Shown here: positions 1 through 40,621 of the stretch, one piece after another
Numbering within the stretch: position 1 is the stretch's first letter
Layout of the letters: each line of letters begins with the position of its first letter
Assembly (NCBI GenBank): GCA_050253335.1
Contig: JBFWJG010000017.1
Location: 1 to 40,621 of the forward strand
Direction: 5' to 3'
DNA length: 40,621 bases
Source: Deferribacterales bacterium
GTDB lineage: Bacteria; Chrysiogenota; Deferribacteres; Deferribacterales; Geovibrionaceae
Program-made: the position numbers and the translations under genes
Notes under the pieces: generated by a model
What the model was told of the DNA's origin: nothing
The model's input: only the letters and a program-made list of their open reading frames with translations
Databases searched by the model: none

Positions 1-361
1 CAGGAGCAGGCTTAGGTTTCTCCGGTTCCTTTTTTTCAACCGGCAGAACCGCAGGTTTTTCCTCCGGTTCCTCATAGGGAAGCGGAGCGGGAATTTTATT
101 CTCCTCCGGCACGGCGCCAGGCGCTCTTTCCGAAACTTCCACGCTTCCGTTTTCACTGAGTCTGTAAGTAAGCTCGCCAGCTTCAGAAGGGTCTGTCATC
201 TCCTCCGGTTTTTCCGCAGGTTTCTGAGCGGTTGTTACTTTGGACGGTTCAGACACCTTCTCTGCCACATATACAAAGAAATACGCCGCAAATCCGAAAA
301 GCAGGAAGAACAGAAAAACCGACTGAATCTTCCTGCCGAAATTGTCCCTGTTGTCCGACAA
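1..361 (-). CDS. Partial (5' part) single-pass membrane protein with a Pro/Glu/Lys-rich linker, probably a SPOR-domain/FtsN-like cell division protein
   Basis: Hand translation from TTG at 361 gives MSDNRDNFGRKIQSVFLFFLLFGFAAYFFVYVAEKVSEPSK...EKPAVLPVEKKEPEKPKPAP, open to the window edge. It has one TM helix and a low-complexity linker, and lies directly after argS, a common position for SPOR proteins. The SPOR domain itself is outside the window. Confidence 0.6.
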   Translation of the reverse strand, partial: MSDNRDNFGRKIQSVFLFFLLFGFAAYFFVYVAEKVSEPSKVTTAQKPAEKPEEMTDPSEAGELTYRLSENGSVEVSERAPGAVPEENKIPAPLPYEEPEEKPAVLPVEKKEPEKPKPAP

Positions 362-362
362 G

Positions 363-2012
363 TTACATCCTTTCCGGCGCGCTCACTCCGAGGAGGTCAA
401 GACCGAAACGCACAGCGGCGGCAACGCCCGCGCAGAGGCTCAGTCTGGCTCCGGAGAGTTCAGGGCTTTCCGGGTTTATGATAACGTTATTGTAGTAGTA
501 GGAGTGGAACATTGAGGCCAGCTCCTGAAGATAGTATATCACCCTGTGGGGCTGTCTGTGGAAGGCGGCAGTCTCCACTATGCCTTTAAGCTCATAGAGC
601 TTTCTTATTATCTCTTTCTCTTCATCAAGCTCAAGAAGGTGAAGGTCAGCTCCCTTCTCCCATTTGAGCCCCTGCTCCGCAGCCTTGGAGTACAGCCCGT
701 AAACCCTTGCGTGGGCATACTGAACATAGTAAACAGGGTTGTCCGAGGTGCGCTTTTTGGCGAGGTCTATGTCGAAGTCGAACTGCGCCTCGAAGTCTCT
801 CATAAGGTAGAAGAACCTTGCCGCGTCAACGCCTATTTCGTCTATCAGCCATTTCAGCGTGATGAACTCGCCCGCACGGGTGGACATGGAGGCGCGTTCG
901 CCGTCCTTAATCAGGTTCACCATCTGGATCAGCGAAACATTGAAATCGAAATCCTCTATGCCGAGGGAGTAAACCGCCGAGGCAAGTCTTTTCACATAAC
1001 CGTGGTGGTCAGCGCCCCATACATCGATACTGGTTCTCACCCCTCTTCTGAATTTGTTGCGGTGGTAGGCTATGTCTGAGGCGAAGTAGGTATATTCGCC
1101 GTTTTGGCGCTTGACCACCCTGTCCTTATCGTCGCCGAATTTTGTGGAGGCAAACCAAACAGCCCCTTCACTGTCATAGACATGACCGAGAGTGCGGAGT
1201 TCAGCAAGGCATTCCTCAACTTCGCCGCTTGCGTACAGGGATTTTTCGCTGAACCATCTCTGGAATGTTACGCGGAACTCTTTCAGATCCGCCTCTATTC
1301 CGCTTCTTATATCCTCAAGGCCGTATTCAAAGGCGATGTTCTGCGCCTCCGCCTCATCCATGGAAAGAAGCTTGCCGCCGTGTATTTTATGGAGCTCTTT
1401 TGCTATGTCTGTTATATATTCGCCCTTGTAGCCGTCCTCGGGAAATTCAACATCCTGCCCGCATACCTGAAGGTAGCGCACATAAATGCTTTTGCCGAGG
1501 TTGCTCATCTGCTTTCCTGCGTCATTGACATAGTATTCGGTCATGACATCAAAGCCTGCGGCCTTGAGTATCCGCGCGAGGCTGTCGCCGTAGGCGGCGT
1601 TGCGGCCGTGGCCTATGTGAAGCGGCCCTGTGGGGTTCGCGCTTACAAACTCCACCATAGCCTTTCTGCCCCTGCCCATGTCAGACATGAAGGGGGCGTC
1701 AGAACTTATGCAGTCACGGAGAAGATCGGTGTAAAAGGTTTTTGATATAAAGAAATTTATAAAACCGGGGCGGACAGGCTCGCATTTTTCGATAAGAGAA
1801 TGCTTCATTCTTCCCGCTATGTCAGCGGCAATATCAAACGGATTTTTTCTTAAAGATTTTGAGAGCTTGAGGGCAGCGTTCGCCGCAAAATCACCGTGAT
1901 CCTTGTTGTTCGGCACTTCAACGGTGTATTCCGGCAGTTCGGCTTCAAGCCCGCTTTCCTTTAATATTTCCTCAACAGCTTTATCGATAAGGGATTTAAT
2001 GACAGCCTTCAA
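363..2012 (-). CDS. argS: Arginyl-tRNA synthetase
   Basis: VEFVSANPTGPLHIGH (HIGH motif), WGADHHGY, MSTRAG, NPVYYVQYAHAR, C-terminal APERM. TTG start with GGAGG upstream. Confidence 0.98.
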   Translation of the reverse strand: MKAVIKSLIDKAVEEILKESGLEAELPEYTVEVPNNKDHGDFAANAALKLSKSLRKNPFDIAADIAGRMKHSLIEKCEPVRPGFINFFISKTFYTDLLRDCISSDAPFMSDMGRGRKAMVEFVSANPTGPLHIGHGRNAAYGDSLARILKAAGFDVMTEYYVNDAGKQMSNLGKSIYVRYLQVCGQDVEFPEDGYKGEYITDIAKELHKIHGGKLLSMDEAEAQNIAFEYGLEDIRSGIEADLKEFRVTFQRWFSEKSLYASGEVEECLAELRTLGHVYDSEGAVWFASTKFGDDKDRVVKRQNGEYTYFASDIAYHRNKFRRGVRTSIDVWGADHHGYVKRLASAVYSLGIEDFDFNVSLIQMVNLIKDGERASMSTRAGEFITLKWLIDEIGVDAARFFYLMRDFEAQFDFDIDLAKKRTSDNPVYYVQYAHARVYGLYSKAAEQGLKWEKGADLHLLELDEEKEIIRKLYELKGIVETAAFHRQPHRVIYYLQELASMFHSYYYNNVIINPESPELSGARLSLCAGVAAAVRFGLDLLGVSAPERM

Positions 2013-2216
2013 ATTTCGTCCTCCGTGTTTTCCTTGAAAAGCAGATATTATCAGGTTGAAAAACCAAATTCAAGAGATGAATGGAACAGGCACCGCGGGT
2101 TATATAATTTAGAGGGTCAATCTAATGGACAATTTTTCCCGTTTACGGTAAATTGATTAGAAATTCACGCCGAATGGTGTAAGATATTATATAATATCAA
2201 TTAAAGGGGTTTTGCA

Positions 2217-3542
2217 GTGATTGAAGCGGAAAGCGGGCTGATCGACAAACTATCCATACTTTATGTCGAGGATGAGGATTCAATAAGGGAGCGGCTCTCC
2301 CGTTTCCTCCAGAGGCGCACTCAGACCCTTTATCAGGCTTCCAACGGCCGTGAGGGGCTTGAGATGTTCCTTGAACACAAGCCTGACATAATCATAACAG
2401 ACATCCGTATGCCTGTTATGGACGGTCTCAGCATGGCCGAACAGATCCGCGAACATAACAGGGACATACCCATAATCATCACCACCGGACATAACGACGA
2501 GGAATTCTTCCTCCGCTCCATAGACATAGGCATAGACAAATACATCAAGAAACCCATCAATTTCAAGGAATTCATACAGGTGCTGATACGCACGGCGAAA
2601 ACCGTTATTCAGCAGAAGGAGCTGGATTCCAAAAACCAGTTCATCAAAACCATACTGGATATCAACCCCCAAATGCTTCTCATCACGGACGGAGAGAAAA
2701 TATCCTACCTCAATAAGTCGTTCCTGAAGTTCATAAAGTGTGAGAGTATTGACCAGTTTCAGGATAAGTTCGGCTCGATCGACTACTTCCTGATCGAAAA
2801 AGATGACAGCTTCTACCGCAACAGACCTTTCAGCGAGTGGGTGAAAACAGTTATCGGCAACCCCGGGAAAGACCACATGCTGATAATGACAAACGACCTT
2901 CAGCACAAGGACCCCAACAACTCGGACAATTCCTCTTTCATCATCAGGGTCAATCAGGTTCCCGGGCATTCTGAGTGGCTTCTCAGCTTCAGCGATATAA
3001 CAAAGCTGGAACAGGAAAAGGAACTCTATATGGTTATGTCCAATCAGGACTACCTGACCGGCATCTTCAACAGAAAGAAATTCTACGATGAGCTGAACAA
3101 AGAGATAGACAGGGTTCACAGATACAGCCAGAAGCTCAGCGTTATAATGTTCGATGTGGATCACTTCAAAACAGTAAACGATACCCACGGACACCAGATA
3201 GGCGATGTGGTGCTTCAGCAGATCTCCTCCATAGTGCAGAAAGCAATCAGGAAGACTGATGTTTTAGCCCGTTACGGCGGAGAGGAGTTTGCGGTCCTCA
3301 TGCCCGGCACACCCCGTCAGGGCGCCTCGGACATTGCGGAACGGCTTCGCATTGAGATAGAAGACGCATCCTTCCCCCACTCGGGCAGAATAACATGCAG
3401 TTTCGGCGTTGCGGAGATTGACGAGCATGACAACGCGGACACCTTCATAAACAAAGCGGATGTCGCTCTCTATAAAGCCAAGGACAAAGGACGAAACAGG
3501 GTAGAGGTTTTCGACAGCGGCGGAATTATATGCAAAAAGTAA
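2217..3542 (+). CDS. Response-regulator diguanylate cyclase (REC - PAS-like - GGDEF)
   Basis: N-terminal receiver domain (ILYVEDE, IITDIRMP, KP). C-terminal DYLTG..N, DVDHFK.VND..GH..GD, RKTD I-site and RYGGEEF. Confidence 0.93.
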   Translation: MIEAESGLIDKLSILYVEDEDSIRERLSRFLQRRTQTLYQASNGREGLEMFLEHKPDIIITDIRMPVMDGLSMAEQIREHNRDIPIIITTGHNDEEFFLRSIDIGIDKYIKKPINFKEFIQVLIRTAKTVIQQKELDSKNQFIKTILDINPQMLLITDGEKISYLNKSFLKFIKCESIDQFQDKFGSIDYFLIEKDDSFYRNRPFSEWVKTVIGNPGKDHMLIMTNDLQHKDPNNSDNSSFIIRVNQVPGHSEWLLSFSDITKLEQEKELYMVMSNQDYLTGIFNRKKFYDELNKEIDRVHRYSQKLSVIMFDVDHFKTVNDTHGHQIGDVVLQQISSIVQKAIRKTDVLARYGGEEFAVLMPGTPRQGASDIAERLRIEIEDASFPHSGRITCSFGVAEIDEHDNADTFINKADVALYKAKDKGRNRVEVFDSGGIICKK

Positions 3543-3653
3543 ACAGGCCCAATATTTTTTCTGAGATTAACATTTGATATTGTTGTTTTTTGCATGTACC
3601 ATTCATCTCATAGGCGTGCGCCGCGGCGCCCGTAATTTCAGCAGATTTCCGGT

Positions 3654-4358
3654 ATGATAAAGCTATACAATGTTAACGTATCTTTTTTTGGCGAAAAAAA
3701 GGCTCTGGACGGCATAAACCTTAAAGTTGCCCCCGGCGAATTCCTCTATATCACCGGCGAGAGCGGAGCGGGAAAATCCACACTGCTCAGGCTTGTTTAC
3801 GCCGATCTCAACCCCACCAGAGGCATAGTCATGGTGGACGGTCAGAATGTCAGCAATATGACCCACAAAACAATCCCGTATCTCCGCCGGAGCATAGGAG
3901 TCGTTTTTCAGGACTTTAAGCTTCTGGAGGAGAAGAGCGTTTTCGATAATCTCCGCATGGCTCTTGAAATCTATTATCTCAAACCAAAACAGATGGAGGA
4001 AAAAATATTCCCCCTCCTGCGTAAGCTGGGAATCTTCGTTAAGCGCGACACAATCGTGAAAAAACTCTCCGGCGGCGAAAAACAGCGTGTGGCCATAGCC
4101 CGCGCGCTGATAAACGAACCTAAGGTGATTCTGGCCGATGAACCCACGGGCAACCTTGATAACGACAATGCGGACACGATAATGCGTCTTCTCATAGAAA
4201 ACAGGGACAAAGGCTCCACCGTAATTGTTGCCACCCATGACCAGAGGCTGATGGAACACTTTCCCGCGCGGATGGTGGAACTGAAATACGGCAAAATCAA
4301 GTCCGACAGCGCCACAGGCTTCTCCGCTCCGGACAAGGAGGAAAACGATGAAGATTAG
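3654..4358 (+). CDS. ftsE: Cell division ABC ATPase FtsE
   Basis: Walker A GESGAGKS, LRRSIGVVFQDFKLL, LSGGEKQR, ADEPTGNLD. Upstream of an FtsX-like gene. Confidence 0.93.
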   Translation: MIKLYNVNVSFFGEKKALDGINLKVAPGEFLYITGESGAGKSTLLRLVYADLNPTRGIVMVDGQNVSNMTHKTIPYLRRSIGVVFQDFKLLEEKSVFDNLRMALEIYYLKPKQMEEKIFPLLRKLGIFVKRDTIVKKLSGGEKQRVAIARALINEPKVILADEPTGNLDNDNADTIMRLLIENRDKGSTVIVATHDQRLMEHFPARMVELKYGKIKSDSATGFSAPDKEENDED

Positions 4359-5241
4359 CGTTGTCCTCCGCAACGGACTCAGGCTTTTCAGGGAAACGCT
4401 TTCGCTGAACCTTGCCTCCGTGGTGACCGTAATCACCGTTCTGTTCATATACAGCATGTTTGTCATAATAGGCAGCTCCTCCGACTCTTTTCTCAGGGAG
4501 ATAACCAAGACGGACTCCATGAGGGTTTATGTGAAATCATCCTCAAAAAGCTCCGTGGATGACCTGATAAGACAGATTCAGGAGATTGAGGGCGTCAGAA
4601 GCATCTCCTATTACTCTCAGGAGGACGCCTACAGCTATCTGAAAGATTCCGCTGTGAACATCAATTATCTGGACAAGATACCCGCCGAGCTTTTTCCGGC
4701 CTTCATAGAAATAGCGATCAAGGACGACTTTCAGGATGTCAGCAGGCTGAGGGAGATGGAACGCAGGGTGATGACCCTTGCCAATGTGGATGTGGCAAGC
4801 TACGGCGAAAAATGGATTCAGAACTTCAGCGACATCCGCTCCGCAGTCAGAATTTTCCTTGTGGTGCTTACTGTTCTCCTCACCGCCTCAGTGGGAATAA
4901 TCATCTTCAACACCATACGCCTCAGTCTTTTCCGCTACAGGGAGGACATCAAAATATACAACCTTGTCGGCGCTACGAGGACATTCATCGAGATCCCTTA
5001 TATTATCTGCTCCTTCGTGGAAATAACCATAGCCTATTTCATATCATCCGCTTTCGTTTATCTGTTCATGCTGTTTATGAATGTCAGGCTTCTTGCTCCC
5101 GTGGGGCTGAACTTCATAGTGCTTCCCGATGTGTTCTATTTCCTTAAAACATATATTTATCTTGTAGTTATAAGCGCCATTGCCAGCATGATAAGCGTGG
5201 CCTCCTTCCTGAACAAGGTGAAAAGCATAAATGAATCTTAA
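4348..5241 (+). CDS. ftsX: Cell division permease FtsX
   Basis: N-terminal TM, extracytoplasmic loop, then three TMs with IFNTIRL...REDIKIYNLVGAT..FI..P. Overlaps ftsE. Confidence 0.88.
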   Translation: MKISVVLRNGLRLFRETLSLNLASVVTVITVLFIYSMFVIIGSSSDSFLREITKTDSMRVYVKSSSKSSVDDLIRQIQEIEGVRSISYYSQEDAYSYLKDSAVNINYLDKIPAELFPAFIEIAIKDDFQDVSRLREMERRVMTLANVDVASYGEKWIQNFSDIRSAVRIFLVVLTVLLTASVGIIIFNTIRLSLFRYREDIKIYNLVGATRTFIEIPYIICSFVEITIAYFISSAFVYLFMLFMNVRLLAPVGLNFIVLPDVFYFLKTYIYLVVISAIASMISVASFLNKVKSINES

Positions 5242-6412
5242 AACTGCCGCCGCTGCTGTTATGCTTCTTTTTGCGGCATACGCTTCCGCGGACTACTATG
5301 AAGACAGGCTCAAGGAAACCAAAGGCTACCTCTCCGACATAAAAAAACGGCTGGATGAGGAACGCAGGCAGATAGACAAAATCGAAAACACTAAAAAAAC
5401 CGTTGCGCTCAAGGTTGATAACCTGAATGAAACCCTTGACGTGCAGAGCAGAATGATTGCGGAACTGAGCAATGAGTCGGATAAGCTCAGAAAAGATATT
5501 CAGGCTCTGGACAAAGAAACAGGCCGTCTGAACAGCGAAATAGCGAAGATTAAAGACTCCGTGGAAACCAGCAACATATATCTTATTGACAATATAGAAT
5601 TTGTTAACATCAAACTTCTGCTCTTCACTAAAGAATCAAGGGACACAATAAAAAACATGGAGATAGTGGAAAACATAAACACTATCCTGATGAAAAAGGC
5701 GGATGAGATATCCGTGAAATCCGCCCGCCTTGAAGCCGTAAAGAACGAGAAGGAAACAAAATCACGGGACATTGAGCATCTTCTGCGCATGAAACAGCGT
5801 CTGGTGAATGAATACAGCGTGGAAAAAACAAAACTTAACCAGCTTGTGGCTGTCATGGAACAGGATAAAGAGAGCAAGCGGGAATACATAAAAATCCTCG
5901 GCAGAAAACAGAAGGACTTTGAGAAAAAAATGGACAGAATCCGTGTTCAGCTTGAGGAAAACCGTAAAAAAGAAAAAGCCGATGAAGGGGACGCAACTCT
6001 TTTCGGAAGGCTTAAAGGAAAGATGGACTGGCCTCTGGAAGGGGAAATAGTTGAATTCTTCGGACCCAAAAAGGTTGAGGGTTTTCAGGGGACAATCCAG
6101 AACAAGGGAATAAAAGTCAGCCCTTCAAAACACGGAGACGTGCGGGCTGTATTCGAGGGAACGGTAAAATATGTGGATAACATAAGAGGGTTCGGAAATC
6201 TGGTTATAATCGGCCACCCCGGAGCCTACTACACCCTGTACGCCAACATGAGCAGGGTCAGCGTGCAGACAGGGGGAAATGTGGCCTCCGGGCAGGCGAT
6301 AGGCGCCGTAAGTGTTGACCGGCAGGCCGAAACACCCTATCTTTACTTTGAAATACGAAAACATAATGAAGCCCTTAATCCTGCTGAGTGGCTTAAACCC
6401 GTTAGGAGATAA
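5231..6412 (+). CDS. envC: Murein hydrolase activator EnvC-like (coiled coil plus degenerate M23/LytM domain)
   Basis: Signal peptide, long coiled coil, KGKMDWPLEG, GFGNLVIIGH, LYFEIR...NP.EWL. The M23 metal ligands are replaced (NKGIK, YLY), as in EnvC. Follows ftsEX. Confidence 0.85.
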   Translation: MNLKTAAAAVMLLFAAYASADYYEDRLKETKGYLSDIKKRLDEERRQIDKIENTKKTVALKVDNLNETLDVQSRMIAELSNESDKLRKDIQALDKETGRLNSEIAKIKDSVETSNIYLIDNIEFVNIKLLLFTKESRDTIKNMEIVENINTILMKKADEISVKSARLEAVKNEKETKSRDIEHLLRMKQRLVNEYSVEKTKLNQLVAVMEQDKESKREYIKILGRKQKDFEKKMDRIRVQLEENRKKEKADEGDATLFGRLKGKMDWPLEGEIVEFFGPKKVEGFQGTIQNKGIKVSPSKHGDVRAVFEGTVKYVDNIRGFGNLVIIGHPGAYYTLYANMSRVSVQTGGNVASGQAIGAVSVDRQAETPYLYFEIRKHNEALNPAEWLKPVRR

Positions 6413-6415
6413 ATA

Positions 6416-7654
6416 ATGAATTTCAGGAAAAAACTTCTGCCCTTCCTCGCAGCGTCGGCTCTTCTGGTTTTTCTGGCAGCTTCGGGAATATTCATCAAAG
6501 ATACAGGCACAGCTTCCGCAAAATCCAGCAGATACGAGAATCTGGATTCCTTTACTGAAGTTATGTATCTGATAGAGAAAAACTATGTTGAACCGGTTGA
6601 AAACAAAACCCTTGTGGACGGAGCCATAAAAGGCATGCTTCAGGGTCTTGACCCCCACTCAACCTACTTCACTGAAAAAGAGTACAAGGACTTTCAGGTG
6701 GAAACCAAGGGCGAGTTCGGCGGACTGGGCATAACCATAGGTATGAGAGACAATATCCTCACCGTTATCGCACCCATTGAAGACACCCCCGCTTTCAGGG
6801 CAGGGCTCAAAGCCGGAGATAAGATAATCAAAATAGAAGACAACGCCACAACCGGAATGTCCCTTGAGGATGCGGTAAACAAGCTCAGGGGCAACCCCGG
6901 AACAAACATCACAGTCACCATCCACAGAGACAGCAATCCCAAACCTTTTGACGTAACCCTCACAAGGGCGGTAATCAAGGTGAAGGCGGTTAAGTCGGAT
7001 ATGATAGGCAAAGATGTTGCCTACATAAGGGTTACTCAGTTTAAAGAGGATGTGTCCGGTGAAATCAAAACCGCAATAGAACAGCTCAGGAAAAACAAAT
7101 ACAAAGGCATAATAATCGACCTGCGCAACAACCCCGGAGGACTGCTGACTGAGGCTATCAATGTTTCAAGCATCTTCCTCCCCTCCGGCAAGGAAGTTGT
7201 CTACACCAAGGACAGAACAGGCAGAGACCAGCACTTCAAATCCTCCGCGTTCACACTGAGGGAGGAGAAAACCCCTCTTGTGCTTCTGGTTAACGAGGGC
7301 TCGGCATCAGCTTCCGAAATCCTCGCCGGAGCCATTCAGGACTATAAAAGAGGCGTTCTTGTCGGCAAAAAAACCTACGGAAAAGCATCCGTACAGTCGA
7401 TAATACCTCTCAGGGACGGCTCCGCCGTCAAGCTCACCACGGCGAAATACTTCACGCCCAAGGGCAGGATGATCCACGACAAAGGCATCGACCCCGACCT
7501 TGTTATTGAAGAGCTCGCCGACAATGTTACTCTCACCCAGGAGGAGATCGACAAACTGGCCGCCGACATAAGCAAGCCAGTAATAGACCTCCAGAGAGAC
7601 GAACAGCTTAAAGCCGCTGTGGAAAAACTGAGGGAAATGATCAAAAATGGCTGA
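6416..7654 (+). CDS. ctpA: Carboxyl-terminal processing protease (S41 family with PDZ domain)
   Basis: LDPHS, GEFGGLGI PDZ segment, IDLRNNPGGLL, NEGSASASEI, TYGKASVQ. Confidence 0.95.
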   Translation: MNFRKKLLPFLAASALLVFLAASGIFIKDTGTASAKSSRYENLDSFTEVMYLIEKNYVEPVENKTLVDGAIKGMLQGLDPHSTYFTEKEYKDFQVETKGEFGGLGITIGMRDNILTVIAPIEDTPAFRAGLKAGDKIIKIEDNATTGMSLEDAVNKLRGNPGTNITVTIHRDSNPKPFDVTLTRAVIKVKAVKSDMIGKDVAYIRVTQFKEDVSGEIKTAIEQLRKNKYKGIIIDLRNNPGGLLTEAINVSSIFLPSGKEVVYTKDRTGRDQHFKSSAFTLREEKTPLVLLVNEGSASASEILAGAIQDYKRGVLVGKKTYGKASVQSIIPLRDGSAVKLTTAKYFTPKGRMIHDKGIDPDLVIEELADNVTLTQEEIDKLAADISKPVIDLQRDEQLKAAVEKLREMIKNG

Positions 7655-8873
7655 AAGGAAAAAACCGGCACGGACGCCGAGAAAACGCAGACCAGCAGGG
7701 GCGGCTAAAACCGCCTCTTCAAAACAGCTATACATACTGGGCGGCATCCTTGCCGCCGTTTTAGTGCTTCTTCTGGGAATTTTTCTGGGCATGAAAGCCG
7801 CAGGAAAAGCCGGAACCGCAGACAAAAAAGAGGTTAAAACGCCCCTCTCCTCCGTTCAGGAAGAAGTTGTCACGAAAGACAATAAATCCGCCACGACCGA
7901 AGAGGCAGACAAGGCGATCAAGCTTGCTATGTTCAATCTCGGCATAGACAGCGAAGCCATAAAGTCACGCAAAATGGATGACGGCAGCATCCCCGTTATA
8001 ACATATGTAATCAGCCTGCCGGAGGACAAAAAGGAAGAGCTCACCGGAGAGCTCCAGCCTATGCTTGAGGATATGGGGTTTAAAACCACCCTCAGCGACA
8101 ATCTCAGCGCCTCAAACGAAAACGGCAGCATCATCCTGATCTTCCCTGCCGAAAAAACGGAAAAGCCCAAGGATAAAGAGAAGCCCGTGGTTCTCCCTCC
8201 TAACGCTCCTAAAATGGCGGTCATCATTGACGACTGCGGCTACAGCATTCCCCTCGCGAAAAGGCTCGCCGCTATTAAATATCCGGTAACTTTCGCCATA
8301 CTACCCTACCTGCCCCACGATTCCGAAACTGCTGAAATAGCGAGAAAAGCGGGGAAAACAGTTTTCCTGCATTTCCCTATGGAGCCCCTTTCATACCCCG
8401 ACACAGATCCGGGCAAGGGCGCCGCCCTGCTTAATATGCCTCCCAGCATAATAGAGGCTCAGGCAGACAACAACGTTAAGCAGATAGGCTGGATTGACGG
8501 ATTCAACAACCACATGGGATCCGCCTTCACGGAAAGCGAAACCAAGATGGAGCAGGTCTTGGGCTTCATGAAAAAACACACTGACACATTCATAGACAGC
8601 TACACCACTGGCAAGTCCGCCGCCTATGACGTATGTCTTAAACAGGGTATGCTCTGCGGTCAGAACAGAAAATTCATTGACAACGAAAACAACGAAACAT
8701 ATATCAGAAAAAAAATCATGGAAGGCGTTGAACTGGCCAAAAAGAACGGCAGCCTGATCATGATCGGCCACCTGAAAGATGAAACAGTGAGCACCCTTGA
8801 AAAACATCTGGCAGATGTGGAAAAAGCCGGAGTGCGCATTGTCTCCGTCAAGGAACTGGTACACAGAAAATAA
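7647..8873 (+). CDS. Divergent polysaccharide deacetylase family protein (YibQ-like)
   Basis: N-terminal TM anchor; AVIIDDCG, LHFPMEP, GFNNHMGS, FIDS, IGH motifs. Typical position after envC-ctpA. Confidence 0.9.
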   Translation: MAERKKPARTPRKRRPAGAAKTASSKQLYILGGILAAVLVLLLGIFLGMKAAGKAGTADKKEVKTPLSSVQEEVVTKDNKSATTEEADKAIKLAMFNLGIDSEAIKSRKMDDGSIPVITYVISLPEDKKEELTGELQPMLEDMGFKTTLSDNLSASNENGSIILIFPAEKTEKPKDKEKPVVLPPNAPKMAVIIDDCGYSIPLAKRLAAIKYPVTFAILPYLPHDSETAEIARKAGKTVFLHFPMEPLSYPDTDPGKGAALLNMPPSIIEAQADNNVKQIGWIDGFNNHMGSAFTESETKMEQVLGFMKKHTDTFIDSYTTGKSAAYDVCLKQGMLCGQNRKFIDNENNETYIRKKIMEGVELAKKNGSLIMIGHLKDETVSTLEKHLADVEKAGVRIVSVKELVHRK

Positions 8874-8892
8874 TTTTTAAAAGGAACCCTTT

Positions 8893-9876
8893 TTGCTTTT
8901 TTTAGGTATAGAGACTTCTTGCGATGAAACCTCAATGGCGGTGTACGACACCGCCCGCGGGATTCTTGCGACCCACACAGCCTCCCAGGCGGATATCCAC
9001 AACCTCTTCGGCGGGGTGGTTCCGGAAGTTGCCTCCAGAAACCACATCCTGAAGCTCGAACCGCTTTACATAAAATGTATGGCGGATGCAGCTGTCACGC
9101 CCGCTGATCTTGATGTTATCGGCGTTACCAACGCCCCGGGGCTTATCGGCGCGCTTTTTGTGGGTGTGGGATTTGCGAAGGGGCTGGGCTACGGGCTCAG
9201 GATCCCAGTAATGCCCGTGAACCACCTCTCGGCGCATATCCTTGCCGCAGAGCTTGAGCACAGGGAGCTTAAACCCCCTTACCTCGCTTTAATCATCAGC
9301 GGCGGTCACACGCATATCTACGATGTGGACGCGGCGCTGAACTTCCGCCTCGTGGCAAAAACAGTGGATGATGCTGCGGGTGAAAGTTTTGATAAAGTGG
9401 CAAAAATGCTTAACCTCGGCTATCCGGGCGGACCCGCCATCGAAAAACTGGCGAAATCCGGCAGAGGGGACGCTGTTCCTCTTCCGATCGCAATGAAAAA
9501 AGATGACAATTTCAGTTTCTCCGGCCTGAAAACCGCCGTGCTGAACAGCCTCAACAAAGGCATATACACAGGAGAAGACCTCGCCGCCTCATTCCAGAAG
9601 ACAGCGGCGGATACACTTGTTCTTAAAACCATGCGCATAGCCCGCAGGCTGAAAAGAGAGAATGTCGTCGTTTCCGGCGGCGTCGCCTGCAACGGCTACA
9701 TAAGGGAAGCCTTCAGAAACTCCTGCAAAAAGGGGGAAAATGTGTACTTCCCCTCGTTCCGCCTCTGCACCGACAACGGCGATATGATAGCCTACGCCGC
9801 CAGCAGATTTTACAACAGGCGCAGATTTTTCTCTCTGGAAGGAACAGCTTATGACACTCAGCCCGAAATCGGATAA
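8893..9876 (+). CDS. tsaD: tRNA N6-adenosine threonylcarbamoyltransferase TsaD
   Basis: LGIETSCDET, GGVVPEVASR.H, NHLSAH, SGGHT, DDAAGESFDK, FSFSGLKT, CTDNG.MIA. Confidence 0.97.
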   Translation: MLFLGIETSCDETSMAVYDTARGILATHTASQADIHNLFGGVVPEVASRNHILKLEPLYIKCMADAAVTPADLDVIGVTNAPGLIGALFVGVGFAKGLGYGLRIPVMPVNHLSAHILAAELEHRELKPPYLALIISGGHTHIYDVDAALNFRLVAKTVDDAAGESFDKVAKMLNLGYPGGPAIEKLAKSGRGDAVPLPIAMKKDDNFSFSGLKTAVLNSLNKGIYTGEDLAASFQKTAADTLVLKTMRIARRLKRENVVVSGGVACNGYIREAFRNSCKKGENVYFPSFRLCTDNGDMIAYAASRFYNRRRFFSLEGTAYDTQPEIG

Positions 9877-10837
9877 CATAATCACAAAAACCCTGAGCAA
9901 AAACATCTTTGTCGCCGCCCCCATGGCAGGAGTAAGCACCCCGCCCTTCCGACTCGCAGTGCGTGACTTCTTTGACGGAATAATCTTCTCCGAGATGGTC
10001 TCCGTGGAGGGGCTGATCAGGGGCGGCAAAAAAACCCTTGAGTACATTCACCTCACAGAAAGGGACAACCCTTACGCCATTCAGCTTTTCGGCTCCAGAG
10101 CGGAATCCTTTTCAGATGCCCTGAAAGTATGCGATGAACACTCCGAGGCCGACTTTTACGACATAAACATGGGATGTCCGGTGAAAAAAGTTCTGAAAAG
10201 CGGCAGCGGCGCGGCACTTCTCAAAGATACGGCTAAAATCAGGGAAATAATAAAAGCCGCCAGAAAAGCAACGGGAAAGCCCCTCACAATCAAGATCCGT
10301 CTGGGATGGGACAGAAACAGCATAAATTACCCCGAAGTGCTGGAGATCGCCGCGGGGGAAGGCATCGATGCTGTAAGTCTCCATGGGCGCACCAAAAACG
10401 AAATGTTTTCAGGCGATGTGGATTACGCCCTGATAGCCGATGCGGTAAGAAGAAGCCCTATTCCCTTAATAGGCAACGGAAACGTGGTCTGCACGGAGTC
10501 CTGCCGCCGTATGCTCGAAACAGGTGCGGCGGGGGTGATGATCGGCAGAGGCATGATGAAAGCGCCGTGGATTTTCAAAGCCCTCGCAGAAGGCAGAAAC
10601 CCGGAGGGCTACCTCACTCCGCAGGAAATACACTCGCTCATTTACAGAATGATCAAGTATGAAGCCCTGTACAGGGAAGAAAAATACTACATGGACGCAG
10701 TGAAAAAATATGCTGTCTGGTTCACCAAAGGTCTGCCCGAATCCACTGCTTTCCGTACAGAAATCTACACTGTGAAAACTATGGATGAGACCGTGGAACT
10801 CATTGACAGATATTTTGAAAACCTCCCTTCTGCCTGA
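9851..10837 (+). CDS. dusB: tRNA-dihydrouridine synthase (DusB-like)
   Basis: APMAG, SEMVS, IQLFG, DINMGCP, GSGAALL, KIRLGW, LHGRT, IGNGNV, MIGRG. Confidence 0.9.
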   Translation: MTLSPKSDNIITKTLSKNIFVAAPMAGVSTPPFRLAVRDFFDGIIFSEMVSVEGLIRGGKKTLEYIHLTERDNPYAIQLFGSRAESFSDALKVCDEHSEADFYDINMGCPVKKVLKSGSGAALLKDTAKIREIIKAARKATGKPLTIKIRLGWDRNSINYPEVLEIAAGEGIDAVSLHGRTKNEMFSGDVDYALIADAVRRSPIPLIGNGNVVCTESCRRMLETGAAGVMIGRGMMKAPWIFKALAEGRNPEGYLTPQEIHSLIYRMIKYEALYREEKYYMDAVKKYAVWFTKGLPESTAFRTEIYTVKTMDETVELIDRYFENLPSA

Positions 10838-10898
10838 CAGTTTCAAATATAAGCAGATAATCTTTACAGTTTAATCTGACATTTTTTAACATTTTGGC

Positions 10899-10971
10899 TT
10901 GATAATCACCTCAAAAAGCATATATGATTAGACAGAAACTAACTTTGTTAACACTATTCTTAATAAAGTTA
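10899..10971 (+). promoter_or_regulatory. Putative sigma70 promoter and palindromic operator of the fez-like operon
   Basis: TTGATA (10899-10904), 18 nt, TATGAT (10923-10928). This is followed by the inverted repeat TAACTTTGTTAA-N8-TTAATAAAGTTA (10940-10971, 11/12 match), which ends 3 nt before the GTG start. Confidence 0.45.
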
Positions 10972-10974
10972 TAG

Positions 10975-13194
10975 GTGGCTAAATTGATAGTAATCAAGCA
11001 CTCTCTCAAAGGGCGTATCCGCCTGAAATATAAAAACCTGATCGGCTCCCCTTCCCTAGCTTCCGCTGTGGAGGAAGGACTCCGCAGTATTAAAGGTGTG
11101 AGCGGAGCGAGATGCAGCCACATAGGGGGCAGCATAGTGATAAACTATGACTGCACCGTTGTTCTGCCGTCCGAGCTGATTAAGGCAGTGACAGAAGTGA
11201 AGTCCGCCCCTCGCAGAGCGGCAAAAGAGCCCGCCTGCAAAAGGCAGGGCTGCGTATGCGTAAGGAATGAGGAGCCCAAGGCAGACACAACTGCAACGGA
11301 GTTCGGCATACTTTCCGCCGTTCTCGGCGGCGTTTTCATACGCACAAAAATATTAAGACTGGCTGTCGGCCAGTCCCTGTTCAGCCCGCTTGGGCTAATA
11401 GCGGCCGCTTTCTCTGTTCCGCTCATAGCACGGGCTGTTAAGGACTTCGGCAAAACAGGCAAAGTTTCCCTGAACAGCTTTCTCGGAGCCGGTGTGGCAT
11501 CCGCCGCAATAGCGGGCGAGGCGCTCACTGCCCTTGAAATACTCTGGGTAAACACGGGAAGCGACCTGCTGAACGGCTACGTCACTGAAAAATCCCGCAA
11601 GGCGATAAAAAATATACTGGATGTCACATCCAAGACAGCCTTCGTTTACAGAGACGGGCAGGAGCTTGAAGTCCCCGTGGAGCAGATCCGCACCGGCGAC
11701 ACAGTGGTCATCCACACGGGAGAGAAAATCTCCGTTGACGGTCTCATAACCTGCGGTGAGGCTGCAATAAACGAGGCCTCCATAAACGGCCGCAGCGAGC
11801 TTGTGCACCGCTTCGAGGGTGAACAGGTATTCGCCGGAACCTATGTGCAGAACGGGCTGATATATGTTCAGGCAAGCCATGTGGGTGATGCCACATATCT
11901 TTCAAGGATACTCTGCCTTGTGGAGGACTCCCTCGGAAACAAGGCTCCCATAGAGCTTGAGGCGGACAGACTGGCCAGAAGGCTTGTGAACACAGGCTTC
12001 TGGATGACACTGGGAACCTTCCTCATCACCCGCAATTTTTACAGGGCATTTTCCGTACTGCTGGTGATGACATGCCCCTGCGCAACAGTTCTCGCCGCAT
12101 CCTCCGCCGTAAGCGCGGCAATTTCTAACGCCGCGTCCAGGGGCATACTTATCAAAGGGGGCAGATACCTTGAGGAAGCAGGTTCGCAGGAATCATTCTG
12201 CTTCGACAAAACAGGCACAATCACCACTGATGAACCGAAGGTTATCTCCATCATCCCCGTTAAAGGAAAAACCGAGTACGATGTAATATATTCAGCATAT
12301 ACGGCAGAGCTCCACAACAGGCACCCCGTCGCCGTGGCCATACGCGACAAGGCGCGGGAGATGTGCAGCACGGAAAGCACCCACGCCGTGTGCGAAACCA
12401 TCCTCGGAATGGGCGTGCGGGCGGAATCCATGGGCAGGGAGATCTTCATCGGCAACGCCAAGCTGATGAACAAGTACGGCATAAATATCTCCAAGCTCAC
12501 CAAAGCGAGGGATGAGGCGGAAAAGCTCGGTTTAAGCGTCATATATGTGGCGGAAGACGGAAAAGCCATCGGTATTCTCACTGTGGAAAACAGGCAGAAG
12601 GATAATGTTGAGGCTGTTATAAAAGGGCTCCGTGAGGAAGGGGTGAAGGAGTTCATCCTTGTTACCGGAGATGAAAAATACTCCGCTCAGGCTATGGCGG
12701 ACAGGCTGGGCTTCAACAAATGCCACTACTCCGTTCTGCCCGAACAGAAGGCGGACATAGTGGCTGAGATTCAGCAGTACCATAAGGTTACCATGATAGG
12801 CGACGGCATAAACGATGTGCTGGCGCTTGCCAAGGCGGATCTGGGCATAGCCATGGGTGCGGCGGGGTCTGACGTTGCTGTGGAAGCGGCGGACATAGCC
12901 CTTGTGGACGATGACCTTGAAAAAATACTTTACCTGAGGAAACTCAGCAGAAAGACAAAGGAAGTAATACACCAGAACTTCATGCTCGCGACAGGCTCAA
13001 ATGTGGCGGGCGCGTTTCTCGGCGCGGCGGGTCTTCTGCCGCCGGTTATGGCAGGTCTCCTGCACATAGCCCACACTGCGGGTGTTCTGGCAAACTCTTC
13101 CAGACTTTTAAAATATGAAATGCAGCCTCTCGACGTTCTAGAGACGGAAGCGGTTGAATTAACGGAGGATGGGGAAAAATGCTCGAAGATTTAA
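10975..13194 (+). CDS. Heavy-metal P1B-type ATPase, second ATPase of the ferrosome-like cluster (FezH-like)
   Basis: N-terminal HMA-like domain (HSLKGRIRLK), intramembrane CPC (VMTCPCA), FDKTGT, HP, TGD, MIGDGIND, C-terminal HxxH TM motif. The actuator TGE reads INGRSE. Confidence 0.9.
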   Translation: MAKLIVIKHSLKGRIRLKYKNLIGSPSLASAVEEGLRSIKGVSGARCSHIGGSIVINYDCTVVLPSELIKAVTEVKSAPRRAAKEPACKRQGCVCVRNEEPKADTTATEFGILSAVLGGVFIRTKILRLAVGQSLFSPLGLIAAAFSVPLIARAVKDFGKTGKVSLNSFLGAGVASAAIAGEALTALEILWVNTGSDLLNGYVTEKSRKAIKNILDVTSKTAFVYRDGQELEVPVEQIRTGDTVVIHTGEKISVDGLITCGEAAINEASINGRSELVHRFEGEQVFAGTYVQNGLIYVQASHVGDATYLSRILCLVEDSLGNKAPIELEADRLARRLVNTGFWMTLGTFLITRNFYRAFSVLLVMTCPCATVLAASSAVSAAISNAASRGILIKGGRYLEEAGSQESFCFDKTGTITTDEPKVISIIPVKGKTEYDVIYSAYTAELHNRHPVAVAIRDKAREMCSTESTHAVCETILGMGVRAESMGREIFIGNAKLMNKYGINISKLTKARDEAEKLGLSVIYVAEDGKAIGILTVENRQKDNVEAVIKGLREEGVKEFILVTGDEKYSAQAMADRLGFNKCHYSVLPEQKADIVAEIQQYHKVTMIGDGINDVLALAKADLGIAMGAAGSDVAVEAADIALVDDDLEKILYLRKLSRKTKEVIHQNFMLATGSNVAGAFLGAAGLLPPVMAGLLHIAHTAGVLANSSRLLKYEMQPLDVLETEAVELTEDGEKCSKI

Positions 13195-13484
13195 TCGCGG
13201 CGAAAAAATACGTCACGGTGGTTCACCATGTGGAAGGAAGGATAAGGCTCAAGGTTGACCCCTCCGTGGTGAAGGACCCCGTAAGCAAGAAACTTGAACA
13301 GATAAGCAGCAGCCTCCCCGGTGTGCTCGACACAAGGGTGAACATAATGGCGCGCTCAGTGGTTATACGCTACGACCCGAACATAATAGACCCGAAAACA
13401 TTTGAAAACCTGATAACAACAAAAGATACAGAAATTTGCAGAGAGATACTCAAACGTTACGAGGACACTTACATGCAAAGTTAA
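13179..13484 (+). CDS. Small HMA-like (HMA2) domain protein, FezC-like
   Basis: VVHHVEGRIRLK...LPGVLDTRVNIMARSVVIRYDP. Same Cys-less HxxxGRxR signature as the N-termini of both ATPases. RBS GGAGG upstream; overlaps the ATPase stop. Confidence 0.8.
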   Translation: MLEDLIAAKKYVTVVHHVEGRIRLKVDPSVVKDPVSKKLEQISSSLPGVLDTRVNIMARSVVIRYDPNIIDPKTFENLITTKDTEICREILKRYEDTYMQS

Positions 13485-13495
13485 GGAGGCAGTAA

Positions 13496-14179
13496 ATGGG
13501 AAAAAAAGCCGCTGATGCGGAAAATCCCGTAAAGGAAGAAAGCTGCACCGATAAGCCGCAGAAAGATTCTGCATCGGGAAAAGAAAAAACAACGGAAAAC
13601 CCTCCTCAGAATGCCTTCAGAGCATCGGAGAAACCGGAAAGCGCAGAAGAAGCGCACGCCGGAAACCAAACGGAAATACCCCACGGATACGCACCAAACG
13701 GAGAAGAGTTCACAGGTATGCCTGAATACGGATTTCAGCAGCCGCCCTACGGCCATATGCCGCCGCCTCCCCCTCCTTACGGATACGGCTATATGCCGCC
13801 TCAGCCGCCTTACGGGTATATGCCTCAGATGCCGTACGGATATATGCCGCCACCCCCGCCGCCATACGGTTACATGCCGCCTCAGCCGCCTTACGGCTAT
13901 ATGCCGCAAATGCCTCATGGGGCACACCACACAGAGCACCACGGGGAAGACCCCTTCGGCATGCTCTTCGGCAAATTCGGGGAGATGATCAAGGAAAACC
14001 CCAATCTTTCCGCAGTGGGAAAAATTGCGGATGCGTCAGGAAGCGACTTTATCAAGGGAATGCTGATCGGGGCGGGCGTTGCCATGCTCTTTTCCAACGA
14101 TTCCATAAAGGATTCACTGATGAGTATTTTCTCTAAAACACTCGGCGGCATGACAGACGATGCCGAAGAGACCGAATAA
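13496..14179 (+). CDS. Membrane protein with Pro/Tyr/Met-rich repeats and a C-terminal GxxxG helix (YtxH-like, ferrosome accessory)
   Basis: RBS AAGGAGG. Acidic disordered N-terminus, PYGYMP repeats, HGAHHTEHHG, then SDFIKGMLIGAGVAMLFSN. Confidence 0.8.
   Translation: MGKKAADAENPVKEESCTDKPQKDSASGKEKTTENPPQNAFRASEKPESAEEAHAGNQTEIPHGYAPNGEEFTGMPEYGFQQPPYGHMPPPPPPYGYGYMPPQPPYGYMPQMPYGYMPPPPPPYGYMPPQPPYGYMPQMPHGAHHTEHHGEDPFGMLFGKFGEMIKENPNLSAVGKIADASGSDFIKGMLIGAGVAMLFSNDSIKDSLMSIFSKTLGGMTDDAEETE
13742..13921 (+). repeat. Coding low-complexity repeat: six PYG(Y/H)MP-type units arranged as two ~27-29 aa blocks
   Basis: PYGHMPPPPPPYGYGYMPPQPPYGYMPQM followed by PYGYMPPPPPPYGYMPPQPPYGYMPQM. The copies use different synonymous codons. 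Confidence 0.9.
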
Positions 14180-14191
14180 GGAGGATTTTTT

Positions 14192-14596
14192 ATGCACCAT
14201 CTGGCAAAAGCGGCCGCGGGAGCCTCTCTCATAGGGGCGGCGGCAGGCGCTGTAGTGGGCGGAGCAGTTTCCGCAGCAAAACAGGCGCAGGATGTTAAGG
14301 AAGGAAAAATCACCAAGGAAGAAGCGGCCAAAAGAACCGCAAAAGACGCGGCAGGCGCAGGAGCGGCGACAGCAGTGGGCGTTGCGGCTGTGAGCCTTCT
14401 CAGGCTCGGCGGCGTTTTCGGCATACTCACGGTTTTTGCCGTTGCCGCAGGCACAAAATACCTTCTGGACACCGAAGGCAAAAAGACCTGTAAAAAAGTG
14501 AAAGCAGCAGCAGGCAAAGCCGCCGGAAAAGTAAGCGAAGCGGCAGCCTCCGTCAGTGAAAAGCTTAAAGACGAAGAACCCTTGAAATCAGAATAA
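14192..14596 (+). CDS. MamC-like Gly/Ala-rich membrane protein (ferrosome accessory, FezD-like)
   Basis: GAVVGGAVSAAKQAQDVKEGKITKEEAAKRTAKDAAGAGAATA...VAAGTKYLLD follows the MamC/Mms13 pattern as I recall it (GALVGGAAALAKN...ITNTEAA...GAGLATA...AAKYAWD). RBS AAGGAGG. Confidence 0.78.
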   Translation: MHHLAKAAAGASLIGAAAGAVVGGAVSAAKQAQDVKEGKITKEEAAKRTAKDAAGAGAATAVGVAAVSLLRLGGVFGILTVFAVAAGTKYLLDTEGKKTCKKVKAAAGKAAGKVSEAAASVSEKLKDEEPLKSE

Positions 14597-14617
14597 TATA
14601 TAAAAAAGGAGATTGAC

Positions 14618-14932
14618 ATGAGCGATCAGAAACAGAATCCCCAGAACCCTCAGGCACCCCACTACGGATATTACCCCTACCCCTACCCTCCCCAGCAGCA
14701 GTATGCGGATCCTTCCGTTTACCCCCATCTTAAACAGTGGTTCAACTTCCGTGAACCCAGCTATGTAAAAGGCTTCGCAGTGGGTGCGGGCATTGCCCTT
14801 CTGCTCACCAACCCCACAGTTAAAAAAGCCATAGTCAAAGGCGTTGTTAAGGTTTGGGGCGGACTTCAGTCCGGCGTTGAAGAGCTGAAAGAGCAGATCA
14901 GGGATGTTCAGGCGGAAGTCGAAGGAGAATAA
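14618..14932 (+). CDS. Small GxxxG membrane protein with a Gln/Pro/Tyr-rich N-terminus and C-terminal coiled coil (YtxH-like/FezA-like)
   Basis: QNPQNPQAPHYGYYPYPYPPQQQY; SYVKGFAVGAGIALLLTNPTVKK; GVEELKEQIRDVQAE. RBS AAGGAG. Confidence 0.8.
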   Translation: MSDQKQNPQNPQAPHYGYYPYPYPPQQQYADPSVYPHLKQWFNFREPSYVKGFAVGAGIALLLTNPTVKKAIVKGVVKVWGGLQSGVEELKEQIRDVQAEVEGE

Positions 14933-14934
14933 GC

Positions 14935-15156
14935 GTGAGCGGCGAAAAGAAGGCGGCGAAGAAGAAAAATCCGTCCGCCGTAATGCGAAAACGCAGGCTG
15001 GTCAAAAACGCCATGATACTCACCATGGCGGCGACTGTTGTCTCAGGGTTCGGTAAAGGCAAGGCGGCAAAGCATGTGCACATAGCCGCCGGATGCGCCC
15101 TTGTGGGTTTAAGTATTTACCACAACTACCTTTACCCTGAAAATATGAAAAGTTAG
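14935..15156 (+). CDS. Small two-TM membrane protein with paired histidines
   Basis: GTG start after GGAGA. Basic N-terminus, hydrophobic helix, then KHVHIAAGCALVGLSIYH. Fills the gap within the operon. Confidence 0.7.
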   Translation: MSGEKKAAKKKNPSAVMRKRRLVKNAMILTMAATVVSGFGKGKAAKHVHIAAGCALVGLSIYHNYLYPENMKS

Positions 15157-15179
15157 AAGGTGCTGTCATTTTAGGCTCA

Positions 15180-17279
15180 ATGTTTTTCACCGGACTTGAA
15201 AAGGTCGGAATAGTGCATGACATGCCGGGGCGAATCCGTCTCAAGGCTCCCGTTCTGGGCAATCCCGCTCTGGATGCAACCCTTGTGGAATCCGGTCTGG
15301 AGCAGATTAAGGGCGTGAAATCCGTCCGTGTGAACCAGAAGGCCAAAACGGCAGTGGTCAACTTTGACAAAAATACAGATGTACGGGGCGATGTTCTGGA
15401 TGTTCTCTCAGCGTTCAGCCATACGGTTTTCAACGCGGAGGAGGAACTCCAGAACTCTCCGGATTTAATCAATGTCTACTGGGCGGGAACAATGTGGATT
15501 CTCAAGCTGTTCCTGCCGCAGGGGCTTAGGCGCCCGCTTACTTATCTCGGCGCCGCACCTATCCTCATGGAGGGTATAGAAACTCTGTTCACCAGAGGAC
15601 TCAAGGTCGAAGTGCTGGACGCGGCGGTTATCTCCATGCTGCTTGCCAGAAAGGACTACTTCACCGCAGGCTCCATAACCTTCCTGCTTAATCTGGGACA
15701 TTATCTTGAGGAATCCGCCGAGTACAGATCCGACAAAATGCTGAAAAGCCTTATCAAGCCCGAAGTGGAATACGTCTGGGTTGTCAGGGGGCAGTCGGAA
15801 GAAAAAACGGCGGTCACCGATCTCCAGATTGGCGATATGGTGCGCGCGGGCTCAGGGGAGATGATACCTGTGGACGGCAAAGTCGCCTCCGGAGAGGGGC
15901 TTGTGAATCAGGCCTCGGTGACAGGCGAAAGTCTGCCTGTTCACATCAAGCCGGGTGACTACGTATATTCCGGCACAGTGATGGCCGAAGGAAAAATCAT
16001 CATCGAAGCCGAAAAGGTCGGCTCCGAAACAACAACTGCCCGCATAGCCAAATTCATAAGCAATTCTCTGAAAAACAAATCCAGAACGGAAGTGAAAGCC
16101 TTCGCCGCGGCTGACAAAATGGTTCCAGTGACCTTTGCCGCAGGGCTTGCGACCCTGCTTCTCACAAGGGATTTCAGGCGTGCGTCCTCTGTTCTTTCCG
16201 TGGACTATTCATGCGCGCTCCAGCTTGTCACGCCGACAGCGATCAAGGCCAGCATGTTCAACGCCGCAACAGAAGGCATATTCATCAAGGGCGCTCAGGC
16301 CCTTGAAAACCTTGCGGAAATAGACACTATCATCTTTGACAAAACAGGAACGCTCACAAAAGGGATGCTCTCCGTAACGGAGGTTCAGCCCTATAACGGA
16401 TATAATGAAAACGAAATAGTCAGAATCGCGGCCTCTGCCGAGGAATACTACTCACACCCCATAGCCTCCGCCGTTGTGAAGGAGGCCGAAAACCGCGGCC
16501 TCAAAACAGAGCAGACAGGCGAGGTGGACTTCATCATAGCCCACGGCGTTTCCGCCTATGTGGGGGGCAAAAACGTCCTTGTGGGGAGCCACCATTTCGT
16601 GGCGGAGGATGAAAAAATCGTCTGCTGTTTCGCTGATGAAGACGCAGGCAGAATGCGCAAAAAGGGGCAGACAATACTTTATGTCGCTATAGACGGGAAG
16701 CTCTGCGGGCTGATTGCGCTCAAAGATACCTTGCGCGATGAATCGGCTCAGGTTATAAAAGAGCTAAAGAAGCACGGCGTTAGAAAGACCGTTATGCTCA
16801 CCGGCGACCACCGTGATTCCGCACTGCATGTGGCGGAACTGCTCGGAATAGACGAAGTTTATTATGAAATGAAGCCCGAAGACAAAGCGGGCATAGTGAA
16901 ACAGCTTAAAAATCAGGGGTGCAGAATCGCCTTCGCAGGAGACGGTGTGAACGACGCACCCGCCCTGCTCACCGCAGATGTGGGCATCAGCCTTCCTCAG
17001 GGGGCGGATCTCGCTAAAGAGACAGCCGCAGTCATACTCCTTAGGGAAGACCTCATGGGAATAGTCAAAGCAAGGGTTCTTGCTGTGAAAACCATGAAGG
17101 TCATAAGGCAGATGTTCCGGTTTAACATAGGCGTGAACACCGCCACCGTTGCTCTCTCGCTCATGGGCAGAATAAGCCCGCTGGCAAGCGCTCTGCTCCA
17201 CAACGGAACCACGCTTTCGACACTGATTTACGCCCTCAGCCTCTCCTCCTACGGCGTAAAAAGAAAAAAGGAGAAGTAG
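15180..17279 (+). CDS. fezB: P1B-6 type ATPase, ferrosome iron transporter FezB-like
   Basis: N-terminal HDMPGRIRLK, intact TGES, SVLSVDYSCAL (P1B-6 DYSC motif), IFDKTGT, HP, GDGVND, LLHNGTT (HNxxT). Confidence 0.88.
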   Translation: MFFTGLEKVGIVHDMPGRIRLKAPVLGNPALDATLVESGLEQIKGVKSVRVNQKAKTAVVNFDKNTDVRGDVLDVLSAFSHTVFNAEEELQNSPDLINVYWAGTMWILKLFLPQGLRRPLTYLGAAPILMEGIETLFTRGLKVEVLDAAVISMLLARKDYFTAGSITFLLNLGHYLEESAEYRSDKMLKSLIKPEVEYVWVVRGQSEEKTAVTDLQIGDMVRAGSGEMIPVDGKVASGEGLVNQASVTGESLPVHIKPGDYVYSGTVMAEGKIIIEAEKVGSETTTARIAKFISNSLKNKSRTEVKAFAAADKMVPVTFAAGLATLLLTRDFRRASSVLSVDYSCALQLVTPTAIKASMFNAATEGIFIKGAQALENLAEIDTIIFDKTGTLTKGMLSVTEVQPYNGYNENEIVRIAASAEEYYSHPIASAVVKEAENRGLKTEQTGEVDFIIAHGVSAYVGGKNVLVGSHHFVAEDEKIVCCFADEDAGRMRKKGQTILYVAIDGKLCGLIALKDTLRDESAQVIKELKKHGVRKTVMLTGDHRDSALHVAELLGIDEVYYEMKPEDKAGIVKQLKNQGCRIAFAGDGVNDAPALLTADVGISLPQGADLAKETAAVILLREDLMGIVKARVLAVKTMKVIRQMFRFNIGVNTATVALSLMGRISPLASALLHNGTTLSTLIYALSLSSYGVKRKKEK

Positions 17280-17999
17280 ATGCTTAACCTTCAACACGCC
17301 GAAAGCGGCCTCTGCTACATAATCAAAGGAACCCCGCAGGGGGAATCCGCCCAGAAGCTCGCTTCTCTTGGGCTTTATAAAGGCAGTGCCGTGACAAAGC
17401 TCGAAACTGATGACATAAAATATCCCACCGTCAAAGTTGACACAAAAAACGGAGTAAGGGTTATAAGCGGTCAGCTCGCAAAGCATATCACTGTCCGTGC
17501 GGGCTCAGGAGAGCCGAAACCATTTTACACTGCCCCCCTTTCATCCACAGTAATCACCCATAATCTCGGCAGGTGCGATAAAAACGCCGCCAGACTCGCC
17601 ATGCTCGGCATAAAGGAAAGAATAAAGCTGAAAATAATAAAATACCTGCCACCTATGGAGTATGTTGTTATGGTTAATCACAAAAACCGTGTGCGCATTT
17701 CAGAGGCTGTCGCCGCAATGATAATAGGCGATACGGAGAACAGGAAGAATTTTCAGTTCACATTCTCACCCAAAGGGGCGGAATTTAAAGTTAAAGGCAT
17801 AGCGGCAGGGAAGAAAATAACCGCCTTCCTCTGCGGTGTCGATATATGCACAGGCTCCGTAATAAGCATGGAAGGAATAGAAAGCGGAAAGCGGGTGGAT
17901 CTTGATGCTGAGCAAGATGTCGTTCTCCACACTCATGAAGGGCTTATAATAACCATGTCCGCAAAAACCGCCTCAATGATCGAAGTCGGCCATCATTAA
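17280..17999 (+). CDS. Tandem FeoA-domain protein
   Basis: Repeated FeoA-like segments (QKLASLGLYKGSAV, RLAMLGIKE, FLCGVDICTGSVI) with RVISGQLAKHITV and MSAKTASMIEV ends. Starts immediately after the fezB stop. Confidence 0.65.
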   Translation: MLNLQHAESGLCYIIKGTPQGESAQKLASLGLYKGSAVTKLETDDIKYPTVKVDTKNGVRVISGQLAKHITVRAGSGEPKPFYTAPLSSTVITHNLGRCDKNAARLAMLGIKERIKLKIIKYLPPMEYVVMVNHKNRVRISEAVAAMIIGDTENRKNFQFTFSPKGAEFKVKGIAAGKKITAFLCGVDICTGSVISMEGIESGKRVDLDAEQDVVLHTHEGLIITMSAKTASMIEVGHH

Positions 18000-18053
18000 A
18001 AACCGCACATCCTGCTCTTGTGTTCGTACTGACAGCGTTTAATCGGCTATTTC

Positions 18054-18148
18054 AAATCCCCCTCAGTCCCCCTTTAAAAAAGGGGGAAGCTATTGCAGAT
18101 AAAGGCAAAAAACACCCTCCTTTCCTAAAAGAGGGCGGGGGAGGATTT
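18054..18148 (+). repeat. Family-A 95-bp MITE/REP-like element, copy 1
   Basis: AAATCCCCC...CCCCCTTT-AA-AAAGGGGG-type hairpin...CCCTCCTTT-N3-AAAAGAGGG hairpin...GGGGAGGATTT; the ends are imperfect inverted repeats. Confidence 0.85.
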
Positions 18149-18214
18149 ATGTAGACATATTTTTTTCAGCTTTTGAAATAAACATGTAGTTGAATCACTC
18201 TATATCTGCCGTTC

Positions 18215-18292
18215 GTCACTCTGAACGCCAGTGAAGAGTCTCAACTTCCCGGCAATCTGAGATTCTTCACCCCCTACGGGGTTCAGAATGAC
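18215..18292 (+). repeat. Family-B palindromic element (GTCACTCTGAAC...GTTCAGAATGAC), copy 1
   Basis: Terminal inverted repeats plus the internal pair GTGAAGAGTCTCA / TGAGATTCTTCAC. A second copy is at 34062-34130. Confidence 0.85.
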
Positions 18293-18371
18293 GCTGCTCA
18301 TCTGTCATAACAATCCAAAACCGTACATCCTGCCCTTGTGTTCATGTCGGCAGTCTTTGAACAGCTATTTC

Positions 18372-18466
18372 AAATCCCCCTCAGTCCCCCTTTAAAAAAG
18401 GGGGAAGCTATTGCAGATAAAGGCAAAAAACACCCTCCTTTCCTAAAGGAGGGCAGGGGAGGATTT
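18372..18466 (+). repeat. Family-A 95-bp element, copy 2
   Basis: Nearly identical to 18054-18148. Confidence 0.85.
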
Positions 18467-18487
18467 AAAAAGAAGTCCTGTTTCCGC

Positions 18488-20614
18488 TTATTTCGTTTTC
18501 ATTGTGAGTGAGACTCGTCCGCGATCCTTATCCACGGAGAGAACGCGCACATGAACGTTATCGCCGACGGAGACTATGTCGGACGGGTGTTTCACAAATC
18601 TGTCCGCAAGGTGTGAGATGTGCACGAGGCCGTCATTTTTCAGGCCGAGGTCAACAAACGCGCCGAAATCCACCACGTTGGTCACCTTCCCCTGAAGCGT
18701 CATCCCCTCTTTTATGTCCTCAAGGTTGACCACGCCTTTTTTAAATATAACGGGATCAAGGCTGTCCCTTATATCTCTGTCCGGCCTTTCAAGGTTTTCC
18801 AGAATGTCCTTCATAGTAAATTCGCCGAGCCCTGTTTCATCCGCTATCTTTTTGATATTCTTACTTTTAAGGGCAAGGCGGATAAGCTCCGTATTTCTTA
18901 ATGATATATTCAGCTTATTCAGAAGCGAATATGTGGCCTCGTAGCTTTCCGGGTGTATAAACATTGCGTCCATAGGCTCCTCACCGTCATAAACCTTGAG
19001 GAAACCCGCACACTGGAGGAAGGTCTGCTGGCCTATGCCGTCCACCTCCATAAGCTGTCTGCGGCTCATGAAGCGCCCTATCTTCTCACGAAGTGCCACG
19101 ATCTTCTCAGCGGTGCTTTTTGTGAGCCCCGCCACATACTGGAGCAGTGAAGGGCTTGCAGTGTTGAGATCCACACCGACGCTGTTCACCACATCCTCAA
19201 CAACGTTTTCAAGGCTTTCACCGAGCTTTTTCGGGTTAACGTCATGCTGATACATCCCGACGCCTATTGAGCGCGGCTCTATCTTAACAAGCTCGCTGAG
19301 CGGGTCTATAACCCTTCTGGCGATTGAGATTGCGCCTCTGATGGTGACATCAAGCTCCGGAAATTCCTTCGCCGCAACCTCGCCCGCCGAGTAAACCGAT
19401 GCGCCCGCCTCGCTGACGATGGTATATGTTATTTTAAGTTCTTTATCTTTAATGAGTTCCGCCACAAACTCCTCGGTTTCACGGCTGGCTGTGCCGTTGC
19501 CGATCGCAACTGCCGTCACGCCGCATTTCTCCATGGATTTAAGGAAAAGCCTGCGGCTCCCTTCCACATCCTCCTGCGGTTTGGTGGGGTACATCACCCC
19601 CCAGTCCAGAAGCCTGCCCGTTTCGTCCACAACGGCGAACTTGCAGCCCGTTCTGTATGCTGGGTCTATTCCCATTATCACCTTGCCCTTAACCTTAGGC
19701 GTGAGGAGCAGACTTTTAAGGTTTTTCGCGAAAACATCTATGGCTTTGAGCTCTGCCTCGTCCCTCAGAGTGGAGCGGAGGTCAAGCTCGGCGGAAACGC
19801 TGATCGTTTTTTTGAGGGCAGTATTTGCGCATTTCAGGGTGATGCTGTTCAGCTTCATCCCCTTCTGGGCGGAAATCCCTGTTACAGCCGCAAGACAAAG
19901 CTCCTCATCGGGATTGAGCTTCACTTTGAGAACCTTTTCCCTCTCCCCCCTGAAAATGGCAAGAACCCTGTGGGGCGGCAGTGTGGTTATCTTCTCTTCA
20001 TATTCGTAGTAGTCCTCATAGGATGTTCTTTCCGTAACCTCTTTGCGCTTCTCGCAGGAGACAACCGTGGTGGAGGAATAAAGCTCGCGGATTCTGGTTC
20101 TCACATCAGGATCACGCCCTATGTCTTCGGTGATAATATCCGTTGCCATCTCTATGGCTGCGGGAACGTCCGCAACGGCCTCGTTTATGTATTTCGCCGC
20201 TTCCGCCTCAAGGCCTTTTAAGTCCTCCGCGGTTCTTATATAATCCGCCAGAGGAAGAAGCCCCGCCTCGCGGGCTATGTCCCCTTTGGTTTTGCGTTTT
20301 GATTTGTACGGAGCGTACAGGTCTTCCACATCCTTGAGGGTTTCTGCGGCGCGGATAGCCTTTTCAAGCTCCGGCGTGAGCTTTTCACGCTCTCTTATGG
20401 CCTCGATGACTTCTTCCTTTCTCTTTTCGAGGTTCACTATGTATTCGTATCTTTCGATAACCGCCCTTATCTCCTCCGCTTCCATACCGCCAGTCATTTC
20501 TTTTCTGTAGCGGGCGATGAACGGAACCGTGTTACCTTCGAGGTGAAGCTCGATAAGGTTTTTCACATTGCTGAGTCTGAGCGAAAATTCATTTGCAACT
20601 TTTTCGATGAACAT
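18488..20614 (-). CDS. tex: Tex family transcription accessory protein (YqgF-like, HhH and S1 domains)
   Basis: GNTVPFIARYRKE, LEDLY.PYK-like KDVEDLYAPYK, GIDPAYRTGCK, AIGNGTASRET, SEAGASVYSA, IGVGMYQHD, C-terminal S1 domain (NVVDFGAFVDLG...GLVHIS). Confidence 0.96.
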   Translation of the reverse strand: MFIEKVANEFSLRLSNVKNLIELHLEGNTVPFIARYRKEMTGGMEAEEIRAVIERYEYIVNLEKRKEEVIEAIREREKLTPELEKAIRAAETLKDVEDLYAPYKSKRKTKGDIAREAGLLPLADYIRTAEDLKGLEAEAAKYINEAVADVPAAIEMATDIITEDIGRDPDVRTRIRELYSSTTVVSCEKRKEVTERTSYEDYYEYEEKITTLPPHRVLAIFRGEREKVLKVKLNPDEELCLAAVTGISAQKGMKLNSITLKCANTALKKTISVSAELDLRSTLRDEAELKAIDVFAKNLKSLLLTPKVKGKVIMGIDPAYRTGCKFAVVDETGRLLDWGVMYPTKPQEDVEGSRRLFLKSMEKCGVTAVAIGNGTASRETEEFVAELIKDKELKITYTIVSEAGASVYSAGEVAAKEFPELDVTIRGAISIARRVIDPLSELVKIEPRSIGVGMYQHDVNPKKLGESLENVVEDVVNSVGVDLNTASPSLLQYVAGLTKSTAEKIVALREKIGRFMSRRQLMEVDGIGQQTFLQCAGFLKVYDGEEPMDAMFIHPESYEATYSLLNKLNISLRNTELIRLALKSKNIKKIADETGLGEFTMKDILENLERPDRDIRDSLDPVIFKKGVVNLEDIKEGMTLQGKVTNVVDFGAFVDLGLKNDGLVHISHLADRFVKHPSDIVSVGDNVHVRVLSVDKDRGRVSLTMKTK

Positions 20615-20636
20615 ATTCTACCTTTAAATAAATTTT

Positions 20637-21539
20637 TTATACCCACAGCAGCAGGTAATACCATGCCGCAGCGGTGATGAAGGAAAGAGGTATGCCTACC
20701 CCGACCATAAGTGCCGTAAGTGGTCTGTCGAGATCGTTTTCCGCCGCGATTATGCTCGCTGTGATCATGGGCGCCATGGCCGCCTCGAAAACAGTGACCT
20801 GAATGGCCTGCCCGCGGGCTCCGAACACAAGAACATACAGCAGGAATATGACAAGCGGAGCTATAATTAGTTTATAAAAAAGACCTAAACTCAGCCTGCC
20901 GTATGCGGTTTTTATATCCCCCAAGTGAAGCTGAAACCCCACTGAGGCGAGAGCCAGAGGTGTTATGGTTGCTCCCAGAGCACGGAGGAAGTCTATGAAC
21001 CAGGGGGGGAAAACCACAGGCTTGAGTATCAGTGCCAGCGCCATAGCCTGAAACGGGGGAAACATCAGCACTTTCTGTACTATTTCCCATGAGCTTACCC
21101 TGCCTGAGGCATATTTTGCCGCAACCATTATTCCCAGTGTGGAGAGAACAAAGAACGAGCCCTGATCGCACAGAACGCCTATGCCGATAAGCTCCTCGCC
21201 GTAAAAGGCGTTTATCATGGGAAAGCCCACGAACGAGGTGTTCCCAAGACCGCCGGAAAGCATAAGACAGCCGATGGTTTTGTCATTCAGCTTTAGCATT
21301 TTTCCGACAATGAGAAAAAAACCGGCGCCGAAAGCGAATACAATAATCCCCATGAGAGCGGGAAATATAAGATCCGAGCTGAATTCAAGCTGGTGGATAT
21401 AAAGCAGTGTAACGGCAGGGAATGTTATGTTGATGATGAACTGGTTCAGAACATTTGCCGTTCCCGAAGGGAAGCGTCCTGAACGCTTCATCACGATTCC
21501 CATGATGAAGCTGTAGAGCATTACAAGCATATTCACCAT
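20637..21539 (-). CDS. AEC (auxin efflux carrier) family transporter
   Basis: About 10 hydrophobic helices; GLGNTSFVGFPMI..FYG, FPPFQA, TITPLAL, EAAMAPM. Confidence 0.88.
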   Translation of the reverse strand: MVNMLVMLYSFIMGIVMKRSGRFPSGTANVLNQFIINITFPAVTLLYIHQLEFSSDLIFPALMGIIVFAFGAGFFLIVGKMLKLNDKTIGCLMLSGGLGNTSFVGFPMINAFYGEELIGIGVLCDQGSFFVLSTLGIMVAAKYASGRVSSWEIVQKVLMFPPFQAMALALILKPVVFPPWFIDFLRALGATITPLALASVGFQLHLGDIKTAYGRLSLGLFYKLIIAPLVIFLLYVLVFGARGQAIQVTVFEAAMAPMITASIIAAENDLDRPLTALMVGVGIPLSFITAAAWYYLLLWV

Positions 21540-21551
21540 ATCAGAGCCCGC

Positions 21552-22358
21552 TTACAGGTCGAAATCCGCCCAGACCGGGCAGTGATCAGACGGGGAGTCC
21601 ATCCCCCTTGTTTTGTAATCTATCCCTGCGCCAACCGTAAATCCTGCCAGAGCGGGGCTCACAAGCACAGTATCTATACGCAGACCGCGTTTCGGTTCAC
21701 GCTCGAAGCCTTTGCTTCTGTAGTCAAACCATGAGAAAAGCTCAGCGGATTCAGGATGGATTATGCGGTAGCTGTCCTGCATTCCGAGGGAGAAAAACAT
21801 ACTCATCCACTCCCTTTCCTCCGGAAGAAAACAGCACTTGCCCTCTTTCAGCCATCTTTTCATGCTGTCAGCGCCTATGCCGACATCCAAGTCCGTGTAA
21901 GCCACATTAAAATCACCCGCAAGGGCGTAAAGATCAGTCTCTTTGAAGTTTGTTTTTATATACTCCGCCACTCCGGCGTAAAATTCGCGCTTCATGGTGA
22001 ATTTTCTTTCGGTGTCCCTGCTCTCTCCCTGCGGGAAATAGCAGTTGATTACACTCAGCATCCCCTTAGGCGTTTCAAAGCGGCACATTATAAAACGCTT
22101 CTGCTCACCTTCCGCCTTCAGCCCCTTTTCAACATAAACAGGCTTCTGTCCGGAGAGAACGGCAACCCCGTAATGGGTTTTCTGTCCGTAGCATTCGCTG
22201 TGAAACCCCATACCTGCGAACTCTGAAACAGGAAAAAACTCATCCTCGGTCTTGGTTTCCTGAAGCGCAATAATGTCCGCACCGTTTGCCGAAGCAAAGG
22301 CCGCAACGTGCGCCGTTCTTTTCCTGACACTGTTCACATTGAATGAGACTAATTTCAT
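21552..22358 (-). CDS. xth: Exodeoxyribonuclease III (AP endonuclease)
   Basis: SFNVNS, LQETK, YGVA, YFPQG, GDFNVA, FSWFDYR, GLRID, SDHCP. ATG at 22358 chosen for its spacing from AAGGA. Confidence 0.95.
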   Translation of the reverse strand: MKLVSFNVNSVRKRTAHVAAFASANGADIIALQETKTEDEFFPVSEFAGMGFHSECYGQKTHYGVAVLSGQKPVYVEKGLKAEGEQKRFIMCRFETPKGMLSVINCYFPQGESRDTERKFTMKREFYAGVAEYIKTNFKETDLYALAGDFNVAYTDLDVGIGADSMKRWLKEGKCCFLPEEREWMSMFFSLGMQDSYRIIHPESAELFSWFDYRSKGFEREPKRGLRIDTVLVSPALAGFTVGAGIDYKTRGMDSPSDHCPVWADFDL

Positions 22359-22462
22359 AATCACTTCCTTAATTTCAGCTTTTCAGTTTACTAAATTTTG
22401 CCCATTATAATCAAGAGCGGTGTTTGAATTTGTGGTATAATAAAATTTGCCAAAGAGGGGAT

Positions 22463-22990
22463 ATGAAGATACTTTACTTTCCGGGACTTGCCCATGTTGT
22501 TGAAAAATCAGTAAATACAAAGAACAGCCTGAAATATATCCACCTCGCCGGCCGCTTCCATGTTGACATCTACCCATACAGCCGCACACCTGAACTCAGC
22601 GATATAAAAGGTTATGACGCCCTTGTGGGCTCATCATTCGGGGGGTATTTCGCTCTCAACATGGCGGCACGGAAAAACATAACAGGAATCGCCGTTAACC
22701 CGTCATTCTATCTGGACAAGCGAATACGGATGCTGAAAGTCACAGGAGACGGGCTGGATCACATTGACGAGGACAGGCTCATAACTCTGAAATGCGCCGA
22801 ATCACTGAAAAAAAACGGAAACATGCTTCATGTTTTTATGAATATGGATGATGATGTGATTGAGCCTTCGGGGATAAAAAGAGCGTGCACTGAACACGGA
22901 ATAAATTTTTATCAGTTCGACAGCGGCGGTCACGAAGCCCATAACTTCGAAAAGGATATGATGCCCGTAATAATGGAGATTCTGAGATAA
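22463..22990 (+). CDS. YqiA/YcfP-like alpha/beta hydrolase (putative esterase)
   Basis: ILYFPG, nucleophile elbow GSSFGG, VNPS, DDVI (Asp), GGH (His). ATG at 22463 follows AGAGGGG. Confidence 0.8.
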   Translation: MKILYFPGLAHVVEKSVNTKNSLKYIHLAGRFHVDIYPYSRTPELSDIKGYDALVGSSFGGYFALNMAARKNITGIAVNPSFYLDKRIRMLKVTGDGLDHIDEDRLITLKCAESLKKNGNMLHVFMNMDDDVIEPSGIKRACTEHGINFYQFDSGGHEAHNFEKDMMPVIMEILR

Positions 22991-23145
22991 CAACCCCAAG
23001 GAAGGGGTTGCGCCGTGCGGAGCGAAGCCTTGCTTTGCAAGGCGCGAGCGTGTATTCAAAATTTCCATGGATGGTAAATTTTGAATTATCAGAACAAGAT
23101 GCTGCGCCGTGCGGAGCGAAGTCTTCCTTTGCAAGGCGCGGGCGG
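22991..23145 (+). repeat. Family-C three-hairpin GGA-loop element (22991-23085) plus a degenerate second copy
   Basis: CAACCCC-AAGGAA-GGGGTTG, CGCCGTGCGGAGCGAA, GCCTTGC-TTT-GCAAGGC, GCGAGCGTGTA, TTCAAAATTTCC-ATGGAT-GGTAAATTTTGAA. The core recurs at about 23104-23145. Confidence 0.85.
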
Positions 23146-23153
23146 TTCCTAAC

Positions 23154-23248
23154 AAATCCTTGCCCGCCCTCCTTTATCAAAGGAGGGCATTTTTGCTTTT
23201 AACCGCAACAGCTTCCCCCTTTTTCAAAGGGGGACCGGAGGGGGATTT
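23154..23248 (-). repeat. Family-A 95-bp element, copy 3 (reverse orientation)
   Basis: Reverse complement reads AAATCCCCCTCCGGTCCCCCTTTGAAAAAGGGGGAAGCT...CCCTCCTTTGATAAAGGAGGGCGGGCAAGGATTT. Confidence 0.85.
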
Positions 23249-23277
23249 AAGACATCCTTAGTCACCCCTCTCCTAAG

Positions 23278-24981
23278 CTAAAACTTCACAACCTTAGGCG
23301 TGTTTTTCGCAAATTGCGGCATTGTCATTCCGGCTTTTGCGTTTATGTATGTCGGGTCAGTGACAGTATAGCGTTTGCCTTCAAATGTCACATAATCGCC
23401 TTTCACGTTTGATTTAAAAGCTACAGCCGCCGCTATGTGCCCCGGATAATCCAGAAACACAGCATCCAGTCCGAGAAGCTGTTTCACCAGATAAGTGAAG
23501 AGTATGCTCCTGTCCTCGCAGTCTGAGTAAGGGTAGTAGATTGTTTCCATGGCAAAGAGGAATTTCTCCCGTCCGAACTGCTGATCATCCGTTGCATATT
23601 TAAACGCTGTCTGAACGAACTTGAGAAGGATATTCACGGCCTCCTCATCACTTTTGCCTTTTATAATGGGCGCAAGCTGAGTAAGAAGCGGCTTGCCTGC
23701 CCAGTCGGGAAGTCCGGCCTCTCCGTAAAGATTCACATCTGTCTGCGGATGATATTTCAGATAAACTATATCGTTCATATTATAAGGAACTTTTATACTG
23801 AAAGACTGCCCGCCGTAGCTGAAGCTGAGCTCTCTCTCGGAAATTTTTCTGCCGAAGTCAGGATAATCCGCCATGCGGAAGTCCATGGCTCTGTCCGCCT
23901 TGGGGTAGCTTTTTTCATAAGTGTACACACTGCCGAGATTTTTAATGAACCCGTCAGCGGAAACAGCGTAGTATCTCTTATCGTTAAGCGTGAAGAATGA
24001 GACTCCGTAAAGCTTTGTGCTTGCGGGAACAAGAAGGTACACATTGCTTTTGTCGTATGCGGTTCTTGTTTCATAGCCTGCTTTGCTGAGGATGAACCAT
24101 GTGAGCAGAACCTTTCCGTTCCTATCCGCCGCTATTTTTCCGGAAGCCTCGCTCACAAGGAGGATGAACCCCCAGTCAGTCATTTTAAGCTCTTTTCTGT
24201 ATTTAAGAAGGTTGTTAACCAAAGGCTCGTAGTCCGAAAGAGCCGCCTTCTCCCAGAATTCACCCAGCTTCTTCCCGTTAAGAGGCTCTTCCGCTCCAAG
24301 CTGAAGTTTGGGGTCATAGCCGACTTTAACAGGACTGCCGAAGAAAACAAATTCCAGCGCTCTCCCTTTTATCACCGGAGGAGCCACTACAACCGGCTCG
24401 GGAACCGGAACAGGCACAGGCTGAGGAATCACCGTAACTTCGGGTAAAGGCTTCAGCTGAGGTTTGGGCTCAGGCTTCACCACAGGTGCGGGAACAGGCT
24501 CAGGCTTGGGTTCAGGCTTAGCCACAGGCGCAGGAGCAGGCTCGGGCTTGGGTTCAGGCTTCACCACAGGCGCGGGAGCAGGCTCGGGCTTGGGCTCAGG
24601 CTTCACCACAGGCGCGGGAGCAGGCTCGGGCTTCACCACTGGCGAGGGGGGCATGGGGGGCAGGGGTTTGACAGGTTCCGGAACGATTATCGGCTTGGGC
24701 TGTACAGGTTTTGCAACAGGAAGCGGAGCTTTTTCCTCACTGGGCGGCGCCACAGGTATTTTTATCGGCTTGGGCTCGTCAATCTGCTTAACCGGTTCCT
24801 CTGTCTCGACGCGGATCCACATCTCTTTCAGAAAGGCGGTAAATTCCTTATCCCTTTCATCCTTAAACTGCTGGAACTCGTCCATCTGTGATTTCATATA
24901 TTCTTCAAATGTTTCAGCATTTATCACTGAGAAAGTGGAAAACACCGTGAGAATTATCAAAGCCGTTCTGCCGAAGCGCAT
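23278..24981 (-). CDS. Exported protein with a Pro-rich repeat linker and a transglutaminase-like C-terminal domain
   Basis: Signal peptide; helical N-terminus; PEPKPEPAPAPVVK repeats; C-terminal YPYSDCEDRS (Cys), YPGHIA (His), TDPTY (Asp). Confidence 0.75.
   Translation of the reverse strand: MRFGRTALIILTVFSTFSVINAETFEEYMKSQMDEFQQFKDERDKEFTAFLKEMWIRVETEEPVKQIDEPKPIKIPVAPPSEEKAPLPVAKPVQPKPIIVPEPVKPLPPMPPSPVVKPEPAPAPVVKPEPKPEPAPAPVVKPEPKPEPAPAPVAKPEPKPEPVPAPVVKPEPKPQLKPLPEVTVIPQPVPVPVPEPVVVAPPVIKGRALEFVFFGSPVKVGYDPKLQLGAEEPLNGKKLGEFWEKAALSDYEPLVNNLLKYRKELKMTDWGFILLVSEASGKIAADRNGKVLLTWFILSKAGYETRTAYDKSNVYLLVPASTKLYGVSFFTLNDKRYYAVSADGFIKNLGSVYTYEKSYPKADRAMDFRMADYPDFGRKISERELSFSYGGQSFSIKVPYNMNDIVYLKYHPQTDVNLYGEAGLPDWAGKPLLTQLAPIIKGKSDEEAVNILLKFVQTAFKYATDDQQFGREKFLFAMETIYYPYSDCEDRSILFTYLVKQLLGLDAVFLDYPGHIAAAVAFKSNVKGDYVTFEGKRYTVTDPTYINAKAGMTMPQFAKNTPKVVKF
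24473..24642 (-). repeat. 42-bp coding tandem repeat (about 3.7 copies, 14 aa unit EPKPEPAPAPVVKP)
   Basis: On the + strand the unit GGCTTCACCACAGGCGCGGGAGCAGGCTCGGGCTTGGGTTCA and variants start at 24473, 24515, 24557 and 24599. Confidence 0.9.
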
Positions 24982-25073
24982 AGTCTCCTCCTGAACATCA
25001 AGAAACCTTGGTACAAAAATATTATACAGCTAAAATAATGCTTTGGTCACACAAATGTACAGGTAAAAGGAAC

Positions 25074-25105
25074 AAAAAGGCGCCCCCGGAAAACGGGAGC
25101 GCCTT
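25074..25105 (-). terminator. Rho-independent terminator after greA
   Basis: GC-rich hairpin (+ strand AAGGCGCCCCCG-GAAAA-CGGGAGCGCCTT) ending in a T-run on the minus strand, about 11 nt after the greA stop. Confidence 0.75.
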
Positions 25106-25116
25106 ATTTTGAGAAT

Positions 25117-25590
25117 TTATTTGAAGGATATTTCGATGATTTCGTATTCGATTTCGCCGCCGGGAGCCTGAACTATGGTCTCATCGCCGACTTTTTTATT
25201 CACAAGAGCTCTTGCGAGGGGGGAGAGAATAGAGATTGTGCCGCTGCTGATGTCAGCTTCGTCGGGTCCGACAATCTTGTAGGTTTTTCTCTCTTCCGTA
25301 TCAATATTTTCCACTGTAACGGTGGCACCGAAAATAACCTTTTCGGAGGTCAGGGAGGTAATATCTATAATGTCGAATCTGCCGATCTTGCCTTCAAGTT
25401 CGGCTATCCGCGCCTCTATCATTCCCTGCCTTTCCTTCGCGGCATCATATTCGGCGTTTTCGCTCAGGTCGCCGTGACTTCTCGCCTCGGCAATGGCTTC
25501 AACCGCCTCTTTTCTTTCAGTCGTCTTGAGCCTTTCCAGCTCTTTTTTAATCTTCTGAAACCCTTCTTTTGTTATCGGGATTCTTTCCAT
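25117..25590 (-). CDS. greA: Transcription elongation factor GreA
   Basis: MERIPITKEG, EARSHGDLSENAEYDAAK, YKIVGPDEAD, ISILSPLARAL. True start at 25590 after GGAGG; the listed ORF is over-extended. Confidence 0.96.
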   Translation of the reverse strand: MERIPITKEGFQKIKKELERLKTTERKEAVEAIAEARSHGDLSENAEYDAAKERQGMIEARIAELEGKIGRFDIIDITSLTSEKVIFGATVTVENIDTEERKTYKIVGPDEADISSGTISILSPLARALVNKKVGDETIVQAPGGEIEYEIIEISFK

Positions 25591-26932
25591 TGACATCCTC
25601 CGAAAGTTTCCTGCCGGTGACGAAGGTGTTAATATAGCCGTCATTGAATCTAATTTCAAGTTCATCTTCTAGATGGACGTCTTTTGCCTTCCTGACCAAC
25701 CTGCTGTTTATGCTTACCAGCGCATAGCCTCTTTCCAGAGCCTTTTCGGGGCTGACCCCGCCGAGCCTCGCGCTGAGGAGCTCGAGTTTCTGTTTATTTT
25801 CCTTCAGTGCGTCCAGCGAGAGAGCTTTAAGCATCCTCACCGCGCTGTCCGTTCTGTTTCTCATCCTTTCCACACGTATTCCCGGGTGGTGTTTCCTTAT
25901 CACTCCGGCGCAGGTGTCCAGCTTTCTGGAAACACCGAAAAGCCTCTCCTTCATCTTAGAGGCTATTTTCTGCTCACGCACGCCAAGCATATTTTTAAGA
26001 GAGGCTATCTTAGCCGCCGGAGATGAAGCCCCGAGCCTGCGCCCCAGAAAGTCCATCCGCTGATTCAGGCGGTTGAGCCTGTTCTCCATGAAGGAGCCTA
26101 GCCTGTCGCGGTAGACCGCGAGTTCTTTCTCCCTGACAGCGTAGCCTTCGGAAAGTTTGACCGCGGCCGCTGTGGGCGTGGCCACTCTCAAATCCGCCGT
26201 GAAGTCGCATATGGAGAAATCTCTCTCATGCCCGACAGCGGAAATACAGGGAACCTTCGTTGCCGCAACGGCTCTGGCCACGTTCTCCTCGCTGAAAACC
26301 GCCAAGTCCTCAAGCGAGCCGCCGCCGCGCATAAGCACAACAGCGTCATAAACCTGCGTGAGGCTTCCGGCCGTGTTCAGAGCCTTTATAATGGGAAGCG
26401 CCGCTTCCTTGCCCTGCACAGGCACTGGCCAGATGTCTATCACAAACCTGCCGCCGGTTTTTTTGGCGGTGGTTATAAAATCCGTAACAGCCGCACCCGT
26501 GGGTGAGGTTATGAGAGCTATGCGCTCCGGCAGTTCGGGAACCCTTTTCTTGCGGGCTTCGTCAAAGAGGCCTTCAGCCTCGAGCCTGCGTTTTGTTTCT
26601 TCAAACTTCTGCCAGAAAAGACCCACTGAGTCATACTCAATTTTGCGGGCTATGATCTGGTAGGCGCCGTCGGATTCGTAGAGTTTGAGCTCTCCGGTGA
26701 CTTCAACGGAATCGCCGTTTTTGGGCACATATGAGCGGGAGGATGAAGCGGCGTTTTTAAACATCGCCACTCTGATCTTCGCTTTGTCATCCTTCAGCGA
26801 GAAATAGACATGCCCTCTGGGGGAAACGGAAAAACCGGTTATCTCCCCGCTGATGGTGACTGTCTCCCTGAAAGTGCCCTCAAGGAGATTTTTAATTGCT
26901 TCGGTTATCTCCGTTACTGTGAATCTTTTCAT
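25547..26932 (-). CDS. xseA: Exodeoxyribonuclease VII large subunit
   Basis: GHVYFSLKD OB fold, ITSPTGAA..D, VQG, RGGGSLEDL..F, SAVGHERD, ATPTAAA, LERGYA. Confidence 0.96.
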   Translation of the reverse strand: MKRFTVTEITEAIKNLLEGTFRETVTISGEITGFSVSPRGHVYFSLKDDKAKIRVAMFKNAASSSRSYVPKNGDSVEVTGELKLYESDGAYQIIARKIEYDSVGLFWQKFEETKRRLEAEGLFDEARKKRVPELPERIALITSPTGAAVTDFITTAKKTGGRFVIDIWPVPVQGKEAALPIIKALNTAGSLTQVYDAVVLMRGGGSLEDLAVFSEENVARAVAATKVPCISAVGHERDFSICDFTADLRVATPTAAAVKLSEGYAVREKELAVYRDRLGSFMENRLNRLNQRMDFLGRRLGASSPAAKIASLKNMLGVREQKIASKMKERLFGVSRKLDTCAGVIRKHHPGIRVERMRNRTDSAVRMLKALSLDALKENKQKLELLSARLGGVSPEKALERGYALVSINSRLVRKAKDVHLEDELEIRFNDGYINTFVTGRKLSEDVNGKNPDNKRRVSED

Positions 26933-27194
26933 TGCCTATTATATAAATGTCCTCATCCGGTGAGCGCATGTTAAGCTCCTTCCTGATAAGAAGCTCAAGA
27001 TATTCCTTGTCCTTTTTTATGGCCTCAAGTTCTTTCTGAAGGCTTCTGATTTTGGAGTCCATCTCCATAATCTGAGCTTCGTAGGTGTTTTTAAGCCCCA
27101 CGAGCTCCCTGTATTTGAGCACGCCGTTATGGCCGAAAAAGAGGTAAAGCACAAGTCCTGCAATAAGTGCAAAGTAAATTAAGCCTGCTTTCAT
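26892..27194 (-). CDS. ftsB: Septum formation initiator (FtsB/DivIC family)
   Basis: Short N-terminal TM, FGHNG, coiled coil, YLELLIRKELNM..PDE. Confidence 0.8.
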   Translation of the reverse strand: MKAGLIYFALIAGLVLYLFFGHNGVLKYRELVGLKNTYEAQIMEMDSKIRSLQKELEAIKKDKEYLELLIRKELNMRSPDEDIYIIGNEKIHSNGDNRSN

Positions 27195-28099
27195 GGTTTT
27201 TTCGCCTTCTGCTCCACAATTCTCGCCGCGGTCTGTCTCAGAGTAGCGGGAACTTCCTTTGATCTTGCAAGCAGTTCCACATCCTGACTCATGAGCCTGC
27301 CCACAAGCCCCATTGTTATGTCAAGGGGGGTTTTGGGATTTTTAGCCATTGCGCTGATGATAGTATAACTTTTCATCCATTCCTTGTTCAAGGCAACTTC
27401 ACGGAAAATATGCTCTGAAGTGCTCTTGTTTTTCACAAGGAATTCAACCTCATCCTCTGTCATTCTGGGATTGCGCATCACAGCAGATGAGATCTGCTTG
27501 TTCGGGCTGCGCACCAGGAGTCCGCGCGCCTGCTTATTCCCTTTGGAGGCAAGCTTTATCTTCTGGGAAGTACTCATTTTCTGAATCTGACCGTAGAGAT
27601 TTTCCTCAAGTTCTTTTTTCGCTTCAGGATCCGGCTGCCAGCCGGAAATATCCCTTACTCTCGCCGCTGTACGGTCGCTGAGAAAAGGGTTTTTCAGAAG
27701 CAGAACCGCCAGTGACGGTTCATCAACCAGAATATCCGCATCCGCCAGATTTTCCAGAATCTCTTCCTCCGCGGACTGGGCAAACGCAGTGAAGATATCC
27801 GCGCGCAGCCCCTTGTTCGCGGAGGCCGCCGCAAAAAACTCCGGCGAGTTTTTCATCATCCGGCAGAGAAAAACAAACAGCTCGCCGCCAAGAGAAGGCT
27901 CACTGCACAAAACCCCGTAGAGATCTGTCCTGTTTCTGAGCCATTCGTAAAGAGGCTTGGCCAGCGTTCTTCTCTTTTCCAGAACGCACTTAACCCACAG
28001 AGGTTCGTCCCCTGCGGGCACTCGGTTTTCCGCAAGAATCTGTGATGCAGTGCCGTCATCCGTTTCCATGTTCAGAAACGAAGAAGTGGAAAGCTCCAT
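27191..28099 (-). CDS. Conserved hypothetical helical-repeat protein
   Basis: Full ORF inside the operon with recurring NP motifs (LLKNP, VMRNP, MAKNPKTP) and QIQKMSTSQKIKLASKGNKQARGLL. ATGA overlap with ftsB. Confidence 0.75.
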   Translation of the reverse strand: MELSTSSFLNMETDDGTASQILAENRVPAGDEPLWVKCVLEKRRTLAKPLYEWLRNRTDLYGVLCSEPSLGGELFVFLCRMMKNSPEFFAAASANKGLRADIFTAFAQSAEEEILENLADADILVDEPSLAVLLLKNPFLSDRTAARVRDISGWQPDPEAKKELEENLYGQIQKMSTSQKIKLASKGNKQARGLLVRSPNKQISSAVMRNPRMTEDEVEFLVKNKSTSEHIFREVALNKEWMKSYTIISAMAKNPKTPLDITMGLVGRLMSQDVELLARSKEVPATLRQTAARIVEQKAKKP

Positions 28100-28120
28100 C
28101 CTGCCCTCTGCCGGAATATT

Positions 28121-28666
28121 TTATTCAGGTGAACCCGCCGATGCAGTCTCTGCGATCAGGTAGTTCCTCATTTTTTCAAAAAACTCCAGCGCCTGCGGGA
28201 AGGTGTAGTCCTGAAAAGTCCACGGCAGAGGCTGATAGGCGTTTTTTCTTCTCTGAAGCTGAAGGTCGGCATAAATCCTGCCGCCTATATATATTCTGTG
28301 GGTAAAATTCTTTGTGCTGGCGGCGACAACTTTCTCAAGCGCCACATAACCGGGATCAACGTTTATAAATCTTTTTCCGTCTTTCATAAGGCTGTTTTCA
28401 AGCTCCACAGCCCTAATCTTGAACTCCGTCAGTCTTTCCGGCGAATCTATCACTTCATATCCGGCGAAATATTTCGACTGAGGCCTGCCCATTTCGGGCG
28501 TGTAGTATTCCGTGTGGCTGAAATCAAACTCGGAAGACCTGAACAAAGGCTTCCCGAAGATGCCGGCGATGGCGGTATCAGGTTCAGGAAAATGCTCCCT
28601 GTTGTAAAGAACCGCATTGAAATAAACAACCTTTAAAGGTTCTCTGAAACCGCCGCCGAAAACCAT
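28121..28666 (-). CDS. DUF4416 family protein
   Basis: FDFSHTEYY.PEMG, R.INVDPGY, ASTKNF.HRIY, LPWTF.DY. TGATG overlap with hfq. Confidence 0.8.
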   Translation of the reverse strand: MVFGGGFREPLKVVYFNAVLYNREHFPEPDTAIAGIFGKPLFRSSEFDFSHTEYYTPEMGRPQSKYFAGYEVIDSPERLTEFKIRAVELENSLMKDGKRFINVDPGYVALEKVVAASTKNFTHRIYIGGRIYADLQLQRRKNAYQPLPWTFQDYTFPQALEFFEKMRNYLIAETASAGSPE

Positions 28667-28890
28667 CAGGCCATTTCTATTTCGTCGATTTCCTCGGAGG
28701 GTTCGATGGTGGACACTGCGTGTTTGTAGATCATTTTCTGCGAATCATCCTTGAGAATGATTACAAAATTGTCAAACCCTTTTATAAGTCCTTCTATCTT
28801 GACTCCGTTAACCAAATAAATAGTAACAGCGATGCGTCTTTTCCTGATATGGTTAAGAAAAACATCCTGAATATTGACTTTTTTGCTCAT
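28666..28890 (-). CDS. hfq: RNA chaperone Hfq
   Basis: [34 protein letters not shown]. Downstream of miaA. Confidence 0.97.
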
Positions 28891-28950
28891 AATACCCCCG
28901 GAAACAACAATAACGTTAATTCACAAGTATAAGTCACGGTTAATTTTTTT

Positions 28951-29865
28951 TCAAGCCCAATAATCACGTATGAAAGCGGAAAGCAGGCTTGCGTTTTTTT
29001 CATCCCCTGCGAGGAGTTCCGTCAGTCCGGCCATATGCCTGAACCATGTGACCTGCCGCTTGGCGAAGTTGCGGGTCTTCTGCTGAACTGCTGCCAGAAC
29101 CGAAGGGAAATCAGCCTCTCCTTTCACCAGAGCCGCGGTTTCGCGGTAGCCTATGGCTTTGAAGGACTGCATATTCTCATTATACCCGCAGTCCAGCAGG
29201 TTTTTCACCTCATCCTTCCAGCCCGCTTCAAACATCTTCATAACGCGCCCGTTTATGCGGGCGTACATCCGCTCACGCTCATCCGCTATAAGAAAGACGG
29301 AATATTTATGTCTGGGGTTCACATGAAAAGCCTTCTGCGCCTCGCGAACATTCATTTTACAGAGTGCGTTTATCTCAAGCCCGCGGATTATCCTTGTTTT
29401 ATCGGACGGGGGGATGGAGGAGGCAAACTCAGGATCGAGAGCCCTGAGCCGCTCATGAAGAAGGGCAAAGCCGTGCTTTTCACCCTCCTCCTCCAGTGCG
29501 GCTCTGAAATTTTCATCCCGCCTAGGTGCGCTGAAAATCCCTTTTATCAGCGTTTCGGCGTAAAGGCCTGTTCCGCCTGCGATTATGGGAATTTTGCCCC
29601 GTGAGGCTATATCATCAATCAGCTTTTCCGCATTTTCGAAAAAGTCGCCTGCGGAGTATGTCTGATCAGGGTTAAGAATATCTATGAGATGGTGGGGAAC
29701 CGCCGCAAGCTCGTCCTTTGAGGGTTTGGCGGTGCCTATGTCCATGCCTCTGTAAACCTGATAAGCGTCAGCGCTTATTATCTCGGCGTTGTGACGGAGC
29801 GCAAGCTCTATGGCGAGAGCGGTTTTGCCAGTGCCTGTTGCCCCTGTGATTATGGGAATGATCAT
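28951..29865 (-). CDS. miaA: tRNA dimethylallyltransferase
   Basis: GATGTGKT, ISAD..QVYRGMDIGTAKP, PHHLID, GGTGLY, AIGY.E, FAKRQ.TW. Confidence 0.97.
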   Translation of the reverse strand: MIIPIITGATGTGKTALAIELALRHNAEIISADAYQVYRGMDIGTAKPSKDELAAVPHHLIDILNPDQTYSAGDFFENAEKLIDDIASRGKIPIIAGGTGLYAETLIKGIFSAPRRDENFRAALEEEGEKHGFALLHERLRALDPEFASSIPPSDKTRIIRGLEINALCKMNVREAQKAFHVNPRHKYSVFLIADERERMYARINGRVMKMFEAGWKDEVKNLLDCGYNENMQSFKAIGYRETAALVKGEADFPSVLAAVQQKTRNFAKRQVTWFRHMAGLTELLAGDEKNASLLSAFIRDYWA

Positions 29866-31601
29866 CTGTTGAACTTCCTGAACAGGGTTTCCTTGTCAAG
29901 GGAATAGGTTATAGGCCTTCCATGGGGGCATGTGTGCGGATTGGAGGTTTTCAGCAGGTCGGCCATTATTCTGTCCATTTCGGGGAATGTGAGCTTCTCC
30001 CCCGCCTTGACGGCGCACTTGCATGACATTGTGAGAATTCTGGAATCCTCCTGTCTGCCTTTTGAGCACTCTGCCATTTCGGAGAGCATCTCCCTTATTT
30101 CCTTTTCTATGTTGCGCTTGAGGATATCCGCCGGAACACGGACAATTTTCAGGCTGTCAGTACCGAAAACTTCGAGCCCGAAGCCGAAGGCGGCAAGATC
30201 CTCCGCATTTTCCTCAGCGGCTCTGAGTTCTTCGGCGTCCGCCTCCATAACCATAGGCTCAAACAGGACTATGGAAGGGATGTTCACGTTTTTTTCATTG
30301 AGAAACTTCTCATAAAGCACACGCTCATGCGCCACATGCTGATCAACGAAGAACACGCTGCCGTTCATCTCGCAGATTATCAGCGAGTCAAACGCCTGAC
30401 CGATTATGCGGTAAGGGCGTTCTTCATATACGGGCTTCTGAATCTGCGCATGTTCTCTGTATGTATTTGAATAACTTGGTTTTTCCTGAACTATCTCCAT
30501 AACGGAGGTTATATCGAAGGAGGGTTTTGCCTCTGCCACAAAATATTCCCTAGGCTCTGAGGCTTCCCCGCCGAACCAGTCGGGAATGACGTTTACGGCA
30601 GATTCTTCCTGTCCTGCGGGCGCATTTTTCCTGTTGTCCAGAGCTTCCCTGACGCAGTCATGCACCATGCCGAAAATATCCCGTGAGTTCAACATCTTAA
30701 CAACAGCCTTGGCGGGATGCACGTTCACATCCACATCTTCCGGGCGAACCTTTATCTCGATTGCGCAGGCGGGGTATCTGTTTTCGGGAATAAGCCTGTG
30801 ATAAGCCTGAACAGCTGCCTGAACAACCGCGGCATCCTTCACCACACGCCCGTTGACGGCGACTGTCATCGCGTCTCTTCTGTATCTCTGCACTGTGGGG
30901 AGGCTGACCGCCGCCCGCACGAAAACGCCGCTGTATTCCTTCTCCCCGTATGTGAGTTCGTCCACACCCAAAGCGGTTTTCGCCTTCTGGAGAAAGCTGT
31001 CGTTCCGCCCGCAGGAGAACACTTCCTTTGAACTGCTTTTGACACGGACGGACACGCCGTCGGCAAACACAGCGAACTGTTTCACAAACTTGATTATTTC
31101 CCGCTCAAGCCCCTGCGGGCTGCCGAAAAATTTCAGCCTTGCGGGAACATTGCGGAAAAGCTCCTTCACTGTCACGCATGTGCCCTGAACAGACGGAGCA
31201 GGACGCAAAGGTTCAATAACGCCGAACTTCACGCGGAGTTCGTTCCCCTCGCCTTCTCTGGCGCTCATTATGGAAAAATCGCTTACGGATGATATGGCGG
31301 CCAGGGCTTCACCCCTGAAACCGTAGGAATGTATGTTCCAGATGTCGTCTATGTCTCTGATTTTGCTGGTGGCGAACCTTTCAACGGCGGCGGGCAGATC
31401 CTCCCTGAGGATTCCCCGCCCGTTGTCGGTTATGCGGATGAGGGAGAGCCCCCCCTCTTCTATCTCAACGGAAATGCTGTCCGCGCCTGCGTCAACTGAG
31501 TTTTCCAGCAGTTCCTTCACGGCGTTCAGCGGCTTTTCCACCACCTCACCCGCCGCGACTTTATTCGAAACGCTTTCGGGAAGGCGGATGATCTCTTTCA
31601 T
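29862..31601 (-). CDS. mutL: DNA mismatch repair endonuclease MutL
   Basis: AAGEVVE.P, KELLENSVDAGA, DNG.G, GFRGEALA, DVNVHPAK, endonuclease motif DQHVAHER, SCK.AVK, CPHGRP. Confidence 0.97.
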   Translation of the reverse strand: MKEIIRLPESVSNKVAAGEVVEKPLNAVKELLENSVDAGADSISVEIEEGGLSLIRITDNGRGILREDLPAAVERFATSKIRDIDDIWNIHSYGFRGEALAAISSVSDFSIMSAREGEGNELRVKFGVIEPLRPAPSVQGTCVTVKELFRNVPARLKFFGSPQGLEREIIKFVKQFAVFADGVSVRVKSSSKEVFSCGRNDSFLQKAKTALGVDELTYGEKEYSGVFVRAAVSLPTVQRYRRDAMTVAVNGRVVKDAAVVQAAVQAYHRLIPENRYPACAIEIKVRPEDVDVNVHPAKAVVKMLNSRDIFGMVHDCVREALDNRKNAPAGQEESAVNVIPDWFGGEASEPREYFVAEAKPSFDITSVMEIVQEKPSYSNTYREHAQIQKPVYEERPYRIIGQAFDSLIICEMNGSVFFVDQHVAHERVLYEKFLNEKNVNIPSIVLFEPMVMEADAEELRAAEENAEDLAAFGFGLEVFGTDSLKIVRVPADILKRNIEKEIREMLSEMAECSKGRQEDSRILTMSCKCAVKAGEKLTFPEMDRIMADLLKTSNPHTCPHGRPITYSLDKETLFRKFNR

Positions 31602-31603
31602 CG

Positions 31604-32557
31604 TTACTCCGCGAAAACACCCATGTTGCGGAATTTTTCATATCTCTGCTCAAAAACCTGCTTGGGCGAGAGCGATTTAATCTCTTTAAGATGGCGGGCT
31701 ATAACCCCTTTGAGGGTATGAGCCGTCTGGTGGTGGTTCCTGTGGGCTCCGCCGAGGGGTTCGGTTACTATTTCGTCAATGACTTCAAGCTCTTTGAGAT
31801 CCTGAGCGGTGAGTTTCAGAGCCTCGGCCGCACGCCCTGCGTAGGAAGCGTCCTTCCAGAGGATGGATGCGCAGCCTTCGGGGCTTATGACTGAGTAAGT
31901 GGAATGTTCAAGCATGAGCACGCGGTTGCCCATTGCAATAGCCAGCGCACCGCCGGAACCGCCTTCACCGGTGATTACGGTAATCATGGGCACTGTAAGT
32001 TCCGCCATAACCATAAGGCTCTTGGCGATGGCCTCCGCCTGTCCCCTTTCTTCCGCCTCTATTCCGGGGTAAGCCCCGGGTGTGTCAACAAATGTTATTA
32101 TCGGTCTGCCGAATCTTTCGGCAAGGTCAAACATTCTCTGCGCCTTGCGGTAGCCTTCGGGGCTTGCCATGCCGAAGTTCCTGCGGATGTTCTCTTTTGT
32201 GTTGCGCCCCTTCTGATGGCCTATAACCATAACGGGCGCATCGTTAAAGTTCGCCATACCGCAGACCAAGGCCTGATCATCTCTGAACAGCCTGTCGCCG
32301 TGGAGCTCCAGAAAGTCGGTAAACATAAGCTTGATGAAGTCAAGGGTATAGGGGCGTTCGGGGTGGCGCGCCACCATAAGCTTCTGTGACGGCGTAAGCC
32401 TCTGGTATATATTCGCCTTCACTCTCTCAAGCCTTTTCTGGAGAGAGTCCATCTCCTTCTGCATCTCATTGTCGGAGAGGGAGGACATATTCTTTATTTC
32501 GGCTATCTTATTTTCTATCTCAATAATCGGGGCTTCAAAATCCAAGGGCGCTGCCAT
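31604..32557 (-). CDS. accA: Acetyl-CoA carboxylase carboxyltransferase alpha subunit
   Basis: LDFEAPI, ARHPERP, ELHGDR, RNFGM..PEGYRKA, DTPGAYPG, GEGGSGGA, YSVISPEGCA. Confidence 0.98.
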   Translation of the reverse strand: MAAPLDFEAPIIEIENKIAEIKNMSSLSDNEMQKEMDSLQKRLERVKANIYQRLTPSQKLMVARHPERPYTLDFIKLMFTDFLELHGDRLFRDDQALVCGMANFNDAPVMVIGHQKGRNTKENIRRNFGMASPEGYRKAQRMFDLAERFGRPIITFVDTPGAYPGIEAEERGQAEAIAKSLMVMAELTVPMITVITGEGGSGGALAIAMGNRVLMLEHSTYSVISPEGCASILWKDASYAGRAAEALKLTAQDLKELEVIDEIVTEPLGGAHRNHHQTAHTLKGVIARHLKEIKSLSPKQVFEQRYEKFRNMGVFAE

Positions 32558-32785
32558 TACTACACCTTCCTTAAAATATTGCGGACAGGGCGGTGTCCGC
32601 TCTCTGAAACTTTTGTATATTTCTTTTTTATGCTGAACCCTTATAACTGCATAACAGTTCAGCGTAAAAAAGACAATTTATATACAAATCAGTTTTACCT
32701 ATCAGCAGTATCGACTGTTTATATAAGCGTTAAACCTGACAACTGCAAGACAAATTTACCTGTGCACAGTCTGCTCTGCAAAGTG

Positions 32786-32820
32786 AAAATCCTGCGGGAA
32801 TGCTTCCCCGCAGGATTTTT
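32786..32820. terminator. Probable intrinsic terminator after the DsbA-like gene
   Basis: Perfect 13-bp inverted repeat AAAATCCTGCGGG / CCCGCAGGATTTT with T-runs at the end on both strands, about 17 nt past the stop at 32837. Confidence 0.75.
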
Positions 32821-32836
32821 ATATTCAAGGCCGTCT

Positions 32837-33685
32837 CTATTTGAATGTTTCGATGGCAAGGTCGAACATAGGGGGTTTGAACCCGCCGATGAGCTTGCCG
32901 TTGAAGTAAAGCGCAGGTGTTCCGCTGATTCCCATAGCCTGTGCAGCCTGCATCTGTCCTGCTACCTTATCTATAGTGGCAGTATCATTTACAAGGGCTT
33001 TGAAAGCGGCGGCGTCAGCAGTTTTGGCGGCAAAGAAATCTATGATTTCAGCATCTGTTTTCGCATCGAAATCAGGGGTTGTGCTGTAGAGATCGTCATA
33101 GAAGTTGGCGTTCTGAGCCATTCCCGCTTCAAACACTCTGGCATAGAGCTCCGCTTTCGGGTGAAAAGCGAGGGGAAAGTGCATGAAGTATATTGCGACA
33201 TCCTTTCCTGCGAGTTTTTCTTTCAGGTATTCATGGGTTCTTCTGCAGTAGGGGCACTGAAAATCGCTTACTTCCACAATGTAGTTTTTAGCGTCTTTAT
33301 TGCCGTATGCGAGAGTCAGCTTGCTGAGGTCAATGTTCGCGGGGGGGGTGTTTTTGAAAACAAGTTTGTCTTTAATTCCTGTGCCTGTAGCAACTTCAGT
33401 AATATCGGGAATGATGTATCTGCCATCGGTAAACACATACTGTTCCTGGCTTCTTTCGGCGTCCTTGAAGGTGAGTTTAACAAATTTGAGAGCCTCGACA
33501 CCTTCCACAGGTTCGATAACTTCAACTTCATAAGTTACATCGTTCATGTTTTTGGAGGAGAAAAACTTGCCGAGATTTTCCTTCATAACTGCGGAAACGT
33601 CCGCTTCGGGTTTTGCGGTTTCCTTCTGGGCGCCGCATGCTGCGAGAGAAACAAGCAGAAGAACGGCCAAAATAGACTTTTTCAT
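32837..33685 (-). CDS. DsbA/DsbC-like thioredoxin-fold lipoprotein
   Basis: Lipobox LAAC, SDFQCPYC, HFPL.FHP, GISGTP (cis-Pro loop). RBS AAGGAG. Confidence 0.9.
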   Translation of the reverse strand: MKKSILAVLLLVSLAACGAQKETAKPEADVSAVMKENLGKFFSSKNMNDVTYEVEVIEPVEGVEALKFVKLTFKDAERSQEQYVFTDGRYIIPDITEVATGTGIKDKLVFKNTPPANIDLSKLTLAYGNKDAKNYIVEVSDFQCPYCRRTHEYLKEKLAGKDVAIYFMHFPLAFHPKAELYARVFEAGMAQNANFYDDLYSTTPDFDAKTDAEIIDFFAAKTADAAAFKALVNDTATIDKVAGQMQAAQAMGISGTPALYFNGKLIGGFKPPMFDLAIETFK

Positions 33686-33775
33686 AAACTAAAGCTCCTT
33701 TTGATATAGATCAGTAAAACTGATCTTAAAGACAGCAAAAAGTACCACAGGTTCTGAAAAAAGTCTAATTAATAA

Positions 33776-34051
33776 CAAAAATCCCCCGTCCTGCGGGATT
33801 TTTGTACACGCTCGCGGTTTGCAAAGCAAACCTTCGCTACGCACGGCGCATTTCCATCCATGGAAATGTGACGGGACAAATAATGCAATGACCTCTTTAT
33901 CCTGCCCCCAATCCTGCGGGATTTTTGTACACGCTCGTGGTTTGCAAAGCAAACCTTCGCTACGCACGGCGCATTTCCATCCATGGAAATGTGACGGGAC
34001 AAATAATGCAATGACCTCTTTATCCTGCCCTCACGTCCTGCGGGATTTTTG
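33776..34051 (-). repeat. Tandem array (period 123-124 bp, about 2.1 copies) of the family-C three-hairpin element
   Basis: Units start at 33789, 33912 and 34036. The minus strand reads CATTTCC-ATGGAT-GGAAATG, CGCCGTGCGTAGCGAA, GGTTTGC-TTT-GCAAACC, GCGAGCGTGTA, CAAAAATCCCGC-AGGAC-GGGGGATTTTTG. Confidence 0.92.
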
Positions 34052-34061
34052 CCCGCCGCAG

Positions 34062-34130
34062 GTCACTCTGAGCAAAGCGAAGAGTCTCAGCCCAATCAAA
34101 CAAGAGATTCTTCACTGCGTTCAGAATGAC
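34062..34130 (+). repeat. Family-B palindromic element, copy 2
   Basis: GTCACTCTGAGC...GAAGAGTCTC...GAGATTCTTCACTGCGTTCAGAATGAC, same layout as 18215-18292. Confidence 0.85.
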
Positions 34131-34168
34131 TGAAGGGAGAGCCATTACCATAAAATATCCTACCCCGT

Positions 34169-35254
34169 TCACATTCCCTTTATTATTTCCTCAATCTCCC
34201 GTGCAGATTTCTCCCAGCCGAAACGCAGGATATTTTCATATCCTTTACTTATCAGTCCCGCACGCAGTTCCGCTGAACCGCGCACATTCATAACCTTCTC
34301 CGCTATATCCGCCGGATTCAGAGGGTCGCAGTAAACAACGCTCTCCGCGCACACCTCACGCAGGCTCGCCGCAGGGGATGAGACAACCGGACATCCGCTT
34401 GCCTGCGCTTCAAGGGGAGGAATGCCGAAACCTTCATAAAGGGAAGGGAAGACAAACACCGAAGCGGCGGCATACACGGAAGGAATGTCAGCATCATCTA
34501 TATAGCCGGTGAAAAACACACGGTTTTTCAGGCTTTTGGTTCCGTTCACCATCTCAGCCACTGCGGAATCACCTGTGATAAACCCGTCCTTTTTACCGGC
34601 AATAACCAGATTCACACCGTCCATGAGCTCCATAGCCCTCAGCAGCGTGATCAGATTCTTGTTCGGCTTCACATTCCCCACAAAAAGAATGTAATCGTCC
34701 GGCAGGGAGTATTTTTTTATAACATCAGGATTTTTAAGACCGCTGAACAGTTTTTCATCCACGGCGTTGTAAACAACCTTTATCTTTGCCGCATCCGCCG
34801 GACAGTATTTCAGAATCTCCCCTTTGGAGAACTCGGAAACAGTGAGCACCACGTCAGACAAAGAAACTGCGCGGCGCATGACAAACTTCGCATATGCCCT
34901 CTGCACTGCGGAGAATATTCCGCTTTCCGCCGCCAGATGGTATGCGTCATGCACCGTCACAAGCCTTTTTCCCGCCCGCACAGGCAGAAGAGGAACGTTG
35001 TAGTGCGGCGACCAGAAAACATCACATTCAGGCACTTTCCTGAAAAGCTCAGCCTGCTCACTGACGGAGTATATGGGGGACGAGGTACCTATGATTTTCA
35101 CTCTGTCAGCCCATGGAAAAGCTTTTATCTCCTCAGGATTCCCGAGAAGGGTTATATCAAATGAATCAATGAGAAAAGGCACAATATTTCTTATGTATGT
35201 CCCGATGCCCGATGCTCTGCACATGCGGAAATCAACAGAGAGAACTGTTTTCAT
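34169..35254 (-). CDS. Glycosyltransferase family 4 (MtfB/WbpY-like)
   Basis: SGIGTY, TVHD, TVSEFSK, FVGNVKPNKN, FVFPSLYEGFGIPPLEA. Confidence 0.92.
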   Translation of the reverse strand: MKTVLSVDFRMCRASGIGTYIRNIVPFLIDSFDITLLGNPEEIKAFPWADRVKIIGTSSPIYSVSEQAELFRKVPECDVFWSPHYNVPLLPVRAGKRLVTVHDAYHLAAESGIFSAVQRAYAKFVMRRAVSLSDVVLTVSEFSKGEILKYCPADAAKIKVVYNAVDEKLFSGLKNPDVIKKYSLPDDYILFVGNVKPNKNLITLLRAMELMDGVNLVIAGKKDGFITGDSAVAEMVNGTKSLKNRVFFTGYIDDADIPSVYAAASVFVFPSLYEGFGIPPLEAQASGCPVVSSPAASLREVCAESVVYCDPLNPADIAEKVMNVRGSAELRAGLISKGYENILRFGWEKSAREIEEIIKGM

Positions 35255-35449
35255 AAAACTTAAAAACTCCGGAGGCTTTTTAGGGGGATATTATTGCATA
35301 TTTCTTTCGTTCTTTACACCCGTTTGTGTTTTATCGTCCATAATAAAACAGCTGTCTGACAGCGTCAAAACACCATCCCTCTCTTGATTATTGCTCTTTT
35401 TAGTGATATGTATTTTTTCCCCTAATAAATTGTAAGGAGTGCTGTCGCG

Positions 35450-38251
35450 ATGGATTATAAAAGCACGCTGAATCTCCCGGAAACCGGATTTCCCATGAAA
35501 GCCAACCTCTCCGTGAGAGAGCCGGAACGCATAAAAAAATGGGACGAAGAGAACGCGTATTCCAAAATAATGAAAAAAAGGGAAAACTGCGAAAAATACA
35601 TTCTCCATGACGGCCCTCCATATGCTAACGGTCATATCCACATCGGACACGCACTGAACAAAATCCTTAAAGACTTCATAGTCAAGCTGAAATCATTCAA
35701 AGGATATCAGGCTCCGTACATCCCCGGATGGGACTGCCACGGTCTGCCCATCGAACATCAGGTGGACAAAAAACTCGGCAGCAAGAAGCATGAGCTCTCA
35801 AAATCTCAGATAAGAAAGCTCTGCCGTGAATACGCAACAGAGTTTATCAATATACAGAGAGAAGAATTCAAGCGCTTAGGCGGTTTCGGCGACTGGGACA
35901 ATCCCTACATAACCATGGATCATGTTTACGAAGCCAAAACCCTTGAGGAGCTTTACAGATTCTTCAACAACGGCGGAGTTTATAAAGGCTCCAAGCCGGT
36001 TTACTGGTGCACAAGCTGTGTTACAGCCCTTGCAGAAGCCGAAGTGGAATACGACAACCACACATCACACTCAATATATGTCAAATTCCCCGTCCGTGAC
36101 GCAGACAAGGCAAAGCTCGGGCTTGCGGAATCAGACAAGGCTTCATCCGTAATCTGGACAACCACGCCGTGGACACTCCCTGCGAACCTTGCCGTCTGCG
36201 TTCACCCCGACTTTGTTTACGCCCTCGTAAAAGTCACTGAGGCGGATAACAAAAATCTCGGCGGCGAATATATAATCGTTGCGGAAGAGCTTCTGGAGAA
36301 GCTTCTCGCCGAATTTAAGATAACCGCCTACGAGAAAGTGAAAACCTTCAAAGGTGCAGACCTTGAAGGTTTGAAAAATAAACACCCCTTCTACGACAGA
36401 GACTCAGCGGTAATCCTCGGCGATCACGTAACCCTTGAGGCGGGTACGGGGCTTGTTCACACAGCCCCCGGACACGGTCAGGAAGACTACGTTGTGGGTC
36501 TCAGATACGGCCTTGAGGTGCTCAACCCTGTGGATGACTACGGCGTGTTCAAAAAAGACACTGAAATATTCGCAGGAGAGCACATAAACAAAGCCAACCC
36601 CAAGATAGTCGAACTGCTTGATGAAACAGGCGTTCTTCTCTCCCACGGGAAGATAGAACACTCCTACCCTCACTGCTGGAGATGCAAGCACCCCGTAATA
36701 TTCCGCGCCACTCCCCAGTGGTTCATATCGATGGAAACAAACGACCTGCGCAAAAAAGCGCTGGACGAGATAAAGAGGGTTCAGTGGATTCCCGCATGGG
36801 GACAGAACAGAATCAACGCCATGATAGAACACAGGCCGGACTGGTGCATCAGCCGCCAGAGGACATGGGGCGTGCCCATAGCCGTTTTCACCTGCCAGGA
36901 CTGTGACGAGGTTTATATACCCAAAGATGTTCAGGAAAAAGTGCTCGCCTCTTTCCGTGAGCACGGCGCGGATGCATGGTTCGACATGGAAGCCGAAGAG
37001 TTTATAGGCAAAGACGCCAAATGCCCCAAATGCGGCGGAGCAAGGCTGAAAAAAGAGACCGACATCCTTGACGTATGGTTTGACTCGGGCGTTTCCCACT
37101 CCGCAGTCTGCGAAGAGAGAAAAGAGCTCGGCTGGCCTGTTAATATGTATCTTGAAGGCAGCGACCAGCACAGAGGCTGGTTCCACAGCACACTCCTTGA
37201 ATCAGTCGGCACGAGAGGCAGAGCACCCTATGACGAGATACTCACCCACGGCTTCGTTGTGGACGGCAAAGGACGCAAAATGTCCAAATCCGCCGGAAAC
37301 GTTGTGGCTCCCGATGAAATAATAAAGAAATACGGCGCGGAGGTTCTCCGTCTCTGGGTTTCAGCGGAAGACTACTCTGAAGATATCAGAATCTCCGATG
37401 ATATAATTAGCCGTCTTGTGGAATCCTACAGAAAGGTGCGCAACACGGCGAGATACCTCCTCGGCGTAATATCAGACTTCAACCCCGACACGGACATGGT
37501 TGAGCACGATAAGCTGCTCGACCTCGACAAATATGCCCTTATCCGCTGGCAGGCCGTCAAGGAGCGCATATACGGCGCATATGACAGATATCAGTTCCAC
37601 GTGTTTTACCACACGTTTCTGAACTTCTGCATAAACGATCTCAGTTCCTTCTATCTTGATATAATAAAAGACAGGGTTTACGCATACAGAAAGGATTCGC
37701 ACCGGCGCAGATCCGCCCAGACAGTTCTTTTCACAATAACCAGAGAGATGAGCATAGTTATGGCGCCCATCCTCTCCTTCACTGCGGACGAGATATGGGA
37801 GTTCATCCCCGCCTGGAGCGGCAAAAGCGAACTTGTTTTCGAAGAGCTTTTCCCCAAGGTTCTCCCCCTGAAAGACGAGAAGCTTGAAGCGAAATGGAAC
37901 AGAATCATAGAGATAAGAAGAGAAGTCAACAAAGCCCTTGAACTCGCCAGAACGGAAAAAGTGATAGGGCATTCACTCGGCGCGAAGGTTATCGTCGGAC
38001 TCTCAGAAGCCGACAGAGCGATCATGACCGCAGATGAGGGGATAGAGAAGATCTTCATAGTCTCCGAGCTTGAGCTTGCGGATATAAGCACCCTTGAAGG
38101 CGCTTACACATCCGAGGACAAAACGGTGAAGGTAATAGCAAGCGCATCCGCCAACCGGAAATGCGAGAGATGCTGGTGTCAGGTTCCCACAGTGGGCGCC
38201 GATCCCGCTCACCCGACAATCTGCGACAGGTGCGCCGAGGCGATAAGCTGA
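35450..38251 (+). CDS. ileS: Isoleucyl-tRNA synthetase
   Basis: HDGPPYANG.IHIGH, GWDCHGLPIE, DWCISRQR.WG, EGSDQHRGWF, KMSKS, C-terminal zinc finger CERCW...C.RC. Confidence 0.99.
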   Translation: MDYKSTLNLPETGFPMKANLSVREPERIKKWDEENAYSKIMKKRENCEKYILHDGPPYANGHIHIGHALNKILKDFIVKLKSFKGYQAPYIPGWDCHGLPIEHQVDKKLGSKKHELSKSQIRKLCREYATEFINIQREEFKRLGGFGDWDNPYITMDHVYEAKTLEELYRFFNNGGVYKGSKPVYWCTSCVTALAEAEVEYDNHTSHSIYVKFPVRDADKAKLGLAESDKASSVIWTTTPWTLPANLAVCVHPDFVYALVKVTEADNKNLGGEYIIVAEELLEKLLAEFKITAYEKVKTFKGADLEGLKNKHPFYDRDSAVILGDHVTLEAGTGLVHTAPGHGQEDYVVGLRYGLEVLNPVDDYGVFKKDTEIFAGEHINKANPKIVELLDETGVLLSHGKIEHSYPHCWRCKHPVIFRATPQWFISMETNDLRKKALDEIKRVQWIPAWGQNRINAMIEHRPDWCISRQRTWGVPIAVFTCQDCDEVYIPKDVQEKVLASFREHGADAWFDMEAEEFIGKDAKCPKCGGARLKKETDILDVWFDSGVSHSAVCEERKELGWPVNMYLEGSDQHRGWFHSTLLESVGTRGRAPYDEILTHGFVVDGKGRKMSKSAGNVVAPDEIIKKYGAEVLRLWVSAEDYSEDIRISDDIISRLVESYRKVRNTARYLLGVISDFNPDTDMVEHDKLLDLDKYALIRWQAVKERIYGAYDRYQFHVFYHTFLNFCINDLSSFYLDIIKDRVYAYRKDSHRRRSAQTVLFTITREMSIVMAPILSFTADEIWEFIPAWSGKSELVFEELFPKVLPLKDEKLEAKWNRIIEIRREVNKALELARTEKVIGHSLGAKVIVGLSEADRAIMTADEGIEKIFIVSELELADISTLEGAYTSEDKTVKVIASASANRKCERCWCQVPTVGADPAHPTICDRCAEAIS

Positions 38252-38252
38252 T

Positions 38253-38729
38253 ATGAAAAAAGTGCTTATCCCTCTTTTCGCCGTCCTGCTCATTATTGAT
38301 CAGGCTACGAAGATCATAGTCAAAAACACGTTCATGCTCCATGAAACCCGTGAGGTCATACCCGGATTCTTCAACCTGACCTACATACTGAACCCGGGCG
38401 CGGCTTTCGGCTTTCTGGCCAGAATGAACGAGAACTACCGTCAGCTTTTCTTTGTGCTTGTTACTTTCATAGCGATAGCCGCCGTGGCTTATCTGCTTTA
38501 CAAAGAACACCACATGAAGCTGAGAGCGTTCTCTTACACTCTTATTATTGCCGGAGCGGTCGGCAATTTTATAGATAGGGTTTACATCGGAAAAGTGGTG
38601 GATTTTCTGGATTTTTATGTATCAGATTACCACTGGCCGGCCTTCAATGTGGCGGACAGTGCTATATCCGTAGGGGTCTGCTTGCTTATGCTTGACCTTT
38701 TTCTTCATAAAAGGAGTGAAAAGAAATGA
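38253..38729 (+). CDS. lspA: Lipoprotein signal peptidase II
   Basis: DQATK, NPGAAFG, GAVGNFIDR, VVDF, WPAFNVAD. Follows ileS. Confidence 0.97.
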   Translation: MKKVLIPLFAVLLIIDQATKIIVKNTFMLHETREVIPGFFNLTYILNPGAAFGFLARMNENYRQLFFVLVTFIAIAAVAYLLYKEHHMKLRAFSYTLIIAGAVGNFIDRVYIGKVVDFLDFYVSDYHWPAFNVADSAISVGVCLLMLDLFLHKRSEKK

Positions 38730-40279
38730 TAGTAAAACCTGAAAGAGCGCTGATCAGCGTTTCCAAGAAAGAAGGCGTAGCCGAATTCGCGAAAGAGCTT
38801 GCCGCAAGAGGGGTTGAAATAATCTCCACTGGCGGAACGGCCAAGCTTCTGAAAGAGAACGGAATCAAAATCACCGAAATCGGCGAGTTCACCGGATTTC
38901 CCGAAATGCTGGACGGCAGGGTAAAAACCCTTCACCCCAGAGTGCACGGCGGCATCCTTAACGTCCGTGACGATGCGGAACACCAGAAAACCATGAAGGA
39001 GCACGGTCTCAAAAACATTGATATTGTTGCCGTTAACCTTTACCCCTTTGAGGAAACTGTCTGTAAGGAAGGCGTAAGCCTCGACGAAATAATCGAAAAC
39101 ATAGACATAGGCGGCCCCTCCATGGTGAGAAGCGCCGCAAAGAACCACAAGTTCGTCACCATCATAGTTGACGGAGCGGACTACAAACGAGTTATCGAAG
39201 AGATGGATGCTCAGGGCGGAACCACCCTTGAAACCAGACGCGACCTCGCCAGAAAGGCATACGGCCACACTGCTCTGTATGACAGTATCATCGCAGGTTT
39301 CTTCAACAACCTTCTGGGCGTTAAGTTCCCCGATGAATACACACTCCCCGCGCGCAGGAAACAGGGTATGCGCTACGGCGAAAACCCCCATCAGGACTCA
39401 GCTTTCTACGTTCAGCCCCTTATTAAGGAGCCGGGCGTTTCCACAGGGGTTCAGCTCCACGGAAAAGAGCTTTCCTTCAATAACATAGTAGACATCAACG
39501 CCGCCGCCGAGATCATAAAGGACTTCTGCGGAGAACCGGCGATCACAATCATAAAACACACCAACCCCTGCGGCACAGCCACAGGCTCAACTCTCCTTGA
39601 GGCTTACGAGCGCGCCCTTGAGTGCGACCCCGTGAGCGCGTTCGGCGGAATAGTCGGCGCCAACAGGGAGGTGGACAAGGCCACTGCGGAAAAACTCGCC
39701 GAGCTTTTCCTTGAGGTCATAGTCGCACCCTCATTCAGCAAAGAGGCGAAAGAGATCCTTGAACAGAAAAAGAACCTCCGTCTCATAGAGATAGGCGATC
39801 TCTCCGGCGCGAGGGACAACGAGCTTGACGTTAAAAAAGTGACGGGCGGCATCCTCCTTCAGGACAGAGACCTTCACTCATTTGACGACATAGCCGCCCT
39901 CCCCTCACCCAGCAAACGCAAACCCACCGAAAGCGAGCTTAAAGCCATGGCTTTTGCGTGGAAAGTAGCGAAACACGTTAAATCAAACGCGATAATATAC
40001 GCCAGCGAAAACCAGTCAATCGGCGTTGGCGCAGGGCAGATGAGCCGTGTTGACTCCGCCAGAATTGCCGCTTTCAAGGCGAAAAAGCCCCTTCAGGGAT
40101 GCGTAATGGCAAGCGACGCGTTCTTCCCCTTCCGCGACAGCGTGGATCAGGCAGCGGAACAGGGCATAACCGCCATAATCTCCCCCGGCGGTTCAATCAG
40201 GGACGAGGAAGTCATTCAGGCGGCGGATGAACACGGCATAGCCATGATCTTCACCGGCGTCCGTCACTTTAAACATTAA
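38726..40279 (+). CDS. purH: Bifunctional AICAR formyltransferase / IMP cyclohydrolase
   Basis: RALISVS, STGGT, GRVKTLHP, IDIGGP, RYGENPHQ, KHTNPCG, GAGQMSR, SDAFFPF, RHFKH. Confidence 0.99.
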   Translation: MIVKPERALISVSKKEGVAEFAKELAARGVEIISTGGTAKLLKENGIKITEIGEFTGFPEMLDGRVKTLHPRVHGGILNVRDDAEHQKTMKEHGLKNIDIVAVNLYPFEETVCKEGVSLDEIIENIDIGGPSMVRSAAKNHKFVTIIVDGADYKRVIEEMDAQGGTTLETRRDLARKAYGHTALYDSIIAGFFNNLLGVKFPDEYTLPARRKQGMRYGENPHQDSAFYVQPLIKEPGVSTGVQLHGKELSFNNIVDINAAAEIIKDFCGEPAITIIKHTNPCGTATGSTLLEAYERALECDPVSAFGGIVGANREVDKATAEKLAELFLEVIVAPSFSKEAKEILEQKKNLRLIEIGDLSGARDNELDVKKVTGGILLQDRDLHSFDDIAALPSPSKRKPTESELKAMAFAWKVAKHVKSNAIIYASENQSIGVGAGQMSRVDSARIAAFKAKKPLQGCVMASDAFFPFRDSVDQAAEQGITAIISPGGSIRDEEVIQAADEHGIAMIFTGVRHFKH

Positions 40280-40320
40280 AATTGGCGGCAGGCAGGAAAA
40301 CAAATTTAAGTACACCTGCA

Positions 40321-40400
40321 AAATCCCCCTCTATCCCCCTTTAAAAAAGGGGGAAGCTGATAAGAACACCCCTCTTTCATAAAGAGGGGCAGGACAGGAT
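40321..40400 (+). repeat. Family-A element, copy 4 (shorter spacer; its right end runs into a family-C hairpin)
   Basis: AAATCCCCCTCTATCCCCCTTTAAAAAAGGGGGAAGCT...CCCCTCTTT-CAT-AAAGAGGGG-CAGGACAGGAT. Confidence 0.8.
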
Positions 40401-40621
40401 GTACCTGCCTGCGGACTATCATCAAAACAGCATTACAATTCCATGGATGGAATTGCGCCGTGCGAAATGAAGCCGAACCGAGTTCGGCGCGAATGTGTGA
40501 GCAGCAGGACAGGATGTACCTGCCTGCGGACTATCATCAAAACAGCATTACAATTCCATGGATTGAATTGCGCCGTGCGAAATGAAGCCGAACCCAGTTC
40601 GGCGCGAAAGCGTGAGCAGCA
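40389..40621 (+). repeat. Tandem array (period 115 bp, at least 2 copies, truncated by the window) of the family-C element
   Basis: Units start at 40390 and 40505. Reads CAATTCC-ATGGAT-GGAATTG, CGCCGTGCGAAATGAA, GCCGAAC-CGA-GTTCGGC, GCGAATGTGTGA, GCAGCAGGAC-AGGAT-GTACCTGCCTGC. Confidence 0.9.

Follow-up and report, generated by a model that had tools for sequence, protein, structure and literature searches.

An eight-gene locus in a Geovibrio-like Deferribacterales genome is best explained, taken as a whole and at somewhat better than even confidence, as a ferrosome (fez) operon of the FezH type. Its first gene encodes a P1B-ATPase that has lost the glutamate of the actuator TGE motif. Such an operon would add a family of environmental anaerobes to the bacteria with ferrosomes; clusters of this type have already been catalogued, and the useful outcome is a specific claim on FezH, a protein left uncharacterised in the accessible part of the original authors' text. 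A conserved P-type ATPase devoid of the TGE glutamate would either regulate as a pseudo-pump or else be a pump that dephosphorylates by a new chemistry, and either outcome is relevant to transport enzymologists.

The locus and its FezB ATPase

The window (the whole stretch of 40,621 nucleotides analysed here, to which all coordinates refer) carries eight genes at 10975-17999, all on the plus strand. As the preliminary description had it, they are tightly packed: neighbours overlap by up to 16 nt or are separated by at most 23 nt. All eight stand in identical order in each of the ten same-family loci that were fetched, their dN/dS values lie between 0.03 and 0.14, and one 21-kb contig from another public run covers 8800-18025 with a single gap. 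Evidently, the cluster is not a product of chance. On the whole, open reading frames, motifs and gene order in relatives bear the preliminary description out.

Gene 7 (15180-17279, 699 aa) is, judged by its sequence, a P1B-6 ATPase of the FezB type, as had been proposed. FezB is defined, in the part of the preprint available to us, by D[Y/F]SCA, HNxxT and an R-rich motif (Grant & Komeili, bioRxiv 10.1101/2020.01.10.902569). Gene 7 carries all of these published motifs, with DYSCA in M4 (residues 342-346, 16203-16217), HNGTT in M6 (674-678, 17199-17213) and an N-terminal RxR within GRIRL (17-21), besides TGE (15921-15929) and DKTGT (16338-16352). TGE, DKTGT and HN-x-x-T are kept in all 119 FezB homologs listed. 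In a tree of sequences other than characterised FezB, with subclasses labelled by motif, gene 7 falls into a DYSCA clade of 19 members (support 0.973).

Homologs of the small genes stand beside FezB in alpha-, gamma- and epsilonproteobacterial clusters, and gene order is kept through gene 6 in an unrelated metagenome contig (L037). Four FezB clusters from a plasmid collection served in this comparison as proxies for the characterised FezA-H references, and the names of genes 2-6 are given by likeness. Since its small genes match those adjoining FezB elsewhere, the window cluster is a fez cluster; the motifs and tree position of gene 7, the GxxxG genes 3-5 and the HMA-like gene 2 uphold the same assignment, made earlier.

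The expanded gene set, by contrast, had been offered as a novelty and is none: as far as the accessible text goes, Grant & Komeili (bioRxiv 10.1101/2020.01.10.902569) have already reported larger fez clusters in which FezH, a second ATPase, is present along with GxxxG, DUF4405-like and FeoA genes. Like these, the window has GxxxG proteins, a small membrane protein with His, a gene with a FeoA domain and a soluble R-rich protein, together with a FezB bearing D[Y/F]SCA and HNxxT and a further R-rich P1B-ATPase whose membrane metal sites are distinct. Unlike them, as described in that portion, it has neither a DUF2202 ferritin-like gene nor a fused FezC. The same portion does not mention a TGE-to-TGR change, a three-repeat FeoA or Deferribacterota, and a Deferribacterota genome may be included in the 304-gene list of the preprint.

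The tested fez operons, those of Shewanella putrefaciens and Rhodopseudomonas palustris (six genes each), of Desulfovibrio magneticus (fezABC) and of Clostridioides difficile, have one ATPase. The window adds FezH and a FeoA gene, and our literature search found no microscopy, proteomics or genetics for FezH-type clusters. In the sections of the reports available, fez genes proved indispensable in three species, and in E. coli the S. putrefaciens operon is enough. By analogy with these other species, GxxxG proteins 3, 4 and 5 would gather the ATPases together and shape the cytoplasmic membrane into a vesicle, and FezB, whose catalytic set is complete, would pump Fe(II) into it, with formation of iron phosphate. 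These two steps we hold to be quite probable, and we infer that the window organism forms the organelle. More speculatively, P/Y/Q-rich tails may help self-assembly.

The FezH-like ATPase

Gene 1 (10975-13194, plus strand, 739 aa) corresponds to the second P1B-ATPase of the larger fez clusters. In the available preprint text (bioRxiv 10.1101/2020.01.10.902569) FezH is defined by an R-rich motif and by membrane metal sites of a distinct kind; gene 1 has both and was assigned by this description. Its true start is probably TTG 10984, since the closest homologs are 736 aa long. The N-terminus is an HMA_2 domain with RxR (GRIRL, residues 13-17); CPC (367-369, 12073-12081), DKTGT (12205-12219) and, in M6, HIAHT (13063-13077) follow, and CPC together with HxxH[TS] is present in all 120 homologs. 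An AlphaFold2 model displays the P1B fold (pLDDT 86, pTM 0.79), and dN/dS of 0.05-0.06, similar to that of tsaD, indicates purifying selection.

The earlier label of a CPC-type P1B ATPase is right as to CPC, but the protein is no ordinary CPC-type pump. Its actuator motif reads NGR instead of TGE (residues 271-273, 11785-11793; placed by an alignment to CopA that is gapless across the motif), a loss of the glutamate that had been missed. Position 273 is Arg in 93 of the 120 homologs, Met in 13 and Glu in 3. Glu occurs in none of the 25 unselected 50%-cluster representatives belonging to the FezH clade (23 have Arg) as against 120 of 126 sequences outside it; 30 of the 35 FezH-clade tree members have Arg, whereas CPC/HN-type ATPases in the tree keep TGE. 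All other catalytic motifs of gene 1 (DKTGT, HP, TGD, GDGxND) are kept, as is the phospho-Asp in 35/35 clade members. A second deviation concerns the hinge Asp, which is Asn539 in gene 1 and is missing from all 35 clade members (one being a gap), while 123 of 126 other sequences have Asp or Glu. The Pro of GDGxNDAP is altered in FezH-type ATPases as well.

TGE has been called 'omnipresent' and responsible for dephosphorylation (PMC10973460). SERCA E183R accumulates E1P, passes from E1P to E2P at less than 10% of the wild-type rate and cannot form E2P from Pi (meeting abstract 52, PMC2268108). Because the same Glu-to-Arg change stalls SERCA in E1P, FezH may be a metal-triggered, non-turnover partner, that is a sensor or scaffold and not a pump. 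As in FezH, the actuator Glu is lost and the phosphorylation site kept in SERCA E183R and in TGE mutants of ATP7A/B (PMC5428812); these are engineered changes, whereas in FezH the change arose naturally, extends across the family and is subject to purifying selection. Gene 1 would thus bind ATP and, at its CPC/HxxH site, metal, and could be phosphorylated; since Arg has replaced the TGE Glu, however, it would turn over poorly and serve the ferrosome as a metal-triggered switch or scaffold instead of a second working pump. Granted the vesicle and its loading by FezB, we find this role fairly probable. Our broader proposal is that the FezH proteins are naturally stalled P1B-ATPases, widespread as a family, and that they regulate a bacterial organelle as pseudo-pumps. 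With metal and ATP bound and the protein phosphorylated, the cycle would be blocked by the arginine, and the stalled, metal-dependent conformation would switch ferrosome assembly, FezB loading or iron release on and off. In all these parts the proposal is tentative, its chances being somewhat below even.

An acid two residues further on could instead keep FezH active. Glu275 lies two residues past Arg273, and Glu or Asp occupies this +2 position in 114 of the 117 non-Glu homologs and in none of the three with TGE, a pattern that fits a compensated active site and speaks against a switch. The TGE homologs form one nested clade without the +2 acid; such a single reversion suggests that the site is still in use. 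With the catalytic motifs of the P- and N-domains all retained, the operon might then contain two working pumps, the +2 acid (TGRxE) standing in for the TGE glutamate and FezH moving a second metal through its CPC and HxxH site, or iron in another direction. Nevertheless, a universal +2 acid is ruled out for the FezH family: it is found in only 25 of the 35 members of the wider tree clade, where Arg is commoner (30/35). The altered hinge Asp and Pro, and the block of the E1P-E2P transition by Arg in SERCA, count against two pumps too, the SERCA evidence being a meeting abstract on another P-type subfamily. All in all, a cycling FezH seems rather unlikely. The literature searched yielded neither a report of a P1B family devoid of TGE nor a fez cluster in which FezH had been experimentally tested.

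Apparent FezH-FezB fusions were rejected. One record of 1044 aa (P0018) consists of truncated pieces of both proteins and is possibly an artefact; as a single such record it was not used as evidence of partnership. Six matches of 1600-1700 aa are in fact P1B-P2A fusions lying outside the FezH clade. In a scan of metagenome neighbourhoods, one of the 79 loci listed (L037) was near FezH, the listing being taken up with generic P1B ATPases, and the plasmids searched yielded no match at FezH level, the best having about 35% identity.

Small proteins and the nature of the proposed compartment

Gene 2 (13179-13484, 101 aa), a soluble HMA_2 protein with an RxR motif, is FezD-like by description. It passes the Pfam cut-off (PF19991, 34.1 bits versus 30), in agreement with the HMA-like protein seen before, and its homologs adjoin FezB in four loci (L120, L121, L122 and L037; E 6e-17 to 8e-10). 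Gene 3 (13496-14179, 227 aa) combines a P/Y/G/M/Q low-complexity stretch (residues 76-142; 40% Pro, 19% Tyr) with a His patch and a C-terminal GxxxG helix. It is a paralog of gene 5 (hhalign probability 96.8%, E 3e-10) and has homologs in clusters L120 and L037. Gene 4 (14192-14596, 134 aa) encodes a Gly/Ala-rich membrane protein with GxxxG motifs and two hydrophobic segments, and is at most a distant relative of MamC (NCBIfam NF038051, 43.6 bits versus a cut-off of 100, E 2.8e-11, positions 4-90 of 97); homologs occur in L119, L120, L121 and L037. The FezA-like GxxxG protein of gene 5 (14618-14932, 104 aa; P/Y/Q-rich N-terminus, helical C-terminus) has homologs directly upstream of FezB in all four plasmid-collection clusters examined and one more in L037 (E 2.5e-29 to 2.6e-11 across clusters).

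Of three GxxxG membrane proteins proposed earlier, all have the motif, but a Kyte-Doolittle scan (19 residues, cut-off 1.5) called helices among the small genes in gene 4 only. For genes 3, 5 and 6 the term membrane protein is therefore based on motif and homology. The same holds for the two-His membrane protein of the preliminary description, gene 6 (14935-15156, 73 aa), whose two histidines are borne out. This small two-helix protein has an H-x13-H pair, His49 and His63, and these residues vary in none of the 10 aligned rows. It is predicted to form a homodimer (score 0.57 versus 0.00 for the best control; 100% contact agreement between runs, pLDDT at least 81). Of true homo-pairs, 20 of 30 pass the mark, as does 1 of 23 single chains; these counts are only roughly valid here. 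Gene 6 is a candidate heme-b protein resembling the membrane domain of FezC/DUF4405 cytochromes, for which a FezC homodimer is reported (PMC10979944); two helices, two invariant histidines and the predicted dimer are the points of likeness. Its chain, unlike that of FezC, carries no HMA domain, and Pfam gives no DUF4405 match (E 0.05); for this reason we do not file it as FezC. It would dimerise and, with the soluble gene 2, stand in for the HMA-plus-two-helix FezC, genes 2 and 8 acting as soluble accessories.

Clustering of ATPases by small proteins need not imply an organelle. The CtpC/PacL effluxosomes of mycobacteria likewise join R-rich P1B-ATPases to small proteins: CtpC is P1B-6-like with the CPC of gene 1 and needs single-helix PacL scaffolds, and operons of this kind build efflux platforms (PMC13460109). 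This precedent weighs against the ferrosome reading, as do two ferritin-family genes elsewhere in the genome and a window promoter devoid of a significant Fur-like box. The GxxxG proteins might accordingly stabilise and cluster the ATPases of a metal efflux or uptake platform in the plasma membrane, with no storage organelle. We consider this improbable, because gene 7 has the FezB-specific DYSCA in place of CPC and groups apart from CPC/HN-type ATPases, the Pfam search gave no DUF1490 match, and granules are made in four of four species reported with a tested FezB operon, in the published parts available. CtpC is moreover a zinc exporter with N-x18-H-N-x-[S/T] (PMC13460109), whereas gene 1 reads H-I-x-H-T and is without the TGE glutamate.

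Promoter region and FeoA repeats

Upstream of gene 1 lies a sigma-70-like promoter (10899-10928, plus strand; TTGATA-N18-TATGAT, 10/12 matches), which overlaps a weak TTGA-N8-TCAA element and has similar sequences in all four genus g1 genomes. The promoter region holds 10 sigma-70-like sites versus 5.9 +/- 2.5 in shuffles. No significant Fur-like box was detected upstream in the window, the best candidate having 4 mismatches (73% of shuffles as good). With a consensus chosen after the sequences had been viewed, a Fur-like 15-mer was found upstream in 6 of 11 genomes, all of genus g3, and in 0/4 of genus g1. The Fur-box test is weak, since the genome's own feoAB promoter site scores only modestly too (2 mismatches, 4% of shuffles as good). 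A genome-wide scan with the consensus was not discriminating, giving 131 matches when no more than 2 mismatches were allowed. An FNR-like palindrome at the gene 1 start codon was dropped, since it falls within the coding sequence and 2 of 4 genomes have it only in imperfect form. A run guessed as RNA (five short contigs within 12998-15581) was rejected as expression evidence, because this stretch had served to find it and it may be DNA.

That the cluster came into a new promoter context by transfer, and that its ferrosome-like compartment is here not iron-regulated or holds another metal, is very improbable: flanks vary from genus to genus, the Fur-like box is confined to genus g3 and gene 1 has a distinct metal site, but the FezB motifs are unchanged, a FeoA-repeat gene lies inside the operon and the Fur test is weak. 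Ferrosome shaping, mobilisation of stored iron and storage of other metals are listed as open questions in a 2026 review (PMC13463818).

Gene 8 (17280-17999, 239 aa) had been read as a tandem FeoA. FeoA repeats are present and their number is corrected to three: Pfam detects one domain (residues 7-73), while the model contains three repeats of secondary structure (pLDDT 89), matches FeoA 3e19 (Z 11.4, rmsd 1.8, 71 aligned over model range 1..239) and has other SH3-like matches to residues 43-123 and 124-203. The model suggests that the repeats are probably in a swapped arrangement, one domain being built from both termini. Repeat-to-repeat hhalign comparison is weak (probability 2-31%), and a Foldseek search gave nothing at E 0.001. 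Look-alike FeoA clusters of 242-249 aa also exist and are commonest in Thermodesulfobacteriota.

The FezH-type cluster and its distribution

Eight head-to-tail open reading frames on the plus strand (10975-17999), flanked by dusB on one side and a convergent tex on the other, constitute a real and intact ferrosome cluster of the FezH type; every motif named for them in the preliminary description was found. By analogy with other species, the operon would direct formation of an organelle. The accessory gene set, described there as expanded, is present but not new, as this class of cluster is already reported in the accessible part of a preprint (Grant & Komeili, bioRxiv 10.1101/2020.01.10.902569). 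Species with a tested fez operon in the accessible literature have a single ATPase in it.

The closest named homologs come from Geovibrio thiophilus (93% for gene 1, the FezH-like P1B-ATPase, and 83% for gene 8), and loci with a name belong to Deferribacterales; the host is thus Geovibrio-like. Gene 7, the second ATPase, has a match in 15 of 41 genomes searched, among them 10 of 15 family relatives. Among 14 regions compared, all ten from the same family keep all eight genes in order, and the four from other families show by BLAST an ATPase match alone (34-38% identity). Across 68 genomes of the phylum, a gene 1 profile had hits in 11, every one in the host's family. In pairwise comparisons with two related loci (L023 and L025), dN/dS was 0.03-0.14 for every gene of the cluster; the comparison gene, tsaD, gave 0.04-0.05. 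Named best hits of both ATPases beyond the family are mostly from Desulfobacterota (45-50%), whose ATPases are sister to the gene 7 subclade (FastTree, support 0.976). Transfer from Desulfobacterota is plausible. FezB clusters also occur on plasmids of 130-180 kb from Arcobacter (L121, CP129951.1) and Cereibacter (L119, NZ_CP089968.1), the latter typed as conjugative and with TonB-receptor genes flanking the cluster. Such plasmids represent a route for horizontal spread.

Gene 7 and the small genes

FezB is defined, in the accessible preprint text, by D[Y/F]SCA, HNxxT and an N-terminal R-rich motif (bioRxiv 10.1101/2020.01.10.902569). Since gene 7 carries all three, it is FezB. TGE, DKTGT and H-N-x-x-T are invariant in 119 aligned homologs, taken from the best 120 of 1664 hits. 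The P1B-6 grouping proposed earlier is borne out by a FastTree phylogeny of 161 ATPases, in which gene 7 falls into the DYSCA clade (support 0.973) and joins FezB-cluster ATPases of Cereibacter, Vibrio, Arcobacter and Azospirillum (support 1.0). This tree comprises 135 of 150 cluster representatives (15 under 560 aa were left out), genes 1 and 7, 14 hand-added homologs and 10 locus ORFs; characterised FezB proteins are absent from it. Two further clades (P0276, P0285, P0291, P0293, P0299, P0304 and neighbours) differ in M4: the one that is sister to FezB has D[YF][SVC]CG, the other, further removed, DY[GANH]xG-type motifs. Each is an unnamed variant of the P1B-6 site.

Profiles of genes 2-6, built on family relatives, were run against four plasmid-collection FezB clusters and a metagenomic locus, L037. 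Homologs of genes 2, 3, 4 and 5 were detected in most of the four clusters and that of gene 6 in one, and in L037 homologs of genes 2-6 follow in order downstream of a FezH-like ATPase. Genes 3 and 5 share a GxxxG helix (hhalign probability 96.8%) and have P/Y/Q-rich tails conserved in composition, not in sequence; gene 4 matched MamC below threshold. The second helix of gene 6 contains an invariant H-x13-H, a spacing which we take to resemble that of cytochrome b. Modelled as two copies, gene 6 attained a score of 0.57 versus 0.00 for the best control, with 100% contact agreement between runs and pLDDT of at least 81. The homodimer mark applies roughly here; 20 of 30 true pairs attained it, as did 1 of 23 single chains. 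FezC reportedly binds heme b and has been modelled as a homodimer (PMC10979944).

Loss of the TGE glutamate in gene 1

Gene 1 had been taken for a CPC-type P1B ATPase. The CPC stands, but the actuator is not an ordinary one, as NGR replaces TGE; in a gapless alignment, NGR lies opposite SGE of CopA. Among the best 120 of 686 homologs, the glutamate position is occupied by Arg in 93, Met in 13, Glu in 3 and other residues in 11, while none of the 120 departs from DKTGT, CPC, the HP histidine or the M6 His pair. The gene 1 clade (35 members, support 1.0 in the 161-ATPase tree) contains 25 unselected representatives of 50% clusters, 23 with Arg and none with Glu; its two Glu members are hand-added sequences. 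Outside the clade, 120 of 126 ATPases have Glu, and five of the six exceptions are degenerate modules akin to P1B-P2A fusions. P0256, sister to the clade, retains NGE. Throughout the clade the hinge Asp is missing, and Pro of GDGxNDAP is mostly replaced by Leu.

Two papers, in their accessible text, call TGE omnipresent and assign dephosphorylation to it (PMC10973460; PMC5428812). According to the available portion of a meeting abstract, SERCA E183R accumulates E1P, has its E1P-E2P step slowed to below 10%, forms no E2P from Pi and was interpreted as uncoupled (PMC2268108, abstract 52, 2005 meeting). Gene 1 may thus be a pseudo-pump, phosphorylated with poor turnover and serving as a switch or scaffold. 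Alternatively, the acidic residue two positions after the Arg (Glu275 after Arg273) may substitute for the lost glutamate, the site being still used. Glu or Asp at this position is found in 114 of the 117 non-Glu homologs among the best 120, and all three TGE-type homologs lack it. These three form one nested clade (support 1.0), counting as one event rather than three, and such a reversion suggests that the site still matters. In the wider gene 1 clade, however, the acid is present in 25 of 35 members. We found no mention of a family-wide TGE-to-TGR change in FezH in the searchable literature; the change offers a sharp experimental test.

Named cluster members among the gene 1 homologs come from Desulfobacterota, Candidatus Scalindua and Halochromatium. 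For thirteen gene 1 homologs beyond the host family, the longest contig has exactly the length recorded for a FezB homolog, and in three of these cases the species name agrees as well; this points indirectly to linkage.

The nucleotide-binding domains of both ATPases contain invariant positions, H447, H470 and C473 in gene 1 (residues 447-473; alignment A1, 89 rows) and H455, H472, D477 and E478 in gene 7 (residues 455-482; A4, 90 rows). These His/Cys patches may be regulatory metal sites. In six proteins of 1600-1700 aa (P0262, P0264, P0287, P0290, P0303, P0312), a degenerate P1B-like module that begins with HMA_2 is fused to a complete P2A-type ATPase. The modules have their own DKTGT and an eroded CPC and have lost TGE in three of six; the proteins branch separately, outside the FezH clade. 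P0018 (1044 aa), a TGE-type FezH (from residue 146) fused to a partial FezB, is a single record and possibly an assembly or gene-calling artefact.

Gene 8, possible iron regulation and repeats

FeoA structures do align with the gene 8 model, in agreement with the tandem FeoA described before, but the confident predicted fold has three repeats. The 70-71 aligned residues are spread across the range 1..239, and regions 43-123 and 124-203 match other SH3-like structures. From these alignment ranges we infer a probable swapped arrangement.

A Fur-like 15-mer (0-2 mismatches) precedes the operon in 6 of 11 genomes, every one of another genus, g3, and no more than 1% of shuffles equal it; this result is partly circular, because the consensus was picked after the sequences had been seen. 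By the same shuffle comparison, no significant upstream match was seen for the window, for the three other genomes of its genus or for genome G008. Loci of g3 (L026, L029, L034-L036) share a conserved leader of ~70 nt between promoter and gene 1 start, which may form a long hairpin (GTTGACACATTAAC...GTTAGTGTGTTAA); this leader type is present in locus L027 and absent from the window's genus. The host genome encodes two feoAB operons, two ferritin-family genes and four Fur-family genes above cut-off. The feoAB operons are divergent, with a common 283-bp intergenic region containing a Fur-like site (G000:C9:39714-45035).

Elsewhere in the window, two minus-strand ORFs (23278-24981, 567 aa; 27191-28099, 302 aa) have no Pfam match at E 0.001. 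Downstream of the operon lie two 98% identical copies of a palindrome-rich element of ~105 bp (18045-18152 and 18364-18467), with additional window copies at 23154-23248 and 40321-40358. The element gave 59 BLAST hits in the genome, frequently in tandem arrays, and probably represents a family of the REP or MITE type. Other short repeats, at 22991-23150 and 33800-33990, belong to a second dispersed family that is present on other contigs too.

Follow-up and report, generated by a model that had tools for sequence, protein, structure and literature searches.

Several places in one stretch of Deferribacterales DNA carry the same short repeat of three hairpins, whose stems differ from copy to copy while their pairing persists. 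What keeps such a fold, and how does the repeat spread? The stretch analysed here (the window, 40,621 nt) is contig C17 of a 2.58-Mb Deferribacterales genome (G000), which we compared with the congeners G001, G002 and G003, the last of them closed. The original prediction, made from the letters of the window, regarded the repeat as a candidate structured RNA or single-stranded DNA motif under selection for its fold. Our results point to a likelier reason for the conservation of the fold, which that prediction overlooked: mobile insertion with long duplications of the flanking DNA.

Architecture of the repeat

Copy 1 displays the complete layout on the plus strand. Hairpin H1 (22991..23010; 7 bp, with an AAGGAA hexaloop and a C-G closing pair) begins directly 3' of the TAA stop codon (22988-22990) of a UPF0227-like gene. 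The conserved 16-nt linker that follows (23011..23026) contains GC-GNA-GC, a DNA mini-hairpin sequence whose sole free base is N, and a three-way junction is predicted, in which the linker's opening 6 nt pair with the conserved post-H2 motif GCGAGCGTGT (23044..23053). Between linker and motif lies hairpin H2 (23027..23043), with a fixed length of 17 nt and a variable stem. Hairpin H3 (23054..23086) has about 13 bp, an ATGGAT loop and a single bulged base on its 3' side, 2 bp from the loop. The extent of ~95 nt first given to the element is too short: it continues ~10 nt beyond H3, through a family-wide 3' tail (23087..23096), up to a near-fixed 3' junction at the end of the tail, 40-46 nt past the post-H2 motif, which is where the junction with duplicated host DNA falls.

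On the minus strand, copy 2 (33899..33991) comprises H1, linker, H2, post-H2 motif and the 5' half of H3, and is the first of two 123-nt tandem units 3' of a glycosyltransferase gene. Copy 3 (33764..33868, minus strand), upstream of a thioredoxin/DsbA-like gene, is complete, with an AGGAC pentaloop in H3 and the tail. Copy 4 (40436..40540, plus strand), a 115-nt tandem unit downstream of purH, has a disrupted mini-hairpin; its site in the congeners holds different H1/H2 variants and the same H3. Copy 5 (40551..40621, plus strand) has an H1 mismatch and a broken GCGNAGC mini-hairpin and is cut by the contig end; contig C43 opens with its unit sequence. All five copies had been predicted at these places, the minus-strand ones and those at 40436 and 40551 included, and all are real, but a sixth was missed: copy 1b (23105..23147, plus strand), a truncated second unit with linker, H2 and post-H2 motif and without H1 or H3. 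The copies are also less uniform than they were thought to be, in that 33899-33991 lacks the 3' arm of H3, 40551 carries the H1 mismatch, and copies 4 and 5 break the mini-hairpin. The order H1-linker-H2-H3 holds overall, but H2, described as 7 bp with a 3-nt loop, usually has 6 bp and a 5-nt loop, its seventh pair being Watson-Crick in just 58 of 131 H2s of 17 nt.

The genes flanking the window copies (UPF0227-like, glycosyltransferase, thioredoxin-like, purH) are ordinary ones. At the 22991 site G001 has a short hairpin only. We detected no host-DNA duplicate at the three clusters of the window, the last of which is cut by the contig end.

The window holds other repeats and genes of note. 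A palindromic REP-like repeat, GTC...GAC, lies at 34060-34131 (minus strand); its arm has a [G/A]CGNAG[C/T]GAAG core common to the hairpin family, and the genome has 37 intergenic arms of this GTC type. A third family, the double hairpin CCCCCTTT...AAAGGGGG, occurs at 17999-18467, 23154-23250 and 40320-40390 and often adjoins the hairpin repeat; gene-end duplication was absent in 19 spacers with it. The region 10975-17999 (plus strand) is a cluster of two heavy-metal P-type ATPase genes, a proline/tyrosine-rich repeat ORF (13496-14179) and a FeoA-domain gene. At 23278-24981 (minus strand) lies a 567-aa ORF with no Pfam match, in which a 42-nt (14-codon) proline-rich tandem repeat at 24414-24665 shows a 12-nt indel in related-strain contigs.

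Covariation of the stems and the linker mini-hairpin

The copy at 22989-23095 has a folding z of -5.7 as RNA and -6.0 as DNA. In an alignment of 60 copies picked for diversity, pairing was kept in 92.5% of cells and both sides had changed at 6/7 pairs of H1, 5/6 of H2 and 12/13 of H3. The covariation score was 0.558 versus 0.153 for shuffled alignments, a value that none of 500 shuffles reached, and slid controls gave at most 0.128. Thus, stems do vary with their pairing preserved, as first claimed. A wider set of 504 distinct copies, from this genome, parts of the three congeners and one metagenome strain, contains 65, 45 and 150 different 5' arms of H1, H2 and H3, respectively. The bulge two pairs from the H3 loop is kept in 268 of 315 H3 variants, and loops of the form C-A(N)GGAN-G are found in 370/504 H1s and 445/504 H3s. 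The most conserved part of the element is the linker, not the GGA loops.

The idea of selection on a single-stranded fold holds insofar as fold and covariation are genuine and the sense strand looks like the folded one; part of the apparent compensation may come from swapping of modules. At 33 orthologous sites filled in both G002 and G000, all three hairpins are the same in 11, one or two differ in 18 and all differ in 4, with some parsing noise, a pattern in the compared copies which suggests that hairpin modules are exchanged. Mismatches on the sense strand are more often G-T than A-C (97:40; single mutations, 21:5), which is only moderate evidence since C mutates more on the sense strand generally. 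Nothing in our analysis points to a ribozyme.

The two conserved linkers are predicted to pair, closing the three-way junction, in 22-23 of 40 copies with DNA parameters and in 12-13 of 40 with RNA parameters, and GC-GNA-GC folds in 17/40 copies when treated as DNA and in under 8 when treated as RNA. Its free base is A in 208 copies, C in 125, G in 101 and T in 70. Because the linker pairs, while 98-99% intact, display zero two-sided changes, the junction helix and the mini-hairpin stand as predictions. In relatives, the mini-hairpin has a four-base loop, GCGNNAGC (GCGNRAGC). A search for this tetraloop returned 57 pattern matches, of which 14 were dismissed as chance and 43 judged element-like by eye; the 43 fall into five loop types, each of them GNRA. 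According to the accessible text of PMC13037366, GCGNAGC and GCGNNAGC are two forms of a stable DNA mini-hairpin, GNRA is the RNA form, and the RNA versions are much less stable, as demonstrated for the tetraloop. The loop therefore argues for both DNA and RNA, since GCGNNAGC is the DNA form yet GNRA the RNA form.

Copy number and distribution

The repeat far exceeds chance: the genome has 96 exact-pattern matches versus 0 for the reversed pattern, our control. Counts in the four genus genomes are 96, 59, 84 and 215, and among the 31 genomes searched in all, one other had a single match and the remaining 26 had none. G000 contains 87 exact-core matches and, with fragments, 176 profile matches; 141 copies could be parsed, in 89 clusters, 87 of which lie outside genes by our own hexamer-model gene calls. 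A covariance-model scan of relatives, proposed with the original prediction, recovered related elements in 27 of 68 phylum genomes, with 14/15 in the element's own family, 12/21 in one other family and no related element in the phylum's other families. Copy number among kin ranges from 1 to more than 200.

Farther afield, a GTDB-wide pattern scan gave at least 75 loci, and the non-Deferribacterales matches among those listed lack the hairpins and look like chance. Viral contigs had 0 exact matches; a looser pattern gave 120, and model R1 scored none of the 80 that were put to it. In a metagenome scan, 27 of 31 matches came from one assembly and resembled the genus, the other 4 being chance. 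Assembled contigs from four compost metatranscriptomes of a related strain show read depth piling up on the repeat, and because it is multi-copy this depth is uninformative on expression. Our literature search, whose reach left out most subscription journals, found no paper describing the repeat.

Orientation and placement

Copies have a preferred direction. In G000, copies are gene-sense in 36 of 44 co-directional spacers (36:8), and 21 copies lie in convergent versus 3 in divergent spacers, the background being 84 to 203. For G003 we analysed 60 regions covering 201 of the 215 exact matches, with origin and terminus taken from GC skew: 82 of 101 clusters are gene-sense and 72 of 102 lie on the leading strand. 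Split by gene strand, sense orientation prevails 42:7 for leading-strand genes and 8:4 for lagging-strand genes, and in convergent spacers the leading-strand bias is weak (21:10 in G003, p = 0.07; 9:7 in G000). Gene-direction and replication biases both exist, and gene direction is the stronger. The GC skew of G003:C1 changes sign near 0.14-0.16 Mb and near 1.62 Mb, and dnaA, at position 325, lies ~150 kb away from the origin that the skew defines.

In 21/65 and 30/82 sense clusters, the start of H1 falls between -2 and +9 nt relative to a stop codon. Many G000 clusters end 2-7 nt from the stop codon of a convergent gene or 20-28 nt before the next start codon, which suggests that stop codons on the reverse strand come from the tail, or that the tail lies against ribosome-binding sites.

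Duplicated host DNA flanks many clusters

Host DNA just 5' of H1, often a gene end, is frequently repeated right 3' of the element. Of 278 clusters, 45 have such a duplicate 3' of their final copy (29 of the 139 single copies do), versus 2 of 4148 mismatched pairs. With array spacers included, 88 of 308 clusters have a duplicate, 7-116 nt long, and 220 have no detectable one; because orthologous sites are counted once per genome, the duplicated clusters are not independent events. The 88 comprise 40 single copies, 15 arrays with duplicates in both positions, 27 with a duplicate in a spacer only and 6 with one after the last copy only. The 27 spacer-only arrays fit in-place duplication better than fresh insertion. 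Half of the junctions (44/88) follow the rule C[AG]/G, the slash marking the junction, and half fail it; among those that follow it, 39 begin with GA and 43 fall 40-46 nt past the post-H2 motif.

Among 65 spacers with a sense copy, 20 repeat the last 60 nt of the gene, as does 1 of 33 with an antisense copy. Among control spacers these 60 nt recur in 0/41 with only the GTC-type REP, 0/19 with only a CCCCC-type repeat and 1/389 'repeat-free' ones, the sole positive of which holds a variant copy (1/449 over all controls). The gene-end duplication is thus specific to the hairpin repeat. In other genera, duplications were found at 4/26 versus 3/650, one of the four being array-internal.

Comparison of orthologous sites reveals presence and absence. 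An orthologue without the core was found for 16 of the 45 duplicated clusters. By eye, about five of these loci are clean: the orthologue has the DNA once and continues into the matching downstream sequence. One of the five gains a new TGA stop codon from the element. Several 'empty' orthologues hold element remnants. Of 100 G003 clusters with two flanking genes, 70 could be mapped to a site in G000, 46 of them filled (shared) and 24 empty; the other 30 went unpaired.

At three loci, a private H1 3' arm complements sequence within the duplicated flank. We considered whether the H1 arm is templated by the target: six candidate loci have private arms at three and common arms at the other three.

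G000 also has a longer sister family (21 pattern matches, for example at C8:~46970-47190, plus strand, and on C21, C23, C32 and C41), which shares H1, H3 and tail with the hairpin repeat but differs in the centre, where several GNA mini-hairpin sequences lie. One copy on C8 has an exact gene-end duplicate and the same CA/GA junction.

Candidate mobilising enzymes

None of the four genus genomes, the closed one included, has a Y1 HUH, IS110 or DDE_Tnp_1 transposase, whereas such transposases are numerous in other genera of the order. The RVT_1 reverse transcriptase is absent from G000, G002 and the closed G003 and present only in G001; for a SINE-like route a transient helper is conceivable. 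Cas1 occurs in two of the four genus genomes and is absent from G000 and G002. GIY-YIG proteins were rejected as the enzyme: those of G000, G001 and G003 are of UvrC length only, and small forms occur in families without the element. Two stand-alone GIY-YIG genes (96-105 aa), at L032 (G006:C1:246846-250067) and L038 (G002:C5:18979-22200), are flanked on both sides by direct repeats of the GTC-type REP, suggesting a mobile cassette.

Comparison with known systems

An Rfam scan of the window at E <= 5 returned six weak, unrelated matches and no family at threshold. The repeat belongs to no Rfam family at gathering score, as had been surmised; that it is an unrelated new motif finds no support, since TD-2 (RF03162, clan CL00124, Treponema denticola) shares its layout (E = 0.003). 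The TD-2 model aligns end to end at 33.8 bits, below its gathering cut-off of 48.7, with its best score at a copy outside the window; it matches 3 places in the genome at E <= 1 and no window copy at E <= 5. Like the hairpin repeat, TD-2 consists of three hairpins at similar spacing, the outer two of which bear A(N)GGAN loops, but its linker sequence is another and its H2 longer. It is multi-copy and covarying and its function unknown, and the accessible text of PMC1950547 describes no flank duplications. TwoAYGGAY (RF01731), with two hairpins bearing AYGGAY loops and several copies in one genome (PMC2864571), is longer and of different architecture; its model reached 22.4 bits at best (E = 0.67; threshold 43). 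GGAM, considered as a candidate GGA motif, was dropped since the top-ranked paper for it concerns a guanidine riboswitch.

The closest system in behaviour is YPAL/RU-2 of Yersinia. This 168-bp repeat is intergenic, has internal inverted repeats and, in the part of the source available, no terminal TA; it shows target duplications of 3-26 bp and empty and filled sites, and is expressed with upstream genes (PMC2229807). The hairpin repeat is likewise intergenic, with target duplications of variable length and empty and filled sites. In the printed RU-2 sequence (PMC2759123, Table 1b) we read two C-ANGGAN-G hairpin loops; compared by eye, the loops are shared and the linker is not. YPAL is a nearly uniform 168 bp, whereas the hairpin repeat has ~110 nt, highly diverse stems and duplications of up to 116 nt.

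REP/BIME elements with their RAYT (TnpA-REP), like the hairpin repeat, are intergenic and enriched 3' of genes; they are high-copy and prefer spacers between co-directional and convergent genes (PMC3733652), and the core of the mini-hairpin is common to the 37 GTC-type REP arms here. The hairpin repeat differs from such REP families (PMC3733652, PMC3184786) in that its genus has no RAYT and that its arrays run head to tail, not as inverted pairs. The GTAG and CGTC REP families belong to the same comparison, and the GTC-type REPs of this genome, unlike the hairpin repeat, show no gene-end duplication (0/41). Direct repeats of variable length, 8-514 bp, accompany IS1549/IS1634, for which the consulted part of a review gave no mechanistic model as of its writing (PMC2266710); these are full insertion sequences with a DDE transposase and terminal inverted repeats, whereas the hairpin repeat has neither. 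As to a MITE mobilised by a DDE enzyme, the ends of the repeat are not complementary by eye and its duplications span 7-116 nt in place of a short fixed length. A reverse transcriptase acting in trans, as for SINE-like elements, is lacking in G000, G002 and G003 and present in G001. CsrB/RsmY/RsmZ resemble the repeat in presenting GGA in penta- or hexaloops closed by C-G, but the repeat has two sites per unit, dispersed 3' of genes and between cistrons, and is not one gene with many sites. By the tests run, the repeat resembles TD-2 in appearance and a YPAL-type mobile element in the way it works, and it is a member of neither.

A model for insertion and its alternatives

We then propose, with confidence a little better than even, that the ~110-nt repeat is a non-autonomous mobile element inserted by an enzyme from a folded single-stranded copy of its sense strand. 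The fixed fold, the orientation biases, presence and absence at orthologous sites and the duplications with a near-fixed 3' junction were observed directly, and from them we infer the steps of insertion. The sense strand would fold when exposed as single-stranded DNA, either while serving as lagging-strand template or when displaced during transcription of a gene. An enzyme would then join the fixed 3' end of the element to a nick just before GA, and a few matching bases would mediate the joining of the 5' end at a point some tens of bases downstream, such that the intervening DNA is made twice. Insertions that spare the gene or give it a new stop codon would be retained by selection, so that copies would pile up at stops. 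Tandem arrays could arise by repetition of the reaction in place or by recombination between duplicates, and binding of CsrA to the GGA loops in read-through mRNA would be a possible side effect. Several observations speak against this model: the enzyme families searched yielded no candidate, most clusters, those of the window included, have no detectable duplicate, half of the junctions are off the rule, several 'empty' sites hold remnants, the leading-strand bias in convergent spacers is weak, and GNRA is an RNA signature. We know of no HUH reaction that makes a target duplication.

One possible alternative is that the same element is copied via RNA, a read-through transcript being reverse-transcribed from a nicked target as in eukaryotic SINEs, with the GGA and GNRA loops as RNA features. 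In target-primed reverse transcription the 3' end is fixed, the 5' join varies and so does the length of the duplications, a pattern that the element matches; the gene-sense bias exceeds the replication bias, GNRA is found in 43/43 element-like matches of relatives, C-A(N)GGAN-G loops predominate in H1 (370/504) and H3 (445/504), and single stem mutations prefer G-U over A-C by 21:5. However, RVT_1 is missing from three of the genus genomes (G000, G002 and the closed G003), there is no poly(A) or simple-repeat tail, and the tetraloops are of five types only. The genus itself has the GNA triloop, described as a DNA mini-hairpin whose RNA versions are much less stable (PMC13037366, for the tetraloop). 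C>A and C>G are skewed like C>T, so the strand asymmetry may be mutational. We place DNA ahead of RNA, and hold the RNA route to be unlikely, because single-stranded exposure of the sense strand, as lagging-strand template and as displaced strand, fits both orientation biases. More improbable still is a process without any dedicated mechanism, in which replication stalls at hairpin-rich DNA, flanks are duplicated and stems mended to perfect palindromes by template switching, gene conversion spreads modules, and covariation is a mutational by-product. It would accommodate the independent differences among modules (18/33 filled G002/G000 pairs mixed, with some parsing noise), the three loci where a private H1 3' arm complements the duplicated flank, and the 27 arrays that resemble in-place duplications. 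Two other hairpin repeat families of the same genome nevertheless show 0/60 gene-end duplications, the junction is fixed and prefers GA, and stem repair would erase the bulge (conserved in 268/315 H3s) and the fixed spacing, both of which are kept; we consider this process very unlikely.

The fold might instead be kept mainly for a function in mRNA, namely CsrA docking (a dispersed sponge) or protection from decay in 3' UTRs and between cistrons, mobility having merely placed the copies. The loops match the CANGGANG apical hexaloop, with GGA in hairpin loops; CANGGANG has been described as a site to which CsrA/RsmE binds with high affinity, and such loops are bound by a CsrA of the FliW type (PMC4894983). 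In the genome csrA adjoins a fliW-like gene, copies are sense-oriented and avoid divergent spacers (3 versus 21 convergent), and 46 of the 70 mapped sites are common to G000 and G003. From these loop sequences, CsrA may bind the repeat as a predicted role. However, csrA is present in 60 of 68 phylum genomes versus the element in 27, with no mutual tracking, copy number varies from 1 to over 200 among kin, and the linker is more conserved than the GGA loops. As the main reason for the fold, a function in mRNA seems quite doubtful to us, and it is compatible with insertion from a single-stranded copy.

Implications

How small bacterial repeats without an enzyme of their own spread, and how long variable target duplications originate, are open questions; for IS1549/IS1634 the IS4 review had no model to offer (PMC2266710). 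What is new in the hairpin repeat is the long duplicates of host DNA with a near-fixed junction after H3, for which YPAL is the precedent. Hundreds of insertion footprints that share a defined junction, in genomes without the usual transposases, make the reaction directly testable.

Orphan Rfam motifs with GGA loops, such as TD-2, which are filed as candidate RNAs, may be YPAL-like mobile repeats. It is a speculative thought, and one we would rate as improbable, that the hairpin repeat, YPAL, TD-1/TD-2 and TwoAYGGAY form one unrecognised class of GGA-loop, single-strand, SINE-like elements, which would be target-primed at gene ends with a fixed 3' end and long variable duplications, moved by a host enzyme or a passing one outside the known transposase families, and would scatter CsrA docking sites through 3' UTRs. 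If CsrA does bind the loops, the repeat would have added at least 200 sites to the mRNAs of a FliW-type CsrA system.

Follow-up and report, generated by a model that had tools for sequence, protein, structure and literature searches.

Among the closest described systems is TwoAYGGAY (RF01731), which is listed in PMC2864571, for which CsrA binding was proposed in PMC4333381, and which a preprint (bioRxiv 10.64898/2026.09.22.753630) presents as a multi-copy, mobile-like element and possible Csr sponge; here and below, statements on published systems draw on parts of the cited sources. Judged from PMC4333381 and the preprint, TwoAYGGAY and the repeat described here (family C) are both dispersed, intergenic, structured repeats with two GGA-loop hairpins, a copy number that varies between strains and a proposed role as Csr/Rsm sponge. 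They differ in layout: TwoAYGGAY hairpins are sequential on a basal stem, whereas those of family C flank a central conserved domain; TwoAYGGAY loops read AYGGAY and family C loops ANGGAN/AGGAN; and TwoAYGGAY forms divergent doublets, whereas family C arrays run head-to-tail. Long duplications of gene ends, present in family C, are not described for TwoAYGGAY in the parts of these sources that we used. CsrA sites take CANGGANG hexaloop and CAGGA(U/A/C)G pentaloop forms (PMC4894983, PMC7652899), and CsrB/CsrC and RsmX/Y/Z have the same hexa- and pentaloop sequences as family C. These RNAs are stand-alone genes with a promoter, a terminator and many weak hairpins (PMC7652899), whereas family C is a two-site unit found at 97 places in an organism of the FliW type.

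Several other repeat classes resemble family C in part. TD-2 (RF03162) is likewise a species-restricted, multi-copy structured repeat (PMC1950547). Variable duplications are made by YPAL/RU-2 of Yersinia (3-26 bp for YPAL; PMC2229807) and by IS1549/IS1634 (8-514 bp, with no mechanism proposed in the part of PMC2266710 used here). Family C lacks terminal inverted repeats, none of the DDE transposase families searched for was found in its genus, and it differs from YPAL/RU-2 and IS1549/IS1634 in its strand polarity, stop-codon targeting and CsrA-type loops. REP/REPIN sequences are also intergenic palindromes downstream of genes and are enriched in convergent and co-oriented gaps (PMC3733652); CGTC-tagged REPs have no known transposase according to the same source, and the GCGNAGCGAAG core of a CGTC REP resembles a second repeat of the genome under study, family B. 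Family C, unlike REP/REPIN, lacks a GTAG or CGTC end tag, is an asymmetric three-hairpin unit and occurs in a genus whose four genomes have no Y1 transposase. Nor does it have the layout of a MITE of a DDE insertion sequence, its ends being unlike each other and its duplications variable (16-83 nt) instead of fixed and short.

The window analysed here is a stretch of 40,621 nucleotides that makes up a complete contig (C17) of a Deferribacterales genome (GCA_050253335.1; hereafter G000), and its last letters lie inside a 115-nt tandem repeat 3' of purH (38726-40279, + strand; Pfam AICARFT_IMPCHas and MGS). The gap behind purH holds a family A double hairpin (40321-40391), a member of a separate repeat family tied to DUF559 genes in relatives, and then family C units on the + strand: hairpin 3 of a 5'-truncated unit (40389-40408; loop C-AGGAU-G, GGA at 40397), a full unit (40430-40539; covariance model R2 82.8 bits, fold z -3.2) and the next unit (40545-40621), interrupted by the contig end. 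In the full unit, hairpin 1 (40436-40455) has the loop AUGGAU with GGA at 40445, the core with its variable hairpin 2 begins at 40456, and hairpin 3, with the loop AGGAU and GGA at 40512, is followed by an A/T-rich tail; hairpin 1 of the interrupted unit carries a G-to-T change in its closing pair. The repeat resumes at the start of contig C43 and extends to purD, and in a complete relative (G003) purH and purD are adjacent with one family C copy between them, just before purD; the purH array is therefore intercistronic and is also the purD leader. Neither a sigma-70 site nor a + strand terminator was found at 40200-40621, and an Rfam scan of the window gave two matches, both at chance level. 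RNA data came from one compost metatranscriptome run, as contigs only, containing 0.20 of the words; a 530-nt contig covers 40007-40544 and, being assembled from a relative, is uninformative on transcription.

The original prediction had read loops in this window as CsrA/RsmA sites lying always on the sense strand just 3' of a gene, and all four loop sequences that it gave are present: CAAGGAAG at 22997-23004 (+), in a stem that starts at 22991, 1 nt past the TAA at 22988-22990; CATGGATG at 23066 and 40442; ACAGGATGT at 40394 and 40509; and GCAGGACG on the - strand at 33794-33787 and 34041-34034. The first belongs to a full unit that runs from the hydrolase stop codon at a convergent locus (22985-23096, +; loops AAGGAA and AUGGAU, GGAs 69 nt apart), with a partial, core-only unit behind it (23096-23144, +). 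The gap between the GT4 and dsbA-like genes holds, on the - strand, a full unit (33765-33874; 106.9 bits) and a second unit (33892-33997) with a preceding hairpin-3 remnant (to 34050). A position just 3' of a gene is borne out for the hydrolase copy but not at purH and GT4, where other repeats stand between the stop codon and the first GGA hairpin, which lies about 110-120 nt past the stop. The CAGGATG motif reported on the tex strand of two 151-bp repeats (17999-18149 and 18317-18467, - strand) does occur there, at 18008-18014 and 18326-18332 on the - strand, but no GGA-loop hairpin forms in either repeat (fold z +0.95 and -0.35). Each copy holds the 3' half of hairpin 3 and a family A element, and the motifs look like leftover halves of hairpin 3.

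An iterated profile found 160 copies of family C at 97 loci of G000, none of them inside a called gene (genes from our own gene-finder run). The unit is about 105 nt long with fixed polarity and three hairpins, in the order hairpin 1, core CGCCGTGCG-N-AGCGAAG, a variable 7-bp hairpin 2, CGCGAGCGTGT, hairpin 3 and an A/T-rich tail, and its consensus fold comprises three separate domains without a closing stem. Across 40 aligned copies 89.7% of cells were paired and two-sided changes were seen in 21 of 29 pairs, a covariation reached by 0 of 500 shuffles. Covariation by itself is no proof of RNA function, because stems can swap or be corrected at the DNA level. Tandem arrays are head-to-tail with periods of 84-256 nt, and no locus among the 97 mixes strands. 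A fixed spacing of about 45 nt between GGA hairpins, put forward for bridging by one CsrA dimer, does not hold: in all 93 full units the paired GGAs lie 67-69 nt from each other, and the 48 nt at purH is a gap between tandem units (44-164 nt over 18 pairs). The within-unit distance is slightly past the CsrA bridging range of 10-63 nt (PMC7652899), and folding shortens it.

Counts of the exact core are 99, 60, 90 and 233 for the four genomes that make up the genus set, 3 and 2 for two sister-genus genomes and zero for 35 others. The covariance model recovered weaker relatives in 18 of 41 genomes, and those inspected in sister genera keep the GGA loops and have a different core. A metagenome scan gave 37 stretches with a match, 28 of them in one assembly and 9 elsewhere that lack the hairpins and match the core by chance; viral contigs gave none. 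With the Rfam model of TwoAYGGAY the best score was 22.4 bits (gathering score 43), outside the listed family C copies, and there was no match in the window; against TD-2 (gathering score 48.7 bits) one family C copy among 150 candidates reached 33.8 bits (E 0.003). Literature searches on CsrA-linked palindromic repeats, long variable duplications and Geovibrio intergenic repeats found no paper on family C.

The likeness of the outer loops to CsrA/RsmA sites is far above chance. Among 137 parsed copies (of 160), a C-A(N)GGAN-G loop caps hairpin 1 in 102 and hairpin 3 in 120, and on the opposite strand in 0 of 137; both hairpins carry it in 93, a paired arrangement shared with TwoAYGGAY. The loops comprise both the CANGGANG hexaloop and the CAGGA(U/A/C)G pentaloop form. 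When 133 distinct copies were chosen by stem pairing alone, the hairpin-1 loop read C (131), A (131), any base, G (123), G (130), A (131), any base, G (133). The GGA is retained where the loop bases beside it drift. When G000 copies were compared with their G003 orthologues, it had changed at 1 of 207 aligned sites (a count that excludes hairpins lost in one of the two genomes), against 38 of 106 for the variable loop bases and 44% for four-fold codon sites. Hairpin 3 is present in both genomes at 39 of 42 orthologous loci and hairpin 1 at 26 of 42, and antisense copies also keep the GGA.

The presence of csrA and fliW was confirmed; both are encoded, side by side, on contig C12. The CsrA protein is nearest to Bacillus-type structures, has a FliW-type C-terminal extension and keeps the RNA-binding positions L2, L4, R6, V40, V42, R44 and I47. 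Both flagellin leaders combine a C-AAGGAA-G loop, the same as in the copy at 22997, with a GGA Shine-Dalgarno. The flagellin-related sites of G000 are C10:7882, C10:19254 (- strand) and C12:6292, and the two flagellin-domain frames on C10 are unusually long, at more than 1000 codons. CsrA specificity differs among homologues (PMC13443453). We expect with good confidence that family C loops bind the G000 CsrA in vitro, and family C, if transcribed, would probably bind CsrA.

The abundance of these loops speaks for a reading in which selection would maintain the copies as a scattered sponge for CsrA, whether set free from 3'-UTRs or acting within mRNA, with tandem growth raising valency. Family C contributes 206 GGA hairpins and a further 50 lie between genes, compared with 2-11 for six control loops; those of the extra 50 that fall in co-oriented gaps are 26 sense and 4 antisense; and a second family of about 135 nt with the same end loops (35 long matches, a few of them chimeras with family C) has 19 sense copies to 1 antisense. 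All 18 model-matching genomes encode csrA, no match occurred in five csrA-less genomes, and one organism with FliW is known to have an mRNA sponge (PMC4894983). We nonetheless consider such selection somewhat unlikely: 18 of 36 csrA-positive genomes have no model match, kin with the same csrA-fliW system range from 0 to 233 in their exact-core counts (kin being non-independent), the duplications would account for the arrays, no promoter-like site or + strand terminator was found at the purH array, and neither invariable sense orientation nor the 45-nt spacing survives.

Some units are placed such that they could act on the next gene. The hairpin-3 GGA is followed by a start codon at a distance of 38-59 nt in 11 of the 93 full units, and in 7 of these 11 a ribosome-site GGA is 23-36 nt away, within the bridging range given in PMC7652899. 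Hairpin 3 could then tether CsrA and be bridged to the next gene's Shine-Dalgarno, as in glgC, giving discoordinate operon control, for example of purD; intercistronic CsrA binding has been reported in C. jejuni (PMC4894983). We regard cis operators of this kind as quite unlikely to explain family C, given that they would involve only a minority of units, that 22 of the 97 loci are convergent without a downstream start and that the flanking genes have no common theme.

Orientation was assessed genome-wide. At the 50 G000 loci between co-oriented genes, 42 copies or arrays are sense and 8 antisense (p 1.2e-6), and the other loci of the 97 comprise 22 convergent, 4 divergent and 21 at contig edges. 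Orientation is thus non-random, as the original prediction had proposed from three loci, but not always sense, with eight antisense loci and four between divergent genes; moreover, the hydrolase and tex loci that had entered the earlier comparison are convergent, and one gene is necessarily sense there. Divergent gaps make up 201 of the 713 G000 gaps of at least 100 nt, and family C therefore avoids them. In G003, where the count took in 2.8 of 3.0 Mb, 65 of 83 co-oriented loci are sense, with 2 more mixed, 38 convergent and 8 divergent; because 51 of 62 comparable loci are common to both genomes, these are not independent samples. Hairpin 1 starts no more than about 12 nt from the sense stop codon in 24 of 79 first copies, and many copies lie between genes inside operons. 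Families A and B show no strand bias but, being near-palindromic, are weak strand controls.

The leading strand holds 88 of 129 G003 loci (origin and terminus taken from GC skew), and stems have swapped between G000 and G003 orthologues, which indicates gene conversion and would fix a consensus without locus-by-locus selection. These observations lend themselves to neutral DNA palindromes oriented by replication, with loop identity as an artefact of conversion. We disfavour this reading as very unlikely. Lagging-strand genes still have more sense than antisense copies (11:7 in G003, 7:2 in G000); a logistic fit over the 129 G003 loci that also took replication into account gave significant odds of 2.9 for gene direction (p 8e-5), next to 1.6 for the leading strand (p 0.03); and across genera the loops persist where the core changes. 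The orientation of family C thus depends more on gene direction than on replication direction.

The DNA in front of family C recurs behind the array at 46 of 195 testable arrays, compared with 7 of 582 shuffled pairs. The downstream duplicate starts at a nearly fixed place after the tail (+39 to +55 in most cases), is 16-83 nt long (one of 128) and in 28 of 33 gene-touching cases is the end of the upstream sense gene, with the junction -8 to +12 nt from the gene end in 21 of the 28. The last codons are duplicated behind the repeat for 41 of 187 genes with family C behind them, 1 of 60 with family A, 0 of 48 with family B and 7 of 4351 without any repeat, of which 5 have a longer GGA-hairpin variant or a decayed family C; the split into 41 of 122 sense and 0 of 65 antisense follows from geometry and is not separate evidence. 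A strand-blind test on masked sequence, in which masking hides part of the duplicate, yielded 18 of 215 (family C), 4 of 79 (A), 0 of 80 (B) and 5 of 1198 (plain gaps). Gene-end duplication was also seen at 5 of 25 loci of another genome of the genus (G001) and the sister genus; it is absent from the three window loci, as from three quarters of arrays. Element remains accompany about 8 of the 46 duplications and are possibly decayed tandem second units, not insertion marks.

Orthologues were available for 37 duplicated loci, with the element present in 27 and absent in 10. At 6 of the 10 element-less sites the duplicated segment is present once, with matching DNA downstream of it, and 3 of these 6 retain no trace of the element; in three element-less comparisons the junction falls in or just before the stop codon, the new stop coming from the element side. 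Copies truncated at the 5' end and short homology at 5' junctions also exist. Gene-end duplications together with empty sites in relatives argue for polar insertion with long duplications, and we hold it highly probable that family C is a mobile repeat of this kind. Differences between duplicate copies are synonymous in 32 of 40 cases, which suggests allele exchange between strains, as though alleles of different strains had come together in the duplicated gene-end remnants. At G000 C32 (~9200-9400) and C33 (~10500-10700) remnant and live gene differ almost only synonymously (10 of 10 at C32). Separately, at two G003 sites (~2,535,700 and 1,130,100, - strand), involving a DUF1385 gene and a second gene, the element stands behind a duplicated ribosome site and first codons of the downstream gene, with a short false start in front of the element.

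No mobilising enzyme was found among the gene families searched in the genus. Transposases of the Y1 (Y1_Tnp), DDE_Tnp_1 (PF01609) and DUF772 (PF05598) types are absent from all four genus genomes; RVT_1 is absent from three, and the RVT_1 gene of the fourth (G001) has no adjoining family C match. The only GIY-YIG proteins in G000, G001 and G003 are UvrC-sized, and the covariance model had no match at the sole Y1 locus of a sister genus. No enzyme candidate emerged from eight G003 genes that have family C on either side or from 16 of 17 accessory neighbours; the accessory neighbours included one integrase fragment and the DUF559 gene. DUF559 was rejected as a partner of family C, as it goes with family A: stand-alone DUF559 genes (~115 codons) have family A alongside in 7 of 7 cases and on both sides in 6 (L270-L276, in G014, G002, G003, G005, G012, G010 and G011), an arrangement like that of RAYT genes with REPs. 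G000 has 66 family A copies and no stand-alone DUF559 gene, so the genomes compared could lack a partner of family C in the same way.

This last point bears on a further reading, in which the loops would serve the element's own spread by being recognised by a trans-acting nuclease or RNA-binding factor, possibly co-opted CsrA, with no regulatory value to the host. Family A, with its nuclease-like DUF559 partner in relatives but not in G000, illustrates that such a partner can be absent; the two families that duplicate gene ends have only GGA end hairpins and polarity in common; and 5' truncation with short 5'-junction homology points the same way. Against this, no Y1, DDE_1 or DUF772 gene occurs in the four genus genomes and a reverse transcriptase in one only, the genes with family C on both sides are housekeeping genes, and old orthologous copies still keep the GGA. 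We treat this reading as a tentative possibility.

Other repeats accompany family C. The second family that duplicates gene ends, of about 135 nt, has GGA end hairpins like those of family C around a different centre and is found in G000 at C8:46994-47128 and on C21, C23, C32, C41, C45 and C121, as well as in G003. A further family of long A/T-rich hairpins (for example after C29:15125) takes up some of these positions behind stop codons, among them several G003 sites that are empty of family C. Further family A elements of the window lie at 18054-18149, 18372-18467 and 23154-23248, and the CGTC-type palindromic pair of family B (76 copies), whose GAGCGAAGCGAAG motif resembles the family C core, at 18208-18295 and 34060-34135. 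The window also contains coding repeats: 42-nt proline-rich tandem units at 24414-24665 in a gene without a Pfam match (23278-24981), and 24-27-nt proline/tyrosine units at 13739-13930 in the frame 13496-14179.

The explanation that we favour, with modest confidence, is that family C is a non-autonomous, polar mobile repeat embedded in mRNAs, the outer loops of which probably bind CsrA. On insertion into the coding strand, the 5' end of the element would come to lie at a stop codon or close to one, and the preceding 15-80 nt would be copied behind the 3' tail; recombination between copies could then generate tandem arrays of varied period or remove the element. Read as part of mRNAs, the two outer loops would be bound by CsrA, and selection would retain them while stems swap between copies. 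The net effect would be at least 200 CsrA docking sites dispersed in ordinary mRNAs, with mild titration and local effects on the gene that follows; this proposal does not involve a dedicated small RNA made from 3'-UTRs. A sponge role is plausible, although we think it doubtful that titration by family C matters to the cell, and the mode of insertion, not sponge selection, may be what places the copies in sense orientation close to stop codons. A bolder formulation, which we consider unlikely, is an as yet undescribed class of mini-elements, enzyme-less and strand-polar, that would insert at stop codons by a step linked to RNA or transcription in which the gene end is duplicated, with CsrA-type loops needed for that step or for retention, and that would form a genome-wide CsrA sponge in a FliW-type bacterium.

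Family C is real and looks like a product of selection: a mobile repeat of fixed polarity that carries CsrA-type loops. The idea of a Csr sponge made of repeats has already been published for TwoAYGGAY, and family C is an independent example of the same puzzle of a mobile-like repeat with Csr loops; what is new here are the gene-end duplications behind the repeat and their reading as polar insertion, which offer a handle on how repeats that have no known enzyme spread. Joint control of CsrA by FliW and RNA antagonists in one species was given as an open question in the part of a 2020 review used here (PMC7652899). The genus combines csrA-fliW with more than 200 textbook CsrA loops in mRNA-strand repeats, which bears on that question; if the sponge formulation is true, FliW and RNA antagonists would act together in one bacterium.
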